Of a DNA stretch of 64,000 bases, positions 1 to 64,000 are shown piece by piece. A model generated the notes under the pieces. That model did no database searches and was not told the origin of the DNA. It saw only the letters and a program-made list of their open reading frames with translations. Made by a program: the position numbers and the translations under genes. Numbering within the stretch: the stretch's first letter is position 1; each line of letters opens with the position of its first letter. Source of the DNA: Massalongia carnosa (taxonomy: Eukaryota); contig OZ287073.1 of NCBI GenBank assembly GCA_965645245.1, forward strand, positions 744,001 to 808,000, in the 5' to 3' direction.

Positions 1-1969
1 ATTGGGACACTTATTAGTCAGATAGTGCGTTTTCAACTTTCGTTATCCCCTGTGAAGGGAAGGAAATTTTAACGAGAAAGCGCAGGTTGACTTTTCAGGT
101 TCAGCTGAAATGCATCGAACCGTTGTCAACAGGGGTATTGATGATGATTTAGATGCCATGAAGCAAACGTATGATGGCATTGAGGATTTACTGAACCAAA
201 CATCGAAGAACATTGCTGCCACGATACCGCCACAGCACAGTCTCGATTTGAATGTGATATTCTTCCCTCAAATAGGATTTCTGATTTCGATACCTTTTGA
301 TGCGAACACCCGCAGAGGCAATTATGAAGGGCCTGACACCGAGGGAGATCGATGGGATTGTATATTCTCAACGGGGTCGCGAGTATATTACAAAGATTTC
401 CGTATGAGAGACCTTGATGATACTATTGGAGATATGTATGCTATTATCTGTGGTAAGTTCAAAAACCGACCTCCTGCTACCTTGAAATGAGTGTTTACCA
501 AAGAACATCAGACATGGAGATTGAAATCATTTATGAGTTGGGCCAGGAGGTCCTGAAGCATGAGAAACTGCTGAGCTCTGTATCAGACATATGCGGAGAG
601 CTGGATAGGTATCACATCGAGATTTCACTAAACAGACGTTTGTTAACCTGCACTTAGCCTTCTCGCTCTGGCTCAGGGAGCGAAGATGTACAAATACTCA
701 AGACCGCGACTTACAACAAAAAACCTTTTACAAATTCAAGGGGGTCGGTAAGTCAAAGCCGATCCCTTTTTTCAAACGCAGTTTCTGAAGCCAAGAAAGC
801 CATCCGTTACAAGAATTAACCGTTTCTTCGTATGTTGCCAATAACGCTTTCCTAGTTGGGGGCGCTGGTAGCGATACATGCATTCAGGACAACGGCATGC
901 CTGCCTTTCACTCCTCTCAAAAGCCACCACAGGATGGAAAAATCGAAGCGCCAAGTATGTTGATGATGACGGGACCAAACTATTCTGGGAAAAGCGTTTT
1001 CCTCAAACAAATTGCGCTCATTGTATACTTAGCCCATATTGGATGTTTTGTTCCTGCTAACAGCGCAACCATTGGCGTCACCGACAAGATTTTAACACGA
1101 ATTGCAACAAGGGAAACAGTTTCCAAAGGCCAGAGCGCATTTGCGATTGACCTACAACAAATTGCACTTGCAATGAATCTTGCTAGCCATCGAAGCTTGG
1201 TTATCATTGATGAATTTGGCAAAGGAACCGAGTCAAGCGGTATGCTTCGCATCAGCTTGAGCTATAACATTACTGATTAAAAATATAGATGGTGCAGGGC
1301 TCGCTTGTGGAATCTTTCAGCATTTTCTCGGGTTGGGGGTAATGAGGCCACGAGTGCTGGCAGCAACACATTTTCATGAAATTTTCGAGAACGGCTTTCT
1401 TGCGCCACAGCCTTTCTTGACATTCGGACATATGGAAATACGCGTTGATCCGGAGATAGAAGAAGCCGAACATCAGATCACCTACCTTTACAAGTAGAGA
1501 ACTTCATCCATACTTGGTGATTAATACTAAGACTTTGCCCAGCTTCCGACCTGGCCGCAGTACCTCTAGCTTTGGAAATAGGTATCAATTCCTAGTTAAA
1601 ACGCTCTTATGTGCGCTTACATTCGTTGGTAGTTGCGCCGCCATGAATGGTGTGGATTCGGCTGTCGTCGCGAGAGCAGAAGAGCTAGTAATCCTGAACG
1701 CAAAAGGAGAAGACTTGGTGGCGGCATGCACAGAAGTATCGGTTGGCGAAGTCGCTGATTTCTTACAGGCTGTGTGTCTTTTTGCAGAGAATTTCATGAG
1801 ATAATCAATTCTAACAGGAAAACAGGAAGACATTGCAAAAGACTTTCTTCTAGAAGATCTTGACGAGAACCAAACTGACACCGCAGCCGTCAAGGCATTA
1901 ACCGATCCCCGGAAAATTATAGAAAGACTTATCGGGGCAGAAAGTTTAATTCGAGACATAGAAGCCTGA
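1..1969 (+). CDS. MSH5: MutS homolog 5, 3' part; multi-exon, 5' end lies outside the window
   Basis: Spliced exons give LNVIFFPQIGFL, GGRHPLQEL, the P-loop MTGPNYSGKSVFLKQIALIVYLAHIGCFVPA, SAFAIDLQQ, SLVIIDEFGKGT and ATHFHEIF, typical of Msh5. Last exon ends at TGA 1967-1969. Confidence 0.9.
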
Positions 1970-2345
1970 ATAGTGTATTCTCGGTCAAATCGGCATACAA
2001 GAGAGTATGTAGCTTGTTTTCCTTAACAACAACGAAGTCTGGTGTTTAGACTATAGCTAAACCAGAACAATGATGAGCAATAAAGTCGCTCAATCCTGCC
2101 CTCGCATCATCATGAAGGGAGTGTTTAAAATCTGTCTTTTTGTAAGTTTTAAAACGATCATCATGATCACTAACCACTAAAGTGCTGATTCAAAAAAAAT
2201 CCGATTGAAGAATGAATCCAGCTACAATTCCCAAGATGCGCTAACCCAAATAGGAAAACAAAATGTTTCCTGGCAGCTTACCTCGCATCTAAAATCCCCT
2301 CCTTCAGCAATACCCATCAATGAAAATCCCCAATCTTCAACAAAA

Positions 2346-3032
2346 ATGCCCTCTCTAATCTCACGGCCAATAATAGTGCTCGGCGCCCTCCTCCTCTTCC
2401 ACGCGTAAGTCCCGCAACTCAACCCAGCCTTACCACCACCAAACCCCTCCAAAACAATCCCCCCCAAAAATTCCCACTAAAGCCTCAACAACGCAGCTGC
2501 TACTCCGCCTACGAGCAAGCGAAATTCAACGACATCCTCCTACCCCGGGCTTCCTCCTCCTTCCGGTCCGACCCCTCGACGCCATCGGCGGCGGCGGCAG
2601 CAACCAGCCTTCCGCTTGATATTTCTCTGGAAACCATCACGTCGGTGCTCCTTGTATGCGTGGGCCTGGTCCTGGGCGCGGACGAGCTGCACCCAATCAG
2701 CTGGCGGGTTTGGGCCCGGAATGCGGAGAGCGTGTCTAGAGGAGGAAAGGGAGGGCCGTTCCGGGCTCTGGAGGATAGGGCGGGGTTCGTGGATATCAGG
2801 GTTAGTCTTTTTTGTTTCTTTTTTTCATTTGCTGCTGGTCTTGACCTGCTGCTTGGGGGGGGTTGTCATTGCCCTGTATTGGGGGACCTGCCTGGGGGGG
2901 CTTTGGTAAGAGCAAGGGCTAATCGTATGTAATGGGTTGGGGGTTGTTTAGGCGAAGAGAAAGCAGTTTGCGGATTGGGTGAGAGATGAACGGAGGGGTG
3001 GGGATGGGGGAGAGGGGAAGGTGGAAAAGTAA
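2346..3032 (+). CDS. EMC5: ER membrane complex subunit 5 / membrane magnesium transporter (MMGT1 family), 3 exons
   Basis: Spliced product MPSLISRPIIVLGALLLFHA|CYSAYEQ...LPLDISLETITSVLLVCVGLVLG...PFRALEDRAGFVDIR|AKRKQFADWV, with two TM segments and the typical EMC5 motifs. GTAAGT and GTTAGT donors. Confidence 0.8.
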
Positions 3033-3909
3033 GGGTTTGGTTGATTACTGAAGAGTGTTTTTGTCAGGTTCGTTGTTTCGGTTTTGTATATGCATATACA
3101 TGAATGGTTGTACAGTGTCAGACAAGGTCTAGATTCAAATGATCCCGAATATGGCATTCCTCTGTCCTGATTATATGTACTGTCTCAAAATAAGGCTACA
3201 GGGGCAAATGAAAGCTGGAGTGCTTCAGAGACCTTCCCCCTCTCTAATCCCTATCATTTGGAAGCCAACGGGTCAAGTCTGTTTAAGCTAAACCGACGAG
3301 CCGAGCAAGATTTTATTCCGCATTCCTTATACATAAAGCTCCTGGGAAGCACTCGGTCCATCTGGAGCATATAGGCATCTCAACTCAAAGAATTGGAGCT
3401 GTCTTCGATCTGTGCACCCCGGATGGCCTAGAAATTGCCGAGCAGCCAAAAACGATAGGAAATTAGCCACGGATGGCTCTGCGAAGGTCCTAAAACTGTG
3501 ACTTAGGCCCGTTGGATTGAGAAAGTTGTATAAAGTATGGTCATGCACGCCTCGACGATAACCACTGATATGGACTTCTTGCATAGATTGATGACCAAGT
3601 TTCCTGAGGGTCATCCAACTTTAGTTCACAAGATAGTCCCTTGTTTTAAACTGCTCTGGTTTGGAAAGCCTGTTATCTTCTTGGTACTTGTTGCATAGTG
3701 AATCGAGGAACATACTCTTGCTAGTTACAACAACCCATTGATCGGGGCTCCCCATGTTCTGACTGCGGTGCAGAAGAAACTAAAGCATATTTTATGCCTA
3801 GTTTTTTTTTATAATCCGAGGTCGAGGCTTCCCTGTGTCGCTTGTATGTTGGCTCTGCGTGCGGAAGCCTCCTTTTTTCTCCATGAAATCGGTGTACTTG
3901 TAGCATGCA

Positions 3910-4268
3910 TTATAAGTGCTTCACTCCCCCAATAACGCTTCCCCTAACTTGGGCCCAATCGATACTTGCATCCAGCTCCTCATCCACTAGCCCACACACA
4001 GCCACGTTCTCTCCACGGATAAGGTATAGGCCATGAGGAACTTCAACGCTAGGTTCCGGGTCGTCATGCGGCCGTATTATCCGCTCAATGGTTTGGCCCA
4101 AGACCAGGTTTGTCAGTTGGTCGCAAGACAGCAAGCTACCAGTCAATGTTCGGCCGTCGGTAGTGAGGACAAGGACTTTCTCTGAGGGGCGATCTTGCTA
4201 TTAGCGAGGTCGCCAAAAGGCATGATGAGAGTAGAACGCTCACTATTGATATACTGTTGGAGTGACAT
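3910..4268 (-). CDS. LSM8: U6 snRNA-associated Sm-like protein Lsm8, 2 exons
   Basis: MSLQQYIN|KKVLVLTTDGRTLTGSLLSCDQLTNLVL...HGLYLIRGENVAVCGLVDEELDASIDW; Sm1 and Sm2 motifs. Confidence 0.93.
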
Positions 4269-4613
4269 GATCTTCTTGGCTCTTGGCGGCGGTATTGAGC
4301 TTCCAGAACCTCAACAAAGGGCGCCTCAATCGTGAACTCGAGAATTGTCTAGACACTATTGTGTGTGTTGTTGAAGAAATATTATTTTTGAGGAAATCAA
4401 TAAGGTACATAAGCTTGAGGTCTCCAAATAGTTTGGCCGTGTTTTTGTCGTATGCTATTCGTAGTAGTTACCGAGTAACCAAATGATGATACCGAGGTTC
4501 AGCCGCTAATCAAGTGAAACCTTGTCACCACCTGCAAGACAAACTTATTCAAACGTCAATTCTCTGGCAGGCTCATCTGCGCGGAGTTACTGATTCGATC
4601 ATCAACTCATATC

Positions 4614-4991
4614 ATGCGGTTCACAGCTCAGCTACTGCAGCATACCTCTCGTATTACTCTCTTCACAAGGTCCAACTGTGGTCTTTGCTCTTCGGCAAAA
4701 TCTGTTCTAGAAAATGTAGCGAAGAAAAGATCCTTCGATTACTTAGAAGTAGATGTCATGGCTGTGGGTCAAGAAAAATTCAAGAATCTCTATGAGTTTG
4801 ACACACCAGTTGTAAGGGACCCCTTTTTGGTTCAAATAAATCCAAAGGCTGACAACGACAAGCTTTACGCCCAGCGTGTTATTGGCATATATTCTCAACC
4901 TGATATCGCGACAGAGAGTCGCCAATTAATGCATCGCTTCACAGAAGACCAGGTTGAGCGCCTGCTCGACAAGTGTGAAGGGCAGACATAG
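4614..4991 (+). CDS. Glutaredoxin-like protein (DUF836/YDR286C-type), probably mitochondrial
   Basis: ITLFTRSNCGLC (CxxC), YEFDTPV and LMHRF motifs. Likely in-frame 51-bp intron 4812-4862 (GTAAGG...GCTGAC...AAG). Confidence 0.8.
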   Translation: MRFTAQLLQHTSRITLFTRSNCGLCSSAKSVLENVAKKRSFDYLEVDVMAVGQEKFKNLYEFDTPVVRDPFLVQINPKADNDKLYAQRVIGIYSQPDIATESRQLMHRFTEDQVERLLDKCEGQT

Positions 4992-5006
4992 GCATTTAAA
5001 TAGGCA

Positions 5007-6188
5007 TCATCGCTCGTATGGACCCGTCAGCTTTGCAGCTCCGGAAATAGCACCTTTTGCCACGTTTAATGCGGAATGAACGAAAGAGCCTTTCGCCGCT
5101 GCCAATGCTGAAGTCATGTATGCTGGCAATGCGATCATATCTGCCACTACAGACACCTACATCAAGAAATTAGCGAACCCAAGGGCGCTTTTATATTGAT
5201 GACCTACCATCTGAAACCCCTGATCAGCGAATTGTCGGGCCTGATCTCCAGACGTGGAATAAATTCCACTACTTTTCTTGTTTTCCTTTGCAACCTCTTG
5301 AATTCTAGCTACGGCTTCCTTCAACTTGTTGTGCATTGTACCGTCGAGTATAGAGTGCCCAATATTATTGCCGAGATCGAATGGCCCGACAAAGAGCACA
5401 TCAATTCCTGGCACTTTTGCAATCTCATCAACCTGTTGACCATTAGCGATCAGCTTTACCTTGGCTTGAAAATGGCTGCAAGACATATGGAACGACGGAC
5501 GCACGTTCACCAATGCTTCCTTTGTTTCTATTTGGACAATTGTCACCAAGCTATCATTTGCCTGCTGCAAGTACTCCGAAAATGTTGTACCGCCGAACTT
5601 TTCCATTGGAAAGGGGGAGCCAAATCCCCGCTGGCCTGTTGGTGGAAATTTGGCAGATTGGACTAGCTTCCTGGCATCTTCTGCGTTTTGCAGCAGAGGC
5701 ACAATAATACCATGAGCTAAGGGAACATGGTTAAACATGTTTGAGCAAGCAATTCAGACATCCCCTCAAAGCATGACTAACCACCAGCATCCAAGGCTCC
5801 TAATGTCTGTCAGCGAGTCAGCCCTAACAAGAGACTTAACTTCGCTACAGCTTACGCTTGACCATCCATCCCTCATTGGCTGCTATTCTCACGACAGGGC
5901 TCACCCCGCACGCTGCAATTGCTGCGACAGCCTCATGCATGCTGCTATCTGGACGGGGTGGGGGTTAGCAACTACTCATATCACGTAGGTATTGTTTGAA
6001 ATGCTAGTTGTGCAAGCAGGCTATCACTTACCGTCAATATTGCCATGCTCTGTGTCAACGAGGACCCAATCATACCCACACCGGGCTATAATCCGAGCTT
6101 GGTTACTTCCTGGCAGCATCTGCCATGCACCGAATGTAAGTCCAGACCCTGTTTGCAAGGCTCGCTGAAGCCGGTTTGCCGCTTGCAT
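5007..6188 (-). CDS. HpcH/HpaI aldolase family protein, multi-exon
   Basis: MQAANRLQRAL...GAWQMLPG...DWVLVDTEHGNID, KFPPTGQRGFG, VQIET and DVLFVGPFDL motifs. Stop at 5007-5009. Confidence 0.88.
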
Positions 6189-7468
6189 TCTGATAAGCGC
6201 GACTCAGTTGGATAAAAAGGCTGTTATCTACAGGTCGTCTTTGTGAAGCAGGTGATCTGAATCTCGCGTTTTTGGTTGGTTCTTCCAAAAATTGAAGCTG
6301 AATCACATAAATCCCAGAATGATTAAAGTACTGCGGGGTGCATGGACTCGCATTCCATGACGCAATCATCTCGATCGTGTGGGGGGAACTACTGAGTGGG
6401 ACGCAGCTTTTCCTTTTCCTCCTCGAATTTGATATATGGATTAGCTGGGTTGAATTTTTTACGGTAGAGCTGTGAAAATTTATTATTCGAGTATTCCCAA
6501 CTAATGGCTGTCTCCAATGTTTCCGGGTGAAGGCGAGCAAGTGCTTGAAACCCCTCTATTGCTGAAGAGTCTACCCACTTTTCTTCGCTTCCTTGTGTTC
6601 CCTCCTACATCTCTCGTGTTTCCTAGAAAGTGTATTGATCTAGCTCGATATCTCACTAACTCCATACTGTCTTGATTAACCCTCTGTCCAAACTCCTTCC
6701 CCCTTCTATATCTCTCAGCCTCTGTTAACGTATATGGCTTGGGATCTCCAAGCCAAGTTCCAAGACGATCCGAAGGTAATACATACAAGACTCAGAGTCG
6801 ATAAGATATCTAGCCACTTATACACAACAGTCCTCAGGAAGAGCGGGAATGTTAACCTCTGGTGGGGGGGGCTTTTTTGTTATTGTTTTTTTGTTTAAAA
6901 AGGTGCAAAGGTATACATATACACAGAAAACCGCTAACAACATATCTTCACGCGAAGCCTTCTTTTCCCTAATCTATATATTGGCGGCGCGGGGCTAGCC
7001 AGGCAAGCGACGAGTTTACGAGAAAGAGAGAGAGAGAGAGAGAATCATGCATCCATACACACGCGCAAACGTTCCCGAACAAACAACCTTGCTGAATCAT
7101 AGAAGAGACGAAGAAGAAAGACCAGCACGGGACCCTACCTACGCACTATCAAAGCGCCATTTTGACATGCTCGATGATGATGTATTCCCCGCTTTACTCC
7201 TATCGCCAACCTTTCGGTTTTTTTCCCTGTGGCATGGGGAATTTCCCCAACTAGCACTAGATTCGATTTTATTTGCTTCGATGTTTAGTTGTGCCCTCAG
7301 TCTACATAACGAACGTAGTTACCGTTTTGGGGGGGCGCGGTTGAATGGAACGGATTGGAAACGAATGGATAGGACAGGCAGGCCAGTTTCGATTCAAGCC
7401 ACTTTTTTCCCCCCCGGGGAGTTCGCACGATAGAATATACCCATACCATGATCAATCAACCAACCCCG

Positions 7469-8065
7469 TTAGAGATGAAGCCCCTCCCCATTCCCCTCCC
7501 CCTCATCCCCATCAAGCCGCTCGCGCAATCTCCTCGCCAGCTCCTCGTCCCCGATATTCCCGCCCGCTTGAGCCCTTCTCTGCGGCCCCCCCTCCCCTTC
7601 CCTAGTCGGCGCGTCACCAGTCGGCGCATCACCATCAGGGCTCCGACGCCCAGCCCCAATGTCAGTGCCAGCCCCTACTTCTCCGGGCACAGATCCATTC
7701 CCGTTCACAATCCCGTTCCCATTCCCCCCATCCCCGTCCCCATCCCCCCATAAAAATCCCCTCCTCTCCACTTCGCGCCTCAACAAATCAATGCGCACCT
7801 CCATGCTCCGCACCACTTGCGCGTTCTCCGCCATGGCCTCGGCGTACTCGCCGCCGCCCCCCCTTCCCTCTCTCTCACCCTCCCCCTCAGCCCTAGCCTC
7901 AGCCTCGGCCTCGGCAAAGGCCTGCAGCTGGCGATTCGACGATCGCAGGTGCGCGATCGAGTTGCGGAGCTCAGCGGCCTTGAGGTGGAGGTTGGGAAGG
8001 GGTAGGGCCTGGATGGCGGTGGCGAACTGGTGGGGGGAGATGGGGCGGGATGTGGATGAGGACAT
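7469..8065 (-). CDS. Conserved fungal protein, TMA17/Adc17-like
   Basis: Intronless 198 aa ORF. FATAIQALPLPNLHLKAAELRNSIAHLRSSNRQL...EAMAENAQVVRSMEVRIDLLRREVERRG resembles the Tma17 family as recalled. Confidence 0.65.
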   Translation of the reverse strand: MSSSTSRPISPHQFATAIQALPLPNLHLKAAELRNSIAHLRSSNRQLQAFAEAEAEARAEGEGEREGRGGGGEYAEAMAENAQVVRSMEVRIDLLRREVERRGFLWGDGDGDGGNGNGIVNGNGSVPGEVGAGTDIGAGRRSPDGDAPTGDAPTREGEGGPQRRAQAGGNIGDEELARRLRERLDGDEGEGNGEGLHL

Positions 8066-8511
8066 GGATGATTAGTAGTTTGATAAACTTATTAGTCAAG
8101 AGGTAAAAAAGGGTGTTGATTATAGTTAGCTTTGGTTTTGCATGGTTGAGAGTCCTATCTAGGTAGGTAGGTATCGTTTTAAAAAGGGAAATGAACAAAT
8201 ACATGATACATAAAAGGGAAGCAGCGGCAACCGGGAAATTTCTAATTCTTAGGTCGGTTCATGTGTTCCCACGTTCTTCCATCACTAATCAAGCTGCCCA
8301 GGGAATGTCCAAGGCAGTTCAACCTACCCAGGACGCGGACCAGCATACGCTTCGGAGTTGTTCAGAAAGAAGATCTAATGTTCTACGTGTACAATAGAGC
8401 GTAAGGAAGGTTCCTCAACAGCCTCATCCGATACGCGGATAAGGATTTTGTCATTCCCTTCCTGATGCAACGCCAGTAAAGGACTCCCCCAAATGCAGTC
8501 AACCACAATAC

Positions 8512-10124
8512 TCAGCGAAAATAAGAAAGGTCCAATGGCACGCTACTACCTCTACCAGCTCTGTACTTTTTGGGCCCTCCAACGAAATCTCTTGGTATCG
8601 GCAGTTGACTCTCCTCCTGAAAATGCCATCTGCTGTCTTCGACAGCAGTCAAACCTGATTTGCCTTTGGGGTCGTTTTCTCTCGTAGGATTTGAGTTATG
8701 ATGATTTACATTACCGTTTGACAAGGTATATGAGCTTGGGTCAAGCAGCGGTCTAGAGAAATGCTGGAGTCCTGGCCTTGACAGAGGAGGCTGGAGGGGT
8801 GCTATGGACGGACCTGATGAAGGTGATGATTTAACGTTTGATGGAGAAGATGTTAATGGCGGTTGGGGGGGCGGTTGGGGGGGCGGTGGGGGAGGTAGAG
8901 CAGGGGATGCTGGCCCATTTCCAAAGGCGTTTCGCGCTGCTTGCATGGCCAAAGATGGTGTCGGAGCGTCTTGGGGGAAAGAGTTATTACCCGGCGGAGG
9001 TGGAGGAATGAATCGGCTTGGTGGGGTCCGCGGGGCAGGAACAGGCGGGGGAGGAGGGGCGCTTGGCGGTGACGGTGCGATTGAAGAAGAGAGGGGGCGA
9101 ATCAGGGATGGCCGGGCGGCCGGCTCGGGGGTTCGAGACTCAGGGAATAGTGTCGGAGGAGGAGCTGGAGGACGAATAGGCACTGCGGAAAGCGATTGAG
9201 AGGGCCCAACCGTAGAATGTTTTCGTGAGGTTATCGGTGGGGGTGGCGGTTTTGCCGTGCCAGGTAACGGCGGCGGAGGTGCCCGTGGTGGATATGTGTC
9301 CGTATTCGCTTTATTAGGCCGCGAGGAAATGTCGGAGTATGGCCGCTGAGGAGGTTTTAGGGGAGGTTTTCGGAGATGCGCAAGTAACGGATTTGCGGCC
9401 TGCGGAGGCGATGACTCTGTAGTTTGAGGAGTTGGCCGAAGATTGTTAGGTCTAGGGACTGTTGGCGGTTTTGGCGCAGATGAGGAAGGTGGTTTGGGAA
9501 CAGAAGTCCGTGAGGTCTCGGGGTCAGAGAGATAGGAAGAATCTTTATCTGCTCCAGTATCTATGGCACCGCCGGCTCTCCTCAATTTTGGAATACCAAC
9601 GCCAGCGAATATTCCTCCCAATTGAGGTCCTACTGATATGCCAGCACTGCCCCACCCAGGGCCTTTGTCACGGCCATCACTATTACTCCTACCCCTTTTG
9701 GACGCTGCATCGCTTGGAACATGAGGAGCAAGACCACCTGGTGGCCTTGGGACCGCAGGCGCACCGCTGATTGATGGACCTTGGGAGGTCGTCGGTGCTT
9801 TTCCAACCACTGGTGCTGATCGATCGTTTGTAACGGTTTTCTTTAGCCTCGCGCCTTTGGTTATATCCGTCAGAAGAGCACCCTACGCAATTTATTAGTA
9901 TCAAACCAGTCATCTAGGATTAAGCTACGGTAACTTTAGAATAATATGAGTGAAATGATACTCACTCGATCTTGACCAACTGCTGCCGGAATTCTGGATG
10001 GTGTTGCGCTTGTGTTTGAAAGCCCACCAGGTGGAGGTGGTGCTGGAGGCAGCGGCGGTCCTGAACCTCCAAAGCCTGGCATTGGCGGCGGCGGAGGAGG
10101 AGGAGGCGGCGGAGGAGCAGGCAT
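8512..10124 (-). CDS. VRP1: Verprolin / WASP-interacting protein, 2 exons
   Basis: N-terminal polyproline, WH2 motif R|GALLTDITKGARLKKTVTNDRSAP, QLGGIFAGVGIPKLR, and C-terminal DSRWHF...YRAGRGSSVPLDL. Intron 9883-9965. Confidence 0.9.
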
Positions 10125-10447
10125 TATTTGCGCAAGAGGCCTTAGAAATTTCAATATTCGTTCTCGGAGAAGTAAGTAGTCGTCGTGGTGCGCTGAGCTG
10201 CCCTAGGTTTAGTACATATATACCTAGAAGAGCCAGTAACTTACAGTACAGACCTACATTAGCTGTACTCTCTGAATGGTGAAGGCTGTGGCTAAAACCT
10301 GCCTGTTGCTGCTTAGTGGTATTTTATCTTCCTATCTAGCCTTCCTAAATTTACAGAGTACTCTGTAATTGTCTACCCATCCGTGCCAATTTTCTTACCC
10401 AGGCACCAACTTCCGAGAACTCATTCTTTTATACCCGAGCTCACAGT

Positions 10448-11698
10448 ATGCACCTCATGCGCTGCATGTACTGTGAGCGTGTTGCTTCTCAATGGCATGA
10501 GCTACGGTTCTACAGATCTGGAATCCGGTCTTTGCTGCATCCTATACAAAACCGTCAAAAACACACTCGCCGCGACTTCGCGATAAATCATGGCACAAAT
10601 GGCCTACTAAGATCTTTTGCCACGGCAAGGTCACTCAAGGAACCTGGACCTGATCTTCATAAAGTTTCACATATTGCAGAACGGAGACTACTCGCTTTGC
10701 AGGACAAAGTCAACGAGGTCTTACAAAATCCCACATCACCAAGTACAGAATCAATTCGGTCAATTGTACGAGGTTGCGAGGCATATGCACGAGCAATCAC
10801 GGCGAAGCTCCCGTCAAGTTCGCCTTCAGATGGTGATAAATCTCCCGCTTCAAGTCTACTATCGCTCGAGGAACAGCCCAAGGATGTCACTAATGTGCCC
10901 CCAACAAATACTCATCTTGACGCTTCAACTAGGAACAAGATTGCGCTGCAGGTTTCAGCACTTGCGTATAATATAATGACAGATTCTAAAGTCTTCATCT
11001 CCCCTAAAATACTGGCTTCCTATGTCAGAACTCAATCCTTTCTAGGTTTTCCTGGCACTATCCCTCAAGTTTTTATCTTATACGCGTCCAAACCCCTCCC
11101 GGTCCCAGGCAGAATCCCAATAGAATTCAGCACGTCCAATCCTAACAATGCCTCATCTGCTATTCCTCTTAATATCGCCAACGCAGCGTTGAGCGCTGCA
11201 ATCGAAGCTAGAGATCTACCTCTCTGTTTCGATATCATAAACACTAGTATCTGCACTACAGCTTTCCGGCGCTCCAAGCTCATTCGTCGCGCTCTTCTCC
11301 CAATTATGGGGATTGCAGCGGCTCCTGTGGCCGCTTATGCTGTAGCTTCTCAATTATCACTGTACCAGGATGCGATGGATTCCACAGTAGCGACAAATAT
11401 CGTGTTTGCGGGCACGTTAGCATACATATGCTTTACGGCCACAATAGGTGTGGTCGCTGTTACTACCGCCAATGACCAGATGGACCGAATTACGTGGGCA
11501 AGCGGTACCCCCTTGCGAGAACGATGGATGAGGGAGGAAGAAAGGGCGCTCATTGATAGAGTTGCGGGAGCTTGGGGTTTTCAGGAACTGTCGAAGAGGG
11601 GTGAAGAGGAGGGGAAAGACTGGGAGACATTACGTGAATGGGTTGGTATGAGGGGTATGATTCTAGATCGAGTGGAACTCATGGAAGGCATGGAATGA
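10448..11698 (+). CDS. Conserved hypothetical membrane protein, probably mitochondrial
   Basis: Intronless 416 aa ORF with an Arg-rich presequence-like N-terminus, two C-terminal hydrophobic segments and a TTANDQMDRITWASG...ERWMREEER motif. Confidence 0.75.
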   Translation: MHLMRCMYCERVASQWHELRFYRSGIRSLLHPIQNRQKHTRRDFAINHGTNGLLRSFATARSLKEPGPDLHKVSHIAERRLLALQDKVNEVLQNPTSPSTESIRSIVRGCEAYARAITAKLPSSSPSDGDKSPASSLLSLEEQPKDVTNVPPTNTHLDASTRNKIALQVSALAYNIMTDSKVFISPKILASYVRTQSFLGFPGTIPQVFILYASKPLPVPGRIPIEFSTSNPNNASSAIPLNIANAALSAAIEARDLPLCFDIINTSICTTAFRRSKLIRRALLPIMGIAAAPVAAYAVASQLSLYQDAMDSTVATNIVFAGTLAYICFTATIGVVAVTTANDQMDRITWASGTPLRERWMREEERALIDRVAGAWGFQELSKRGEEEGKDWETLREWVGMRGMILDRVELMEGME

Positions 11699-12034
11699 GC
11701 AGGCTAAGGCATTGCAACCGTCGATACAATAGCGTTCAAAATCCGAAAGCGTACTTGTTCGCAGGATTGGAGCTCAGCGATGAAATAGTACGCACTACTG
11801 TCAGAATTCTTGAAGCTGCCAGAACGTACTGAATTCAGTCAAAAGAGGTCTTCTGCAGCCTCACTCAGGACTCCAGATCATGGAACGAGGATATAGCTTC
11901 ACCAGGGAGAGATTTCCATCTCAAGTCTAGTATAAAAGGGCTGCAAAGTTTGGATAAGAATGTATGTATATGTCACCAAAGCTTTTGGGTGGATAAGACT
12001 CGCCTGACAAATACTCAATAGAATAGTTCAATGT

Positions 12035-13117
12035 CTATGCTCTACCTGCCTGTCCTACCTGGATAATCTCGGACGTCCTCTTCTCATCGCTTCTTAGTAC
12101 GGGCCAGCTACTTGCATCTGACTTGATCAGCGTCAACTCTAATTTGGTTCCCATTATTTTATAGGTCGATCTTGCATTATCGATTTTCCCAAACAGGGGT
12201 ACTTCGCTCTTATACCTTGTTTGATCCGTGGTAGGTAGATCAAGAGCTATCGACGAGGGGGAAAACACAATCTTGGCTTGGTCCTTCATTATTTTCTTCA
12301 GATATAGACTTGCGATCACGGTGGTGGGTGTTTGGTAAAAGTCATGCCTGAGTACACGGGGTGGTAAGCTTCTTATATGGCCCGCGTCTGCGGCACTTTA
12401 TAGTTATGGATTCAACGTACCTAACGTTCGACAGCAACTCCTCCTTCCCAACTTTCTTGCCGCTTCCAACAAACAGATGCTTAGGCTTCTTTTTGCATCC
12501 CTCAATCTGCATAAACTCATCAAACTCTAACACGCGCTTCTTGCAGCACGTCCATCCTTTACTCCCTTCGTGGAATAAGGCTACTCCTGGATGGTGAAAA
12601 CATTCTTTAGGCGGCGACGATTCGTTGCCAGCCGGAGAGCTAGCGTTGCACCCACGGCGGCGGCAGGTTGTATTAGGTGGAACAGGAATGAACGGGTCGT
12701 CCGAATCAGATTCTGGGGGTGCCGCAGGTGGAGCTGCTGGCTGAGCAGCTTGAGTTGTACGAGAAGCTGGGTTTGCATCCACGGATATAGGCTTATAGGC
12801 TGGCACTGGAAGCTCCGGTTCCTTGGAAGGCGGTTTAGGTTCGGGAGCGGGAGTATCATCAACAGTAGAGTGCCGGCCCGTGGTGCAAGGCGGGATGGAG
12901 AGAAACTCGTCAAAGGTCAGAACGCGAGGTTTGCAGCATTTCCAACCTATGTCGCAGTGTTAGTTCGGGGATCCTTTTCGCCGCATGTTTGACTTCATGT
13001 AACCGGAACACCTTTCTGCCCTTCATGGAAGATTGGAGGCCCAGGGTGATGGATGCAATCTTCGATCGGATCGTCGAAATATTTGCCGCAGCCTTTATGC
13101 ACACACTTCGACGCCAT
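12035..13117 (-). CDS. CHORD-CHORD-CS domain Hsp90 co-chaperone (CHORDC1/Rar1-like), 3 exons
   Basis: CVHKGCGK...CIHHPGPPIFHEGQK|GWKCC, second CHORD CRRRGC...CFHHPGVALFHEGSKGWTCC, C-terminal CS domain (KIMGTKLELTL...WPVL). Confidence 0.92.
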
Positions 13118-13708
13118 GGTATGTTTCTGATGGAGCAAGAATGTGGAGGTAAAACCCGAGGTTTATGATGGATTTCTTGAAAGACTTTCTTCATGTAGAC
13201 GAAGTGCGCTAAATATGGTTAAGCGATGTGATACGAGTACCTATCGCGGCTAACTAAGAATCGACAAGTCGTATTTTTTAGGCGCAGAAACGTGAATTAG
13301 GGTGGATTTTTCTTCTCTAACTGTAATAGGAAATTCTCAGGCCACCCACATGAGGCTGACATTTTATTATCTTGGCCTGGAGGGGGTGGACTGCCTCATA
13401 GCTGAAGTGCAGCCGCTTTCCATAATAATCTCAATAATCAACCAAACCTCGGTCCCCTCGTTCAGACATTTTCCTGGGAACCCATGAGCACTTGATGCCA
13501 TATCTAACATCCCCAAAACTAGTATCTAGCCGTGCCTTCAGAGAGCTTGGCTGTCTACCACAATCAAGCGCTTCCATGGTGCTATACCATATAGTTCCCT
13601 CCGCCCAGAGAAGTTCTTGACGCACGGAAAAATTTGGCCTCCTCATTATCTCATGTCATTTTGAAGGAACACTGCCTAGTTAGAGAGTTTGAGAACAGTT
13701 GGATAATT

Positions 13709-14470
13709 ATGACCCTAGTTGCAACATGTGGTGAGCCCCACCATACCAAAGGTCTCTCTCCAAAACCATGCCGCATCTGCCTGGTTCCAGTCTGTGAAGG
13801 ATGCATTGTAAAAACGTCGTTTGGAAGGCCGCAAGTCACGCTGCAGATGTGTCGTGTATATTTCTGTACGCGATGTTGGATCGCACCTGAAGAGCCCCAT
13901 GTTGCTGATCCCGATGCAAAAGTTTTGGGCGCACGCACGCAACCCGGGGAAGTCCAAAGCGTCTGCGTGTGCTCGGCCCAGGACAAATGGCTTTGCCAGA
14001 GATGCAAGCTTGCTCAGAGATCAGAGCCAGGATCTTGCTTGGTTCGGTGTGCAGGGGATGGGTGCTCAACCATAATGGAACCTAGCCAAAGCGGATATTG
14101 TATCTGTCTGCTATGCGGTCTGCAACATCAGCCAGGACTCGGGACTTTGCGAAGAGAGTATGATTCAGCGCATCTTTACGCACGATACTACTCAGCAATC
14201 AATTATGATGCGTCGGAGCATGTAGTCCGCGAGCCAGTTGAGTTGGCGGCGTCGCTCCCATCGAGGAACGAGCCATGGGAGTCTTCTAGACCTCATCGAC
14301 AAGTCAAGATACCGCTAACACAAGTACAAAAGAAACCGCTGAAACCGCCGAAATCGGAGAAATTGAGGGCGTTCAAAAATGTATTGAAGAGAGTAAAGAG
14401 TATTCGGGCAAGGCCCTGTTTCATTTTCTTGCATGAAAAGAGGAGTTCCCGGGGGTATTCAAAAATTTGA
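13709..14470 (+). CDS. Hypothetical Cys-rich putative zinc-binding protein
   Basis: Intronless ORF from ATG 13709 with multiple CxxC pairs (CRIC, VCEGC, FCTRC, CVC, LCQRC, ICLLC) and a basic C-terminus. Confidence 0.55.
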   Translation: MTLVATCGEPHHTKGLSPKPCRICLVPVCEGCIVKTSFGRPQVTLQMCRVYFCTRCWIAPEEPHVADPDAKVLGARTQPGEVQSVCVCSAQDKWLCQRCKLAQRSEPGSCLVRCAGDGCSTIMEPSQSGYCICLLCGLQHQPGLGTLRREYDSAHLYARYYSAINYDASEHVVREPVELAASLPSRNEPWESSRPHRQVKIPLTQVQKKPLKPPKSEKLRAFKNVLKRVKSIRARPCFIFLHEKRSSRGYSKI

Positions 14471-14928
14471 CTTGAATTGAGGCATTTTGGAGAGACTAGA
14501 CTTGTCTTTGCTTCTGTTAGCTTTCATGTACACCAAGTAGTGCCGCAGCTTCGTGAGCGGAGATTTTAAGGTGTGTGTACTGCTTCCAAGAGAAACATGG
14601 CTATCTAGATAGGGATAGCAAGGTTGACCAAATAACAGCAGAGGATTTCGACCCAAAAGGCACGGCTGTGGGAGCAATGAGAAAATAGGATTTAGACACT
14701 GTAAATAAAGGCATCTAATTCCGGGACACCCCTTTTCACTACCTTGACACCCCATTTCACTACATTAACACCCCCCCACAAGCTAACCCAATCTGGTATG
14801 ATTCCGAGGTTCACCCGCCCGATCAAAGCATGCGAAATGGGTACACGATAAGATGGAAATGGGAAATGAGGGCTTCTGCAATGTATGGTAAATAGGCATA
14901 GACGAGCAGCTTTTTCCCTTCGAGGTTA

Positions 14929-17046
14929 TTACATTCTGAAGGCCTGAAATAAACCGATTCCATCTACTTCAATTGATTGAATGACATCGCCGGAGGTCCC
15001 TCCTTCACCACCTCGTCCCCTTCCTCTAGCCCTTGCTACCCCTCGCCCTCGCCCTCGCCCTCGTCCTCGGCCCCGAGTCGAAGGTCCATTTAATGCTTCC
15101 TCCATACGTTCAAATCCGGAGGGCTCCCGCTAGGTAGAGTTGTTAGCCTCTCGCTGAGCCCTTTCCGTTTGTAACCGTTCATTTCTCATTGCGATTGTAG
15201 GGCGTCCACGGGGACGCGCTACTATCTCGGGTTCATGCACTAAAAGTAAGGGATCAATGACATTTGGAGGTGTGTCATGACGATGATGAGCCTGTTCTGG
15301 AGGGCGCTGAAACCACCACTTGACGTGAATATCATCTCGCTGAAGCACGTTGGGGGCCAGGCCAGACAGTCGAACCTGATTGCAATAGAACTAGTACGTT
15401 TTCAGGGTTATTTCGTTCAGTTTATCAACTTACCTCGATTTCATGAGCGCATGGTAGCCCCATTGTCGCTCGAAAAGTTCCCGTGCAAGGTGGTAGACGG
15501 GTGTTTTGATTCATAAAACGTTCATACTGATCATGAATTTTCAACAGGGCGAATGGTGTAATGTGAGCCCGTACATCGCTATAAAAAGGTTTTCGTAATC
15601 TGGTGGGAAATCGAATTTTGGCCTCATTCAATTTTATAACATACTCTTGATGTTGATTCTTTATCAGCAGGTCGATGTTATCCACTACCTTTTTCAAATC
15701 ACCGGTGGAAAAGCCCAATTGATGCTTTAAAACTGCATGACCACCCTCCACCCTCGACGTGACGGTGTTGTTGAAATGAAGGATTTTGTCGACATAAACC
15801 TTGACGAATTTACGTTTGTATGGGCCTAGCCAGGTGTCTATCAAATACTGCACTTCCATTGAATGCTCAGTTGAATAAGCGTCATTGAGGGCATCCCAAT
15901 TGATATCATAATCTTCCTCCGTCTTCGAATAAACCACTGCATGCCACATGACTTCGAAAGCTATTCAATCATCATCGGGGTGCTCATTGCTTATGAATAT
16001 CGGTTTCCAGATGTCTTGAACACAGATGTGAATATGCCACACGCATAGAAGATGACGTGTGTCAGGAAAAACCTTGTAAATGGCCGCCATCAAACCGACA
16101 ACGCGATCGGTAACCACCACCTTTGGATATGGGATTTCAAGCTTACGATAGAGGTGCTTTAACTGTTGAAGAAACCAGATATAGTCTTCCTGACGTTCTT
16201 GACGAAGGAAGGAAAACCCTACATAGAAAGAGGTGTTTAATGCTGTTGTTCCCATGGTTGATATCAATGGTAGTTTATATCTGTTGGTTTTATACGTGCA
16301 GTCCATAATTAACACGTCCGGGTTCGCTTTCAAAGTGTTTTGACTCGTGTCTTTACTGAAATAAAGATGAGTGATTCGATCAGAATTATCCTTGAGGTGA
16401 GACGAATCCCTACAGTCTTTAGTATATAAATCGAAAGAAAAATACCCTCAAAGACTTACCAATGATCGCGATTTAATTATTTCAATAATGCTTGTATAGG
16501 AGACAGTATTCCCAAAGCCTTGTGTCGAATTACCGCCTTTGCATTGTAGATGTCTTGACGTTTGAAAATGGGATTATCGTCATTTGTTTCATCGCTTTGC
16601 CCCAATCGCAATGTCGAAACAATTTGACTCGGTTTCATTTGAACCTTTGTGGCGCGCACAATTTCCTCGTTTATAGCTGGGGTGAGGGCGATTTTTCTGA
16701 GCGATGGATGGGCGCCTTCGACAGTAGCAAAATCATTGTGATCTGGATTACGAATGTCGCGAACTATCCAGCCGTCATTCTTCCGTTTGACTACTATGGA
16801 GAAGGGACAATCGGCGTTCCTGGAGGCTCCATGCAAGCGCTTTTGGCCCCGGGGCTGACGCTCTTTTCTCCCTTGATCACAACAAATGTAGCATGTGTCC
16901 ACTAGACCGGTGGTTGAGGATTTTTTGGTCCGAAGTTGACAGACCGCATATCCTTGAGGGCCAGCATGTTTTTGCATGACGAGAATCAGAAGATCGAGAG
17001 AACCATAAGTCTCCTGCAGCATGAACAGGGGTGGTGCAAGAGTCAT
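14929..17046 (-). pseudogene. MULE transposase pseudogene
   Basis: FAR1-like N-terminus (GYAV...CDQG...CPF), VLIMDCTYKTNRYKLPL, VVTDR, HLLCVWH, TSRVEGGH, GLPCAH. In-frame stops at 16477, 15965 and 15130. Confidence 0.88.
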
Positions 17047-17163
17047 GATGATGGCGGACGATTATTGATTGTGTTTACATGCACGTATGCAGATAAAAAC
17101 TTTGAAGTTCAGGTGGGCGGGTGAACTTCGGAATCATACCCGATTGGGTTAGCTTTGGGGGGG

Positions 17164-17414
17164 CACGCGCGTGACAAAAATGGCCGAACACCAAAACTCG
17201 CTTGACAGGCGATTTTTACTAAAGATTTTTCCAATATCTTGCTTTGGAAATTTTTCTTAAATAACCACGCTTCAGTATAAAATATCATAAGGTTAAAACC
17301 GAATGTCAAACAAGCTGCACTTACCAAATTACAAGTTTGTAAAATAATCTGATGTTTTTATCAGACTGCAAACATAGTAAAGTTTGGTGTTCGGCCCATT
17401 TTGTCACGCGCGTG
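17164..17414. mobile_element. 251-bp MITE with CAC...GTG termini, inserted in the right TIR of the MULE
   Basis: TIR cacgcgcgtgacaaaaatggccgaacaccaaaact vs reverse complement of the right end cacgcgcgtgacaaaatgggccgaacaccaaact. AT-rich noncoding core. Splits a G-run of the MULE TIR. Confidence 0.85.
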
Positions 17415-17814
17415 GGGGTGTTAATGTAGTTGTCAAAGATGCCAAATAAATCCTTTGGCCGAACGAATCGGAATCAGCAGAGTCAGGGGCTACGGACATT
17501 AGTATTTATCTTTGTACTCGGCAAAAAAACCGAGTCCATTAGTCTTTGATGATTTATACTACGTCTACGTATGAACAATTCGGTGATTGATTAGGTTGAA
17601 TCGAGACCACCTTCAACTGTGGAGGTGGTTAATGCAACGCTTGGGGATAGTTAAAGCATGACCGACTCACGAGCACGTGGATCGGTTCGTCAGTGCCTAT
17701 TTACATAAGCAAGAAGTCTTCTTTGAGCCTAGTTACTTACACGTCCTTACGAAAGGGCCTACGCATTCGGAATTAACTTGTGGATAGGTGGCGGGAACAA
17801 CTATTGCACATGCG

Positions 17815-19584
17815 ATGAGCACTGTCTGGACGACAACATGGCGAATCATCGGACATGGTTTGCACAACCTTCCTTTGCGCCAGACTGCGCTCTCATCCCA
17901 GGCCACCGTCATTGGAAAGGGCACAAGAGCCCCTTCGCAAGCTGCGTTATTCCCATGCTCGGTATGGAACAAGTTTACTTGTTTGACTGTCGATACTCCA
18001 AGCCCTCGATCAAAGTTACATTTCATCCAGGAGCATCCGAAGCCCTTGACCTCATTCACATTACCTCAAATATGGAAAGCAACAATATCGGGTCGAGTCA
18101 ACAACTCCAATGCCCCTGTGCCCAAACCGGTACCCACGTTTCCAAAGATATCTGCCCCTGATATGAGAGCAATCTTTGGAGGCTCGTTAGATCAAGAAGC
18201 AGGCAACGAACTTCTTCGGTCCTTGCAAGAGCAACGGCTCTCGGGCACATTAGATCAGGGGGTTTCAGCCTCTCCACGTGATGTTGGGAAGGCCATGGCG
18301 TGGTTACGCCTCACATTTCCTGTGGACGAAGATGGTGCCATTATTGCACGTTTGGAGCGAGAGGATATTGAAGTTGAGCAACAACGTGTCGAGGCGGAAA
18401 GACTTGGGCACTATAAGCCTCAGCAAGGCCCGCAAAGTGCTAATAGGTACGGTCTGTCTGTCCTTGAAGAAATCAAAAAACGTAATCTGCAAAAGGCGGC
18501 TGCAGCGGAAGCGAAAGCGAAGCAGCAGGAAGAGGCGGTTCAGAACGAGAAAGAGCTAGGGTTGCTGAACGGTACAAAGACCTCGATAACAGAAAGGCCA
18601 TCTTTAAGAGAGGTTATTAAAAGGACCGAGTCAGCCCCGTGGGTAAAACGTTATAAGGATGCGGCGACTATGCAAGGTATGCCGCCAGAAATGACGAAAA
18701 CCCAGCGATTATGGCCTTCCGGAGCAGCTACAATTGTTGTTGTTGTATTGTCTATTCTCTTCGCACAGAATTATATTCCTCCTTCTCGAAAAGCTCGTCT
18801 TTGGCCAGATATACCCCCCGCCGCGGCTACAATTGCCGCTCTGATAGGGATAAATGTTGCAGTATCTTTCCTATGGAGACTACCTCCCTGCTGGAAGTTT
18901 TTCAATCGTCATTTCATTATCACTGCAGCATATCCGCGCATCAGTAGCATGATTGGGAGTATTTTCAGTCATCAACAATTTTATCATTTAGCGTCTAATA
19001 TGCTTGCAATATGGTTTATTGGAACTCGGTGTAAGTTATACCTATTCTTCGATCCTAGATTGTTTCGGTTTAGCTAAAGTCGACATAGTGCATGATGATG
19101 TTGGTCGTGGAACCTTTCTTGCTATATTCGTGTCCAGCGGGGTTGTTGCATCATATGCTTCTCTAAGCGGATATGTGCTCCGAAATATTTTATACACATC
19201 TTCTTTGGGAGCTAGTGGGGCTGCATCAGGTCTTCTCGGTGCTTGGTGCTGGCTGCATGCTTCGTAAGTTGCTTTTGTTTTGATACATGGAGTATCCGCA
19301 CTGACCTTTAACCCCCCCGAAGTGAGAAGTTAGCTGTCCCATTTATACCCCTGGAGTATACTCAAAATATCCCAATATTCACGATTTTGGGTATTTTCGT
19401 CGTGCTAGATATCATCGGCATGTTCAAACATCATGGAATATTTAGGACGGACCATGTGAGTCATTTGGGTGGCTACGCTGTAGGAGTCGTAGCCGGCGAG
19501 TCCATCAAGTATAGAGCGGCTCGGCGGCAACAGGCAGCGATAGAACGAATAAAGAAAACGGCATTGATACATGACGCTAAATAG
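17815..19584 (+). CDS. PCP1: Mitochondrial rhomboid protease Pcp1/PARL, 3 exons
   Basis: GSIFSHQQFYHLASNM, SLGASGA (catalytic Ser), DHVSHLGG (catalytic His) and multiple TM segments. Confidence 0.88.
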
Positions 19585-20738
19585 GGTGAAGCGGGCTGCA
19601 ACAAGTAGTACCATACAACAGGTATTCTGAACAAAGACCACCCACTTTGTGCACTTTGTGTGGAGGGATTTACTTTCAGCCAGGAAGTAAGCGTGCACTT
19701 CCACCTTGTCTGCTCCCTAGCTTGAACCGAGCGAGATTTCAAGAGCGTCAACCGGGCGCCGCCACCAAAACCAGAAGGGGTGTCAGAAGCTCCCATCAAC
19801 TTGAAAACCCCCTTCTCCATCCCAACCAGCCAGCTCTTTGCCCGGTATACATACCATCACCACACACGCAGGAGTCTAAGCGACTAGCAAGTTGCAACCC
19901 TTCCCATAACGATCTCTTGAGAAGTTCGGAAGGCGCTCTGGGTAGAGCACCGCCATCGCCAAATTGGATTTCGGGCGTTCGGAAGTCCTGCGCATAGCGA
20001 GCGAGTGCTATTCAGTGTCTAATTGAGAAGGCAACACATGCTTGCTTCTAGGAGGGTTATCGCCAAAGTCATACCGTTAGGACGACCCCAGTACGAGTCC
20101 CAGGAACTGCTAAAAGCGCGGTGAGGAGAAGGAGAGGGAGAGGGATGAGTGTTGGTATTACAATAGGTATATTTTTTCTTTCTGTAAAAGTAGTCACATA
20201 GAAGAGGAAGAGGAAGAAAAGGGAGTAAACCCTCCCCCCTTTTCCCAAAAATCCTGCCCTCACCGCACAAAAACAAAACTCCCCAACTCAATCAATCAAT
20301 CAATCAATTAACCAACCAAGCACAATATACCCAACCAACCCCCCAAACCTTTCTGCCCTCCCTCCCTCCCTACGTACCTAAGTACCTACCACAAAGTAGT
20401 AGTACCTAGTTATTAAAATAAAATAAAATAAAAAATAAAAAATGGTCCTCGAGCCCCTATTTTCAGTGAACAATTTCCCGTCCCGTACTGTCCTATCCTA
20501 TCCTGCCGCCATGTCACGCCATGCATGTAGGGAGGGGGTTAAAAAGGGGGGTGGGTACGTAGAATGAGAAGAGAAAAAAAGGGGGGGGGGAAGAAATATG
20601 GATGGATGGAAGGATGGATGGATGGGGGGAGGTCTAAGCAAGCAAACAAGCTTTCCCCGCTAGCGACATCGATATCGACATCGAGACCACCGATCCATCA
20701 ATCCACCCAAGATTAATCTTGCCCGATCATCACCACCA

Positions 20739-23333
20739 TTACCGATCCTCTCTAGTAGTAGAAGAAGGAGAGGAAGAGGAATTAGGCGATGCCGAAAGCA
20801 CAGGAACTGAGGCGCCGCGTCATGTCAGCCCGCTAGATTTCCGTTCACGTCTTCTATCCCCAGGGGAGGAAGGATGAAAAGAGAAGTAAAAAAAAAAAGC
20901 ACCTACTGCTAAATCCGTAGCCCTCCGTCTTGCCCTCTCGGTCATGCTGGTCGATTTCCACGCGGATCGAAACGTCCAGGCCACCGGCCAACGTGCCCCT
21001 ATGCACGCCGCTGGCTACGGCGTGCTTAGTTCCCGCGCCCTCTTCGCCGGGATGGAGGGGGGAATGTCCGTCCTTCGCTTTGGTTGTTTTAGAAGGCGGC
21101 GCGGTGCTGACGACGGCGAAGTTCCCGTTTCCGTTAGGAAGATCGGGGCCCGGGGGCCCGTTCGCAGGAGCCTTGTCGGACGTGCGGCTGCCAGGGTGGG
21201 CTTCGGTGAGGATAGCATAGTTTCGGCTGGGCATGGTGCAGTGGTTCGAGGTGGCGGTTTTGTTGGTGCCGCCTGGGTCGCGGTCGAAGAGGTTCATAAG
21301 GGTTTCGTGGGTGTTGTGGTCGAAGCGGTGGATTTTGTTGCGGTGGGCGAGCAGGTTCGCGACCGCTTTCGGCGGCGGCTTGTTCGTGATGGCCGAGCTG
21401 ATTATGTTGGCCATGTAGCGGTGGTCTAGCTCCGTCGGGATGGCGAGTTTGGGTTTGCTGTAGAAGCGGCCCAGGGCTGCAAGGTGGACGTCGCCGCCTA
21501 GGATCGTGATGCGGACGCTGTGCTCTCGCGCGATAGCTTGGAGGCGGAGGACAAGGTCTTTGCGCTCGTACTTGTGTTGGCGGGCGGTGTAGTGGTCGTC
21601 AAGGTCATCGAGGAGATCGATTTGGCCGTCAAAGTGGTTGAAGAGGCCGGCGGCGATGCCGAAACGTTTATTGAGAAATCGGATGGGTCCTATGATGGGG
21701 GAGTTGAAGATATTTTCGAGCCATGCCAAGCGTGGATAGGCTATAGGGACGCCCAGAAGTACGATAAGGTGATTAATCTCGGCGGCCGTGGAGAGTTCGG
21801 AGCGAACCCTTTGGCACAGTGCATCATATGTGTCTGGGTAGTTGACTTGGTGCCTAGTTCGTTCGGTGCGGGCGTCGATTCCAAGAAAAGCAATGCGGGC
21901 GCCCAGCCGCATATACAGCGACCGACTTCGCTCTGGGATGTAGGGACCTGGGCGGGTCCCCATGATGAAACATGAGTCTTCGTTGTGCTCCTTGAGGACG
22001 AAAGTGTCCTTGAGCTGCACGGGGTCAGCTCCTGCGCCATTTAATCCATGACTAACTGTTGTTGGCGGCGATGAAGTTGTATATGTTGACTTCGGAGGAG
22101 GGACGTGATGCTGCATTAAAAGGTAGTCTACCACCGATCAACTCAAAGAACCCCTTTACTCTGAAGAATTGGGTTGGGGGCTTCCATACACTTGAACGCA
22201 ACACCTCCTATGCCGCGGAAAACGGCACAGTTCATAAAATGATCGGTATAGGACCCAAACCCATCAATGATATCTACGCCAAATTAATGATTGGTTGCCA
22301 TTTGCGATATATCATGTAGAATGTTACCGTGGTCATCCCAAACGTTTATTTGTGGTATTTGACTGTTGGCAGTTGCGAACGGTTCGTGTGAGAACCATTT
22401 GACGTAATTATTGAAATAAAACACATCACAGCCCTCCCGTAGGTGTTCGTCAAATTCGTAGTCTCTCCTTTTCTTTGGACTGCTTATCTGTGTCCAAGGG
22501 AAAAGGGGCCCATCTCCCACTCTCACGCCATCATTATAGATTTGGTCACCACCGCCAATCATGACATGAAAAGGCTTTTTTTCATGAACTCGCAGTACAT
22601 CATTCCACAGTGCTGGACCCGACCATGCTTCTTCATCCGTTCCAACCGAGAATCCATTGCAAGAATGAAACATAATTCGCATTGATTCGAATGCCCCAGG
22701 TACTACAAAGGACTGTGTTGAAGATGTCCGAGAGCTCGCGCCTGAAGGATAGATCAGATCTGGGATGAGATATTCCCAGCGGGCTTCGGATTCTTGAAGC
22801 TCTAGTTCGAGATCGAACCGCCAAAATGCCTTGGTGGTATCCACGTAGAGCTGTATCCCCTGAATTGAGCGCTCCTGCTCCTTGTTGGCGAGCCCAATGG
22901 ACAACGTCGAGTTCTGACCAGAACGAGAAAGATTGATGCACTTTAGATACAATCCAGGCTGACGATTTCCCGGTTTCGCCACAATCAATACACTTCCATG
23001 CCAAACCGGCATATGCGACCCTCTATTACTCATAGACTTGTAATTAAGTAAGGGTCCGCATAGGACCTCAAGGCCATCTTGCGAATTCAAAGCGTCCGGC
23101 GCATTCCCATATCCAGCGTCTGTATGTGTGACATTTTCGAGCCCATCCGTTGAAGCTGCAATGTGATCATAGGAGGGTCCTGGTAGTTTACCCTCAACCT
23201 TTGATTTAGCGGCACTTGCGGTTCTAGTCAGTTTGTTTTCTTGAAGCTTGAAGGCGCCATCCATAGTATGATCCTCTTCCTCTGGCGACGCGGGTTCCTG
23301 GTGTCGCCATCGATCTTTGGTAGCATCTGTCAT
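20739..23333 (-). CDS. PhoD-like metallophosphatase (fungal PhoD_2 type), 3 exons
   Basis: MFHSCNGFS, HVMIGGGDQIYND, INVWDDH|DIIDGFGSY, GIDARTER and GGDVHLAA motifs. Confidence 0.88.
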
Positions 23334-24059
23334 AATTCACACAGGCCACGAGTGATAGCGCCGCAAAACCACCCGTGTATTCCACCTAGCGCACAGGTAT
23401 AAGTTAGTTCTTGGTAAGTAAGGAGCGTGTATCCTGCTTGTTTTAACACAATGGTTTTACAGAGTATGAATGCTGAAGAGCTGAGAATGAATACTTAAGG
23501 GAGTGGAGGATTGTTCAAGCAAAGTGAGAAGGAGAGAATAGAATACGGAGTACAGGATACAGAAGTACAGAGCAGCTGGGTCTGGCCAAGAACATTTAAG
23601 TTGTGGCTGAGCGATCCCATCGCCACTTTCCCGGCGCATCACTCGCATTAGCCCGATAACTCACTCTCTCTTGAGAGATTACCAAGCAGTTAACAGAACT
23701 TGTTTATTTTGAGATATTCGAGCCCGATTGGGGTCTGTTCCACCTTTTAGTCACGTGAAAATATTTCCCTCTCAGTAATGTGAAAAAGGTTACCCCTTGG
23801 TATTTCAACATATGAAAATTAATTACATCGAGGGAGGTATCTGTATGATGCAGCGGTACAGTGTACGCCAACAGATGCGGCTATGATACCCTTCCTCCCC
23901 CGCTTGATCCAAACGATGGAAATAAAAACACCCCTGGACCGAAAAGCTTGCGCTGCACATCTTGGCCATGACAAGAAACGCCACCTCAAGACATGCTATG
24001 CTGTGACCTTTCCTCATTATCTACTTGTTCTATCCCACATGATCCGGCATTAGCATAAC

Positions 24060-25793
24060 TCACTGTGGAGGTACAATGGTACAAGCCCCATTAGCAGCGT
24101 CGGCGGGAATAGACCCGTTGCCAATCCAGATGTCAATCAGCGGCTGCATTGGCTCCATATCTTTGTCCGAGAGAAGGCCGAAGAGTTTGGCTACCGAGAT
24201 GTAGTGCACGAAACAGGAGTTGAGGTCGGTCCAGCCATTGGAATTGGTGCCGTTAGTCATGTGCCAGAAGGGGTTAACCCAGTGTGAGTGGTATAAATGG
24301 GCGTAAAGACGAAAGATTTGACGGAAGCATGTCTTGCAGTCCCCGAAAAAAGTCTCAGGGAAGCCTGCCTTCTTACCAACCCAGTCATGACCGGCGAGTG
24401 TTGACAATGGAGTACTCAAGGTTGTAGGACCCATAGCGATTGGGGTGTTGGCTCCTGGGGTGTTAAGACCACCGGATGCGTACGTGGTTGCATTTCCAGT
24501 AGGATTGTCGGTTGGAAAGGCTTTTGGATCGTGAATCTTACCGACAATCCACCTTTGAACGAGAGAGATGTATTGATTCGCTGGGACCTTGATAGGAATC
24601 TTTTCGTTGTTGAGCCAGGTATAAGTGTGACTGCTTCTCTGATTTAGCATACTTTACAATATGTTTTGGCTAGAGTTAATAGTAGTTACCGTCCAGCGGA
24701 CATGACTGGGCAGGACTTTGGATTACAGATTGGCAAGCCCGTATTAGTGTCTACTTCCTGGATGCACTGAAGAAGGGCTTCGACTAAGCGATACTGTTCA
24801 ACCGCTACAGGGACGAAACATTAGTTGGTGCCTCGACCTCTTTTTTGGAAATGCTACGCTGACCTTGGTGGGCAAGCCACTCTCCAAGATCTACATTCTT
24901 TGGCTGAGCTGCCAGCGGCATGAAATTTCCTTTTACTCCCAAACGCGCATACTTTTCTCGAAAGAAGAATTTCACTGGTTCGGCTTCAATCTGAGCGTCA
25001 CCGTTGGTGGGACCGTTCTCTGAGTTAGAGCCCACCATCGACGAAAAGGATGCTGAAGTATTTAGAGGTGGTACAGATGGCGTATACGTTGATGGAGAAG
25101 TGGTCTGCGAGCTGGCTCCTTTTTGCTGGTTGGCGTTGCCATTACCGTTTCCATTTGCTTTGTTGGATTGACGATTGAATCCCTGCCGGCTATTTAAAAT
25201 CAGCAAGGCCAGGGATTTCCTTCCTTAAAATTCGGAAACAGATATTTGAACAGATTAATTGGATAGTCTCAGTCAAGGAGGCTGCTTTTTGGAATGAACC
25301 AACATCGCCGTTATCAATAGAAAATATATTCACAGATGTGCCGGAGGTCTTACTATGTCACGGGGAGCCGCTTATAAGTCTCTTTCTTAGAGACAGGTTT
25401 CTTAACACATCTTGCACGGATAGGTCCCCTAGAGGAGTGCCTTTGCGCCCCAACGAACCCAGTGGCCTGGAAACGCGAAGTATAAACCGATAATTGATTG
25501 AGAGCGATGGCAAGACATGTAAGAAGCACAATGAATGTAAGGCGAAGGACAAACATATCTGCAAGGGAGCAGCTTCTGAACAGCAATGAAATAGATAAAA
25601 TATCTCAACGTTGACATCTAAAGTCTAACAGTCCGCAAGCTGAACGACACTAAGGGGATATTTACCACACTAACATTGTAGGGCACACACCGTTTAACCT
25701 TCGTATACCACCCAAACCGACGCCGACAGCATGAAATAGAACAGAACCATGAATGAGATCTTGTACTTACACACTCTGAAAGAATGTGTCCAT
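24060..25793 (-). CDS. MOB2: MOB kinase activator Mob2
   Basis: Exon 1 MDTFFQSV (25771-25793) spliced to RQGFNRQ..., then VKGNFMPLAAQPKNVDLGEWLAHQ, C..MSAG, HTYTWL, QIFRLYAHLYHSHW and LNSCFVHY. Confidence 0.85.
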
Positions 25794-26407
25794 TTCTGGA
25801 GCACCTTGGGTCGCACACAAGGTCTTTTCACACGTGCTTTGCGAAGGTAGTACTGGTGTTGCTACTTGTTGTCGGAGCGTTCTTCCACCCAGATGAGGTT
25901 TGTGGATATTTTATGATGGTTATGGTTACATTTTCGTTGAATTCCTGCAGACTCAAGGGGTAACAATTCCCCGGTAATCACTCCGGCGCTACGCCTTGTG
26001 CTGCATGGGTCTGCAGGCCTACAATCAAATTTATTGGTCTACAGAAGAAGACTTAGCGATAAACGCTTTGCATGGAGTGAAGCAAAATTACAGGGTAAAT
26101 TACATTGGCCTTCTCGTAACTATTGATGGTTAATCGTGCCAAAACACCAAACCCCAACCGAGCCAGGCACGAGGGGACCAAAATTGTCGCGACACCAAAA
26201 TTTCACCCCATCAAAAACCTGTCATCATTAAATAACTTATTCAGTATACAACGTCAGCAATGGTTCTGAGTATGCCTAAACAGCTGGAAGATGTTTTGGA
26301 TGGTGACGGAAGGATAACAGGTCATTAATAGCAATATTATGATCGTCTTGTATGTAGATAAATTGATGTTTTGGTGAGTTTTTTTGGTTGAGTGAAATTA
26401 TGGTGTA

Positions 26408-29400
26408 ACGTAACCCACCACTAGTTCGTCACCCACCACTACTTTAAACACCAGAATATCTAAATACCCTCATCGTCATCATCAATGACAGCGACAATAA
26501 TAATGAATTATATAAATCTGAATAGCCTCGTCGCTCGAAAACAGTCTGATCATCACCCGAGAGTAATTACATCCCCCAACCCCTTCCATTACCATCCGAA
26601 AAACCTCGTCGTCGAACTTCAACTCTCAAGATTTATGTCTTCATAAATTAGGACTTCCCTTCCTCACCACCGGCCTGATAAAATAAGGCGCGTTCAAACT
26701 CGACCCGTAAAGACTCGGAGATGCTTTCAAAGAACGAGCTTGCGGGGTAGGCGAATTTCATACAAAATTCAATTGTGTTTAGGTGGAATTTCAGGTAAAC
26801 TTCATCTGACTTCGAGAGGTAAATGGAGCATTTGTAGGCAAATTATCTCGTCTTCTTTTCGATGGTCCTTGATTTGACATCTTCAACCTCTTTTCCTTCT
26901 CCTTCTGCATGGCCTTTGTCATTCGTTCACGCTTACGTTCAGTCTTCAGTTCATCCTCTTTCTTTTTCTTCTCAGCCTGAGCGGCCAATCGTTTGATTCT
27001 TTCATCTTTCTTTCTTTCCAGCCTCCTTCTTCTTTTCAGCAGCGTTCATCTTTCTAGTCTCAACGGCCTCCTTTCTCAGACGAGTGATCTCTGCTTTCTC
27101 CTTCTCTTTATGCGATATGCCTCGGCCTGAGCCTCGGTGAGAACACGTCCGAAAGCGCTGTCATAAGTAGCCCTTTTCCCTGCCACTTTTCTCTTTTTCT
27201 TTCTCTTCTTCTTGGCCAGATTCGCTTTGAATAATGACTGAGTAGAGTCTTGAAGAAGTGTTCGATCTGCGAAGGCGATAGCAGTTGCTCTTTTGAGACG
27301 CCGAAGCCGGTCTTGATGTGATTTGGGTATGAAAATTTCCAATGAATTCAACATAGCAGAGTAATCGCGCTTGTTAGAAGAGTTCTATCGAAAGAATTGT
27401 TCGAAATTGAACTGTTGATGAAGGTGGAGGTGGAGGTGGAGGTCAAGGGAAATACGATTGAACTCGAAGGGGCCGAAGGAACCGATTGAAGAAATTGAGG
27501 TAATTTCTCAATTACTCGCTGCGGGTCAAAAGAATAAATACCTGAACTTGATAGCAAAACATTAAGAAAAGAATGTTACTTTTATTCACCAGTTGCAACC
27601 CAAGCTGACATGATTACATCGAAAGTCATGACCGTTTCTCTTGCCCTCTTTAGAAACTTCAGATAATTCAATTTATTCACGTACAGCTCTCCGAATTTAT
27701 TTCGCTCCTTTAGCTGTTTTATATGCTTTGTCCAGAGGTTCGAAACATTCTACGTTCAAAGGCTGAAGAAAATGAGTAGTATGAGGTGGAAGACAGAGCG
27801 GAATTATATCCACTGACCAGCAGTACTCGATAAAATCAACATAGACATGAGACGCATGCCCGTCAATCAGAAGAAGTCGTCGGCCTTTCAAATGAACTGT
27901 CTGAGGACTGAAACACTCTCTCACCCAGGTCAGTCCATGACTGTTGTCAGTCCAGCCATTCTTACTAACGGCAAAGGTTGCCTCGAGAAATTCCTCCTTT
28001 CAGGGTTTTACTATTCGTATACCTTCGAAGATAATCATGAGCTTGAACACGCATCTTCGAGTAGAAACGAACGCTATGCAGGTGCTCCATTTCCTGTCTC
28101 CAGAATGAACGGAAAAGGCGTTTTTGTCGCATCGTCGCACGATGACCTTTCTACAAAATAATAAAAATTTTAGCGTAAACATCAAACCTTAACGATGAGG
28201 CTTAAAACTTTAAATCAAGATTAAATTTTCAACCAATCGATGATCTGAAATGTAGCCCCGCTCAAGCTTATTAACCGTAAAACAGCTAGTCTCAGATATT
28301 TTCTAACCGAAAGTGACTTAGCTGAAAATATGATCACTTACCGAATATTTCCCGCAACTCCCATCAGATGTCCCTTTTCATCCATGTTATAAACATCACC
28401 TGTCGCAATGCCATACTTGTCCATTGTTCTTCGAACAAGCGAGAACCAATCCTCGAACACTTTGCGATCAGTGTTCCAATGTCGTTCCTGATCCAAGTGA
28501 CGAGGAAATCGAGAACGATAGTCCGAATATCGATCAAGAAAGCGCTTCGTCCAATTAATTCCCAAAGATGCAGAAGATTCAACGCGAAGTCTCAACAACC
28601 TCATGACCTTTTCACGAATCATATCAAAGCGAGCGGGAAAACCCAAAGCAGTGCTCGAATCAATGTAATTAAGAATGGATTGCTCCTCGCTGTCATCCAA
28701 AGGCGACAAGTCAAACCATAATCCGCGGCATTTCGACTTCCTTTTATTCGACGGGCCACAGTTCCCCTGTTGACCCCGTAAATAAGAGCGACTTCGTTCG
28801 CTGTTTTTCTTTTGCTCTTTGCAGCTATGACAGCTAGACCTACACGATCTCCTCTGGAAAGCGGCGCAATCACCCGCCTGGCCAAAGGCGATGACATGGG
28901 CGAGGAAGACAGGGAAGAACATACCGAGTTCATGCGAGGTGGAGAGGGCGATGATGCATAAAAAGCCTCCAACTATTCTTTCACTTCTCCGCGAATTTCT
29001 TTGCGCACATGGTCCATGGTCATGTCCGGTACGCGTGCGAGACCTGTCCAATAGCCCTCCCGTTCTAAGCCCTGACAATATGCCAGTTGACGCAGTAGAT
29101 CAAGCTTCTTATCGAGATCATTATCCTTCAAAGCGGCCTCGAGCTTCGTGTTCAATTGTCGATGCACTCGCTCTCTCCACTCCTTTCCAGATATGCCATC
29201 TACAAAAGGTTCTTCGACAAGCTCTTCGAACTGTCGTCGGATGGCGACGGCCTGAAGCACCGGATTTATTGAACGTTGCGGGAGAGGAGGGGAAGAATAA
29301 AACAATGGATGATGACTGGTATCGGGAGTCTCGGAGACCTCGACAAGATCAGAGCATGGAACCTGTACGTTCTTCTGATCGGAAGAGATGGAAGGGCGCG

Positions 29401-29922
29401 CGCCGGATGGGAATTGTTCAATTGAACTGGCCATGTCGAAAGGTCTTTGAAGAGGCAGGAAAAAGATGGAAGACTGTCCAGGAATTCGACAATTATACGA
29501 CTATTTCACATACAAAAGACAACGAAGATTGGGAGAAATATCCGATGAAAAAAGAGCTTTTATGTTCATTTGGGCCTCTGATAATTCCAACCCCTTTGAT
29601 TTAGATCTTGTTTGTAGCTAAGCGAACTACTTTCATTCAAAATCACACTCGTCATCTCACTATAATTAATACTGTCGATCATAAAGCTATTACGAAGAGA
29701 TTTTTCGCCTGGAGAGACTCGGAAGGCATTGGGAAGTCGGATCAAAAAGGGTGGTTTGTTTGGGCTCTGGGCGACCAATTGAAGCAATTCCTTCGGTCCG
29801 GGGTTAGATTAATGGCTGAATAAGAGGCGCCTTTAGTAAGTTATTCATATCGACGACGTTGCAGCTGGCGACAGCAAGGTAAATGAAGCAATTCTGGTGT
29901 TTAAAGTAGTGGTGGGTTACGT
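26408..29922 (-). mobile_element. pogo/Fot1-family DNA transposon, degenerate
   Basis: TA|ACGTAACCCACCACTA...TAGTGGTGGGTTACGT|TA termini with TA TSD. Internal transposase fragments. Confidence 0.9.
26791..29434 (-). pseudogene. pogo/Fot1 (DDE_1) transposase pseudogene with two introns
   Basis: HTH (ALIYGVNRGTVARRIKG), CENP-B-type HTH (LGINWTKRFLDR), YNMDEKG, LLLIDGHASH, LPPHTTHFLQPLN. Several frameshifts and stops; the 3' end is approximate. Confidence 0.85.
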
Positions 29923-30002
29923 TAGCGACAATTTTGGTCCCCGCGTGTCAGGGTATAGTGTCGCTGACGCATCAAGTTTCACTACAAATCACATTAAAAC
30001 AA

Positions 30003-32599
30003 GGGAACGGATAACAGGACACCACTTTGGTTAGATAAACACCACCTCCGGTTAGGTAAACACCGCTAGCCCAGGTAGGGTAGATTCCTCGGCCCCGCCC
30101 GCCTCTTCCCCTTTTAGATCTAGCGGTTGAAACTCCCACATTCTACGTGCACCTCATCCTTGCACTCATATTTCACATTTGATCTGCAGGCACCCTGCCG
30201 CCGCCACGTCGTCATGCCGCTTCGACCTCCCGAAGATAGTCAATCCTTTGCCTCACTAGAAGACCTGTTGCTTAGAGTCAATGAGCATGCCGCCCCCGAA
30301 GGCTACGCCGTGGTGCTTCTTCGAACCAAGAAAACCAAGCTGGGAGTGAGAAATAAAGCTTGGTTAAAATGCGACCGAGGTGGAAAAGTCAGAGAACCGC
30401 AGGGTCAGGATCGTCGGCACACCAGCAGTCGACTAATTGCTTGTCCATCTGCCCTGACAGCCAAAATGGACGACGAGGTGTGGTTTTTGGAGGTGGTAAA
30501 TGGGACACACAATCATCCGTCCAGTCTTGCTGGCTCTCATCCTGCCTTGAGAAAAATCGCTCTGACCAGTGTAAAGGATGACGTTACCAGACAGTTAACA
30601 GTACAAACGTCGGCGTCAAAGGTTTTGTCTAGTCTGCGTGTTCCCGATGTGAATGCAGATCTCAGTCCTCATGATCCCAATGCCGAGATCATTGTGAATC
30701 CGATGTTTAAACCTCGGGACATCTACAACTTAAAGGCGCGGATGAGATGTGATGTCATGGGACCATTGACTCCTATTCAGGCATTGATTCGTGAGTTTGA
30801 CGAAAAGGATTGGGTGTACAACTTTCAACAAGACATTCATCAGCAGATTACGCATCTCTTCTTCATCAAGGGCAGTTCCCAAACTCTTCTGATAGATAAT
30901 CATGAAGTTCTCATTATGGATTGCACGTACAAGACCAATCGATACAAAATGCCTCTTCTCGTCATCAGCGGACAAACCGCGCTACATACTACCTTTTATG
31001 TCGCCTTTTGCTTTCTGATCACGGAGACAGCAGAGGACTACATCTGGGCTTTACAGCAATTGAAGGAGGTGTATTCTCGATTGGAACTTCCTGATTCGAT
31101 TATTCTCGTGTCCGACATGGAGAAAGGATTAATGTTGGCATCTTCCATAGTCTTTCCAAATATCAATCATTTGCTATGCATCTGGCACATCAATCAGAAT
31201 GTGTTGACAAAGTGCAAAAAATCTTTCGACAATGAGGAATGGAGGATCTTTTTGTCAGATTGGAAATCAGTGATCTATGCAGCAACCGAGCCTCAATTTT
31301 GGAAGCTATGGGAGCAGTTTTCTGCTACCTGTATGACTTCTCATGAAGATTGTATTCGATATTTGAAGTCCACCTACATTGATAATCATCGCGATCGCTT
31401 CGTGGCATGCTACACCAACAAGGTGCTGCATTTTGAGACAACGGTAACGTCGCGAGGGGAAGGCGCACATGCAGTATTAAAACGTCAATTAGGATCATCG
31501 ACCGGAGATTTGAAGCTGGTAGTTGACGGCATTAATCTGCTACTAAAAAATCAGTATCATGATCATCTGATTGCTTTTGAAGAAGCCAGAACACGTTTTC
31601 CACTTCATCTTCGCAAAGTTATCTTTCAGCAACTGAGAGCATTTATCAGTCCCTATGCCCTGAAAAAGATTCTACACCAATACGAGTTATTAACAGGAAG
31701 ACCGACTGTTATTCCAGCTTGTACCAACGTCTTCACTACCATCACCGGCTTGCCTTGTAGTCATCTGATTCAGCAACGATTATTCGAGAATGAAGGAAGT
31801 CTGAAATTGGAAGATGTGCACCCGCATTGGAAGTAGGTTATTGTCATCTGATCGATGGTCAGCGATCAGCTACTAACAACAGTTCAAGGTTGGAAAAGCG
31901 CGCCCCTCCGATTGCTTTGATTAATCCTCTTCTTCTAGTGAGGGAACCGGAGATAGCCCGACCTCGTGGTCGCCCTCAGGGAGCGGAAAACAGACGAGCG
32001 GAGGCATTTGACAATTCCACTCATCGATTACCATCTCAATTCGAACGGGTTGAAATGGAAACAGCTGATGTAATAGCTCCGGAGGTGGAACGAGCTATTC
32101 ATCGAGCCAATACTACACCAGGCAGGGTAGGACGTCGGGGGCGAGGGCGAGGGCGAGGACGAGGGGGAGGGAGAGGAGGGGGAGGGGGGATTGGTGAAAG
32201 AGCTGAGACAAACACAAGGACTGGCCGAGCTAGGGCTAGGGCTAGTCGAGGCAGAGCTGGTCGAGGAAGGGGAGACGGGATTGGCTGGGATGCAGCAGAT
32301 GGAATTGGCGGGGATGCAGCGAATGCGGCTCCAATCAACTGATTTGCATTACTAAGCTTCAAATAAAGGGTGCGATTCATGAAGACAGTGCCAATCGACA
32401 AATCCAATGTCTAGTAATCGATGGTTGAAAGCTGAATTGAATTTTTTCGTGAGGTGTCAATGTTGGGATGTGGACTGCTAGACCTAAAAGAGGAAGAAGG
32501 CGGGCGGGGCCGAGGAATCTACCCTACCTGGGCTAGCGGTGTTTACCTAACCGGAGGTGGTGTTTATCTAACCAAAGTGGTGTCCTGTTATCCGTTCCC
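30003..32599 (+). mobile_element. Mutator-like (MULE) DNA transposon, apparently intact
   Basis: ~120-bp TIRs starting GGGAACGGATAACAGG, identical for roughly the first 95 bp. Perfect 8-bp TSD TAAAACAA (29995-30002, 32600-32607). Confidence 0.95.
30214..32342 (+). CDS. MULE transposase, 2 exons
   Basis: Uninterrupted ORF with FAR1-like DBD, VLIMDCTYKTNRY, VSDME, HLLCIWH, TSRGEGAH and GLPCSH. Intron from 31833 to ~31882/31888 joins an RG-rich last exon. Confidence 0.92.
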
Positions 32600-33220
32600 T
32601 AAAACAAATACGTACATATTAACGACAACTTCAATAACAATTGATATAATTATTTTGCGTCTTTATTTATTGATTTTTCTTAATTAAAATTTAAAACTCA
32701 TAAAAATGTCAAGATTTGCATTTAACACTATAAATTAACGTATTAAAAAGTTCTAAAATACGTAAAAATCGATGATTTTTTAAAATCTTAATTTTTTTCA
32801 AATGATAATATTTTTAGTATTTAGTCAAAAAATTATAACCAGTTTATTTCATGTTGTCGTTGATCTGTACGTATTTGTTTTAATGCAATTTGTATGTGAA
32901 ACTTGATGCGCCGTCCGACACTATACCCTGACTCGGTTGGGGTTTAGTGTTTTGACACGATTAACTCTTGAAGGGGATACCTAGTTACTCGAATCATCAG
33001 CCTATCTATCACATTAGTTATATCAAGCATTGACTACGGCCGGGCAACAAGTCAGCGACTCTCATAAGCGCTCGGAAGCACTTCTCCAATCACTTCATTA
33101 ATGTAGTTCCGGTGCTAACCCCAGTCACCAGCTTCTCTTGATGAAGTCCATAACTGTGCGTCCAAGACACCAAAACTATCAGAATCTTCATTCGAAGTAA
33201 GCAAAACGGATGGGCTTGGG

Positions 33221-34775
33221 ATGAGCCAGGATTCAACAGGTGACCACACTATGCCATCGGATCACGAGTCAAGTCAAGCTAGTGTACATGACGAGGTTGC
33301 TAGCGACCAAGTCGATGGCGATGGGGGGGGGCTTTTTGGGGAGGGCTCGGATGATGAAGCATTGGGGTATAGGACTTTTTAGCTTTTCACGATTAGGATG
33401 ATGCTGATAACCCTCACAGGACGCGTGATGTTATCTCCACTAGTCAAAAACTCAAGAGTGACGAACTTGGCTCGGAAGATGAGGAGGATAAGGTAGACCT
33501 CGACAATGATGACATGGATGGTTCTGGCAACGAAGAAACACACGAGCGAGCTCAGACTATCCTCGATGTCAATATTGGGCGACACGCAATCCCAAAACCC
33601 AGCGATGGCGAGGTATGCAACCATGGCACATCATTCTCCTCCCAAATGTTGACAAATCGCGGCAACAGCTCCATCTTCTCCAACTTCCCAACTTTATAGG
33701 CATTGAACCCAAAGCCTTTCATAACTCAAACTTCCAGCCTCCGGTCACCGAACATCATTCTTCTCAGCCTTCTTCATCAACATTTTCTTCACACCAAACT
33801 TCAAACAATACCATCCGATGGAGACATTCCCCGAGTGATCCCACCGAAATACAATCAAATGCACGGATCCTGCGTTGGTCCGACGGATCCCTTACCTTGC
33901 AGCTGGCTTCAAATCCCAGAGAACAGTTTGAGCTTACCGCAAAACCGCTGGCGCCGCCTCATGGCGCCTCCTCAAAGTCGACCACGAATGGCGCTAACCG
34001 AGGCCGAGAAACACACGGAACCGCCGCGTACGATTCACGGCTTGATTCTCATACATACCTCGCTGCTCCACATGAGCACGCATCGCTTGTTCGTATTACC
34101 AATCATGTCACTTCATCGCTAGCTGTAAAGTCCTCAACAGATCAAAACGACGATGCTCTAGTCAAGCTGCAGCAATCCCTGGCAGCAGCAACCAAGGGCA
34201 ACAAGACTGCGGCTGACGGCGGCCTTGAGATAATCAGTATCTTGGAAGATCCGGAGCGTGCTAAAAAGAAGGCTGAACTTGCCGAGAAAGAGAAGGTCAA
34301 GGCTCAGCGGCGTCGTCAATTACAAGAGGAGCGGGAACGGGAGCGCGCAAACCGGGTTCTTGGCCGCTCTGGTCTACGCACTGGTGGATATGGGGGCGGA
34401 TTGTCGGTTGGTGCCCTTGAGGACGACGATGGCATTGGTACCAGCAAAGCGAGGATGGTTAAACCGAAAAGGAAGTCAAGACGTCGAAACAGTGATTATA
34501 GCGATGAGGAAGAGGATTATCGTGGCATGGGACGTTCTAGGGAAGATGAGTACGACGAAGACGATGGGTTTTTAGTGGGTAGTGAAGAAGAACCGGAGCT
34601 AGTAGCTGACGATAGTGAAGAGGAGGCGGAGATGGACGACGATCTTAATGACGAAGAGGAGAAGCCAAAGAAAAGTGGCTCCAAGAGGGAAGTTACAGTG
34701 GAGGCAGGGGAAGGCGCTGTGGGTGGAGGAAGGGTGAAACGGCGACGGGTGATCGATGACGAAGACGAAGATTAA
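33221..34775 (+). CDS. LEO1: Paf1 complex subunit Leo1, 3 exons
   Basis: LPNFIGIEP, NTIRWR and SNARILRWSDGSLTLQL Leo1 core; acidic N- and C-termini. Confidence 0.92.
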
Positions 34776-35681
34776 TCGAAACGGCTTGCAGTCATACTTA
34801 CGCCTTGCCTTGGGTACTGCCGCTTCATTGTAGGCCGATATTTTTACGCGCCATAGAAGGACTTAGGGGAAAGCCGCTCCTCGCGTTGTGAAGAAACGTA
34901 CGAGTTATAAGGTTTCGGTTTCGGTTTCTAATCCACAGGACACCTGAATTTGCTTCCTAAGTACGGGGAATCCTAGAAGATCCGGACATCCGGCTTGTCG
35001 AGTGGTTTTTATGATTCCAGATCACTTCACCCCAGCCAGGTCTATTCGGTTAGAATACCTGTCAAAGGAACACCTTGGGCCGCTAAGGAATTGCTTGATA
35101 TCGTGGCCTTTCCTCAAAGACTAAGTTGTTCCCTCCCTCCCTTGTACGAATCAGCGTTTGAGTCCTTTCAATCATGCGTTCCCAAACCCTTGGGAAATGA
35201 TGCGAAGACTTTAGTAGCGAACGCAATGGTACTCAAAAGAGATAATGCAAGTGGTATTTTTAAAATGAGTAGAAGGACGTGGTCGAAAACCATGTATATA
35301 TCTTCCCTCGAAACTCATGCGGAGCAGCCAGGCTCGGGAACTCTACAAAGAATTACCGACCTCAACAAGCAATGCCGTTACCCAGCTCGCTGCCAACCAC
35401 CCGGCTAGAGCATGCTGGACAAAGGTCGAGAGTTCTCTTGCGGGGAGGGTGGCTGTCAGAGACTATTCTTTCGATGTAGCTTGTACCGGCACAGAAGTCC
35501 TGAAACATTATGCGTAGCCAACCACCCGTGTAGGGTCGTTCACTGCATTTATGCCATGTCCCAATTTTCTCTCTCGAGCTGTGTGGCTGTGTGAACCCTG
35601 GCTTGTGTACCTATCTCTGATGATAGTTCCACACCGGCTGATTTCGGATTTTATTCGTCAGGATGAAAGGTCTTTCTTTTC

Positions 35682-35682
<1 letters not shown>

Positions 35683-35739
<57 letters not shown>
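35683..35739 (+). repeat. (TCA)19 microsatellite
   Basis: Perfect trinucleotide run read directly from the sequence. Confidence 0.97.
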
Positions 35740-35740
<1 letters not shown>

Positions 35741-35977
35741 TGTCAAATGTCAAGCCAAACGTAGCTTGTTAGACTAGGGCGATTGAGCCAGCTTTGTGTC
35801 TTTCATATCCTTCCTACTGTTTACCTCTATTTCTATCTCTCTTTCTTTTCACTTGCTTGTCTCTTGTTGGGTTTCTAGATCATACATATTACCTCGGAAC
35901 AATGCGCGATCACAGATAACCATTGGTCGTTCTGCACATTGAACCGAAGGGTCCGGAACCCTAAGTGTTCGGTTGTT

Positions 35978-37610
35978 ATGGAAGGCCATGATCTGGATAT
36001 TGAAGCCTCTCGGAGCGAATTACATCCATTACCCAAAGACATGTCTCATGGCTCTAAAGATGCCAAACCTCTCTATCAAAAAACGGCGTTCCCCCAAACG
36101 GTCGAGGGTTCGCACATTATCCCAGTGGTATCAATGGACGTGGTACTGAACCCTGAACGATATGGTCTTCAGTTTACGAAAGTTCATGGAGCCTCTGGCT
36201 CCCCGCTGCAAGTGCTAGAGCCCGACAAAGATAGGAGGCAAGCTGTAAGGGTCAGGAAACTTCCGAGGGCCTCGGAAAAGGCTGTGGAGATCTCGACATT
36301 CGACGAGAGCAGCACCGACTCGGCTGCAAGTATCGATGAGGAGAAAAGAAACTACCTACAGCCGAAGGGTTTTCAACGGAAGCTAAGCCCGTACAATTGG
36401 TACGTTGCTATCATATCAAGACTCTCAGTTATCATAAACTAACATTTCGAGCAGGCGACGCCGACTAAAACATATCAGCCTTTTCTTTGCATTGTGTCTA
36501 GCCATCTGGTTCTTCGTGCCATTCCCCTTCCTTGTTAGCCCGTCAGATTCTAAATTTCTTTATTTCTACCCCACACCGTGGGCTTGCAGTACGAATGGTT
36601 TCGCAGTAGGAGGGCCATGGAACCTCATTGGCATTGATATTCGATTCGGTCGAATGACATTCGGCCAAGCAAAAGGGTTAGACTTGGCTTGGAACTGGGT
36701 CGCTGGACGTGGGCTGCAGTTCCTTCTGGCTTGGGTATCCTATCGAGTTTTCACCGACGCCCTGATGCGTACAGCCGAGATCACGTACGTTCCGTACGAG
36801 CTGTTCACCTCGCTCGCGCTGTTCTCCACCAAGACGGATGCGCTCTGGTACCTGACCCGCGGAGTGCTTACGCTTCCCGGCCTGCGAATTAAGTTCATCA
36901 TTGGCTGGCTCTTGTTCTCCACAGCATATCTAGCCATGTTTCCGAGTCTGATGGACGTTATCTCTGGCTACGAAGCGGCGTACGACACGGTGCTAGTGCT
37001 CCCCAATAGGACCACGTTGAAGCTGGATGGTTTAGAGTCTTTCGACGGCCCTCTCTACCGCACCATATGTTACGAGGAAAACCAAGACCCGAGCACGTGC
37101 GAGCCGTATCACTACCAATTCTACGATCCCATCCTGAATGACAGTTACAAAGCTATCGCCGAATGGGAGCTTGGCATATCAGACATCATCCAGCCGCGTC
37201 CGCTCTTCTACGCCGAACTACCCCAGAACTTCAACTGCGTGGCCGAACAAAACATTTACCAGTGGGGCTTCTCCGCCGAATGGGTGCTCATCGCCGGCTG
37301 CCTGAACAGCGTGTGGATGCTCGGCCTGTGGATCCTCTGGCTCGACGCGGACCGGAAGAGCGAGTTCTGCAAAATGGGACGGCGCATGGGCGTGTATCGG
37401 GCGATCGTCGACATCGCCGAAGCCATCTGGGAGGACCTGGGGCCGCACCTAAGCGCGTATTCGGAGGAGGAGCTGGCGGCTGCGATTCGCAAGCAGGGCA
37501 AACTCAAGTACTATGTTTCTGGGCCTAAAGGGGGGTCCACGCGGCATATCGGGCTGTCCTCAAGGCAGTCGGGGAAGCTCAGGTTGCGGTGGGATAAGAA
37601 ATATAGATAA
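35978..37610 (+). CDS. Hypothetical fungal multi-pass membrane protein, 2 exons
   Basis: Two ORFs joined by an intron at ~36400-36453. FGQAKGLDLAWNWVAGRGLQ and YQWGFS motifs; several TM segments. Confidence 0.75.
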
Positions 37611-38692
37611 AGTTGGAGAAACCGAATGTTTCAACAACCAGGTGCAATGTCCATTGATGACATTCTCTTTGATAAACCGGTAAGCAACTAGACTTGAAAA
37701 CTCTTGTCAGCAAGCAATATGAGGAACTGCCTGTTACGGGGATGTGGACCGCCCTATTGGATCTGTAGATCAGAACCAATTGATAATCGTACTCCGTATA
37801 TAGTACACCACCCTAAAACAAACCTAACTAAACCTAATACGCACTAGCCCCCTCAAAAAATTTTCCCATTACAAAAACCCCCAATCTCTTCTCTCTTCCC
37901 TTTCCTCCCCATCATCAGTAGTAAGAAAAACAAATCTACAAAAAAAACATGGGAGCTCCGCTTCGGCGGCTTGCTGAAGGCCATCCGGATGAGCTTCTGC
38001 TGCCACCACCACCTGCGCGCACAACGTTCTTAAAAAAACACGTGCTGTTTGTGTGGTTTTGGCAGGAGAAGTTCTCGCGTGGGTGGGCTTCCGTTCCCGG
38101 CTCCCTCGATTGATGGATGGCATGTCGATGTTCGTTCGGGCCTCTGTTTTCTTTCCTGTTTCAGCTCCACGGTTTTGTCGCGCTTCGGCGGTGGGGATGG
38201 GGCTGTGGAATGGATGCTACATTTTTTTTTTCTTCTATTTTTCTTAGAGGGGGGGTTTGGTTTGGTTTATTAGGAGAAGGGGGTTTATTGCTAGGTTTGC
38301 TAAGCGTGGAAAGATGGATGGATGGATGGATAGTCGGGAACTAGACGATGCGGTGGGGATGCAAGGGGTCTTTGGGGAGTTGTCTTTCGATGGTGCGCTT
38401 CATGAATGGCTTTGGCTGCATATTTGACTAGAGGGCTATTTGCTACATGCCTAAGGTGTCTCGTTTTGAGCTTTCTGGATGTCGAAGTAGGTTATTCGAT
38501 GGACCTTTTATTTCTAGTGATTGATTTGAGAAAGGGTTTCTTGCTTTCAAGCATTGTTTGTTAAGTGAACTGATACTTCTTGTCATGCTTCAGGCTTCAA
38601 TTCGCTTGCGATTTTAGCTAGCTACGCCGTCTACTGAGCTTTATGTTGCCATGAAAAAACTGCATATCCTTCATACTCAACCACGACCGCGC

Positions 38693-39535
38693 CTAATACA
38701 ACCGCTTTGGCGGCGACATCGATGCCTTGATCGTCAGGCTCCCTACATTCTGCCACCCTTTCTTCAACAAGCTGACTAAGTAGTTGATGGCCAACATAAC
38801 GTTGGATATCAGCTCATCCTCCGTCATGCCCACGTTCCCAACTGCAACTCCCAAGCAGAGAACTTTCTTCAATTGAAACTTGATGGTTGACTTCACTTCG
38901 GTGATTTTCGCGCTGAGGTCCTCGTTATGTGAGATGGGCGTGGGGAATTTGCCCGCTGATTGGAGGCTCAGTATGAGCTGGAACGTTCCAGAAATGAAGG
39001 CTTACCTTTGGACAGCCCTGGACCCAATAAACGAGGAATCTGCTTGATTAGGGTGTCAGAGGCAACAAATGCGTCGTATTTGCGGGCCAGCTTCTTGACA
39101 AGCTTTTTGTTTTTGTTCAGCTTCTTCAGGTCATCGGAAGACATAGCATCTACGCCATGATGCTTGGCACGATCGATATCATGTTGGTCACCCAGCACAC
39201 TATCACCATGGCCATGTAAGTATCTCCATCCTATGTATGATGCTTCCTTGCTACTGAGAAACTTGGCCTGCAAACATACCAAATAGTCATACCAGGCCGA
39301 GGAACACGAGGCAGCTTGACGGTGCCAGAGAAACGTTTGTCACGTTGAGGATCATAGTTCTTGAGGCCGATCTGTAATTCAACTGTTTCGAGGAAGTTTC
39401 GTTTCTTTTCGTTGAGAGAGAATTCAAGTAGCGATTGCACATTCGTGCGCACTCCGGCTGCGGGGAAGACAAGGATTAGCCTCTTCATGTCCAGAAAACT
39501 GACTAGAGTGACCTACCGACTGTGATTTTGGACAT
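38693..39535 (-). CDS. RPL1: 60S ribosomal protein L1 (uL1/L10a), 4 exons
   Basis: MSKITV|AGVR...[25 protein letters not shown]...[19 protein letters not shown]...[23 protein letters not shown]. Confidence 0.97.
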
Positions 39536-40658
39536 AATGGGGACAGTCTTCCAGAAGAACGATGAGTTCTTTTGGTGAGGATCTGCGCGTGCGGTGGATT
39601 GAGATGCAAAAGGATGGAATTCGCTTAAATTTTGTGGGCAAGATTAGTTATAGTTTAGCGCTAGAAGAAACCCACCTTTTGCATGCTTTAAAATCAAAAT
39701 ATGACGGAAAATTAAATTCAGTTAATATGAAAGGGTGTATTAATATTCTACCATCTTAGCGGAAGTCTATTGGTTCACATTACAGTGAGAGTTTAGATAT
39801 TAAACATAACAATCAGCAGGATTCTTTGACTATCTGTTTAAACGTTTACTTTTCGTAGATGAATGGTTTTCTTTATGTGACTGTGATCTGCGTTTACCCA
39901 GAATCTCGCCCTAAATAGACATCATAGCCTCCTGCTAAGGTCTTTTAGCTACATACGAAGTGTGTAACTTGCGTGCCAAGACTCTTCTCTTCTCTTTCCC
40001 ATACTCTTTTCTACGGTCTTCCGTTATTCAGGTTCAAAGAAATAACGATATCAACTTGATACCCTAGGGGTTTCTTTCAGGCAGAATCTGACATATCTTC
40101 TGCATCTGCTCTCTTAGTAGTGACCTGTGCTTCTCTCGAACTCTGGCGTATAAATCTGTAACCGTTCTGACTTTGTCAATATTTTGTGAGTGACAAGGTC
40201 GAACCTACAACGTCACATATACATCTCAGAAAACCCAAAGACTACCAGGTTTCTGCTCCGCCCATGCCGCGGATAAACAATGTGCAGAATGTCGCTCCAG
40301 CATCGCGTGATTTAGATAGTCATTACGTAAAAAAGGTCAGCGAAGGTAATAGTCGTTTTAATAGCCCTAAAGGTTCCGGACCATCAAAGTTCAGCAATTG
40401 ATAAGAATCCAAGTAAATGGTTTTCGATGCGCAGGATAGAGGTCCTCTGATTTGCTGGGATTCTTATAGCTACACTAATCACAGTACCTGTCAATTTTGT
40501 TTTGTGGGTAGTAGACCGTGAAAGACATTTCAGCTGCAGGGGTAAACTCCCCCGTAATTGCAAATACCAGTTGGATTTTAGGGCTATCGGTTTTTTGTGA
40601 TTCCTTATTCTCAGGTTCGCGACTGGCAGAGTCCCACAGTAAAATATCCGAATCCGCT

Positions 40659-42303
40659 TCAGGTCCTATAATCGCCGTTGATAGTCACGTCTAATTGTTG
40701 TTAGCTAAGGTGACATAGACTAGGGACCGCAACACTTACACTCGTGACTTAAATCGCACGTCCAATAGCTGGCCTCGTTCTCTCTCTGCTCGCCCTTTCC
40801 AAGGTCTACCAATATTTCCAAATCTTCTTCTGCCAGAATCTGAGCCGCTCGTATCTCGTCGGCTGGCTCCGGCTCCCCGTCGACGAGTAATTTCAGGGGC
40901 TCAGTACCATCCTGTGGTACAAAGCTGACGCTCGCTTGTTCTGGTATTATTGTATCATCGTGGCTAAGACCCTGCGTATAGCCAATTGCGCATAAGATAC
41001 GGCCCCAATTGGCGTCTTTGCCGTATAATGCGGTCTTAACGAGAGGGCTGCGAGCAATTGTACTCGCGATGAGCCGCGCATCATCAAAAGATGGAGAATT
41101 AATGACCCGAATACGCACGAACTTTGTGGCTCCTTCCCCGTCGCGGACCACCAACTGAGAAAGCTGTTGGGCGAAATATGTAAGAGTTTTCTGCATCGCT
41201 ATGCCATCTTCCGATGTAAGAGACGTGATAGGGCGCCCCCCAGCTACGCCATTAGCAAGAAGTACGACAGTGTCGTTAGTACTCATATCGCCATCTACAC
41301 AAATAGCGTTGAACGAGCGATCAACAGCGTATGTAAGGAGGGGTTTCAAGGTCGAAGCAGGAATAGGAGCGTCGGTACAGAGAACACCGAGAAGAGTAGC
41401 CATATCAGGAAAGATCATGCCTGCACCTTTTGTCATTCCCGCTAGACTATAAGGTATACCAGGCGAAGAAGGCAGCGTAAAAGTTATAGATAGGAGTTTC
41501 GGGAAGGTGTCGGTGGTACAGATTGCCCCGGCTGTAGTTAGCCACGATTGATGGGAATTGTCGAGGTTTTCGAATGCTTTCGGTACAGCGGAGATGATTT
41601 TTCGAATAGGGAGACGTTGCCTAGGGAATCTTCAGACTTCTCTTGATAAGATGGAGCTTGAACTACTAGATAGTTCTTAAGGTAGAATGCCCTCGCAAGG
41701 TTGTTTACAAACCATCTATTCAAACATGCTGGGAAAGATAATGAAAAGGTACATACCCAATTACACCTGTAGACATTACTAAAGTACTACTTGATAGCTC
41801 TGAGGTCGAGAGAAATTGCTCGTCAACTGCTGCAGCCATATCGGCTGCATCCTGAATCCCATTTTTGCCCGTTATAGCATTTGCGCAACCGGAGTTGATA
41901 ATGACGGCTCTAATCCCCTCCCCACATCGCTTTTGGAGGGTTTCTCGACTGACCGTAACCGGGGCGGCCTGGAATTTGTTTCTTGTAAACACGGCAGCAG
42001 CGGAACAAGGCTTTTCAGATAAAAAAATGGCAAGGTCTGGGAGATGCTTGTTGGACGGCTTTACCCCAACATGAACACCGGAAACGAGGAAGCCTTTAGG
42101 ATAGGACCCCGATGTAGGCACATATTTTTGCTTCGCCGCAGGTATGGCTCCATTGACCGGAGCAGAGTAATACCTGACTTGTTTGAAGGCAAACGAAGTG
42201 TTCCTCCAAGCAATCAAGCCTACAGGATCGGTTAGCTACCAGGAAATGTAGTATAGATAGGATCTATAGCCGTGCATCTACCTCTTTTTGGGCAAGCATT
42301 CAT
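40659..42303 (-). CDS. ARG7: Ornithine acetyltransferase ArgJ/Arg7, mitochondrial
   Basis: [49 protein letters not shown] (autocleavage Thr), [17 protein letters not shown] and INGDYRT. Confidence 0.95.
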
Positions 42304-42537
42304 GACTTAATTTGAGAATTAAAATACCTTAAGCTTAAAGGCGCTCAAAGAAAGAGGGGGGGGAAATATGTACAGCAGTTCGTGTTGAGACTAACACTTA
42401 AGACTTTCTCGGCTGTACACTGTACTCTGCTCCATATAGAAGAAAGGCACATTTTTACTGCTAAAATTGGGTATATTAAACTACCGGTTTTTATGATAGT
42501 TTGGTATTTTCTGTTTTTTTTTCGTTTGACAGTCTTC

Positions 42538-42543
42538 TGACTC
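42538..42543 (+). promoter_or_regulatory. Possible Gcn4/CpcA core site (TGACTC) upstream of ARG7
   Basis: TGACTC 235 bp upstream of the ARG7 start. Arginine genes are classic cross-pathway-control targets, but a single hexamer is weak evidence. Confidence 0.3.
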
Positions 42544-42898
42544 GTTAGTTACCCGCCCGAGCCGAGTTGGTGGCTTCAGCTCTTTCCAAGCATGATCAGC
42601 GCTTGCATCTCTTGTGATACAATATCACGGCGCCTGAGCGACTCTTCGTGGTTTACTCTCTGGGTTTGTGTTTGGTCTTTTCTTTTATAATGTAATGAAT
42701 CTACATCGGCATGGTCTTTCACCAGTATCCTGTTTCTAAAGCTTGGGCTATTGTAACGATTGTTTGATTCATAGTACCTACCCTATTATCTCGATAGACC
42801 CCACGACTACATCAAACCCCATTTGTAGTGTAGCCTACTATTTCTTCTTCTATATGTTTCTTGTTTAAAAACTGAAACCGTTTCAACCTCGTTCTCTA

Positions 42899-44993
42899 AT
42901 GGCAAGCTTTGAGGATCTCGATCAGCAGCCGGTCTATGATCGTTTCAAAGCTGCCTTTTCAGAAGCTGATACACTGAATCTGGTAGTCAACTTTGATAGC
43001 GAGGCAGCTTTTGCTGCGCTGAACATTGAACTTTCTGGCATAGAAGGCGTCTTGGAGGCTGAGGTAAGTCACGTCAGTGGACAAACTCATCTACTCAAAA
43101 AACACTTCGAAATGTTAAGTAAGTAGTTCGCTCTAACACGTCAGCTCTTAGCTTGTAAAAAGTAAGAAAACTCGGTGGATGTAAGTTACTGAAACTCAAC
43201 CTATCTTGGGAGATTCTCACTATCCAACAGTAACATATGGGGCCCAGAGCGCCAGAAGGATATCGTGAAGGCTAGTCCCTGGTAATCGATTACAACGAAT
43301 TATTTTTAATAAGCATTTATAGGCAATTGCAGGTCATTATGGATTTTCGGCCCGCCTTCTTGGGTTAATGTGCACCGACCATGACAAACCTATGGTTGCC
43401 AATCCTGATGTCCCTGAAGCTCACGGAAGTTTTCATGCTATGATGCATTCTCCACGCTTCGCGGGATTCAAGTCGGTAGAAAGCCATACAAGTGATATCG
43501 AAGCACACGAGATGGTGAATGCTTCTAGATCGAAAGCCAGTGGGCTAGATCTTAATCACTATCGTGTGGTCAACGAAGTTTGGCATTATTGTTCAGTCGA
43601 TTGGGGCTCTCGCTGTAAGCTCATTTAACCTTGATTTCCCAGAAAACGATCTAGGACTGATTCAAGCAAGACCTTTGTATTGGATATAACTCTCTCTGCA
43701 ACCCGCAGCCCGAGCATATAGATCTTACCGATCCAGAGAAGCATCTTGATGACAAGCCGTTAGGCAGAAGATTGTGGAGCTGGTTGGTATTGTGTGATGA
43801 TGGTACATGCCTACCCTTCCACTCTCATCCATACGTCTTCTAATGAGTGTGCTAACCTAGGAACAATCATTTCTATACATGAGAACCCCTTTCCTAATCA
43901 CCGAGGGTGTCTTGAGTCTAAGGATCATGCTATCCTTAAACTAATAAGAAGAAACCTTTTAAGTATTTTCCAACAGTTATCGACAGCCTCTGATCCTAGT
44001 AGAAGTAATAATCCTATCATGACCGTGCCCCTCCGATCAGGTCTCCAGGTTGTCAAAGGCAGCGAAATCGTCCCTTCGGATGGCCCTAGTCTGATGTTCT
44101 ATTACCTTTTCGATGACTGGTTGACCAGCTATAGTCTGGTGGCGCGGCAAGAACATCAATATGGCGCGCAGCTTGGTCGTCTTGTAAGTATACTGAACCT
44201 TGCTTCTGTTTATGCTAATGTTGCCATAGCGAGTGAAGATGTCCATAAAGCCTGCAGTACCATTAATTGAAAACCTCCATCATATAGGGCGCCAGCTGGC
44301 GATCCTGAAGCGTATATACGAGAGTTACGCCCTCATTATTAACCGAATATTGGATAGGCAGCAGCCTATGACTAACCCGAAATCGCCAAGATCGAACAAT
44401 TCAAGCGCTCATATCGCCCAGCTCTTGGATGATACGTCGTCCGACAAGGAGGGGCTCTCAAGAGAGGCCCAGTCCTTTGGAGTATCTCTATCTCCGGCTG
44501 CGATAGTACGCTTCGAGCGATTGAGGGACAGAGTTAATCTTTATGCCCTGAGTGAGATACAGGATTGTTTGGATGAGAAAGAATCGTTGGTGTTTTTGGT
44601 TTGTTTTTAAAAATTTAAAGAAAGTGGTGGTGGTGCTAACATGAACACAAGAATTTCAATCTTATCACTCTCAAAGAATCCCAAGCTGTCGAGCGACTTA
44701 CCCGCATTACCATTCTTCTGGCAAAACTCACTATTCTTTTTATGCCAGTCAGTCTGATGACAGCGTACTTTTCGATACAAATCAAAGAACTCGAAGGCGT
44801 TTACACCGTCAAGACGTATTGGACCGCATTTGGGGTAATTATGGGATTATCCATTATGTTTTTGGTGGTATTTGGGACACTAAGCGGCACCTTGGAGGGT
44901 AAACCCATATATCAGTCCCTAACCCGGATACTCTTCGAATCGTCGAAAAAAGCTTTAAAAGCCAGGAGACGAAGAAGTTTACAGAATACCTAG
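42899..44993 (+). CDS. CorA-like Mg2+ transporter superfamily protein, multi-exon
   Basis: Spliced ORF with FYYLFDDW, LHHIGRQL, and two C-terminal TM helices (TILFMPVSLMTAYFS; YWTAFGVIMGLS). Confidence 0.75.
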
Positions 44994-45753
44994 TGAGAGC
45001 CAGAGCACTAACGATAATGAATGAAATTGTCAGACTTGGAGTATGTTTCAGACGTGAAAATCAAACAACAGCTTTAGTCAGGGAACATGTAGTGTATTCA
45101 CCGCCCATAAGATGTGAAGATGCGAGATAATGATTGCCTAGCAGCGTTCGTTACGGCATTAACATTAGCATTAACATAGCGTAGCCCACAAGACCGGAGA
45201 AGAAGACACTCTAAAGGAAATGGGTAGTCGATCGAGAAAGTAACTAGGATCTAGGCAGATATAAATGCATACATTTTCTCCTGGATAGATGGTTCCAGCC
45301 ACATTGTATTTTAGAAAAGGCTATAAGAGTACGATGGCATACCCAATGCTAAAGATTCCCCATTCCATTACTGGAAGCGAATACACGAGTCACGTGCGTA
45401 TGCAGATCGCCTGAAGCTGGTCAAAAACTTCAGTGGCCTTTACTTATCTGTCGTACCTGCCACAACCACATCCATATTGACAACCCCCCCAACATATACT
45501 TTCAGCCACCAAAAGACGCAGGATCAAACATTTCAAACGGTAAGGCTACGTTCGCTAGCTTTTCCCTTAAGTGAGCTGCACGAACCTAGGCAGCGATCCC
45601 AAAGAGAGACTGTAGCTAGCCCACGTCCCCTTTACAGAGACGCATCAGCGCCGAGAGGCCTAACTCAACACCCGAGTACACAACCTGTGTTATATTCTAA
45701 TGCTTATGAAGTATCTTATAGCTACACTCGCTCGTATCGCAAAGGCACGCTGA

Positions 45754-46526
<773 letters not shown>

Positions 46527-47219
46527 CGTGGCAACCGACTGCCTCGTTCCCATAGCAAGCGGAAACCCATGACCTCTCTCGTCCTCTAGATTGTCTACTT
46601 TGTTACTCTTCTCGTTAACTGAAGTGCTCCACGGTCCGTATAGGGTCAGGTGCCATTCTTAGTGCATCTAGGATGCGGTGCTTGGTTCTGCATAGCGGTG
46701 GTAGTCTCGCTTCGTCTCCGGTGGTGCTAGGGCTGCTTTGTTGTCTTTAATCATGTTGAATGACGGGTGTTTTTAGGCCTTGCTAGATTTGCATTCTCGA
46801 TGATTTCTGCCTTGCCTCCAAGTTTGTCCTACATGCGTTAGGTGATCCGAGTGAATGCATGTCAGGTCAAGAGACTGCCATCGAAACCACAGTCTGGGGG
46901 AGGGTTAATCCCAGAGGTCATGCGAAGCTTCTGGTTGTGGAGTGAAGGCTCTATGAAGATTGGCTGCCTTTTTGCCTGTAGAATTCCCGTGAACTTTGTG
47001 GAGCCTACAAAGAATTCCTGCCCCGTTTCGTGTTGAAGCGAATTAGCAGACAGAAACGTATGTCGGCATGTATTCTTCTTCTATACTTGTCTCCTTTCCA
47101 GCGTGTACTTCGTTCGAAGCAACCAGGAATATCAAGCAGCGCAAACAAGCCGCACCGATCCTTTCGAGATGATTTGTACTTGATTCTTCGGATCAAGTTA
47201 CTCCGAGACTGTTGATTGA

Positions 47220-47240
47220 GTGAGTCATTCGATGACTCAC
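47220..47240. promoter_or_regulatory. Inverted pair of Gcn4/CpcA (AP-1 type) sites
   Basis: GTGAGTCAT-tcg-ATGACTCAC contains two perfect TGA(C/G)TCA heptamers. TATAAA at 47308-47313 and the RtcB ATG at 47465 follow. Confidence 0.6.
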
Positions 47241-47464
47241 GAGAGCTATAACATACCTGTTACGAAGAGCGGGAGTATCGTACTTCCTCCCTTGGCCCCC
47301 CAACAAGTATAAAGCGATCAATACGTTTTCTTATCGCACAGTTCTACTGATCGTTGAGTTGGGTCGGTTCTAATACCTTTAGCTTTTCCTTTTCGTTCCT
47401 TTACCATCTCACTCGAACTGGAGCAAACTTGCTCAATCGCCTTGTCCCATTACAGCCTTTCATT

Positions 47465-49005
47465 ATGCCTGCCACACGCGTGACAATTGCCTTAAATTCC
47501 AAGCAATCCCAAAAAGCTCCTCTACTCATCCCTTCTTCCCTTTCATATAACCCAACCTATCACGCTTCATGTCGAGATCTTGTTATCAAAACCGCTCAAT
47601 CAAAGTTGCGGTTGAAAAAGGCTAGTAGGGTGTTCGTTGCTGGCGGTCGAGAGTTGCTGGCACAACAAGATTGGGGGGATGTTTTGAAAGATGATATCGT
47701 GCTTCTTGTCTCGGCAGGAGAGGAGTATGTTGGTTTGGAGAAAGACAAAGGCTCTCTGACTGGAAAGGGGGATGGCCAGAATGGCACGGGATCTGCAGCC
47801 GAATGCCATCCAGATTGCTCAATCAACCTTCTCGCCGAGAGGGCTTTCATTGACTCAATGTCCATTACTCAATTAGAGACTGCCGCTCGGACTTTACCTG
47901 GCATCATTCATGCTGTTGGACAGCCGGACTTGCATCCAGGGACCAAATTTCCCATTGGTGCGGTTTTTGTCTCCGATGGATGGATACATCCACCATTGAT
48001 CGGCGGCGACATCGGTTGTGGCATGTCATGGTATAAGACTCGACTTTCTAGGGCAAATGTCGAAAAAGACAAGGGGCGAAGGGTTGCCGAGAAATTGAGA
48101 GGCTTAGAAGGTGAATGGCGGACGCAGCAAGATCGATTAATCTGGCTACGAGGGGAACCGAACGATAAAGAGCAAAGCTGCAGCGCTGGGGAGAGTTGGG
48201 ACGCCGTGTTAGGAACCATAGGAGCTGGCAACCATTTCGCGGAGATCCAGGTAGTGGAAGAATCCGAATCAGCCCTTGCCGAAAGCAACGGTTCAAAGTC
48301 TCCGCATGAGCTGTACGAAGGAGAAGTGGTTCTTCTGGTTCACTCCGGATCCCGTGGGTACGGAGGAGATATACTGAAACGCTACACCGCCACGGGACAA
48401 GAAAGCCTCCACGAAGCTAATCCCCTTGCCCGTCAATATCTAGAAGAGCACAACCGTGCATGCGCGTGGGCGTCTCGAAATCGGGATTTGATCGCGCTCC
48501 GATTCCTTGCGTGCCTAGAGCCTGGCGACGAGTTATGGGATCTAGGCATCAACGACTTCACGAAGTCGCCCACCTACCTAGAGGAAATCCTAGTTGCCAG
48601 AAGGAATGTCCAAGCCCGAAAAGTTATCGATATCTACCACAACAACGTCGAACCCACGCTCTGGCCCCCGCGCGCCCCACTGGCCATCGTGTCAAGCCCT
48701 CGCACCGCCCAGAAATACGTCTACATCCACCGCAAAGGCGCCGCGCCAACCCACTCCCCAAGCACGCACCTTCCCCTGACCATCCTCCCCCTCCCCGGCT
48801 CCCGCGCCACCCCCACCCTAATCCTGCGACCGACGTTCCCCTCCTCCACCGCCTGGGGCCAGGCCAACGCGCTGAGCCTCGCCCACGGCGCCGGCCGCGC
48901 CATGTCCCGCGCCAAAGCCGTTGGGTACGTGGCGCAGAAATACAAAGGTAACGCCGAGGATCTGCTGCGCGGGGGCTTTACGCGCGTGGACTGGCAGAGC
49001 AACAA

Positions 49006-49043
<38 letters not shown>

Positions 49044-49276
49044 GCGCAACAACGACGATGACCACCGCCACAGCCGGGGAGGACGACGATGGCGACGGCG
49101 AGGCCGTGCATGGAGGGACGTGGGTGGTATGCGAGGACAAGCGGCTAGTGTGGGAGGAGGCGCCGGAGGCGTACAAGGACGTTTGGGCCGTGGGCGGGGA
49201 CCTGGAGGCGGCTGGGGCGGCGGATCGGGTCGGGTGGTGTCGGGCGATGGTGAGTTATAAGGTTCGGAAGGAGTAG
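47465..49276 (+). CDS. rtcB: RtcB-family RNA 3'-phosphate/5'-OH ligase (RtcB2, 'release factor H-coupled' type) with an N-terminal ubiquitin-like domain
   Basis: Intronless. PDLHPG, DIGCG, GTIGAGNHFAE, VHSGSRG, YHN, HRKGA, PGSRA, SLAHGAGR, EEAPEAYK and terminal SYK are all present. Confidence 0.9.
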
Positions 49277-49997
49277 TTTTTGGGGGTTTGTTTTGGGTGG
49301 GGGTGGTGGATTGGAGATTGATGGATAAATGGATGGATGTATTTATGTATGTTCTCTCTCTCGATTCATTTTATCGCCTCGCTTTTTCTCTCATACCTTT
49401 TCGCATTTCTGCCTTTCTTTCTCTCTCTAATTCGTCCTTTCTCCTTTCTCCATCTCCCGTTTCTCCCCATCGTCGAATTCTTCTTCCCCTTCCCCCCAAA
49501 GTTGACGGGAACGGAACATGTTTCAAGAACGAATGGAAGAAGACGAAGGAATACGAACGACGAAATAAACAAATACAGGAAATAGAGAAATGAAGAGAAT
49601 ACGGGGGGTTTTTTTTAAAAAACGAGGCACAAACACATAACCCCTTTTAGGGGGTTTTCGTTCTAATAACTCGTTTTTCTGCCTATTCATTAAATAATTA
49701 CCAACCCCTTTCCCCCCGGGACCAAATTTCGCACGGGCGTCTTTTTCTTTAATTACAATGCTCTGTGCTCTTGGATACATACATACATGGCGTGCAATAT
49801 TAATTCCCCCTCCCTAGGGAAAAGAGAAAGGAGAGAGAAAAAAAAAGGCAAGGAGCAGATAGAAAAGAACCAATCACTCCCCTTCCCGCTTCCGTTGTGG
49901 GTCTTTCTCGGGGCTTGACCAGAACCAAAAAACCACATCTCCCAGTGTTTCCCAAACTTTCAGCTCATTAACGAGTTCAACAAACCTAACCGCTTTC

Positions 49998-50931
49998 TCA
50001 CAACGCAAATGCCGCTAGCGCAGCCAGCACCGCGCCTGTGCCCACGAAGTTGGCGGTGGCGGCGCCCTGGTATCCGGGCTTCGACGATGGAACGGGGGTG
50101 GATTTAGAGCCATCGATGGTGGTGTTGCCGGCGATAATGGTGAAGTTCGCGCAAGTCAGGCGCGTGGCGTTGTTGGAGTGCACCACGATGGAACGATTGC
50201 CGAAGAAGGCGGCAGGACCCTTGGCGGTGGAAAGGTAGAGGTCGAGGTAGCTAGAGGGTGTTAGCGAGACGGTAAGTTGTTGAGTGATTCATTCGCTGAT
50301 TGGTATTAAGGTGGCATTCGAGAGCGGAGAGAAAGGGCAGAAGAAGGCTAGGGTTCGGACGAAGAAAGAAAGGCTTACGTGGTTTGGAAGGGGCTACTGG
50401 TGATGTTGCCATGCTTCCCGGCCAGATCGCCGACTTGGCAGTTTGCGGGGTCATTGGGGTCGCAGGGGGGTTTCTCGCCGCGAATGTACGGGTCTAGATG
50501 GGCTTTGGTGCCGGTGCAATTGCCATCTGCGGGTACTGGGTGGTCATGAATGTGGTAGACTAAAGGAGGTTGATGTTAGCCAGACGGCTCTCGATCCGCG
50601 AGAGATATGCATGTGCGGAGCGCAATAGCAAGAGAAAGCGAAGCGCATAACGGAGACAACGCTTACTGAAAGGGCCCAAGTCTGCCGAGGGGAAGCCAAA
50701 GAGGTTGATGTTAAAGTCAACGCCCTTGCCGTTGGCGGCCGTGGTGCCGGCGACGTACCCGCGAATGCCAGCCGACGCCTTGTCGGGCAGGATGGCAGTG
50801 TATGTCACGCCGATTGGGTTGTTCTCGATGACCGCTGCGGGGCCCAATGCACCGGTCGTGCCTGGGACTGGGAGGGCAGCATGGGCAAGCGCGATACCGC
50901 CGAGGGCAGTGACGAGAAGAGTGGAATGCAT
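49998..50931 (-). CDS. Secreted GPI-anchored Cu-only superoxide dismutase (Sod4/5/6 type), 3 exons
   Basis: Signal peptide, YHIH, HLDPY, CQVGDLAGKHG, RSIVVH, TRLTCANF and a hydrophobic GPI signal at the C-terminus. Confidence 0.88.
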
Positions 50932-51372
50932 TATGTTGGTCGATCGATCGTGTTTGCTAACTGATTACAGAGTATGTTGTGCAATGTTTGTCTTCTATGG
51001 ACATCGAGGAGGTTAGAAAGGTGTCTTGGCGATCCCGACTTGTTTCGAAACAAGATGGGGTGCTGGGGAAATAGTGGAGGACCGACTTACCAGCAAAAAG
51101 TCTCCGGGAGAATGAAAGCAACGATGCAGTTTGGATGATGATGATGAATTGATGAACGAGAGGTATATTCGTGAGTTAATTCATACGAGCAAAGCAGCGC
51201 GCTGAAGCAGTATTAATGAATGCCGGCACAACACTCTCTAGGCTATTTTTGTTGTTTTCCTTTGAACGATGTTTTAAAAAAAAGGGACGGACGATGGCTG
51301 TTGTTTGCGAATATGCAAATCAAAAACAAGGAGGTCGGGTCGCCGCCCCCCTCCTAGCACCTCCGTACTGTT

Positions 51373-51411
51373 ACCGTAACCATAACCATAACCGTAACCG
51401 TAACCGTAACC
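51373..51411 (+). repeat. (ACCRTA)n hexamer microsatellite
   Basis: accgta-accata-accata-accgta-accgta-accgta-acc read directly from the sequence. Confidence 0.85.
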
Positions 51412-52127
51412 ACCCTTCCTTCCCTCTTACAAACCACCAACTCGTGCATACGTCGTACGGGCGTCTACACGTTACGGTTCCCGTGATTGGAAAGGGGTAT
51501 TTCCATCCTCCATCCGGACTGGATCGGGTAGCTAGCACGAGCTACCGATTGGCTGTGTAGGTACAGCTCGGTACAGATACATGCGAGGTGAAATGGTTTA
51601 AGCAAAAAGGCAGGGCAGTGGCGGGGGGGAAGGGGGGAAGGGCTGGAAAATATATACAAGCGTCATCGATTGTAAAAAAAAGTCGAACCTAGTTCATCAT
51701 TTTCGGTGTTTGGAGATCTCCGAGTTCTCTGTACCACTAGCACTTCCGTCATGATGTACGGAGTACTCCGTACTGTCTGTATTTGGCGTCATTAGTTTCG
51801 GATTGTGGGGGAAAGAACGGTTCCCTAAACGCGGGGTTTTTTGGGGGAAGGGGAAATTAACTGGATGTGATTGGTTGGAGAGGAAGAGAGGAAGGAAGGA
51901 AGGAAGAAGGATTTGGGAATTACGGCACAGAACAGGCATCCAGTTGCCTGCTTGGTATCAGTCTATAAATTAATCTGACGAGGAATGTTTCGTAATACCT
52001 ATTTACAGAGTACTCTGTACATAGGTATCTAGTTAGTTGAGCGTATCTTCCAAACGTTCCAAACATTTCCGGGTCGAATTAACTAAGTGATAGATCTGTA
52101 TGACGCTTCTTAGCGCCTGATCTCATA

Positions 52128-54449
52128 ACGTAACTCACTGGGCAACGGGACAAACTGGGCAACGGGACTAAGTAATTCCGAAATCATCACTTTTTAGATG
52201 ATGAAGCCTTCATTACATACATTTTACATACAAATTCAGCTTCAGACATCACAGTAGATTATATTCATCATTTTGAACTTTATAATCATGGGTGTAGGTA
52301 AAAAAACCACCTCCCACAAGACCTCCATTCCTTCATGTTTTCACCCCACCTCCACCTATCAACAACGATTACAGTCAGCCTTTTTGGCCTGGAAACAGGC
52401 CGATGGAGCTCTTTCCATTACGAAGGCAGCTTTTCTATATGATGTTTCAAAGTCTACCCTTCATGCCCGCATTCAGGGTCGTCAATCACGATTTACGTCT
52501 GATCAAACTAAACAACTGCTGACCCCCGAGGAGGAAGACGCTTTGAAGAACTGGGTTTTACAACTGTACGCCTGGGGCTGGCCTGCTAAAATAGCTCAGC
52601 TACGTCAGATGGCCATAGAATTACTACGAGCAAGGGGGAATCATACTGTGCTAGGAGTCAATTGGCAACAGTATTTTTTACATCGTCATCCCGATCTGCA
52701 GGTTAAATACAGTCGCACACTAGATCAAGAACGATTATTCGCTGAGAATGAAGAGATATTTCAGCACTGGTTTGACCTTTTCCTCTCCATGAAAGAAAAG
52801 CACGGAATTCTTGATGAAGACATCTACAACATGGACGAAAAGGGATTCATGATGGGGGTAGCTGCTAGTGCTAAAGTAGTAATTTCTAAGCACGAAAAGC
52901 AAGCCTTTTCAGCACAGTCAGGTAATCGAGAATGGGTGTCATTGATCGAGTCCATTTGTACTACCGGTCGAAGTTTACCTCTTTTCGTCATCTTCAAAGG
53001 AGTCAACAAGCAAAAGGCCTGGTACGATGCACTGGAGGACATTGACACTGAAATAGCTACCAGCGAAAACGGATGGACAGACAATGAACTAGGTCTTGAT
53101 TGGTTGAAAAAGTGTTTTGAACCTGCTACTGCAAAATATCTACACGGTGAATATCGACTTCTTATAGTAGATGGTCATGCTTCCCATATTTCTACCGAAT
53201 TCATCAAGTTTTGTAACGAAAAGAAAATCATTCTTTTGTGTCTACCTCCACATACTACCCATATGTTGCAACCTCTGGACGTGAGTGTTTTTGGGCCCTT
53301 ATCACGGGAGTACAAAAAACAATTGGAGGTCGTCACCCGATTCAACGTCTGTTCAGTGGACAAGGTGGATTTTCTGAAGATCATTCAAAAAGCAAGAAAA
53401 GAAGCAATCAACACAAAAAACGTGCTGACTGCATGGAGAGCAACCGGATTAGTACCATACAATCCCTCATCAGTTCTTCAAAAACTCACTAATAAACAAT
53501 TGGTGTTGCGAAAGACTGATAGCATCATCACCACCACTACCACCACCACCACCACCACCACCACTACTACTACCACCACCACGAATATCACCTCCTCTCA
53601 TCCTAACACTCCGACAACCCTTCAAAACTCTCACGAAATTGAAAAGACACCTGCAAATATCGATCAAATAAATCAACTGATTCGTCGAATTCGAAATGAT
53701 GAAGAATCAGACTCGACTCCCGTTCGAGCGCTAAATAAATTGATAAAAGGCGCTAAATATGCCTTCGCAGACTCTACCTTGCTACGTATCACCAACAACG
53801 AGCTTCTTCAGGCCAATGTACGGCGCCATCATCGAGCCAATCGTAGCGGGGCTCACTATGGAGGAAAGGCTCGAGTTCTAAGCCTTGAAGACGTTCAACA
53901 AAGACAGCAATGGGCCAAAGATAAACAAAAGGTGAAAGACGAAAAAAAGAAGGCCGCTCAGCTAAAACGAGCTGAGCAGGACCTTATCAAAACTTTCAGG
54001 GAAATGTGTCGATTTGGACCTGATTTACTAGGACAAACGTCTACTGCATCTTCGACGAAAAGTCCTCAGAAAAGTCCTCAGAAAGCACCTGATAGTTTAC
54101 AAAGTAAGCCTATTTGTTCTTTTCAAAGACGATTGCTACCTCCTCCCGTGCTTCAACCAATGACAGAAGAGGTAGAGGGGGTGGAGGAGGTGAAGGTGAG
54201 TGGGGGGGTAGAGGTGGAGGTGGAGGTGGTGGATGAGGTGAAGAAGGTTCAAACTACCAGACGGGGTCGTATTGTACGTCAACCACGTAAAATGTGATTA
54301 TGTTGCATGCAGACAAAATATCAATTTCACGTCTAATAGACATTGAAGCCGAATTTGTATGTAAAACGGGTGAGAGGGAGGCTGTAGAAATTAAGCGAAA
54401 TTTAGTTAGTCCCGTTACCCAGTTTGTCCCGTTGCCCAGTAAGTTACGT
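52128..54449 (+). mobile_element. pogo/Fot1-family DNA transposon, apparently intact
   Basis: TA TSD; ~45-bp TIRs ACGTAACTYACTGGGCAACGGGACAAACTGGGYAACGGGACTAA with an internal direct repeat. Confidence 0.96.
52288..54297 (+). CDS. pogo/Fot1 DDE_1 transposase, intact and intronless
   Basis: HTH_psq and CENP-B-type HTH; YNMDEKG, LIVDGHASH and LQPLD catalytic triad; no stops. Confidence 0.95.
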   Translation: MGVGKKTTSHKTSIPSCFHPTSTYQQRLQSAFLAWKQADGALSITKAAFLYDVSKSTLHARIQGRQSRFTSDQTKQLLTPEEEDALKNWVLQLYAWGWPAKIAQLRQMAIELLRARGNHTVLGVNWQQYFLHRHPDLQVKYSRTLDQERLFAENEEIFQHWFDLFLSMKEKHGILDEDIYNMDEKGFMMGVAASAKVVISKHEKQAFSAQSGNREWVSLIESICTTGRSLPLFVIFKGVNKQKAWYDALEDIDTEIATSENGWTDNELGLDWLKKCFEPATAKYLHGEYRLLIVDGHASHISTEFIKFCNEKKIILLCLPPHTTHMLQPLDVSVFGPLSREYKKQLEVVTRFNVCSVDKVDFLKIIQKARKEAINTKNVLTAWRATGLVPYNPSSVLQKLTNKQLVLRKTDSIITTTTTTTTTTTTTTTTTTNITSSHPNTPTTLQNSHEIEKTPANIDQINQLIRRIRNDEESDSTPVRALNKLIKGAKYAFADSTLLRITNNELLQANVRRHHRANRSGAHYGGKARVLSLEDVQQRQQWAKDKQKVKDEKKKAAQLKRAEQDLIKTFREMCRFGPDLLGQTSTASSTKSPQKSPQKAPDSLQSKPICSFQRRLLPPPVLQPMTEEVEGVEEVKVSGGVEVEVEVVDEVKKVQTTRRGRIVRQPRKM

Positions 54450-55071
54450 TAAATAGGGTACAGAGTAGATCCCCAAGTAAGCCAGTCATCCATCGTTCAT
54501 CATCAGATTCCCTACTCGGTACTCTACACCGAGTACACCGTACAGATAACCTTACATCAAGAAAGTCGCACCTCCGTATATTTAAAATAAAAATTAAAAA
54601 ATTAAAATAAAAAAAATACTTCCCCCTCTCCAACCAACCCAAGCGCCCTTCACTCGCTCCTGATACACGGCTCCCCTTCCTCTTCTCTTTTCCCCTAACC
54701 CCAGAATACGGAATAATTGGGGGAATTCGATGAGCTATGTCACATCGTTTCCTCACGTCGTATATGGAATTCTGTACGGAGTACAGTAGATACTGAAACC
54801 TTCCTACCAACAGAGAGGGAGAGAGAGAGAGAAAGAAAGATTCCTAGGTGCTTGTTGCCATTTCGGTACCAAAACCGTCCAAAGACAAAATCCGTCGGGT
54901 TTTGTCATGCTGTGAAAAAGTCTTCGGCACACCCCACCAAAACCAAAATTCCCTTTTACAGCACATTTGTTCCATCTATTCCCTACCCCCCCAAACAACC
55001 GTTTGAAACCTCCAAAATTGCATTAATAATCGATTGATATGTGCTCTATTTGCTACCCGAATTTTGTGGTG

Positions 55072-56158
55072 CTAATACTTTTTATGCCACCTCCGCAGCG
55101 ATAAGTGCTGCCACCCTGCGGGGCATGCTTGCAATCAGTCCATCTATTACCTCCTCACGAATGTTCCCCCATGCCTCCTGCAAAATGCTAACCAGCTTTG
55201 ATTCTGCCTCGTCACCCTTGCCCTCTAGAGAATTGATGTCGGGATAAACTTTGTAGGCCTCTTTCTTGAGAAGGGCCCAAAGATTTTCGATGGGATTTAA
55301 GTCGGGGCTGTAGGGTGGCCAGTCTATTACCTCTATCCCCTATTCCCTAAACCACGCCTTTGTTTTATTCGCTCCATGAATGGGGGCATTATCTGCATGA
55401 AAACAAGACCGGGCGTCCATATTCCTAGCAAGTTGGACTCCAAAACCTGTATGTAGGACTTTGCTGAGTAACCTTGCTTTTTAGACTCCCAATCCCGCTC
55501 CAAAAGATGAAGATCCGACCTTCCCGATCCCCAAAATGCCTCCCATATCATAATACTAAAGGCCTTGCCTTTGGGACCTTCCTGAAGCTTATCACGATCC
55601 CATTTCTGATCAGGAGTTCCAAAAGACCAGTCACGGCCTTTGCCCGAACCCCTTCGCACAGAAGACTCATCTGACCAGATCACAGTTTTCCACTGTTCCA
55701 CCGTCCAGTCCTCGTGTTTTCGTGCCCAATTCAGTCGGAGTTTTGCCAGAGCTGGGGTCAATTTAGGCCGCCTCAAGGCCATCCAATGAGCTATCCCATT
55801 GTTCTTGAGCACCTTGTTGAACGTCTGCCTGCAGATCATCAACCCCAAGGCTGTTTTGATCTGATTCCAACTTGTTTTTGGGTTGATTCGAACATACCGC
55901 AGCACGGATCTGACCGTTCGAGGGGTAACAACAGGCGGCCGGCCGCATCGGGGTCTTTTTCCTCCAGACGGAATTGTTTTGTTCTCTCTGCAAAAAGCTC
56001 TGAATGGTGGTGCGGGAGACGTTCAATTGATGATGAATTTCAGTGGGTATTAAACCCGCCCGGGCGAGGCCTGATATTTGACTTTTTATAAACGTAGATA
56101 ACTCCCTTCGAGGAGTCTTATTAGCAGAGATGGGGGTCAATGGGCTTCGTTTGGGCAT
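55072..56158 (-). pseudogene. Tc1-like (DD34E) transposase relic
   Basis: GRPP, VIWSDES, MQ/DNAPIH and WPPYSPDLNPIENLW with 34 residues between D and E. Frameshifts and an in-frame TAG. No TIR pair recognised. Confidence 0.9.
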
Positions 56159-57260
56159 GGTGATGATGGGTTGAAAAAGATGAGTTTGGGGGAGACGCGA
56201 TTTTTCCCGAAAATTACGCGAAATGACGAACACTTAATCATACCCACGTACAACCCCTGTGGCTAACTAGTTAGTTAGGTATGGATATAACTACAAAGTA
56301 CATAACTTAGTTATAAAGTACCGCGGTATCTAATCGATGTATACCATGGCTCATTTCCCGTACCTGTAACTTAGATCGACAAATTACCTACCCAACTTAT
56401 ACCTTTCCGTATCTAACTAATACCTCAATACCTGCCCTGCAAGACCCCCAGCACAAGGTATCTATCGTGCTATCCAGCCCGTATAGTAACTACAGGGTAC
56501 CGAACCATGTTACGCCATTTCCTTCCTCCATGCGAAAACCAAATCTCGCAACCGGAAATGAGAGGTCGTTTTCGCAAAAAAATGGTACCGACTGCCTCCG
56601 TACGTACAGATGAGATTAAGATGTTGTAGGTGGAGGTTTGGCTATGCAACCGTTACCAAAATAGTTAAGTTGTGGTAACTTGGGACATACCTACCGACAA
56701 CCTCCCTTGATCAGTCTAAACCGATCAACAAACAGTACCTCCCTACAGCCAACCACCTTACAGAGTAACGTTTAGGTATGCAAGCACAATTCAATAGCTA
56801 TAACTCGGACCTCGGAATTCTTGGACGCGGTTCAAAACCCCCGTGCAAACGATACCGGTATGATTGATTAGCTGTTGTGGTGTCTAGGACGTGAACGGAA
56901 TTCCCGCGCCGCCAGGCTCGAGGGTGTAGAGTAGGCAAGGTAGGCTCGGCAAATATGGTTTGCTGTGATTACTATGAGATTCACCCCCAAAAAAAAAATT
57001 TTTCCACCGGCAAACTCTATCACTCAACGGTTCGCGTCAAAGGGGAGGAATGGATCCCCAGGGTACGGAGATTGAAGGGAAAGAAAGAAAGGAGAGAGGG
57101 TATATTCATCGCCGGCTAAAGCATCCCACAGTCTGAGGTAAATACAAACGTTCGCCTGCCCCTGAGAAAAACAAACCAAGCACCCCAATCTCGCTATGCC
57201 CCGCCCCCTGATGCTCCATCAATTTGATTAGGGGTGATTGAATCTATGAAAACGACAAAA

Positions 57261-60200
57261 TCAGCCTGGTAACTGCTTGGAAAAGCTGTTGAGATCGGGC
57301 CCAAAAGGTCCCTCTCTGGCGTCGTCCTTGCCTCCGAAGTAGGCACCTGCTTCGCTTCCATCTTCACCTCCCTCACCAAATTCTGTGCTCTCGGCATCGC
57401 GATCGTAGCTGGTCTCGCGCATCAAGGTCGGTGTCGCAGGTGGCTCCTCAACCCTTAGAGGGCGATCCTCGTCGTAGTGGGAAAGGCTAATGCTCTGCCT
57501 GGGCGTCCTGTAGGCCCCTCCAGAACGTACCGAGGTCGCCGAGGTCGGTCGGGGTGCTCCTGGGTTTCGATCTGGTTGATGCGTTTGCCGCGTCTTGGTG
57601 CCCGGTGGAGTTAATAGACCAGAAAGAAAGCTTGCTGCCGATGGTGAAGCGCGCGAAGGAGTTTCACTGGGGCTGCCACTGGTGATGCCTGCGAGGCTGC
57701 CAAACGACATCTCACGAGCCTTGCGCCAATTGCCCCATGCAGCTGCAGCGGCAAGGGGTAGAGCTCGTGGCGAGGAAGTCAGGGTGGAGATGCTGGCGAG
57801 AGAAGGAAACGATTGACCACCAGCAAGTGCTCGTTCCTTTTCTTGCTGCTCCATTTGGAGGTTGGCTTTAAGGCGAATCGCAGCATCTCGTACTGCTACA
57901 CGATCATAAGATGGCTGAGACACGGTCGTAATGATATCTTCGAGGTCATCAATGCGAACGCCCAGCAATTCGCGAAGCCAGGTAATTTCAATCTCTTGGT
58001 CCTTTAGCTTCGCCGGCGCGTCCTTGTCGATGGTTAAGTGCTCTTGTTCAAGCTCTTCAATTCGAGCCTCGCGTTCCTGCAACTGTTCCTGAAGAACCAT
58101 GATCGATTCCCGGAGCGCTTGAGGCGAGATCCTTTCTGGTATATCGGAGCCTCTCGCATGCGATATCGAGGCACGATTTGCAGAAGGGCTTGAGTCAGCT
58201 TTCTTTGACTGAGCCACAAGCTGCTGTGCAGCTGCCTTGGCGATCTCAAGCTTTTCCTCAAGGTGGCTAACTTTGTCCTGTAGATGTAGTACCTTCTCGT
58301 TAGCCAAATCCAAGCCGCTGTTGAGATAGATTTTAAAGCGTTCCTTATCTTCCTGCACGATCTTTAATGCACGCTCATGCTGCGCTTTGGCTTCATCTAA
58401 AGTACGCTGATGGAAACGGTAATGCTCTTGCAACGCAGCCTCTCTGGCCTCGGCGGCTTCCCTAAGAGCAGTGTTTCTTGAGTCTGAAGCTTCTTCTAGC
58501 ATAAGGTGGTGCCTAGCTTTGGTAGAATTAGCATCAGCTGTTGCACCGTCAAGCTCAGCCTTAAGCCGTGAAATGTTTGCTTCAAGATCAGAGCGAACCC
58601 TGTCAAGTTGAGCGCGGGCATCCTCGACTTCAGCTTGGGTTGCCGTACGGGTTCGGTGTATTTCCATCTTCGCGGATTCTCTGGCGTTGTGTAACTCACA
58701 CTCGTACCGGGCAGCAGACTTCTGATGCCCATCATTTTCTGTTCTCAGCTTATCAACCAGCCCTTTTAGTCGGGCATTTTCTTGCTGGCCTTGTTCCAAG
58801 GAATGTCGCACATTTGCAGCCTCCCGCTCCTGCGCTACGAGTTCCACAATCTCATGCTCTAGCTTCTCTCGAGTTCGAGATTCTGCTTTGAGCGTTTCAT
58901 CCAACTGATCAACCCTTGATTTCATATCCTCCTCTCGTCGCCGCCAGATGGATTGATCGCGTGCTATATCGCGTGAGGTTAGAGTCATGCCCTCTTGCAA
59001 ACGATCAAATTTAGCCCGCAAAGTTTGGCGACCACGAATGCTATCTTCAATCTCGGCCTTTAACGCAGTGATGGTCCTTCGTAGGTCGTTGTTCTCTGTT
59101 TTTGCCTCCTCAACCTCGTCACGCCACTGAGAACTTGACAGTCGGTACTCTTCCAACGTACTTTCTAGCGCAGCATTCTTTTCTGCCAAGTCAGAAGCTG
59201 ACTTCTGCATACTCTCCTGGGCCCCTTCAAGCACGGCATTCCGTCGCAGAACCTGTTGCCGTTCATCGTGAAATGCCGCGAGGCTGCGCTCTGTCTCTTC
59301 CGCCGACTCGCGTTGTTCTGCAGCCTCTTGCATTGCCATCCGGAGGAGTCTTTGGCTATCTGCAAGAGCATCTTCAGTGGCTCTACGAGCTTGCAACTCG
59401 TCGTCTGCACGAGCATCAGCTATCTTGAGCATGCTCTCCAACCCCGCAATCTGCAACTGGTTCTTTTCAGCAGTCGCCGATTCATGACTTGATGTAATAG
59501 GTCCAGATCTTCCTCGAAGCTGCCTTGCCACGGCCTCTTCAACAACGGTCTTGATTTCCCCAGAAGACTGCCAAGGTCGCTGCATCGACGTTTTCATATC
59601 TTTAACCACTTCCAGGATCTCGGCTACCTTAGCCGCTGAAGCAAAGTTCTCCAGAGCACCATTTGTCTCAGTTATGGAAGCTTTACGCTTGTCGTATCTG
59701 CGATCTCTTACTGGTGATTTGACCAGTGAGTGTGTATCCTCTAAATCATCCTCATCGTCAGCGTCGCTATGCTCGACCTCTCCCGAAAGGCTCCTCTGGT
59801 GTCTTCGGCTGGCTGATCTACTTGACAGAGCTAACAAAGAGCTCTGTATAGCTGCAAGAGCTTTTTCTAAAGGACTCAATCGTTGCTGGACAATTCCCCC
59901 AACCAAGCCACCGATACGCTGATCAAAAAATCCTGCACTTGCTCGAAGCTTGAACTCATCCCCGGAAGATACCACATCATCCCAATCGCTGATCGGCAGA
60001 TTTCCGGGGCTGTTCAAGCGGTGTACTGAGGCCTCACCTTCTATAGCCACATTTGATGGCCTGTATGATGGGCTGAAGCGAGCATTATGAGCTACCATTT
60101 CGATATCAGCTCTAGCTGGGCTTTCTGAATCGCTTTCGGGAAGATACTGGAATGGCAGCTTCAGTCTGTTGGGGCTAGGCGACGGTGCATCACTCCTCAC

Positions 60201-63200
60201 GTGTGGTACAGGTAGGAGTTGATGTACTCCAGGGGCGTTGTGCAGATTTGTAAGAGGAGTTTGAATAGGGCTTCGGTGGCTCCATGGACTCATTTTTCGC
60301 TCTACACCAAGATCAGAATCTTCTTCGTTTAGGTGTTTCATCACGGCGTCAATTTCGTTATATGACTGCTCGAGATATGTCACGTCAAGCGCGGCAGCAC
60401 CAAATACATCAGGTTCCCCTCCAAGATTGGTCTCACGATGATGAGGCTCCTCCCTAAGCTTTTCTGTTGGTCCGTTCTGGTGACTTCTTGATACAGTAGA
60501 ATAGGTAACAGAATGCAAACTGCCCGAGCCCATATTACGAGAGGAATGTGATGATATCTTCCCATCCTCCACTAGAGTGCCTCTAGATATAGTAGAAGGT
60601 TTCGTATAATCTATCTGATTAGGTTCTAGTAATAAGTCGAGTTCGAGGTTCCTAATCGTGCCACTAATACCATTGGCTTGGCCATCAGTATAACCAGACG
60701 AAGGGAAGAGTACGGTATTATTTTGAGGAATTCCTTCTACAAGATTGGAGAACAGTCCTGGATTATCGCTGAGGGGGGGTCCTGGCGAAGGAAGATTTGA
60801 TCGAGCAGCATTGAATATAGCGGCGTCCAACGCATTAGGGAAAGCAAATGGTTCCCAAGGTTTGTTCTCTGCATGGACAATTTTGTTATCATCCATCAGA
60901 TCTACAACCTGTGAGCCGGGTAGGTCATCTAAGATCTTCAATGAGTTTGAAGCTTTTTCCATGGTAGGCGTATTACCATGGTTGCTGGCTAGCGACCTTG
61001 GAGATTTCTCAGGGGTTCGCGGGACAACTCCCAGGATATAGGAAGGTGATACGGGAGTTTGAGTTGCAAATAAGGGTACCTGATCGCTATCGTCATCACC
61101 CCGTCGTAACCGCTTCTGTCGACCATCCGCTTGTGTGATACGGCCTGATTCATCCTCTTGGCCATCAGCATCTAGGTCTAGATCTTTCACAAATTCGTCG
61201 GGTTTCATGATAGGGATGGCTCTTGATTTTTTGGTTGGTTTTACAATCTCAGACAGTTTGAGGTCGCCAAATATTTTCTTACCACCAGATCCACCAGATG
61301 AGGCTGTCAGATCAGAAGCGCTCGTACTTGTTCCTGTAGGTTGAAAGCTCGGGGTATCTGGATTGAAAGATGGGCCTTTTGGTGAGAAGCTAAATACTCT
61401 TGATGGAACACCTGGTATAGGGGCGGTTGCGGGCGTGAAAGCCGGCGCTGCTACATTGAAGTTACTCTTGCCGGGAGAAGTTTGTGGTGCATGCTCCAAT
61501 TGGCTGATGGGCGATGGTAAGGCTGCTTCGTTGGTTATTTTTTGAGACGCATCCCGATTGCCTAAGAATGCGAATACATCTGGCGTAAGAGACTTCTTTG
61601 GCTCGAACACAAATTCGGGCGCATTGACGTTCAATTTAGAGAGCGAAGACTTAGTTAAATGTGCTGGTTGTCCCGTTTCAAAAAGGATTCTGTCGGCTTG
61701 AGGGGTACCTGAAAGACTTGGATTCGTGTCCAAGTCGTCACAGTCGAAGTCTTTATCAATAACTCGCAGTATATTCTCTAATACAGGGAGTTCATCCTCA
61801 TGACCATCTCTGGCTTCAATATCATAGGTAGAGTGCTTCTCACTTTCGATGTTTACTCGCCCTTCGGACTGTTGCAAGTGTAGCTCCGCCTCGTCAACTT
61901 CTTTCTGCAGTGTTTCACTTAAGTTCTGGCGGTGTCCTCGAGGTATTGGAGTTACTATCTCGGGTTGCTTGCTGTACCCTGGTAACTGTGAGGGTTCTAC
62001 CGGGTTGGGAGCACCCGTTGCCGTTTCCTGCAGTTGTGGATGTAGTAAATGATGCTGCTGATTCTGCTGATACAGAAGCTGGGGCTGGATTTGTGCTTGT
62101 TTTTGACGCATGTGGGGCAACAGATCACTCGTGTTTTGGTTCAAACTCTGACCACCATGATCTATGACTGAAATTGCAAGCGGCGGAAGTGTATTGCTGA
62201 AACCTAGCATATTCCCGCTGGCAGGAGGAGAAGTAACCCGGGAACTTGGATGTGACATGAAAAATTGCTGCTGTGGTGACCAGGATCCGAGAAGTGGAGA
62301 CTGAGCTGGCGGGAATTGGTACGGAGGCGGTAGCCCCTTTTCCATATGGGGTATAGCCACAGAATATCTCGACAAATGTGAAGTTCCTGGCTTCACTTGT
62401 TGATGAACTGCGTTGGGAATGACCGAAGCATGAGTTCCAAGAACCGTGGAGCCTGGGAACTGTCCTGAGTATGGATTCAAATGTTGCGAGCTATGCGTGT
62501 TTGCCATTGAACATGTAGCAAGCCGTGGCGAGATTGGGAATGCCGAACTTTGTGAAGAAGCATGTCTGCTCATGAGAGAAAGAGAAGGAGAATGCCGTAC
62601 AGAAGTGTCCTCCCCCCCCACACTAACCCCCAAAGCACGTAGCTTGTCTTCTTTCAGCATGTTGACATAATTTTCCCATTCCCGCCGATCTGGTATGCTA
62701 ACTCGAAGACATTTGTTCTTTGGCTCCTTTCGTTCGTCTTCTGGATTTGGATAGATTGCGCAACTCTGTCCCTCGGCGGAACGATGTACGGAAACATCAT
62801 CCGTAGAGGAGAGGCTGAAACCCTTGGTGTTATAGCCTTGGCTTTTCCACATTTCAAGTCGATCCTCGACGTCCTGACGCTTTAAATAGTCTCTTGCAGC
62901 CCCTTCGTTTTGACTGTCATCATCCAATGGAAGGGCAATGATGCAAGCTTTGCCGCGCCAAACAATACGCTTCCGCGCCCTTTGAAACGAAGATTGAGCT
63001 ACTGGGGAAGGCCGGGATGAATTCAATGATACATCCACAGGACTAACAGCGTTGTTCGTGATTGGTGCCTCCGAAGCTGTGCGATCAAACGGCGGTGGTA
63101 TAGGAGGGAGCGGTTTTTCTATTAGCCGCGCCATGACGCTTGACGTTGCATCTTTAGTTTTGGTATGTTCTCCTGGCATCAACCCAAGCGATCCGGTGTC

Positions 63201-64000
63201 TCCGACTGATTGATCCCCCAAAAACTCCAAAAGGTCTTGACTCATTTCTGAGCCGTTGCGTTGCTGAACTTTAACTCGAGCTGGATTCTTATCGTATATT
63301 AGGAGTTTCCCTGCTTTGCGTCTTTCGATCCTTTCAATTCTTCTGTCTGGCGTGACCGTCGAAATCCCTACTTTCGGACTTATACCACTGAAATGCAACC
63401 AAGCGCTGTCCGAGTAGGGGCTGGCTTCGCGTGCGGAGCGACCAGGTGAAGGGTCTTCACTCTTTTCAGATTCGTCACTCCACCAATTGCCCCTTTCGGT
63501 ATTCGTAAAATCCACTAGATTGGTGTTAAGCCAATCTGCTGTGAATTCGTGTCTTGAATACCGTTGTCCAAGAGGCGATGCTATTCCAACGACAGATTTT
63601 CTTTGCCGGCTAAGTAATCCAAAATGGTTTTTTTTTCTCCCTCCAGAACTAGCCTCCCGTTCCTGTAGTGAAATTAGGCCTTCTGAACTGCAATTTCTAA
63701 CACGGCTTGATGGAGACCCGTCCGCAGTGGTTATGCTAAGGGTTCGCTGGCGACGTCCCTTGCCCGAAAGAAAGTCAGGACTTGGGGGGGAGCCCCACAC
63801 CGCCGTATAATATGTACTACTATCTGACCTATGATGTAGTGGTGAAGAGAGTAATATGTGCGGGTAATTCAACGAGCCAGGAAATTCTGGACGCGAGGAT
63901 GGATGAGGTAACGGAAAGGCGAAGACTTGACTTGGCGAAGGAGCAGTCCAGACGCTAGACGATCTCGAATGCGCATTCGAGCTGGCTTCAGCACCTCTCC
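57261..64000 (-). CDS. Very large (>2200 aa) fungal coiled-coil protein with PAM2-like motifs; 5' end lies outside the window
   Basis: The frame is stop-free from 57261 to the window end. Long C-terminal heptad region, disordered N-terminus, WRGKACIIALP motif. Confidence 0.85.
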   Translation of the reverse strand, partial: RGAEASSNAHSRSSSVWTAPSPSQVFAFPLPHPSSRPEFPGSLNYPHILLSSPLHHRSDSSTYYTAVWGSPPSPDFLSGKGRRQRTLSITTADGSPSSRVRNCSSEGLISLQEREASSGGRKKNHFGLLSRQRKSVVGIASPLGQRYSRHEFTADWLNTNLVDFTNTERGNWWSDESEKSEDPSPGRSAREASPYSDSAWLHFSGISPKVGISTVTPDRRIERIERRKAGKLLIYDKNPARVKVQQRNGSEMSQDLLEFLGDQSVGDTGSLGLMPGEHTKTKDATSSVMARLIEKPLPPIPPPFDRTASEAPITNNAVSPVDVSLNSSRPSPVAQSSFQRARKRIVWRGKACIIALPLDDDSQNEGAARDYLKRQDVEDRLEMWKSQGYNTKGFSLSSTDDVSVHRSAEGQSCAIYPNPEDERKEPKNKCLRVSIPDRREWENYVNMLKEDKLRALGVSVGGEDTSVRHSPSLSLMSRHASSQSSAFPISPRLATCSMANTHSSQHLNPYSGQFPGSTVLGTHASVIPNAVHQQVKPGTSHLSRYSVAIPHMEKGLPPPYQFPPAQSPLLGSWSPQQQFFMSHPSSRVTSPPASGNMLGFSNTLPPLAISVIDHGGQSLNQNTSDLLPHMRQKQAQIQPQLLYQQNQQHHLLHPQLQETATGAPNPVEPSQLPGYSKQPEIVTPIPRGHRQNLSETLQKEVDEAELHLQQSEGRVNIESEKHSTYDIEARDGHEDELPVLENILRVIDKDFDCDDLDTNPSLSGTPQADRILFETGQPAHLTKSSLSKLNVNAPEFVFEPKKSLTPDVFAFLGNRDASQKITNEAALPSPISQLEHAPQTSPGKSNFNVAAPAFTPATAPIPGVPSRVFSFSPKGPSFNPDTPSFQPTGTSTSASDLTASSGGSGGKKIFGDLKLSEIVKPTKKSRAIPIMKPDEFVKDLDLDADGQEDESGRITQADGRQKRLRRGDDDSDQVPLFATQTPVSPSYILGVVPRTPEKSPRSLASNHGNTPTMEKASNSLKILDDLPGSQVVDLMDDNKIVHAENKPWEPFAFPNALDAAIFNAARSNLPSPGPPLSDNPGLFSNLVEGIPQNNTVLFPSSGYTDGQANGISGTIRNLELDLLLEPNQIDYTKPSTISRGTLVEDGKISSHSSRNMGSGSLHSVTYSTVSRSHQNGPTEKLREEPHHRETNLGGEPDVFGAAALDVTYLEQSYNEIDAVMKHLNEEDSDLGVERKMSPWSHRSPIQTPLTNLHNAPGVHQLLPVPHVRSDAPSPSPNRLKLPFQYLPESDSESPARADIEMVAHNARFSPSYRPSNVAIEGEASVHRLNSPGNLPISDWDDVVSSGDEFKLRASAGFFDQRIGGLVGGIVQQRLSPLEKALAAIQSSLLALSSRSASRRHQRSLSGEVEHSDADDEDDLEDTHSLVKSPVRDRRYDKRKASITETNGALENFASAAKVAEILEVVKDMKTSMQRPWQSSGEIKTVVEEAVARQLRGRSGPITSSHESATAEKNQLQIAGLESMLKIADARADDELQARRATEDALADSQRLLRMAMQEAAEQRESAEETERSLAAFHDERQQVLRRNAVLEGAQESMQKSASDLAEKNAALESTLEEYRLSSSQWRDEVEEAKTENNDLRRTITALKAEIEDSIRGRQTLRAKFDRLQEGMTLTSRDIARDQSIWRRREEDMKSRVDQLDETLKAESRTREKLEHEIVELVAQEREAANVRHSLEQGQQENARLKGLVDKLRTENDGHQKSAARYECELHNARESAKMEIHRTRTATQAEVEDARAQLDRVRSDLEANISRLKAELDGATADANSTKARHHLMLEEASDSRNTALREAAEAREAALQEHYRFHQRTLDEAKAQHERALKIVQEDKERFKIYLNSGLDLANEKVLHLQDKVSHLEEKLEIAKAAAQQLVAQSKKADSSPSANRASISHARGSDIPERISPQALRESIMVLQEQLQEREARIEELEQEHLTIDKDAPAKLKDQEIEITWLRELLGVRIDDLEDIITTVSQPSYDRVAVRDAAIRLKANLQMEQQEKERALAGGQSFPSLASISTLTSSPRALPLAAAAAWGNWRKAREMSFGSLAGITSGSPSETPSRASPSAASFLSGLLTPPGTKTRQTHQPDRNPGAPRPTSATSVRSGGAYRTPRQSISLSHYDEDRPLRVEEPPATPTLMRETSYDRDAESTEFGEGGEDGSEAGAYFGGKDDAREGPFGPDLNSFSKQLPG

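What the first reader, a model, noticed from the sequence alone, without database searches (positions are those of the whole stretch)
47465..49276. Bacterial RtcB2-type RNA repair ligase in a fungus
Seen: an intronless ORF among intron-rich neighbours, with every RtcB metal- and GMP-binding motif intact (PDLHPG, DIGCG, GNHFAE, HSGSRG, HN, HRKGA, HGAGR, EEAPEAYK). Known: fungi ligate tRNA halves and HAC1 mRNA with Trl1 rather than RtcB. The variants PDLHPG-x3-IGA, GTIG-x-GNHFAE and SLAHGAGR match the bacterial RtcB2 subfamily, which pairs with PrfH to repair ribotoxin-nicked 16S rRNA. No PrfH is visible in this window. Inference: a probably horizontally acquired RNA-repair enzyme with an unknown fungal substrate, such as rRNA or tRNA broken by ribotoxins or stress. 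Similar genes may already be annotated in other fungi, but I know of no functional description.
Basis: partly seen in the sequence, partly recalled or inferred. Interest (0 to 1): 0.8.

Follow-up and report, generated by a model that had tools for sequence, protein, structure and literature searches.

The report
Fungal RtcB2-type RNA ligase gene
A lichen fungus carries an intact gene for an RNA-joining enzyme of the type bacteria use to mend toxin-cut ribosomes; this type is old and widespread in fungi, was already noted in print, and has never been tested in a eukaryote.

Summary
The ORF at 47465..49276 (+) is real.

It belongs to the RtcB2 group, whose bacterial members sit beside prfH, and not to the HSPC117/RTCB tRNA-splicing type.

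It is not a recent or unusual acquisition:
- Full-length orthologues occur across lichen Lecanoromycetes and Dothideomycetes.
- More distant ones occur in chytrids, Mortierellomycota, a basidiomycete, Nuclearia, protist transcriptomes and Selaginella.
- The upstream Arf GTPase neighbour is shared with another lichen fungus.

My trees do not settle the direction of transfer.

All the eukaryotic forms share an N-terminal ~95-aa beta-grasp domain resembling CIDE-N, DCX and PB1. The bacterial proteins lack it, and I found no description of it.

No functional study turned up.

Most likely function: a GTP/Mn-dependent 3'-phosphate/5'-OH RNA repair ligase, possibly acting on the ribosome. Expression, Trl1 and PrfH in the rest of the genome could not be checked.

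The parts
47465..49276 (+). Complete intronless gene for a 603-aa RtcB2-type RNA ligase (ATG to stop)
   Evidence: ORF list. Pfam RtcB E = 7.4e-48. Full-length orthologues at 54-71% identity, most at 100% coverage. AF2 model with mean pLDDT 89.2 and pTM 0.81.
47465..47749 (+). N-terminal beta-grasp (ubiquitin-like) domain, aa 1-95, specific to the eukaryotic members
   Evidence: Alignment A2: R5, K47, S83 and G90 invariant in 35 sequences. AF2 blocks for residues 1-90 have pLDDT 91-97, with a b-b-a-b-a-b order. Foldseek top hit is the Drep4 CIDE domain, E = 9.4e-4. VIA-align gives FSP27 CIDE-N Z 9.9 (rmsd 2.0, 77 aligned), DCX Z 8.9 and PB1 Z 8.4. No Pfam family passes its cut-off.
47750..47815 (+). 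Low-confidence Gly/Ser-rich linker, aa 96-117
   Evidence: pLDDT below 50 for residues 96-106 and for 96-111 and 113-115 in the N-terminal model. Length varies among homologues.
47816..49273 (+). RtcB catalytic domain, aa 118-603, with Pezizomycotina-specific inserts
   Evidence: Bacterial RtcB2-like proteins of 360-400 aa match from about query residue 120 onward. Foldseek matches P. horikoshii RtcB-GMP/Mn at E = 1.9e-26 and human RTCB at E = 9e-25. Invariant columns include D155, C185, N256, H257, H293, H392, H422 and H474 in 54 sequences.
48017..48019 (+). Codon of Cys185 in GGDIGCG; expected metal ligand (role recalled from RtcB structures)
   Evidence: Invariant in 54 of 54 aligned sequences. 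Aligned with the INCG cysteine of RTCB chains in the phmmer alignment.
48884..48886 (+). Codon of His474 in HGAGR; expected GMP-accepting nucleophile
   Evidence: Invariant. Aligned to HGAGR of RTCB chains. In 76 bacterial RtcB2 ORFs the same His has a median position of 298.5 (292-308 in four PrfH-coupled ORFs checked; range over all 76: 274-373). This fits the essential H294 of E. coli RtcB2 mutated by Tian et al. 2022.
49006..49041 (+). In-frame hexanucleotide microsatellite (AGCCCG)x6, encoding (AR)6 inside a species-specific disordered insert
   Evidence: TRF: period 6, 6.0 copies, 100% matches. ARARARARARAR lies at aa 515-526. The insert is absent from the homologues. pLDDT is below 50 at 530-545. 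Public contigs break at 48998-49071.
45799..46516 (+). Upstream neighbour: Arf-family small GTPase gene in at least two exon pieces; a conserved neighbour of the ligase gene
   Evidence: tblastn of P0078 (a fused Arf+RtcB gene model from Alectoria sarmentosa) hits 45799-46263 at 85% identity, then 46403-46516, then the ligase at 47600-49273.

Best explanation
The gene encodes an active two-domain enzyme.

The C-terminal 485 residues form an RtcB-family ligase of the RtcB2 group. By family chemistry it should:
1. use GTP and Mn2+ to guanylylate His474;
2. transfer GMP to an RNA 3'-phosphate, after opening a 2',3'-cyclic phosphate;
3. let a 5'-OH attack, sealing the break.

The N-terminal 95 residues form a beta-grasp module resembling CIDE-N, DCX and PB1. 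It is present in all the eukaryotic members sampled except P0179 and absent from the bacterial ones. I infer it is an adaptor that brings the ligase to its substrate particle or to a partner protein. That would fill the place that coupling to the release-factor homologue PrfH fills in bacteria.

The most likely job is repair of endonuclease-cut, structured RNA, independent of the Trl1 tRNA-splicing ligase. Cuts would come from ribotoxins or stress. The small-subunit rRNA decoding centre is the leading single candidate substrate, by analogy with bacterial RtcB2.

The gene is a long-resident fungal gene, not a recent transfer.

Shown here: gene integrity, motifs, fold, subfamily grouping, the N-terminal domain and its conservation, wide eukaryotic distribution, and synteny.

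Inferred: catalytic activity, the adaptor role and the substrate.

My odds:
- active 3'-P/5'-OH RNA ligase: about 0.85
- repair role distinct from tRNA splicing: about 0.7
- 18S rRNA or the ribosome as the main substrate: about 0.35
For: Gene and family:
- The ORF is intact with all motifs.
- Pfam RtcB scores E = 7.4e-48.
- The full-length AF2 model (pLDDT 89.2) matches RtcB-GMP/Mn and human RTCB structures at E = 1e-23 to 1e-26.
- D155, C185, N256, H257, H293, H392, H422 and H474 are invariant in 54 of 54 aligned eukaryotic and bacterial sequences. Conservation across fungi argues for purifying selection.

Subfamily:
- NF007153 scores 266 bits and TIGR03073 release_rtcB 216 bits, the best NCBIfam models.
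- Solved RtcB1/HSPC117-type chains reach at most 71 bits.
- Of the 80 closest bacterial loci, 66 had a downstream ORF that I tested, and 48 of those 66 are TIGR03072 PrfH above cut-off.
- The window protein groups with these bacteria, apart from the RtcB1-like paralogues: SH-aLRT 98 in the 125-row tree and 100/100 in the 81-row tree.

Function of characterised relatives (passages read):
- E. coli RtcB2 repairs colicin-E3-type cuts between A1493 and G1494 in 30S subunits but not damaged tRNAs (PMC9304027).
- RtcB2 alone repairs cleaved 30S and 70S particles, and PrfH only speeds repair of translating ribosomes (PMC13166195). Lack of PrfH therefore need not abolish the activity.
- Fungi use Trl1 for tRNA and HAC1 splicing (PMC10946435; PMC13247085), which leaves this enzyme free for another role.

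N-terminal domain.

Residency in the fungal genome:
- 70% identity to Pseudocyphellaria aurata.
- Lecanoromycete and Dothideomycete clades are recovered at 100/99 and 100/96.
- The Arf neighbour is shared with Alectoria.
Against: - No activity, expression or substrate data exist for any eukaryotic member that I could find.
- The window protein scores below the curated NCBIfam cut-offs for both RtcB2-type models: 266 against 407, and 216 against 271.8. It is a diverged relative, not an equivalog.
- It carries lineage-specific inserts and a disordered low-complexity stretch.
- No PrfH is in the window. Tian et al. state that PrfH occurs only in bacteria and that no eukaryotic ColE3-like toxin is known. 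The 18S-repair analogy therefore has no known damaging agent.
- CIDE-N, DCX and PB1 domains are protein-protein modules, and the fold alone says nothing about ribosome binding. VIA-align Z of 8-10 is only a little above that tool's usual background of 7-8.
- The ORF is more GC-rich than its neighbours: GC 0.575 and GC3 0.607, against 0.47-0.50 and 0.44-0.56.
- The whole genome is not held, so the presence of Trl1 in this organism is assumed, not shown.
Confidence: 0.6

Rival explanations
1. It is a general repair ligase for tRNA or mRNA, not rRNA. It would reseal tRNA anticodon loops cut by killer-toxin anticodon nucleases or stress RNases, or act as a back-up to Trl1. The N-terminal domain would serve regulation or localisation.
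For: RtcB enzymes in general seal 2',3'-cyclic-phosphate/5'-OH ends of tRNA and mRNA. E. coli RtcB can replace yeast TRL1 (PMC10946435, passages). Yeast Trl1 is said to repair toxin-cut tRNA in nature (same passages), so such damage is real for fungi. The eukaryotic group is well separated from the bacterial PrfH-coupled clade, which forms one clade at 100/99, so specificity may have changed.
Against: The characterised RtcB2 did not repair damaged tRNAs (PMC9304027 abstract). Trl1 already covers tRNA repair in fungi, so long-term retention of a second enzyme for the same job needs explaining.
Confidence: 0.25
2. It is the organism's tRNA-splicing/HAC1 ligase, replacing Trl1, as HSPC117/RTCB does in animals.
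For: It has all the catalytic residues of an RtcB ligase. Presence of Trl1 in this genome could not be checked.
Against: It is not of the HSPC117 type: human RTCB reaches at most 69 bits and about 20% structure-alignment identity. Pezizomycotina studied so far have Trl1 (PMC5029449, abstract only). Reviews state that fungi rely on Trl1. The distribution across fungi is patchy and not essential-gene-like, since Mucorales genomes searched by others had no RTCB homologue.
Confidence: 0.03
3. It is a recent horizontal transfer from bacteria into this fungus, or bacterial contamination of the assembly.
For: Its GC and GC3 are higher than those of neighbouring genes. It has no introns. The family is mostly bacterial.
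Against: Orthologues at 54-71% identity occur throughout Lecanoromycetes and Dothideomycetes. The fungal tree is congruent with classes. The eukaryote-only N-terminal domain is present. The gene sits between fungal genes with introns, and the Arf neighbour is shared with Alectoria. The closest bacterial proteins are only 34-43% identical. The locus has flat, single-copy depth continuous with its neighbours in public contigs.
Confidence: 0.02
4. It is mainly an end-modifying enzyme rather than a ligase. It would cap 5'-phosphate RNA or DNA ends with GMP, or act on DNA 3'-phosphate ends. Such activity was reported for a Myxococcus RtcB paralogue (recalled from Maughan and Shuman 2015, which I could not read).
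For: Myxococcaceae members without a prfH neighbour lie in the same RtcB2-type group. The chemistry uses the same active site.
Against: I could not establish which Myxococcus paralogue corresponds to this group. The only characterised members known to me from papers I read are true rRNA ligases.
Confidence: 0.05

Closest known systems
Bacterial RtcB2 of the rtcB2-prfH operon (E. coli ATCC25922 RtcB2; NCBIfam TIGR03073 / NF007153)
   Same: It shares the RtcB subgroup on the best-scoring NCBIfam models and in both trees. The catalytic motifs are the same, including SLAHGAGR and GTIGxGNHFAE. The catalytic core is compact, and bacterial proteins of 360-400 aa align from residue ~120 to the C-terminus.
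   Different: Identity is only 34-43%, and scores fall below both curated cut-offs. There is no prfH partner. It has an extra N-terminal beta-grasp domain and Pezizomycotina-specific inserts. It is a monocistronic eukaryotic nuclear gene. The substrate is untested.
Eukaryotic RtcB2s noted by Tian et al. 2022 (PNAS, PMC9304027)
   Same: This is the same class. That paper counted 98 RtcB2 sequences in eukaryotes, mostly fungi and plants, and predicted 40S repair without PrfH (Discussion passage). The window's gene is a further member.
   Different: The paper gives no domain analysis, phylogeny within eukaryotes or experiment in the passages I saw. Its SI figures were not read.
HSPC117/RTCB, the metazoan and archaeal tRNA-splicing ligase, and E. 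coli RtcB (RtcB1)
   Same: The overall fold and active-site residues are shared. GTP/Mn-dependent 3'-P/5'-OH ligation chemistry is presumably shared too.
   Different: The relationship is distant: 64-71 bits and 17-22% identity in structure alignments. RtcB1-like bacterial paralogues form the outgroup at 98 and 100/100 support. There is no evidence of tRNA-ligase-complex partners or Archease.
CIDE-N, DCX and PB1 beta-grasp interaction domains
   Same: The N-terminal 92 residues adopt the same fold: FSP27 CIDE-N Z 9.9, rmsd 2.0 over 77 residues; DCX Z 8.9; PB1 Z 8.4. Foldseek's top hit is the Drep4 CIDE domain. Weak Pfam echoes appear: Ubiquitin_DCDC1 in 2 of 35 members, best E = 2.6e-4, and KHA and CIDE-N at E = 0.04-0.24 in relatives.
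   Different: No Pfam family passes its threshold, and sequence identity is 10-16%. The domain's own conserved residues (R5, T7, N11, K47, L48, G61, E63, S83, G85, E86, G90) are not known signatures of those families to my knowledge.

Membership tests
RtcB family (Pfam PF01139) | Profile score above Pfam's gathering threshold | tested here: met
   164.2 bits against a cut-off of 27; E = 7.4e-48.
RtcB family (Pfam PF01139) | Conserved metal-binding Asp/Cys/His residues and the GMP-accepting His (roles recalled from RtcB structures) | tested here: met
   D155, C185, N256, H257, H293, H392, H422 and H474 are invariant in 54 of 54 sequences. Motifs align with RTCB chains.
RtcB family (Pfam PF01139) | RtcB fold | tested here: met
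   The AF2 model (pLDDT 89.2) matches 4dwq_A RtcB-GMP/Mn at E = 1.9e-26 and TMt 0.60, and 8odp_A human RTCB at TMt 0.62.
RtcB family (Pfam PF01139) | GTP/Mn2+-dependent sealing of 3'-P or 2',3'-cyclic-P with 5'-OH RNA ends | not testable with these tools
   Needs a biochemical assay.
RtcB2 / 'release factor H-coupled RtcB' (NCBIfam TIGR03073, NF007153) | Score above the curated NCBIfam cut-off | tested here: not met
   TIGR03073 scores 215.7 against 271.8, and NF007153 scores 266.3 against 407. They are the best two models, but both are below cut-off. I file the protein as a diverged eukaryotic relative of the RtcB2 group, not as an equivalog.
RtcB2 / 'release factor H-coupled RtcB' (NCBIfam TIGR03073, NF007153) | Phylogenetic grouping with PrfH-coupled RtcBs, apart from RtcB1-type paralogues | tested here: met
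   The split from 8 RtcB1-like paralogues has SH-aLRT 98 (125 rows). The split from 6 paralogues has 100/100 (81 rows). Eukaryotic HSPC117 and archaeal sequences could not be put in the tree.
RtcB2 / 'release factor H-coupled RtcB' (NCBIfam TIGR03073, NF007153) | Adjacent prfH gene | tested here: not met
   No PrfH-like sequence is in the 64-kb window; best tblastn E = 0.3 with 8 PrfH queries. The rest of the genome is not held. Among bacterial relatives, 48 of 66 tested downstream ORFs are PrfH.
RtcB2 / 'release factor H-coupled RtcB' (NCBIfam TIGR03073, NF007153) | Specific repair of small-subunit rRNA cut in the decoding centre | not testable with these tools
   Known only for E. coli RtcB2.
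HSPC117/RTCB tRNA-splicing ligase (eukaryotic/archaeal type) | Closest similarity to the HSPC117/archaeal RtcB lineage | tested here: not met
   Human, zebrafish and Pyrococcus chains reach only 64-71 bits. Unnamed proteins of 360-400 aa that match from about query residue 120 reach 140-190 bits. Of those placed in the trees, P0185 was not included, and named bacterial RtcB2s are 34-43% identical to the window protein.
CIDE-N / DCX / PB1 beta-grasp domains | Beta-grasp fold with best structural matches in these families | tested here: met
   Z 9.9, 9.6, 8.9 and 8.4; Foldseek E = 9.4e-4.
CIDE-N / DCX / PB1 beta-grasp domains | Sequence-profile membership in one of these Pfam families | tested here: inconclusive
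   The window's domain gave 0 families at E <= 1. Only sub-threshold hits appeared in relatives: PF25510 in 2 of 35; KHA and CIDE-N at E = 0.04-0.24.

The most novel reading that the evidence does not exclude
Eukaryotic RtcB2 proteins may be an ancient, PrfH-independent ribosome-repair system. The conserved N-terminal CIDE-N/DCX-like beta-grasp domain would dock the ligase onto damaged 40S or 80S particles, or onto the eukaryotic ribosome-rescue machinery. The catalytic domain would then reseal a cut in 18S rRNA. This would be the first enzymatic rRNA repair pathway in eukaryotes, and it would imply that eukaryote-targeting decoding-centre ribotoxins remain undiscovered. The unstable root also leaves open that the eukaryotic and bacterial RtcB2 lineages are sister groups, rather than one being nested in the other.
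Probability: 0.25. Interest if true: 0.8.

Novelty: new member of a known kind. Interest (0 to 1): 0.4.

Why it matters
[quoted passage not shown] A second, uncharacterised RtcB lineage is nevertheless conserved from chytrids to lichen fungi.

If it repairs ribosomes or other toxin-cut RNAs, it would show RNA repair as a defence in fungi and point to unknown ribotoxins acting on them. It also bears on Trl1 as an antifungal target, because a second ligase with the right end chemistry could in principle bypass it.

The N-terminal domain gives a concrete handle for finding the substrate or partner. For this window alone, the gene is one more member of a class already flagged in 2022.

Tried and rejected
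- **Whole-genome search for TRL1, PrfH and other RtcB copies:** no genome is held for this window.
- **Expression:** no RNA holder is listed. The four runs laid are contigs with flat DNA-like depth and cannot show transcription.
- **Naming the unnamed representative proteins:** Names came from two further homologue searches instead. P0122, P0128, P0130, P0138, P0144, P0171 and P0179 remain unnamed, and I counted them as eukaryotic. For all but P0179 this rests on the N-terminal domain. P0179 has no N-terminal domain, and its label rests only on its place in the tree.
- **Homodimer test of the N-terminal domain (two copies, residues 1-95):** no answer; score 0.00 against a mark of 0.32. This is not evidence either way.
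- **Papers not held:** Burroughs and Aravind 2016 NAR and Maughan and Shuman 2015. Either may already describe the eukaryotic architecture or the Myxococcus member of this group. The SI of Tian et al. 2022 was not read.
- **Literature search:** a broad search on fungal genus names returned nothing relevant. 'RtcB' with 'beta-grasp' gave 4 papers; by their titles and abstract openings none is about this domain.
- **Polarising the transfer:**
  - The 125-row quick tree puts the eukaryotes as one clade inside bacteria (99 SH-aLRT), rooted next to the long branch of L079.
  - The 81-row careful tree puts the root among the eukaryotes, with bacteria as one clade (100/99).
  - The AU test does not reject eukaryotes plus L026 as one clade (p = 0.099, delta lnL 33.7).
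  - No direction can be claimed.
- **Rows dropped before the trees:** 4 of 80 bacterial ORFs shorter than 340 aa (L054, L056, L060, L069). For the 81-row tree, 36 further bacterial L-rows, 5 named bacterial proteins and 2 long outgroups (L091, L095).
- **Earlier findings of this scan, by sequence:** nothing.
- **Mitochondrial targeting:** considered and set aside. Residues 3-10 are already the first strand of the folded domain.
Full report
**Observation**

The window holds an uninterrupted ORF at 47465..49276 (+) of 603 aa. The ATG sits at 47465 and the protein starts MPATR, matching its homologues. The only slip is that four residues, not three, separate PDLHPG from IGA. Pfam RtcB scores 164 bits, E = 7.4e-48. 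A full-length AlphaFold model built on a 54-sequence alignment has mean pLDDT 89.2 and pTM 0.81. It matches solved RtcB structures: P. horikoshii RtcB-GMP/Mn at E = 1.9e-26 and human RTCB at E = 9e-25.

**Which RtcB**

- The best NCBIfam models are NF007153 'RNA ligase RtcB family' (266 bits) and TIGR03073 'release_rtcB' (216 bits). Both are below their curated cut-offs of 407 and 271.8.
- All solved RtcB chains are of the RtcB1/HSPC117 type. They reach only 64-71 bits.
The best 80 loci are all bacterial, with ORFs mostly of 360-400 aa.
- I tested the ORF immediately downstream in 66 of these loci. In 48 of the 66 it is TIGR03072 PrfH above cut-off.
- Fourteen other loci had no downstream ORF of 100 aa or more. 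Six of those loci end within about 500 bases of the gene.
- The closest bacterial relatives are therefore the PrfH-coupled RtcB2s.

**Distribution**

- The first homologue search found 3055 proteins at E <= 0.001 among 8000 scored candidates. Every listed row that carries a name is a fungus.
- Lichen-forming Lecanoromycetes score 54-71% identity, with Pseudocyphellaria aurata at 70%. Dothideomycetes and allies score about 54-57%. Most of these rows cover 100% of the query.
- A search with a more distant full-length relative, P0141 from the chytrid Phlyctochytrium arcticum, named further members:
  - other chytrids, Hyaloraphidium and many Mortierellomycota;
  - Calcarisporiella and Basidiobolus;
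  - the basidiomycete Phenoliferia;
  - Nuclearia (transcript);
  - the lycophyte Selaginella moellendorffii.
- Only after these come bacterial proteins, at 48-54% identity over the catalytic part.
- Two protist transcripts in EukProt, P0160 and P0384, carry the same N-terminal domain followed by a ~200-aa insert.
- Several entries are already named 'release factor H-coupled RctB family protein'.

**Residency in this genome**

- The gene lies between fungal genes with introns. ArgJ at 40720-42235 (-) is in two ORF pieces. An Arf GTPase at 45799-46516 (+) is in at least two pieces.
- The Arf-then-ligase order is shared with Alectoria sarmentosa, where the two genes were merged into one gene model, P0078.
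- Public contigs cover the locus at flat depth continuous with its neighbours.
- The ORF is somewhat more GC-rich than its neighbours: GC3 0.607 against 0.44-0.56. Part of this comes from a GC-rich microsatellite, (AGCCCG)x6 at 49006-49041. It encodes (AR)6 inside a species-specific disordered insert.
- Recent transfer or contamination is excluded.

**Trees**

- *Tree 1*: quick PMSF search, 125 rows, 379 columns.
  - It separates the RtcB2-type sequences from eight RtcB1-like bacterial paralogues (SH-aLRT 98). The paralogues came from the genomes of five of the loci.
  - It places all 34 eukaryotic rows plus one odd bacterial-labelled row, L026, in one clade (SH-aLRT 99) among the bacterial sequences.
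- *Tree 2*: careful PMSF search, 81 rows, 384 columns, 1000 ultrafast bootstraps. The bootstrap had not fully settled (correlation 0.977).
  - The outgroup is recovered at 100/100 and the 40 bacterial RtcB2s as one clade at 100/99.
  - The root falls inside an unresolved eukaryotic grade.
  - Pezizomycotina, together with unnamed P0122, P0128 and P0130, are supported at 100/99. Lecanoromycetes get 100/99, the Dothideomycete-type set 100/96, and window plus Pseudocyphellaria 99/92.
- The AU test does not reject eukaryotes plus L026 as one clade (p = 0.099, delta lnL 33.7).
- Robust conclusions: the window protein belongs to the RtcB2 group, the eukaryotic and bacterial members are distinct sets, and descent within fungi looks vertical.
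- Not robust: which set is derived from which.
- Human and archaeal RtcB sequences could not be placed in the tree, because no tool returned them as usable sequences. For those, the evidence is the low scores.
- L026 is a 2775-base contig labelled cov_0.83 from a 'Bdellovibrionota' MAG. It has an integrase-like ORF beside the gene, no N-terminal domain and a frame break. Its long branch (1.24-1.28) makes its position unsafe.

**The N-terminal domain**

- Residues 1-95 align across all 35 eukaryotic sequences examined. R5, K47, S83 and G90 are invariant. T7, N11, L48, G61, E63, G85 and E86 are nearly invariant.
- Bacterial proteins start at about residue 118 of the window protein.
- The domain folds confidently alone, with pLDDT 91-97 for residues 1-90, as a b-b-a-b-a-b beta-grasp.
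- Foldseek's best hit is the Drep4 CIDE domain (E = 9.4e-4), followed by DCX domains, FAT10 and ubiquitin.
- The Foldseek-independent search gives FSP27 CIDE-N Z 9.9 (rmsd 2.0, 77 residues), DREP3 Z 9.6, DCX Z 8.9 and PB1 Z 8.4. These values are only modestly above that tool's stated background of 7-8.
- No Pfam family passes threshold. There are faint echoes only: Ubiquitin_DCDC1 in 2 of 35 members, and KHA and CIDE-N at E = 0.04-0.24 in relatives.
- These families are protein-protein interaction or oligomerisation modules. This is a lead, not a function.
- I found no paper describing the domain. Burroughs and Aravind 2016 could not be read.

**What is known**

- Tian et al. 2022 (PMC9304027; abstract and passages read) defined RtcB2 as a separate similarity cluster, mostly encoded with PrfH.
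- They showed that E. coli RtcB2 repairs 30S subunits cut between A1493 and G1494 but not damaged tRNAs.
- Their Discussion states that 98 RtcB2s occur in eukaryotes, mostly fungi and plants. It predicts these repair the 40S subunit, while noting that PrfH is bacterial only and that no eukaryotic ColE3-like toxin is known.
- A 2026 paper (PMC13166195; abstract and passages) shows that RtcB2 alone repairs cleaved 30S and 70S particles, and that PrfH only accelerates repair of translating ribosomes.
[quoted passage not shown] - Full-text searches gave no paper for 'fungal RtcB' or 'release factor H-coupled', and only Tian et al. for 'eukaryotic RtcB2'.

**Mechanism**

The invariant Asp/Cys/His/Asn set and HGAGR support an active enzyme. 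So does the position of the HGAGR histidine in bacterial RtcB2s, at 292-308 in four PrfH-coupled ORFs checked, which fits the essential H294 of E. coli RtcB2. I expect a GTP/Mn-dependent 3'-phosphate/5'-OH RNA ligase. The roles of individual residues are recalled from RtcB structural work, not tested here.

Fungi have Trl1 for splicing, so a repair role is most likely. By analogy the decoding-centre cut in small-subunit rRNA is the leading single candidate, but it lacks a known damaging agent in eukaryotes. The N-terminal domain is best read as a targeting or partner-binding module.

**Verdict**

The gene is real and intact. The subfamily call is correct. 'Horizontal acquisition' is at best ancient and of unproven direction. 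The class is already noted in the literature, and this gene is a new member of it. The shared eukaryote-specific beta-grasp domain and the wide, old distribution are the useful additions. Interest is moderate.

Noticed in passing
window 51870-56220 (ORF 52258..54297 +; ORF 55333..56022 -): Multi-copy transposon region. A 679-aa ORF carries DDE_1, HTH_Tnp_Tc5 and HTH_psq domains (pogo/Tc5-like transposase), and a second ORF has a Tc3-type HTH. Summed contig depth here is roughly 4 to 300 times that of the flanks in runs X1-X3, with many variant letters.
   Followed up: partly
window 49006-49041: An (AGCCCG)x6 microsatellite lies inside the ligase ORF and encodes (AR)6. Contigs of three public runs (X1-X3) break at 48998-49071, so copy number may vary or be hard to assemble.
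   Followed up: partly
window 45799-46516 (+) and protein P0078: An Arf-family GTPase gene lies just upstream of the ligase gene. In Alectoria sarmentosa the two genes are annotated as one 716-aa fusion protein, probably a gene-model merge.
   Followed up: partly
window 40720-42235 (-): ArgJ (ornithine acetyltransferase) gene in two ORF pieces separated by about 88 bases, consistent with one intron.
   Followed up: no
L026 (2775-bp contig of a MAG labelled Bdellovibrionota): This RtcB2-type gene groups with the eukaryotic sequences rather than with the 40 other bacteria in the 81-row tree (76 bacterial loci plus 7 named bacterial proteins in the 125-row tree), on a long branch. It has no N-terminal domain, an integrase-like ORF upstream and a frame break near the 3' end. 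It could be a mis-binned contig or a genuine intermediate.
   Followed up: partly
proteins P0160, P0384, P0171, P0320, P0146, P0153: Variant architectures among the eukaryotic relatives. Protist transcripts have a ~200-aa unassigned insert between the beta-grasp and RtcB domains (P0160 and P0384; P0171 is similar). A Terramyces protein has a C-terminal BTB domain. Two long proteins have N-terminal arrestin-like or histone-deacetylase parts that may be merged gene models.
   Followed up: partly
protein P0149 (Selaginella moellendorffii): A land-plant protein with the same beta-grasp plus RtcB2 architecture sits among chytrid and other early fungal sequences in the trees. I did not test whether it is plant-inherited, transferred from a fungus, or a contaminant.
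   Followed up: no
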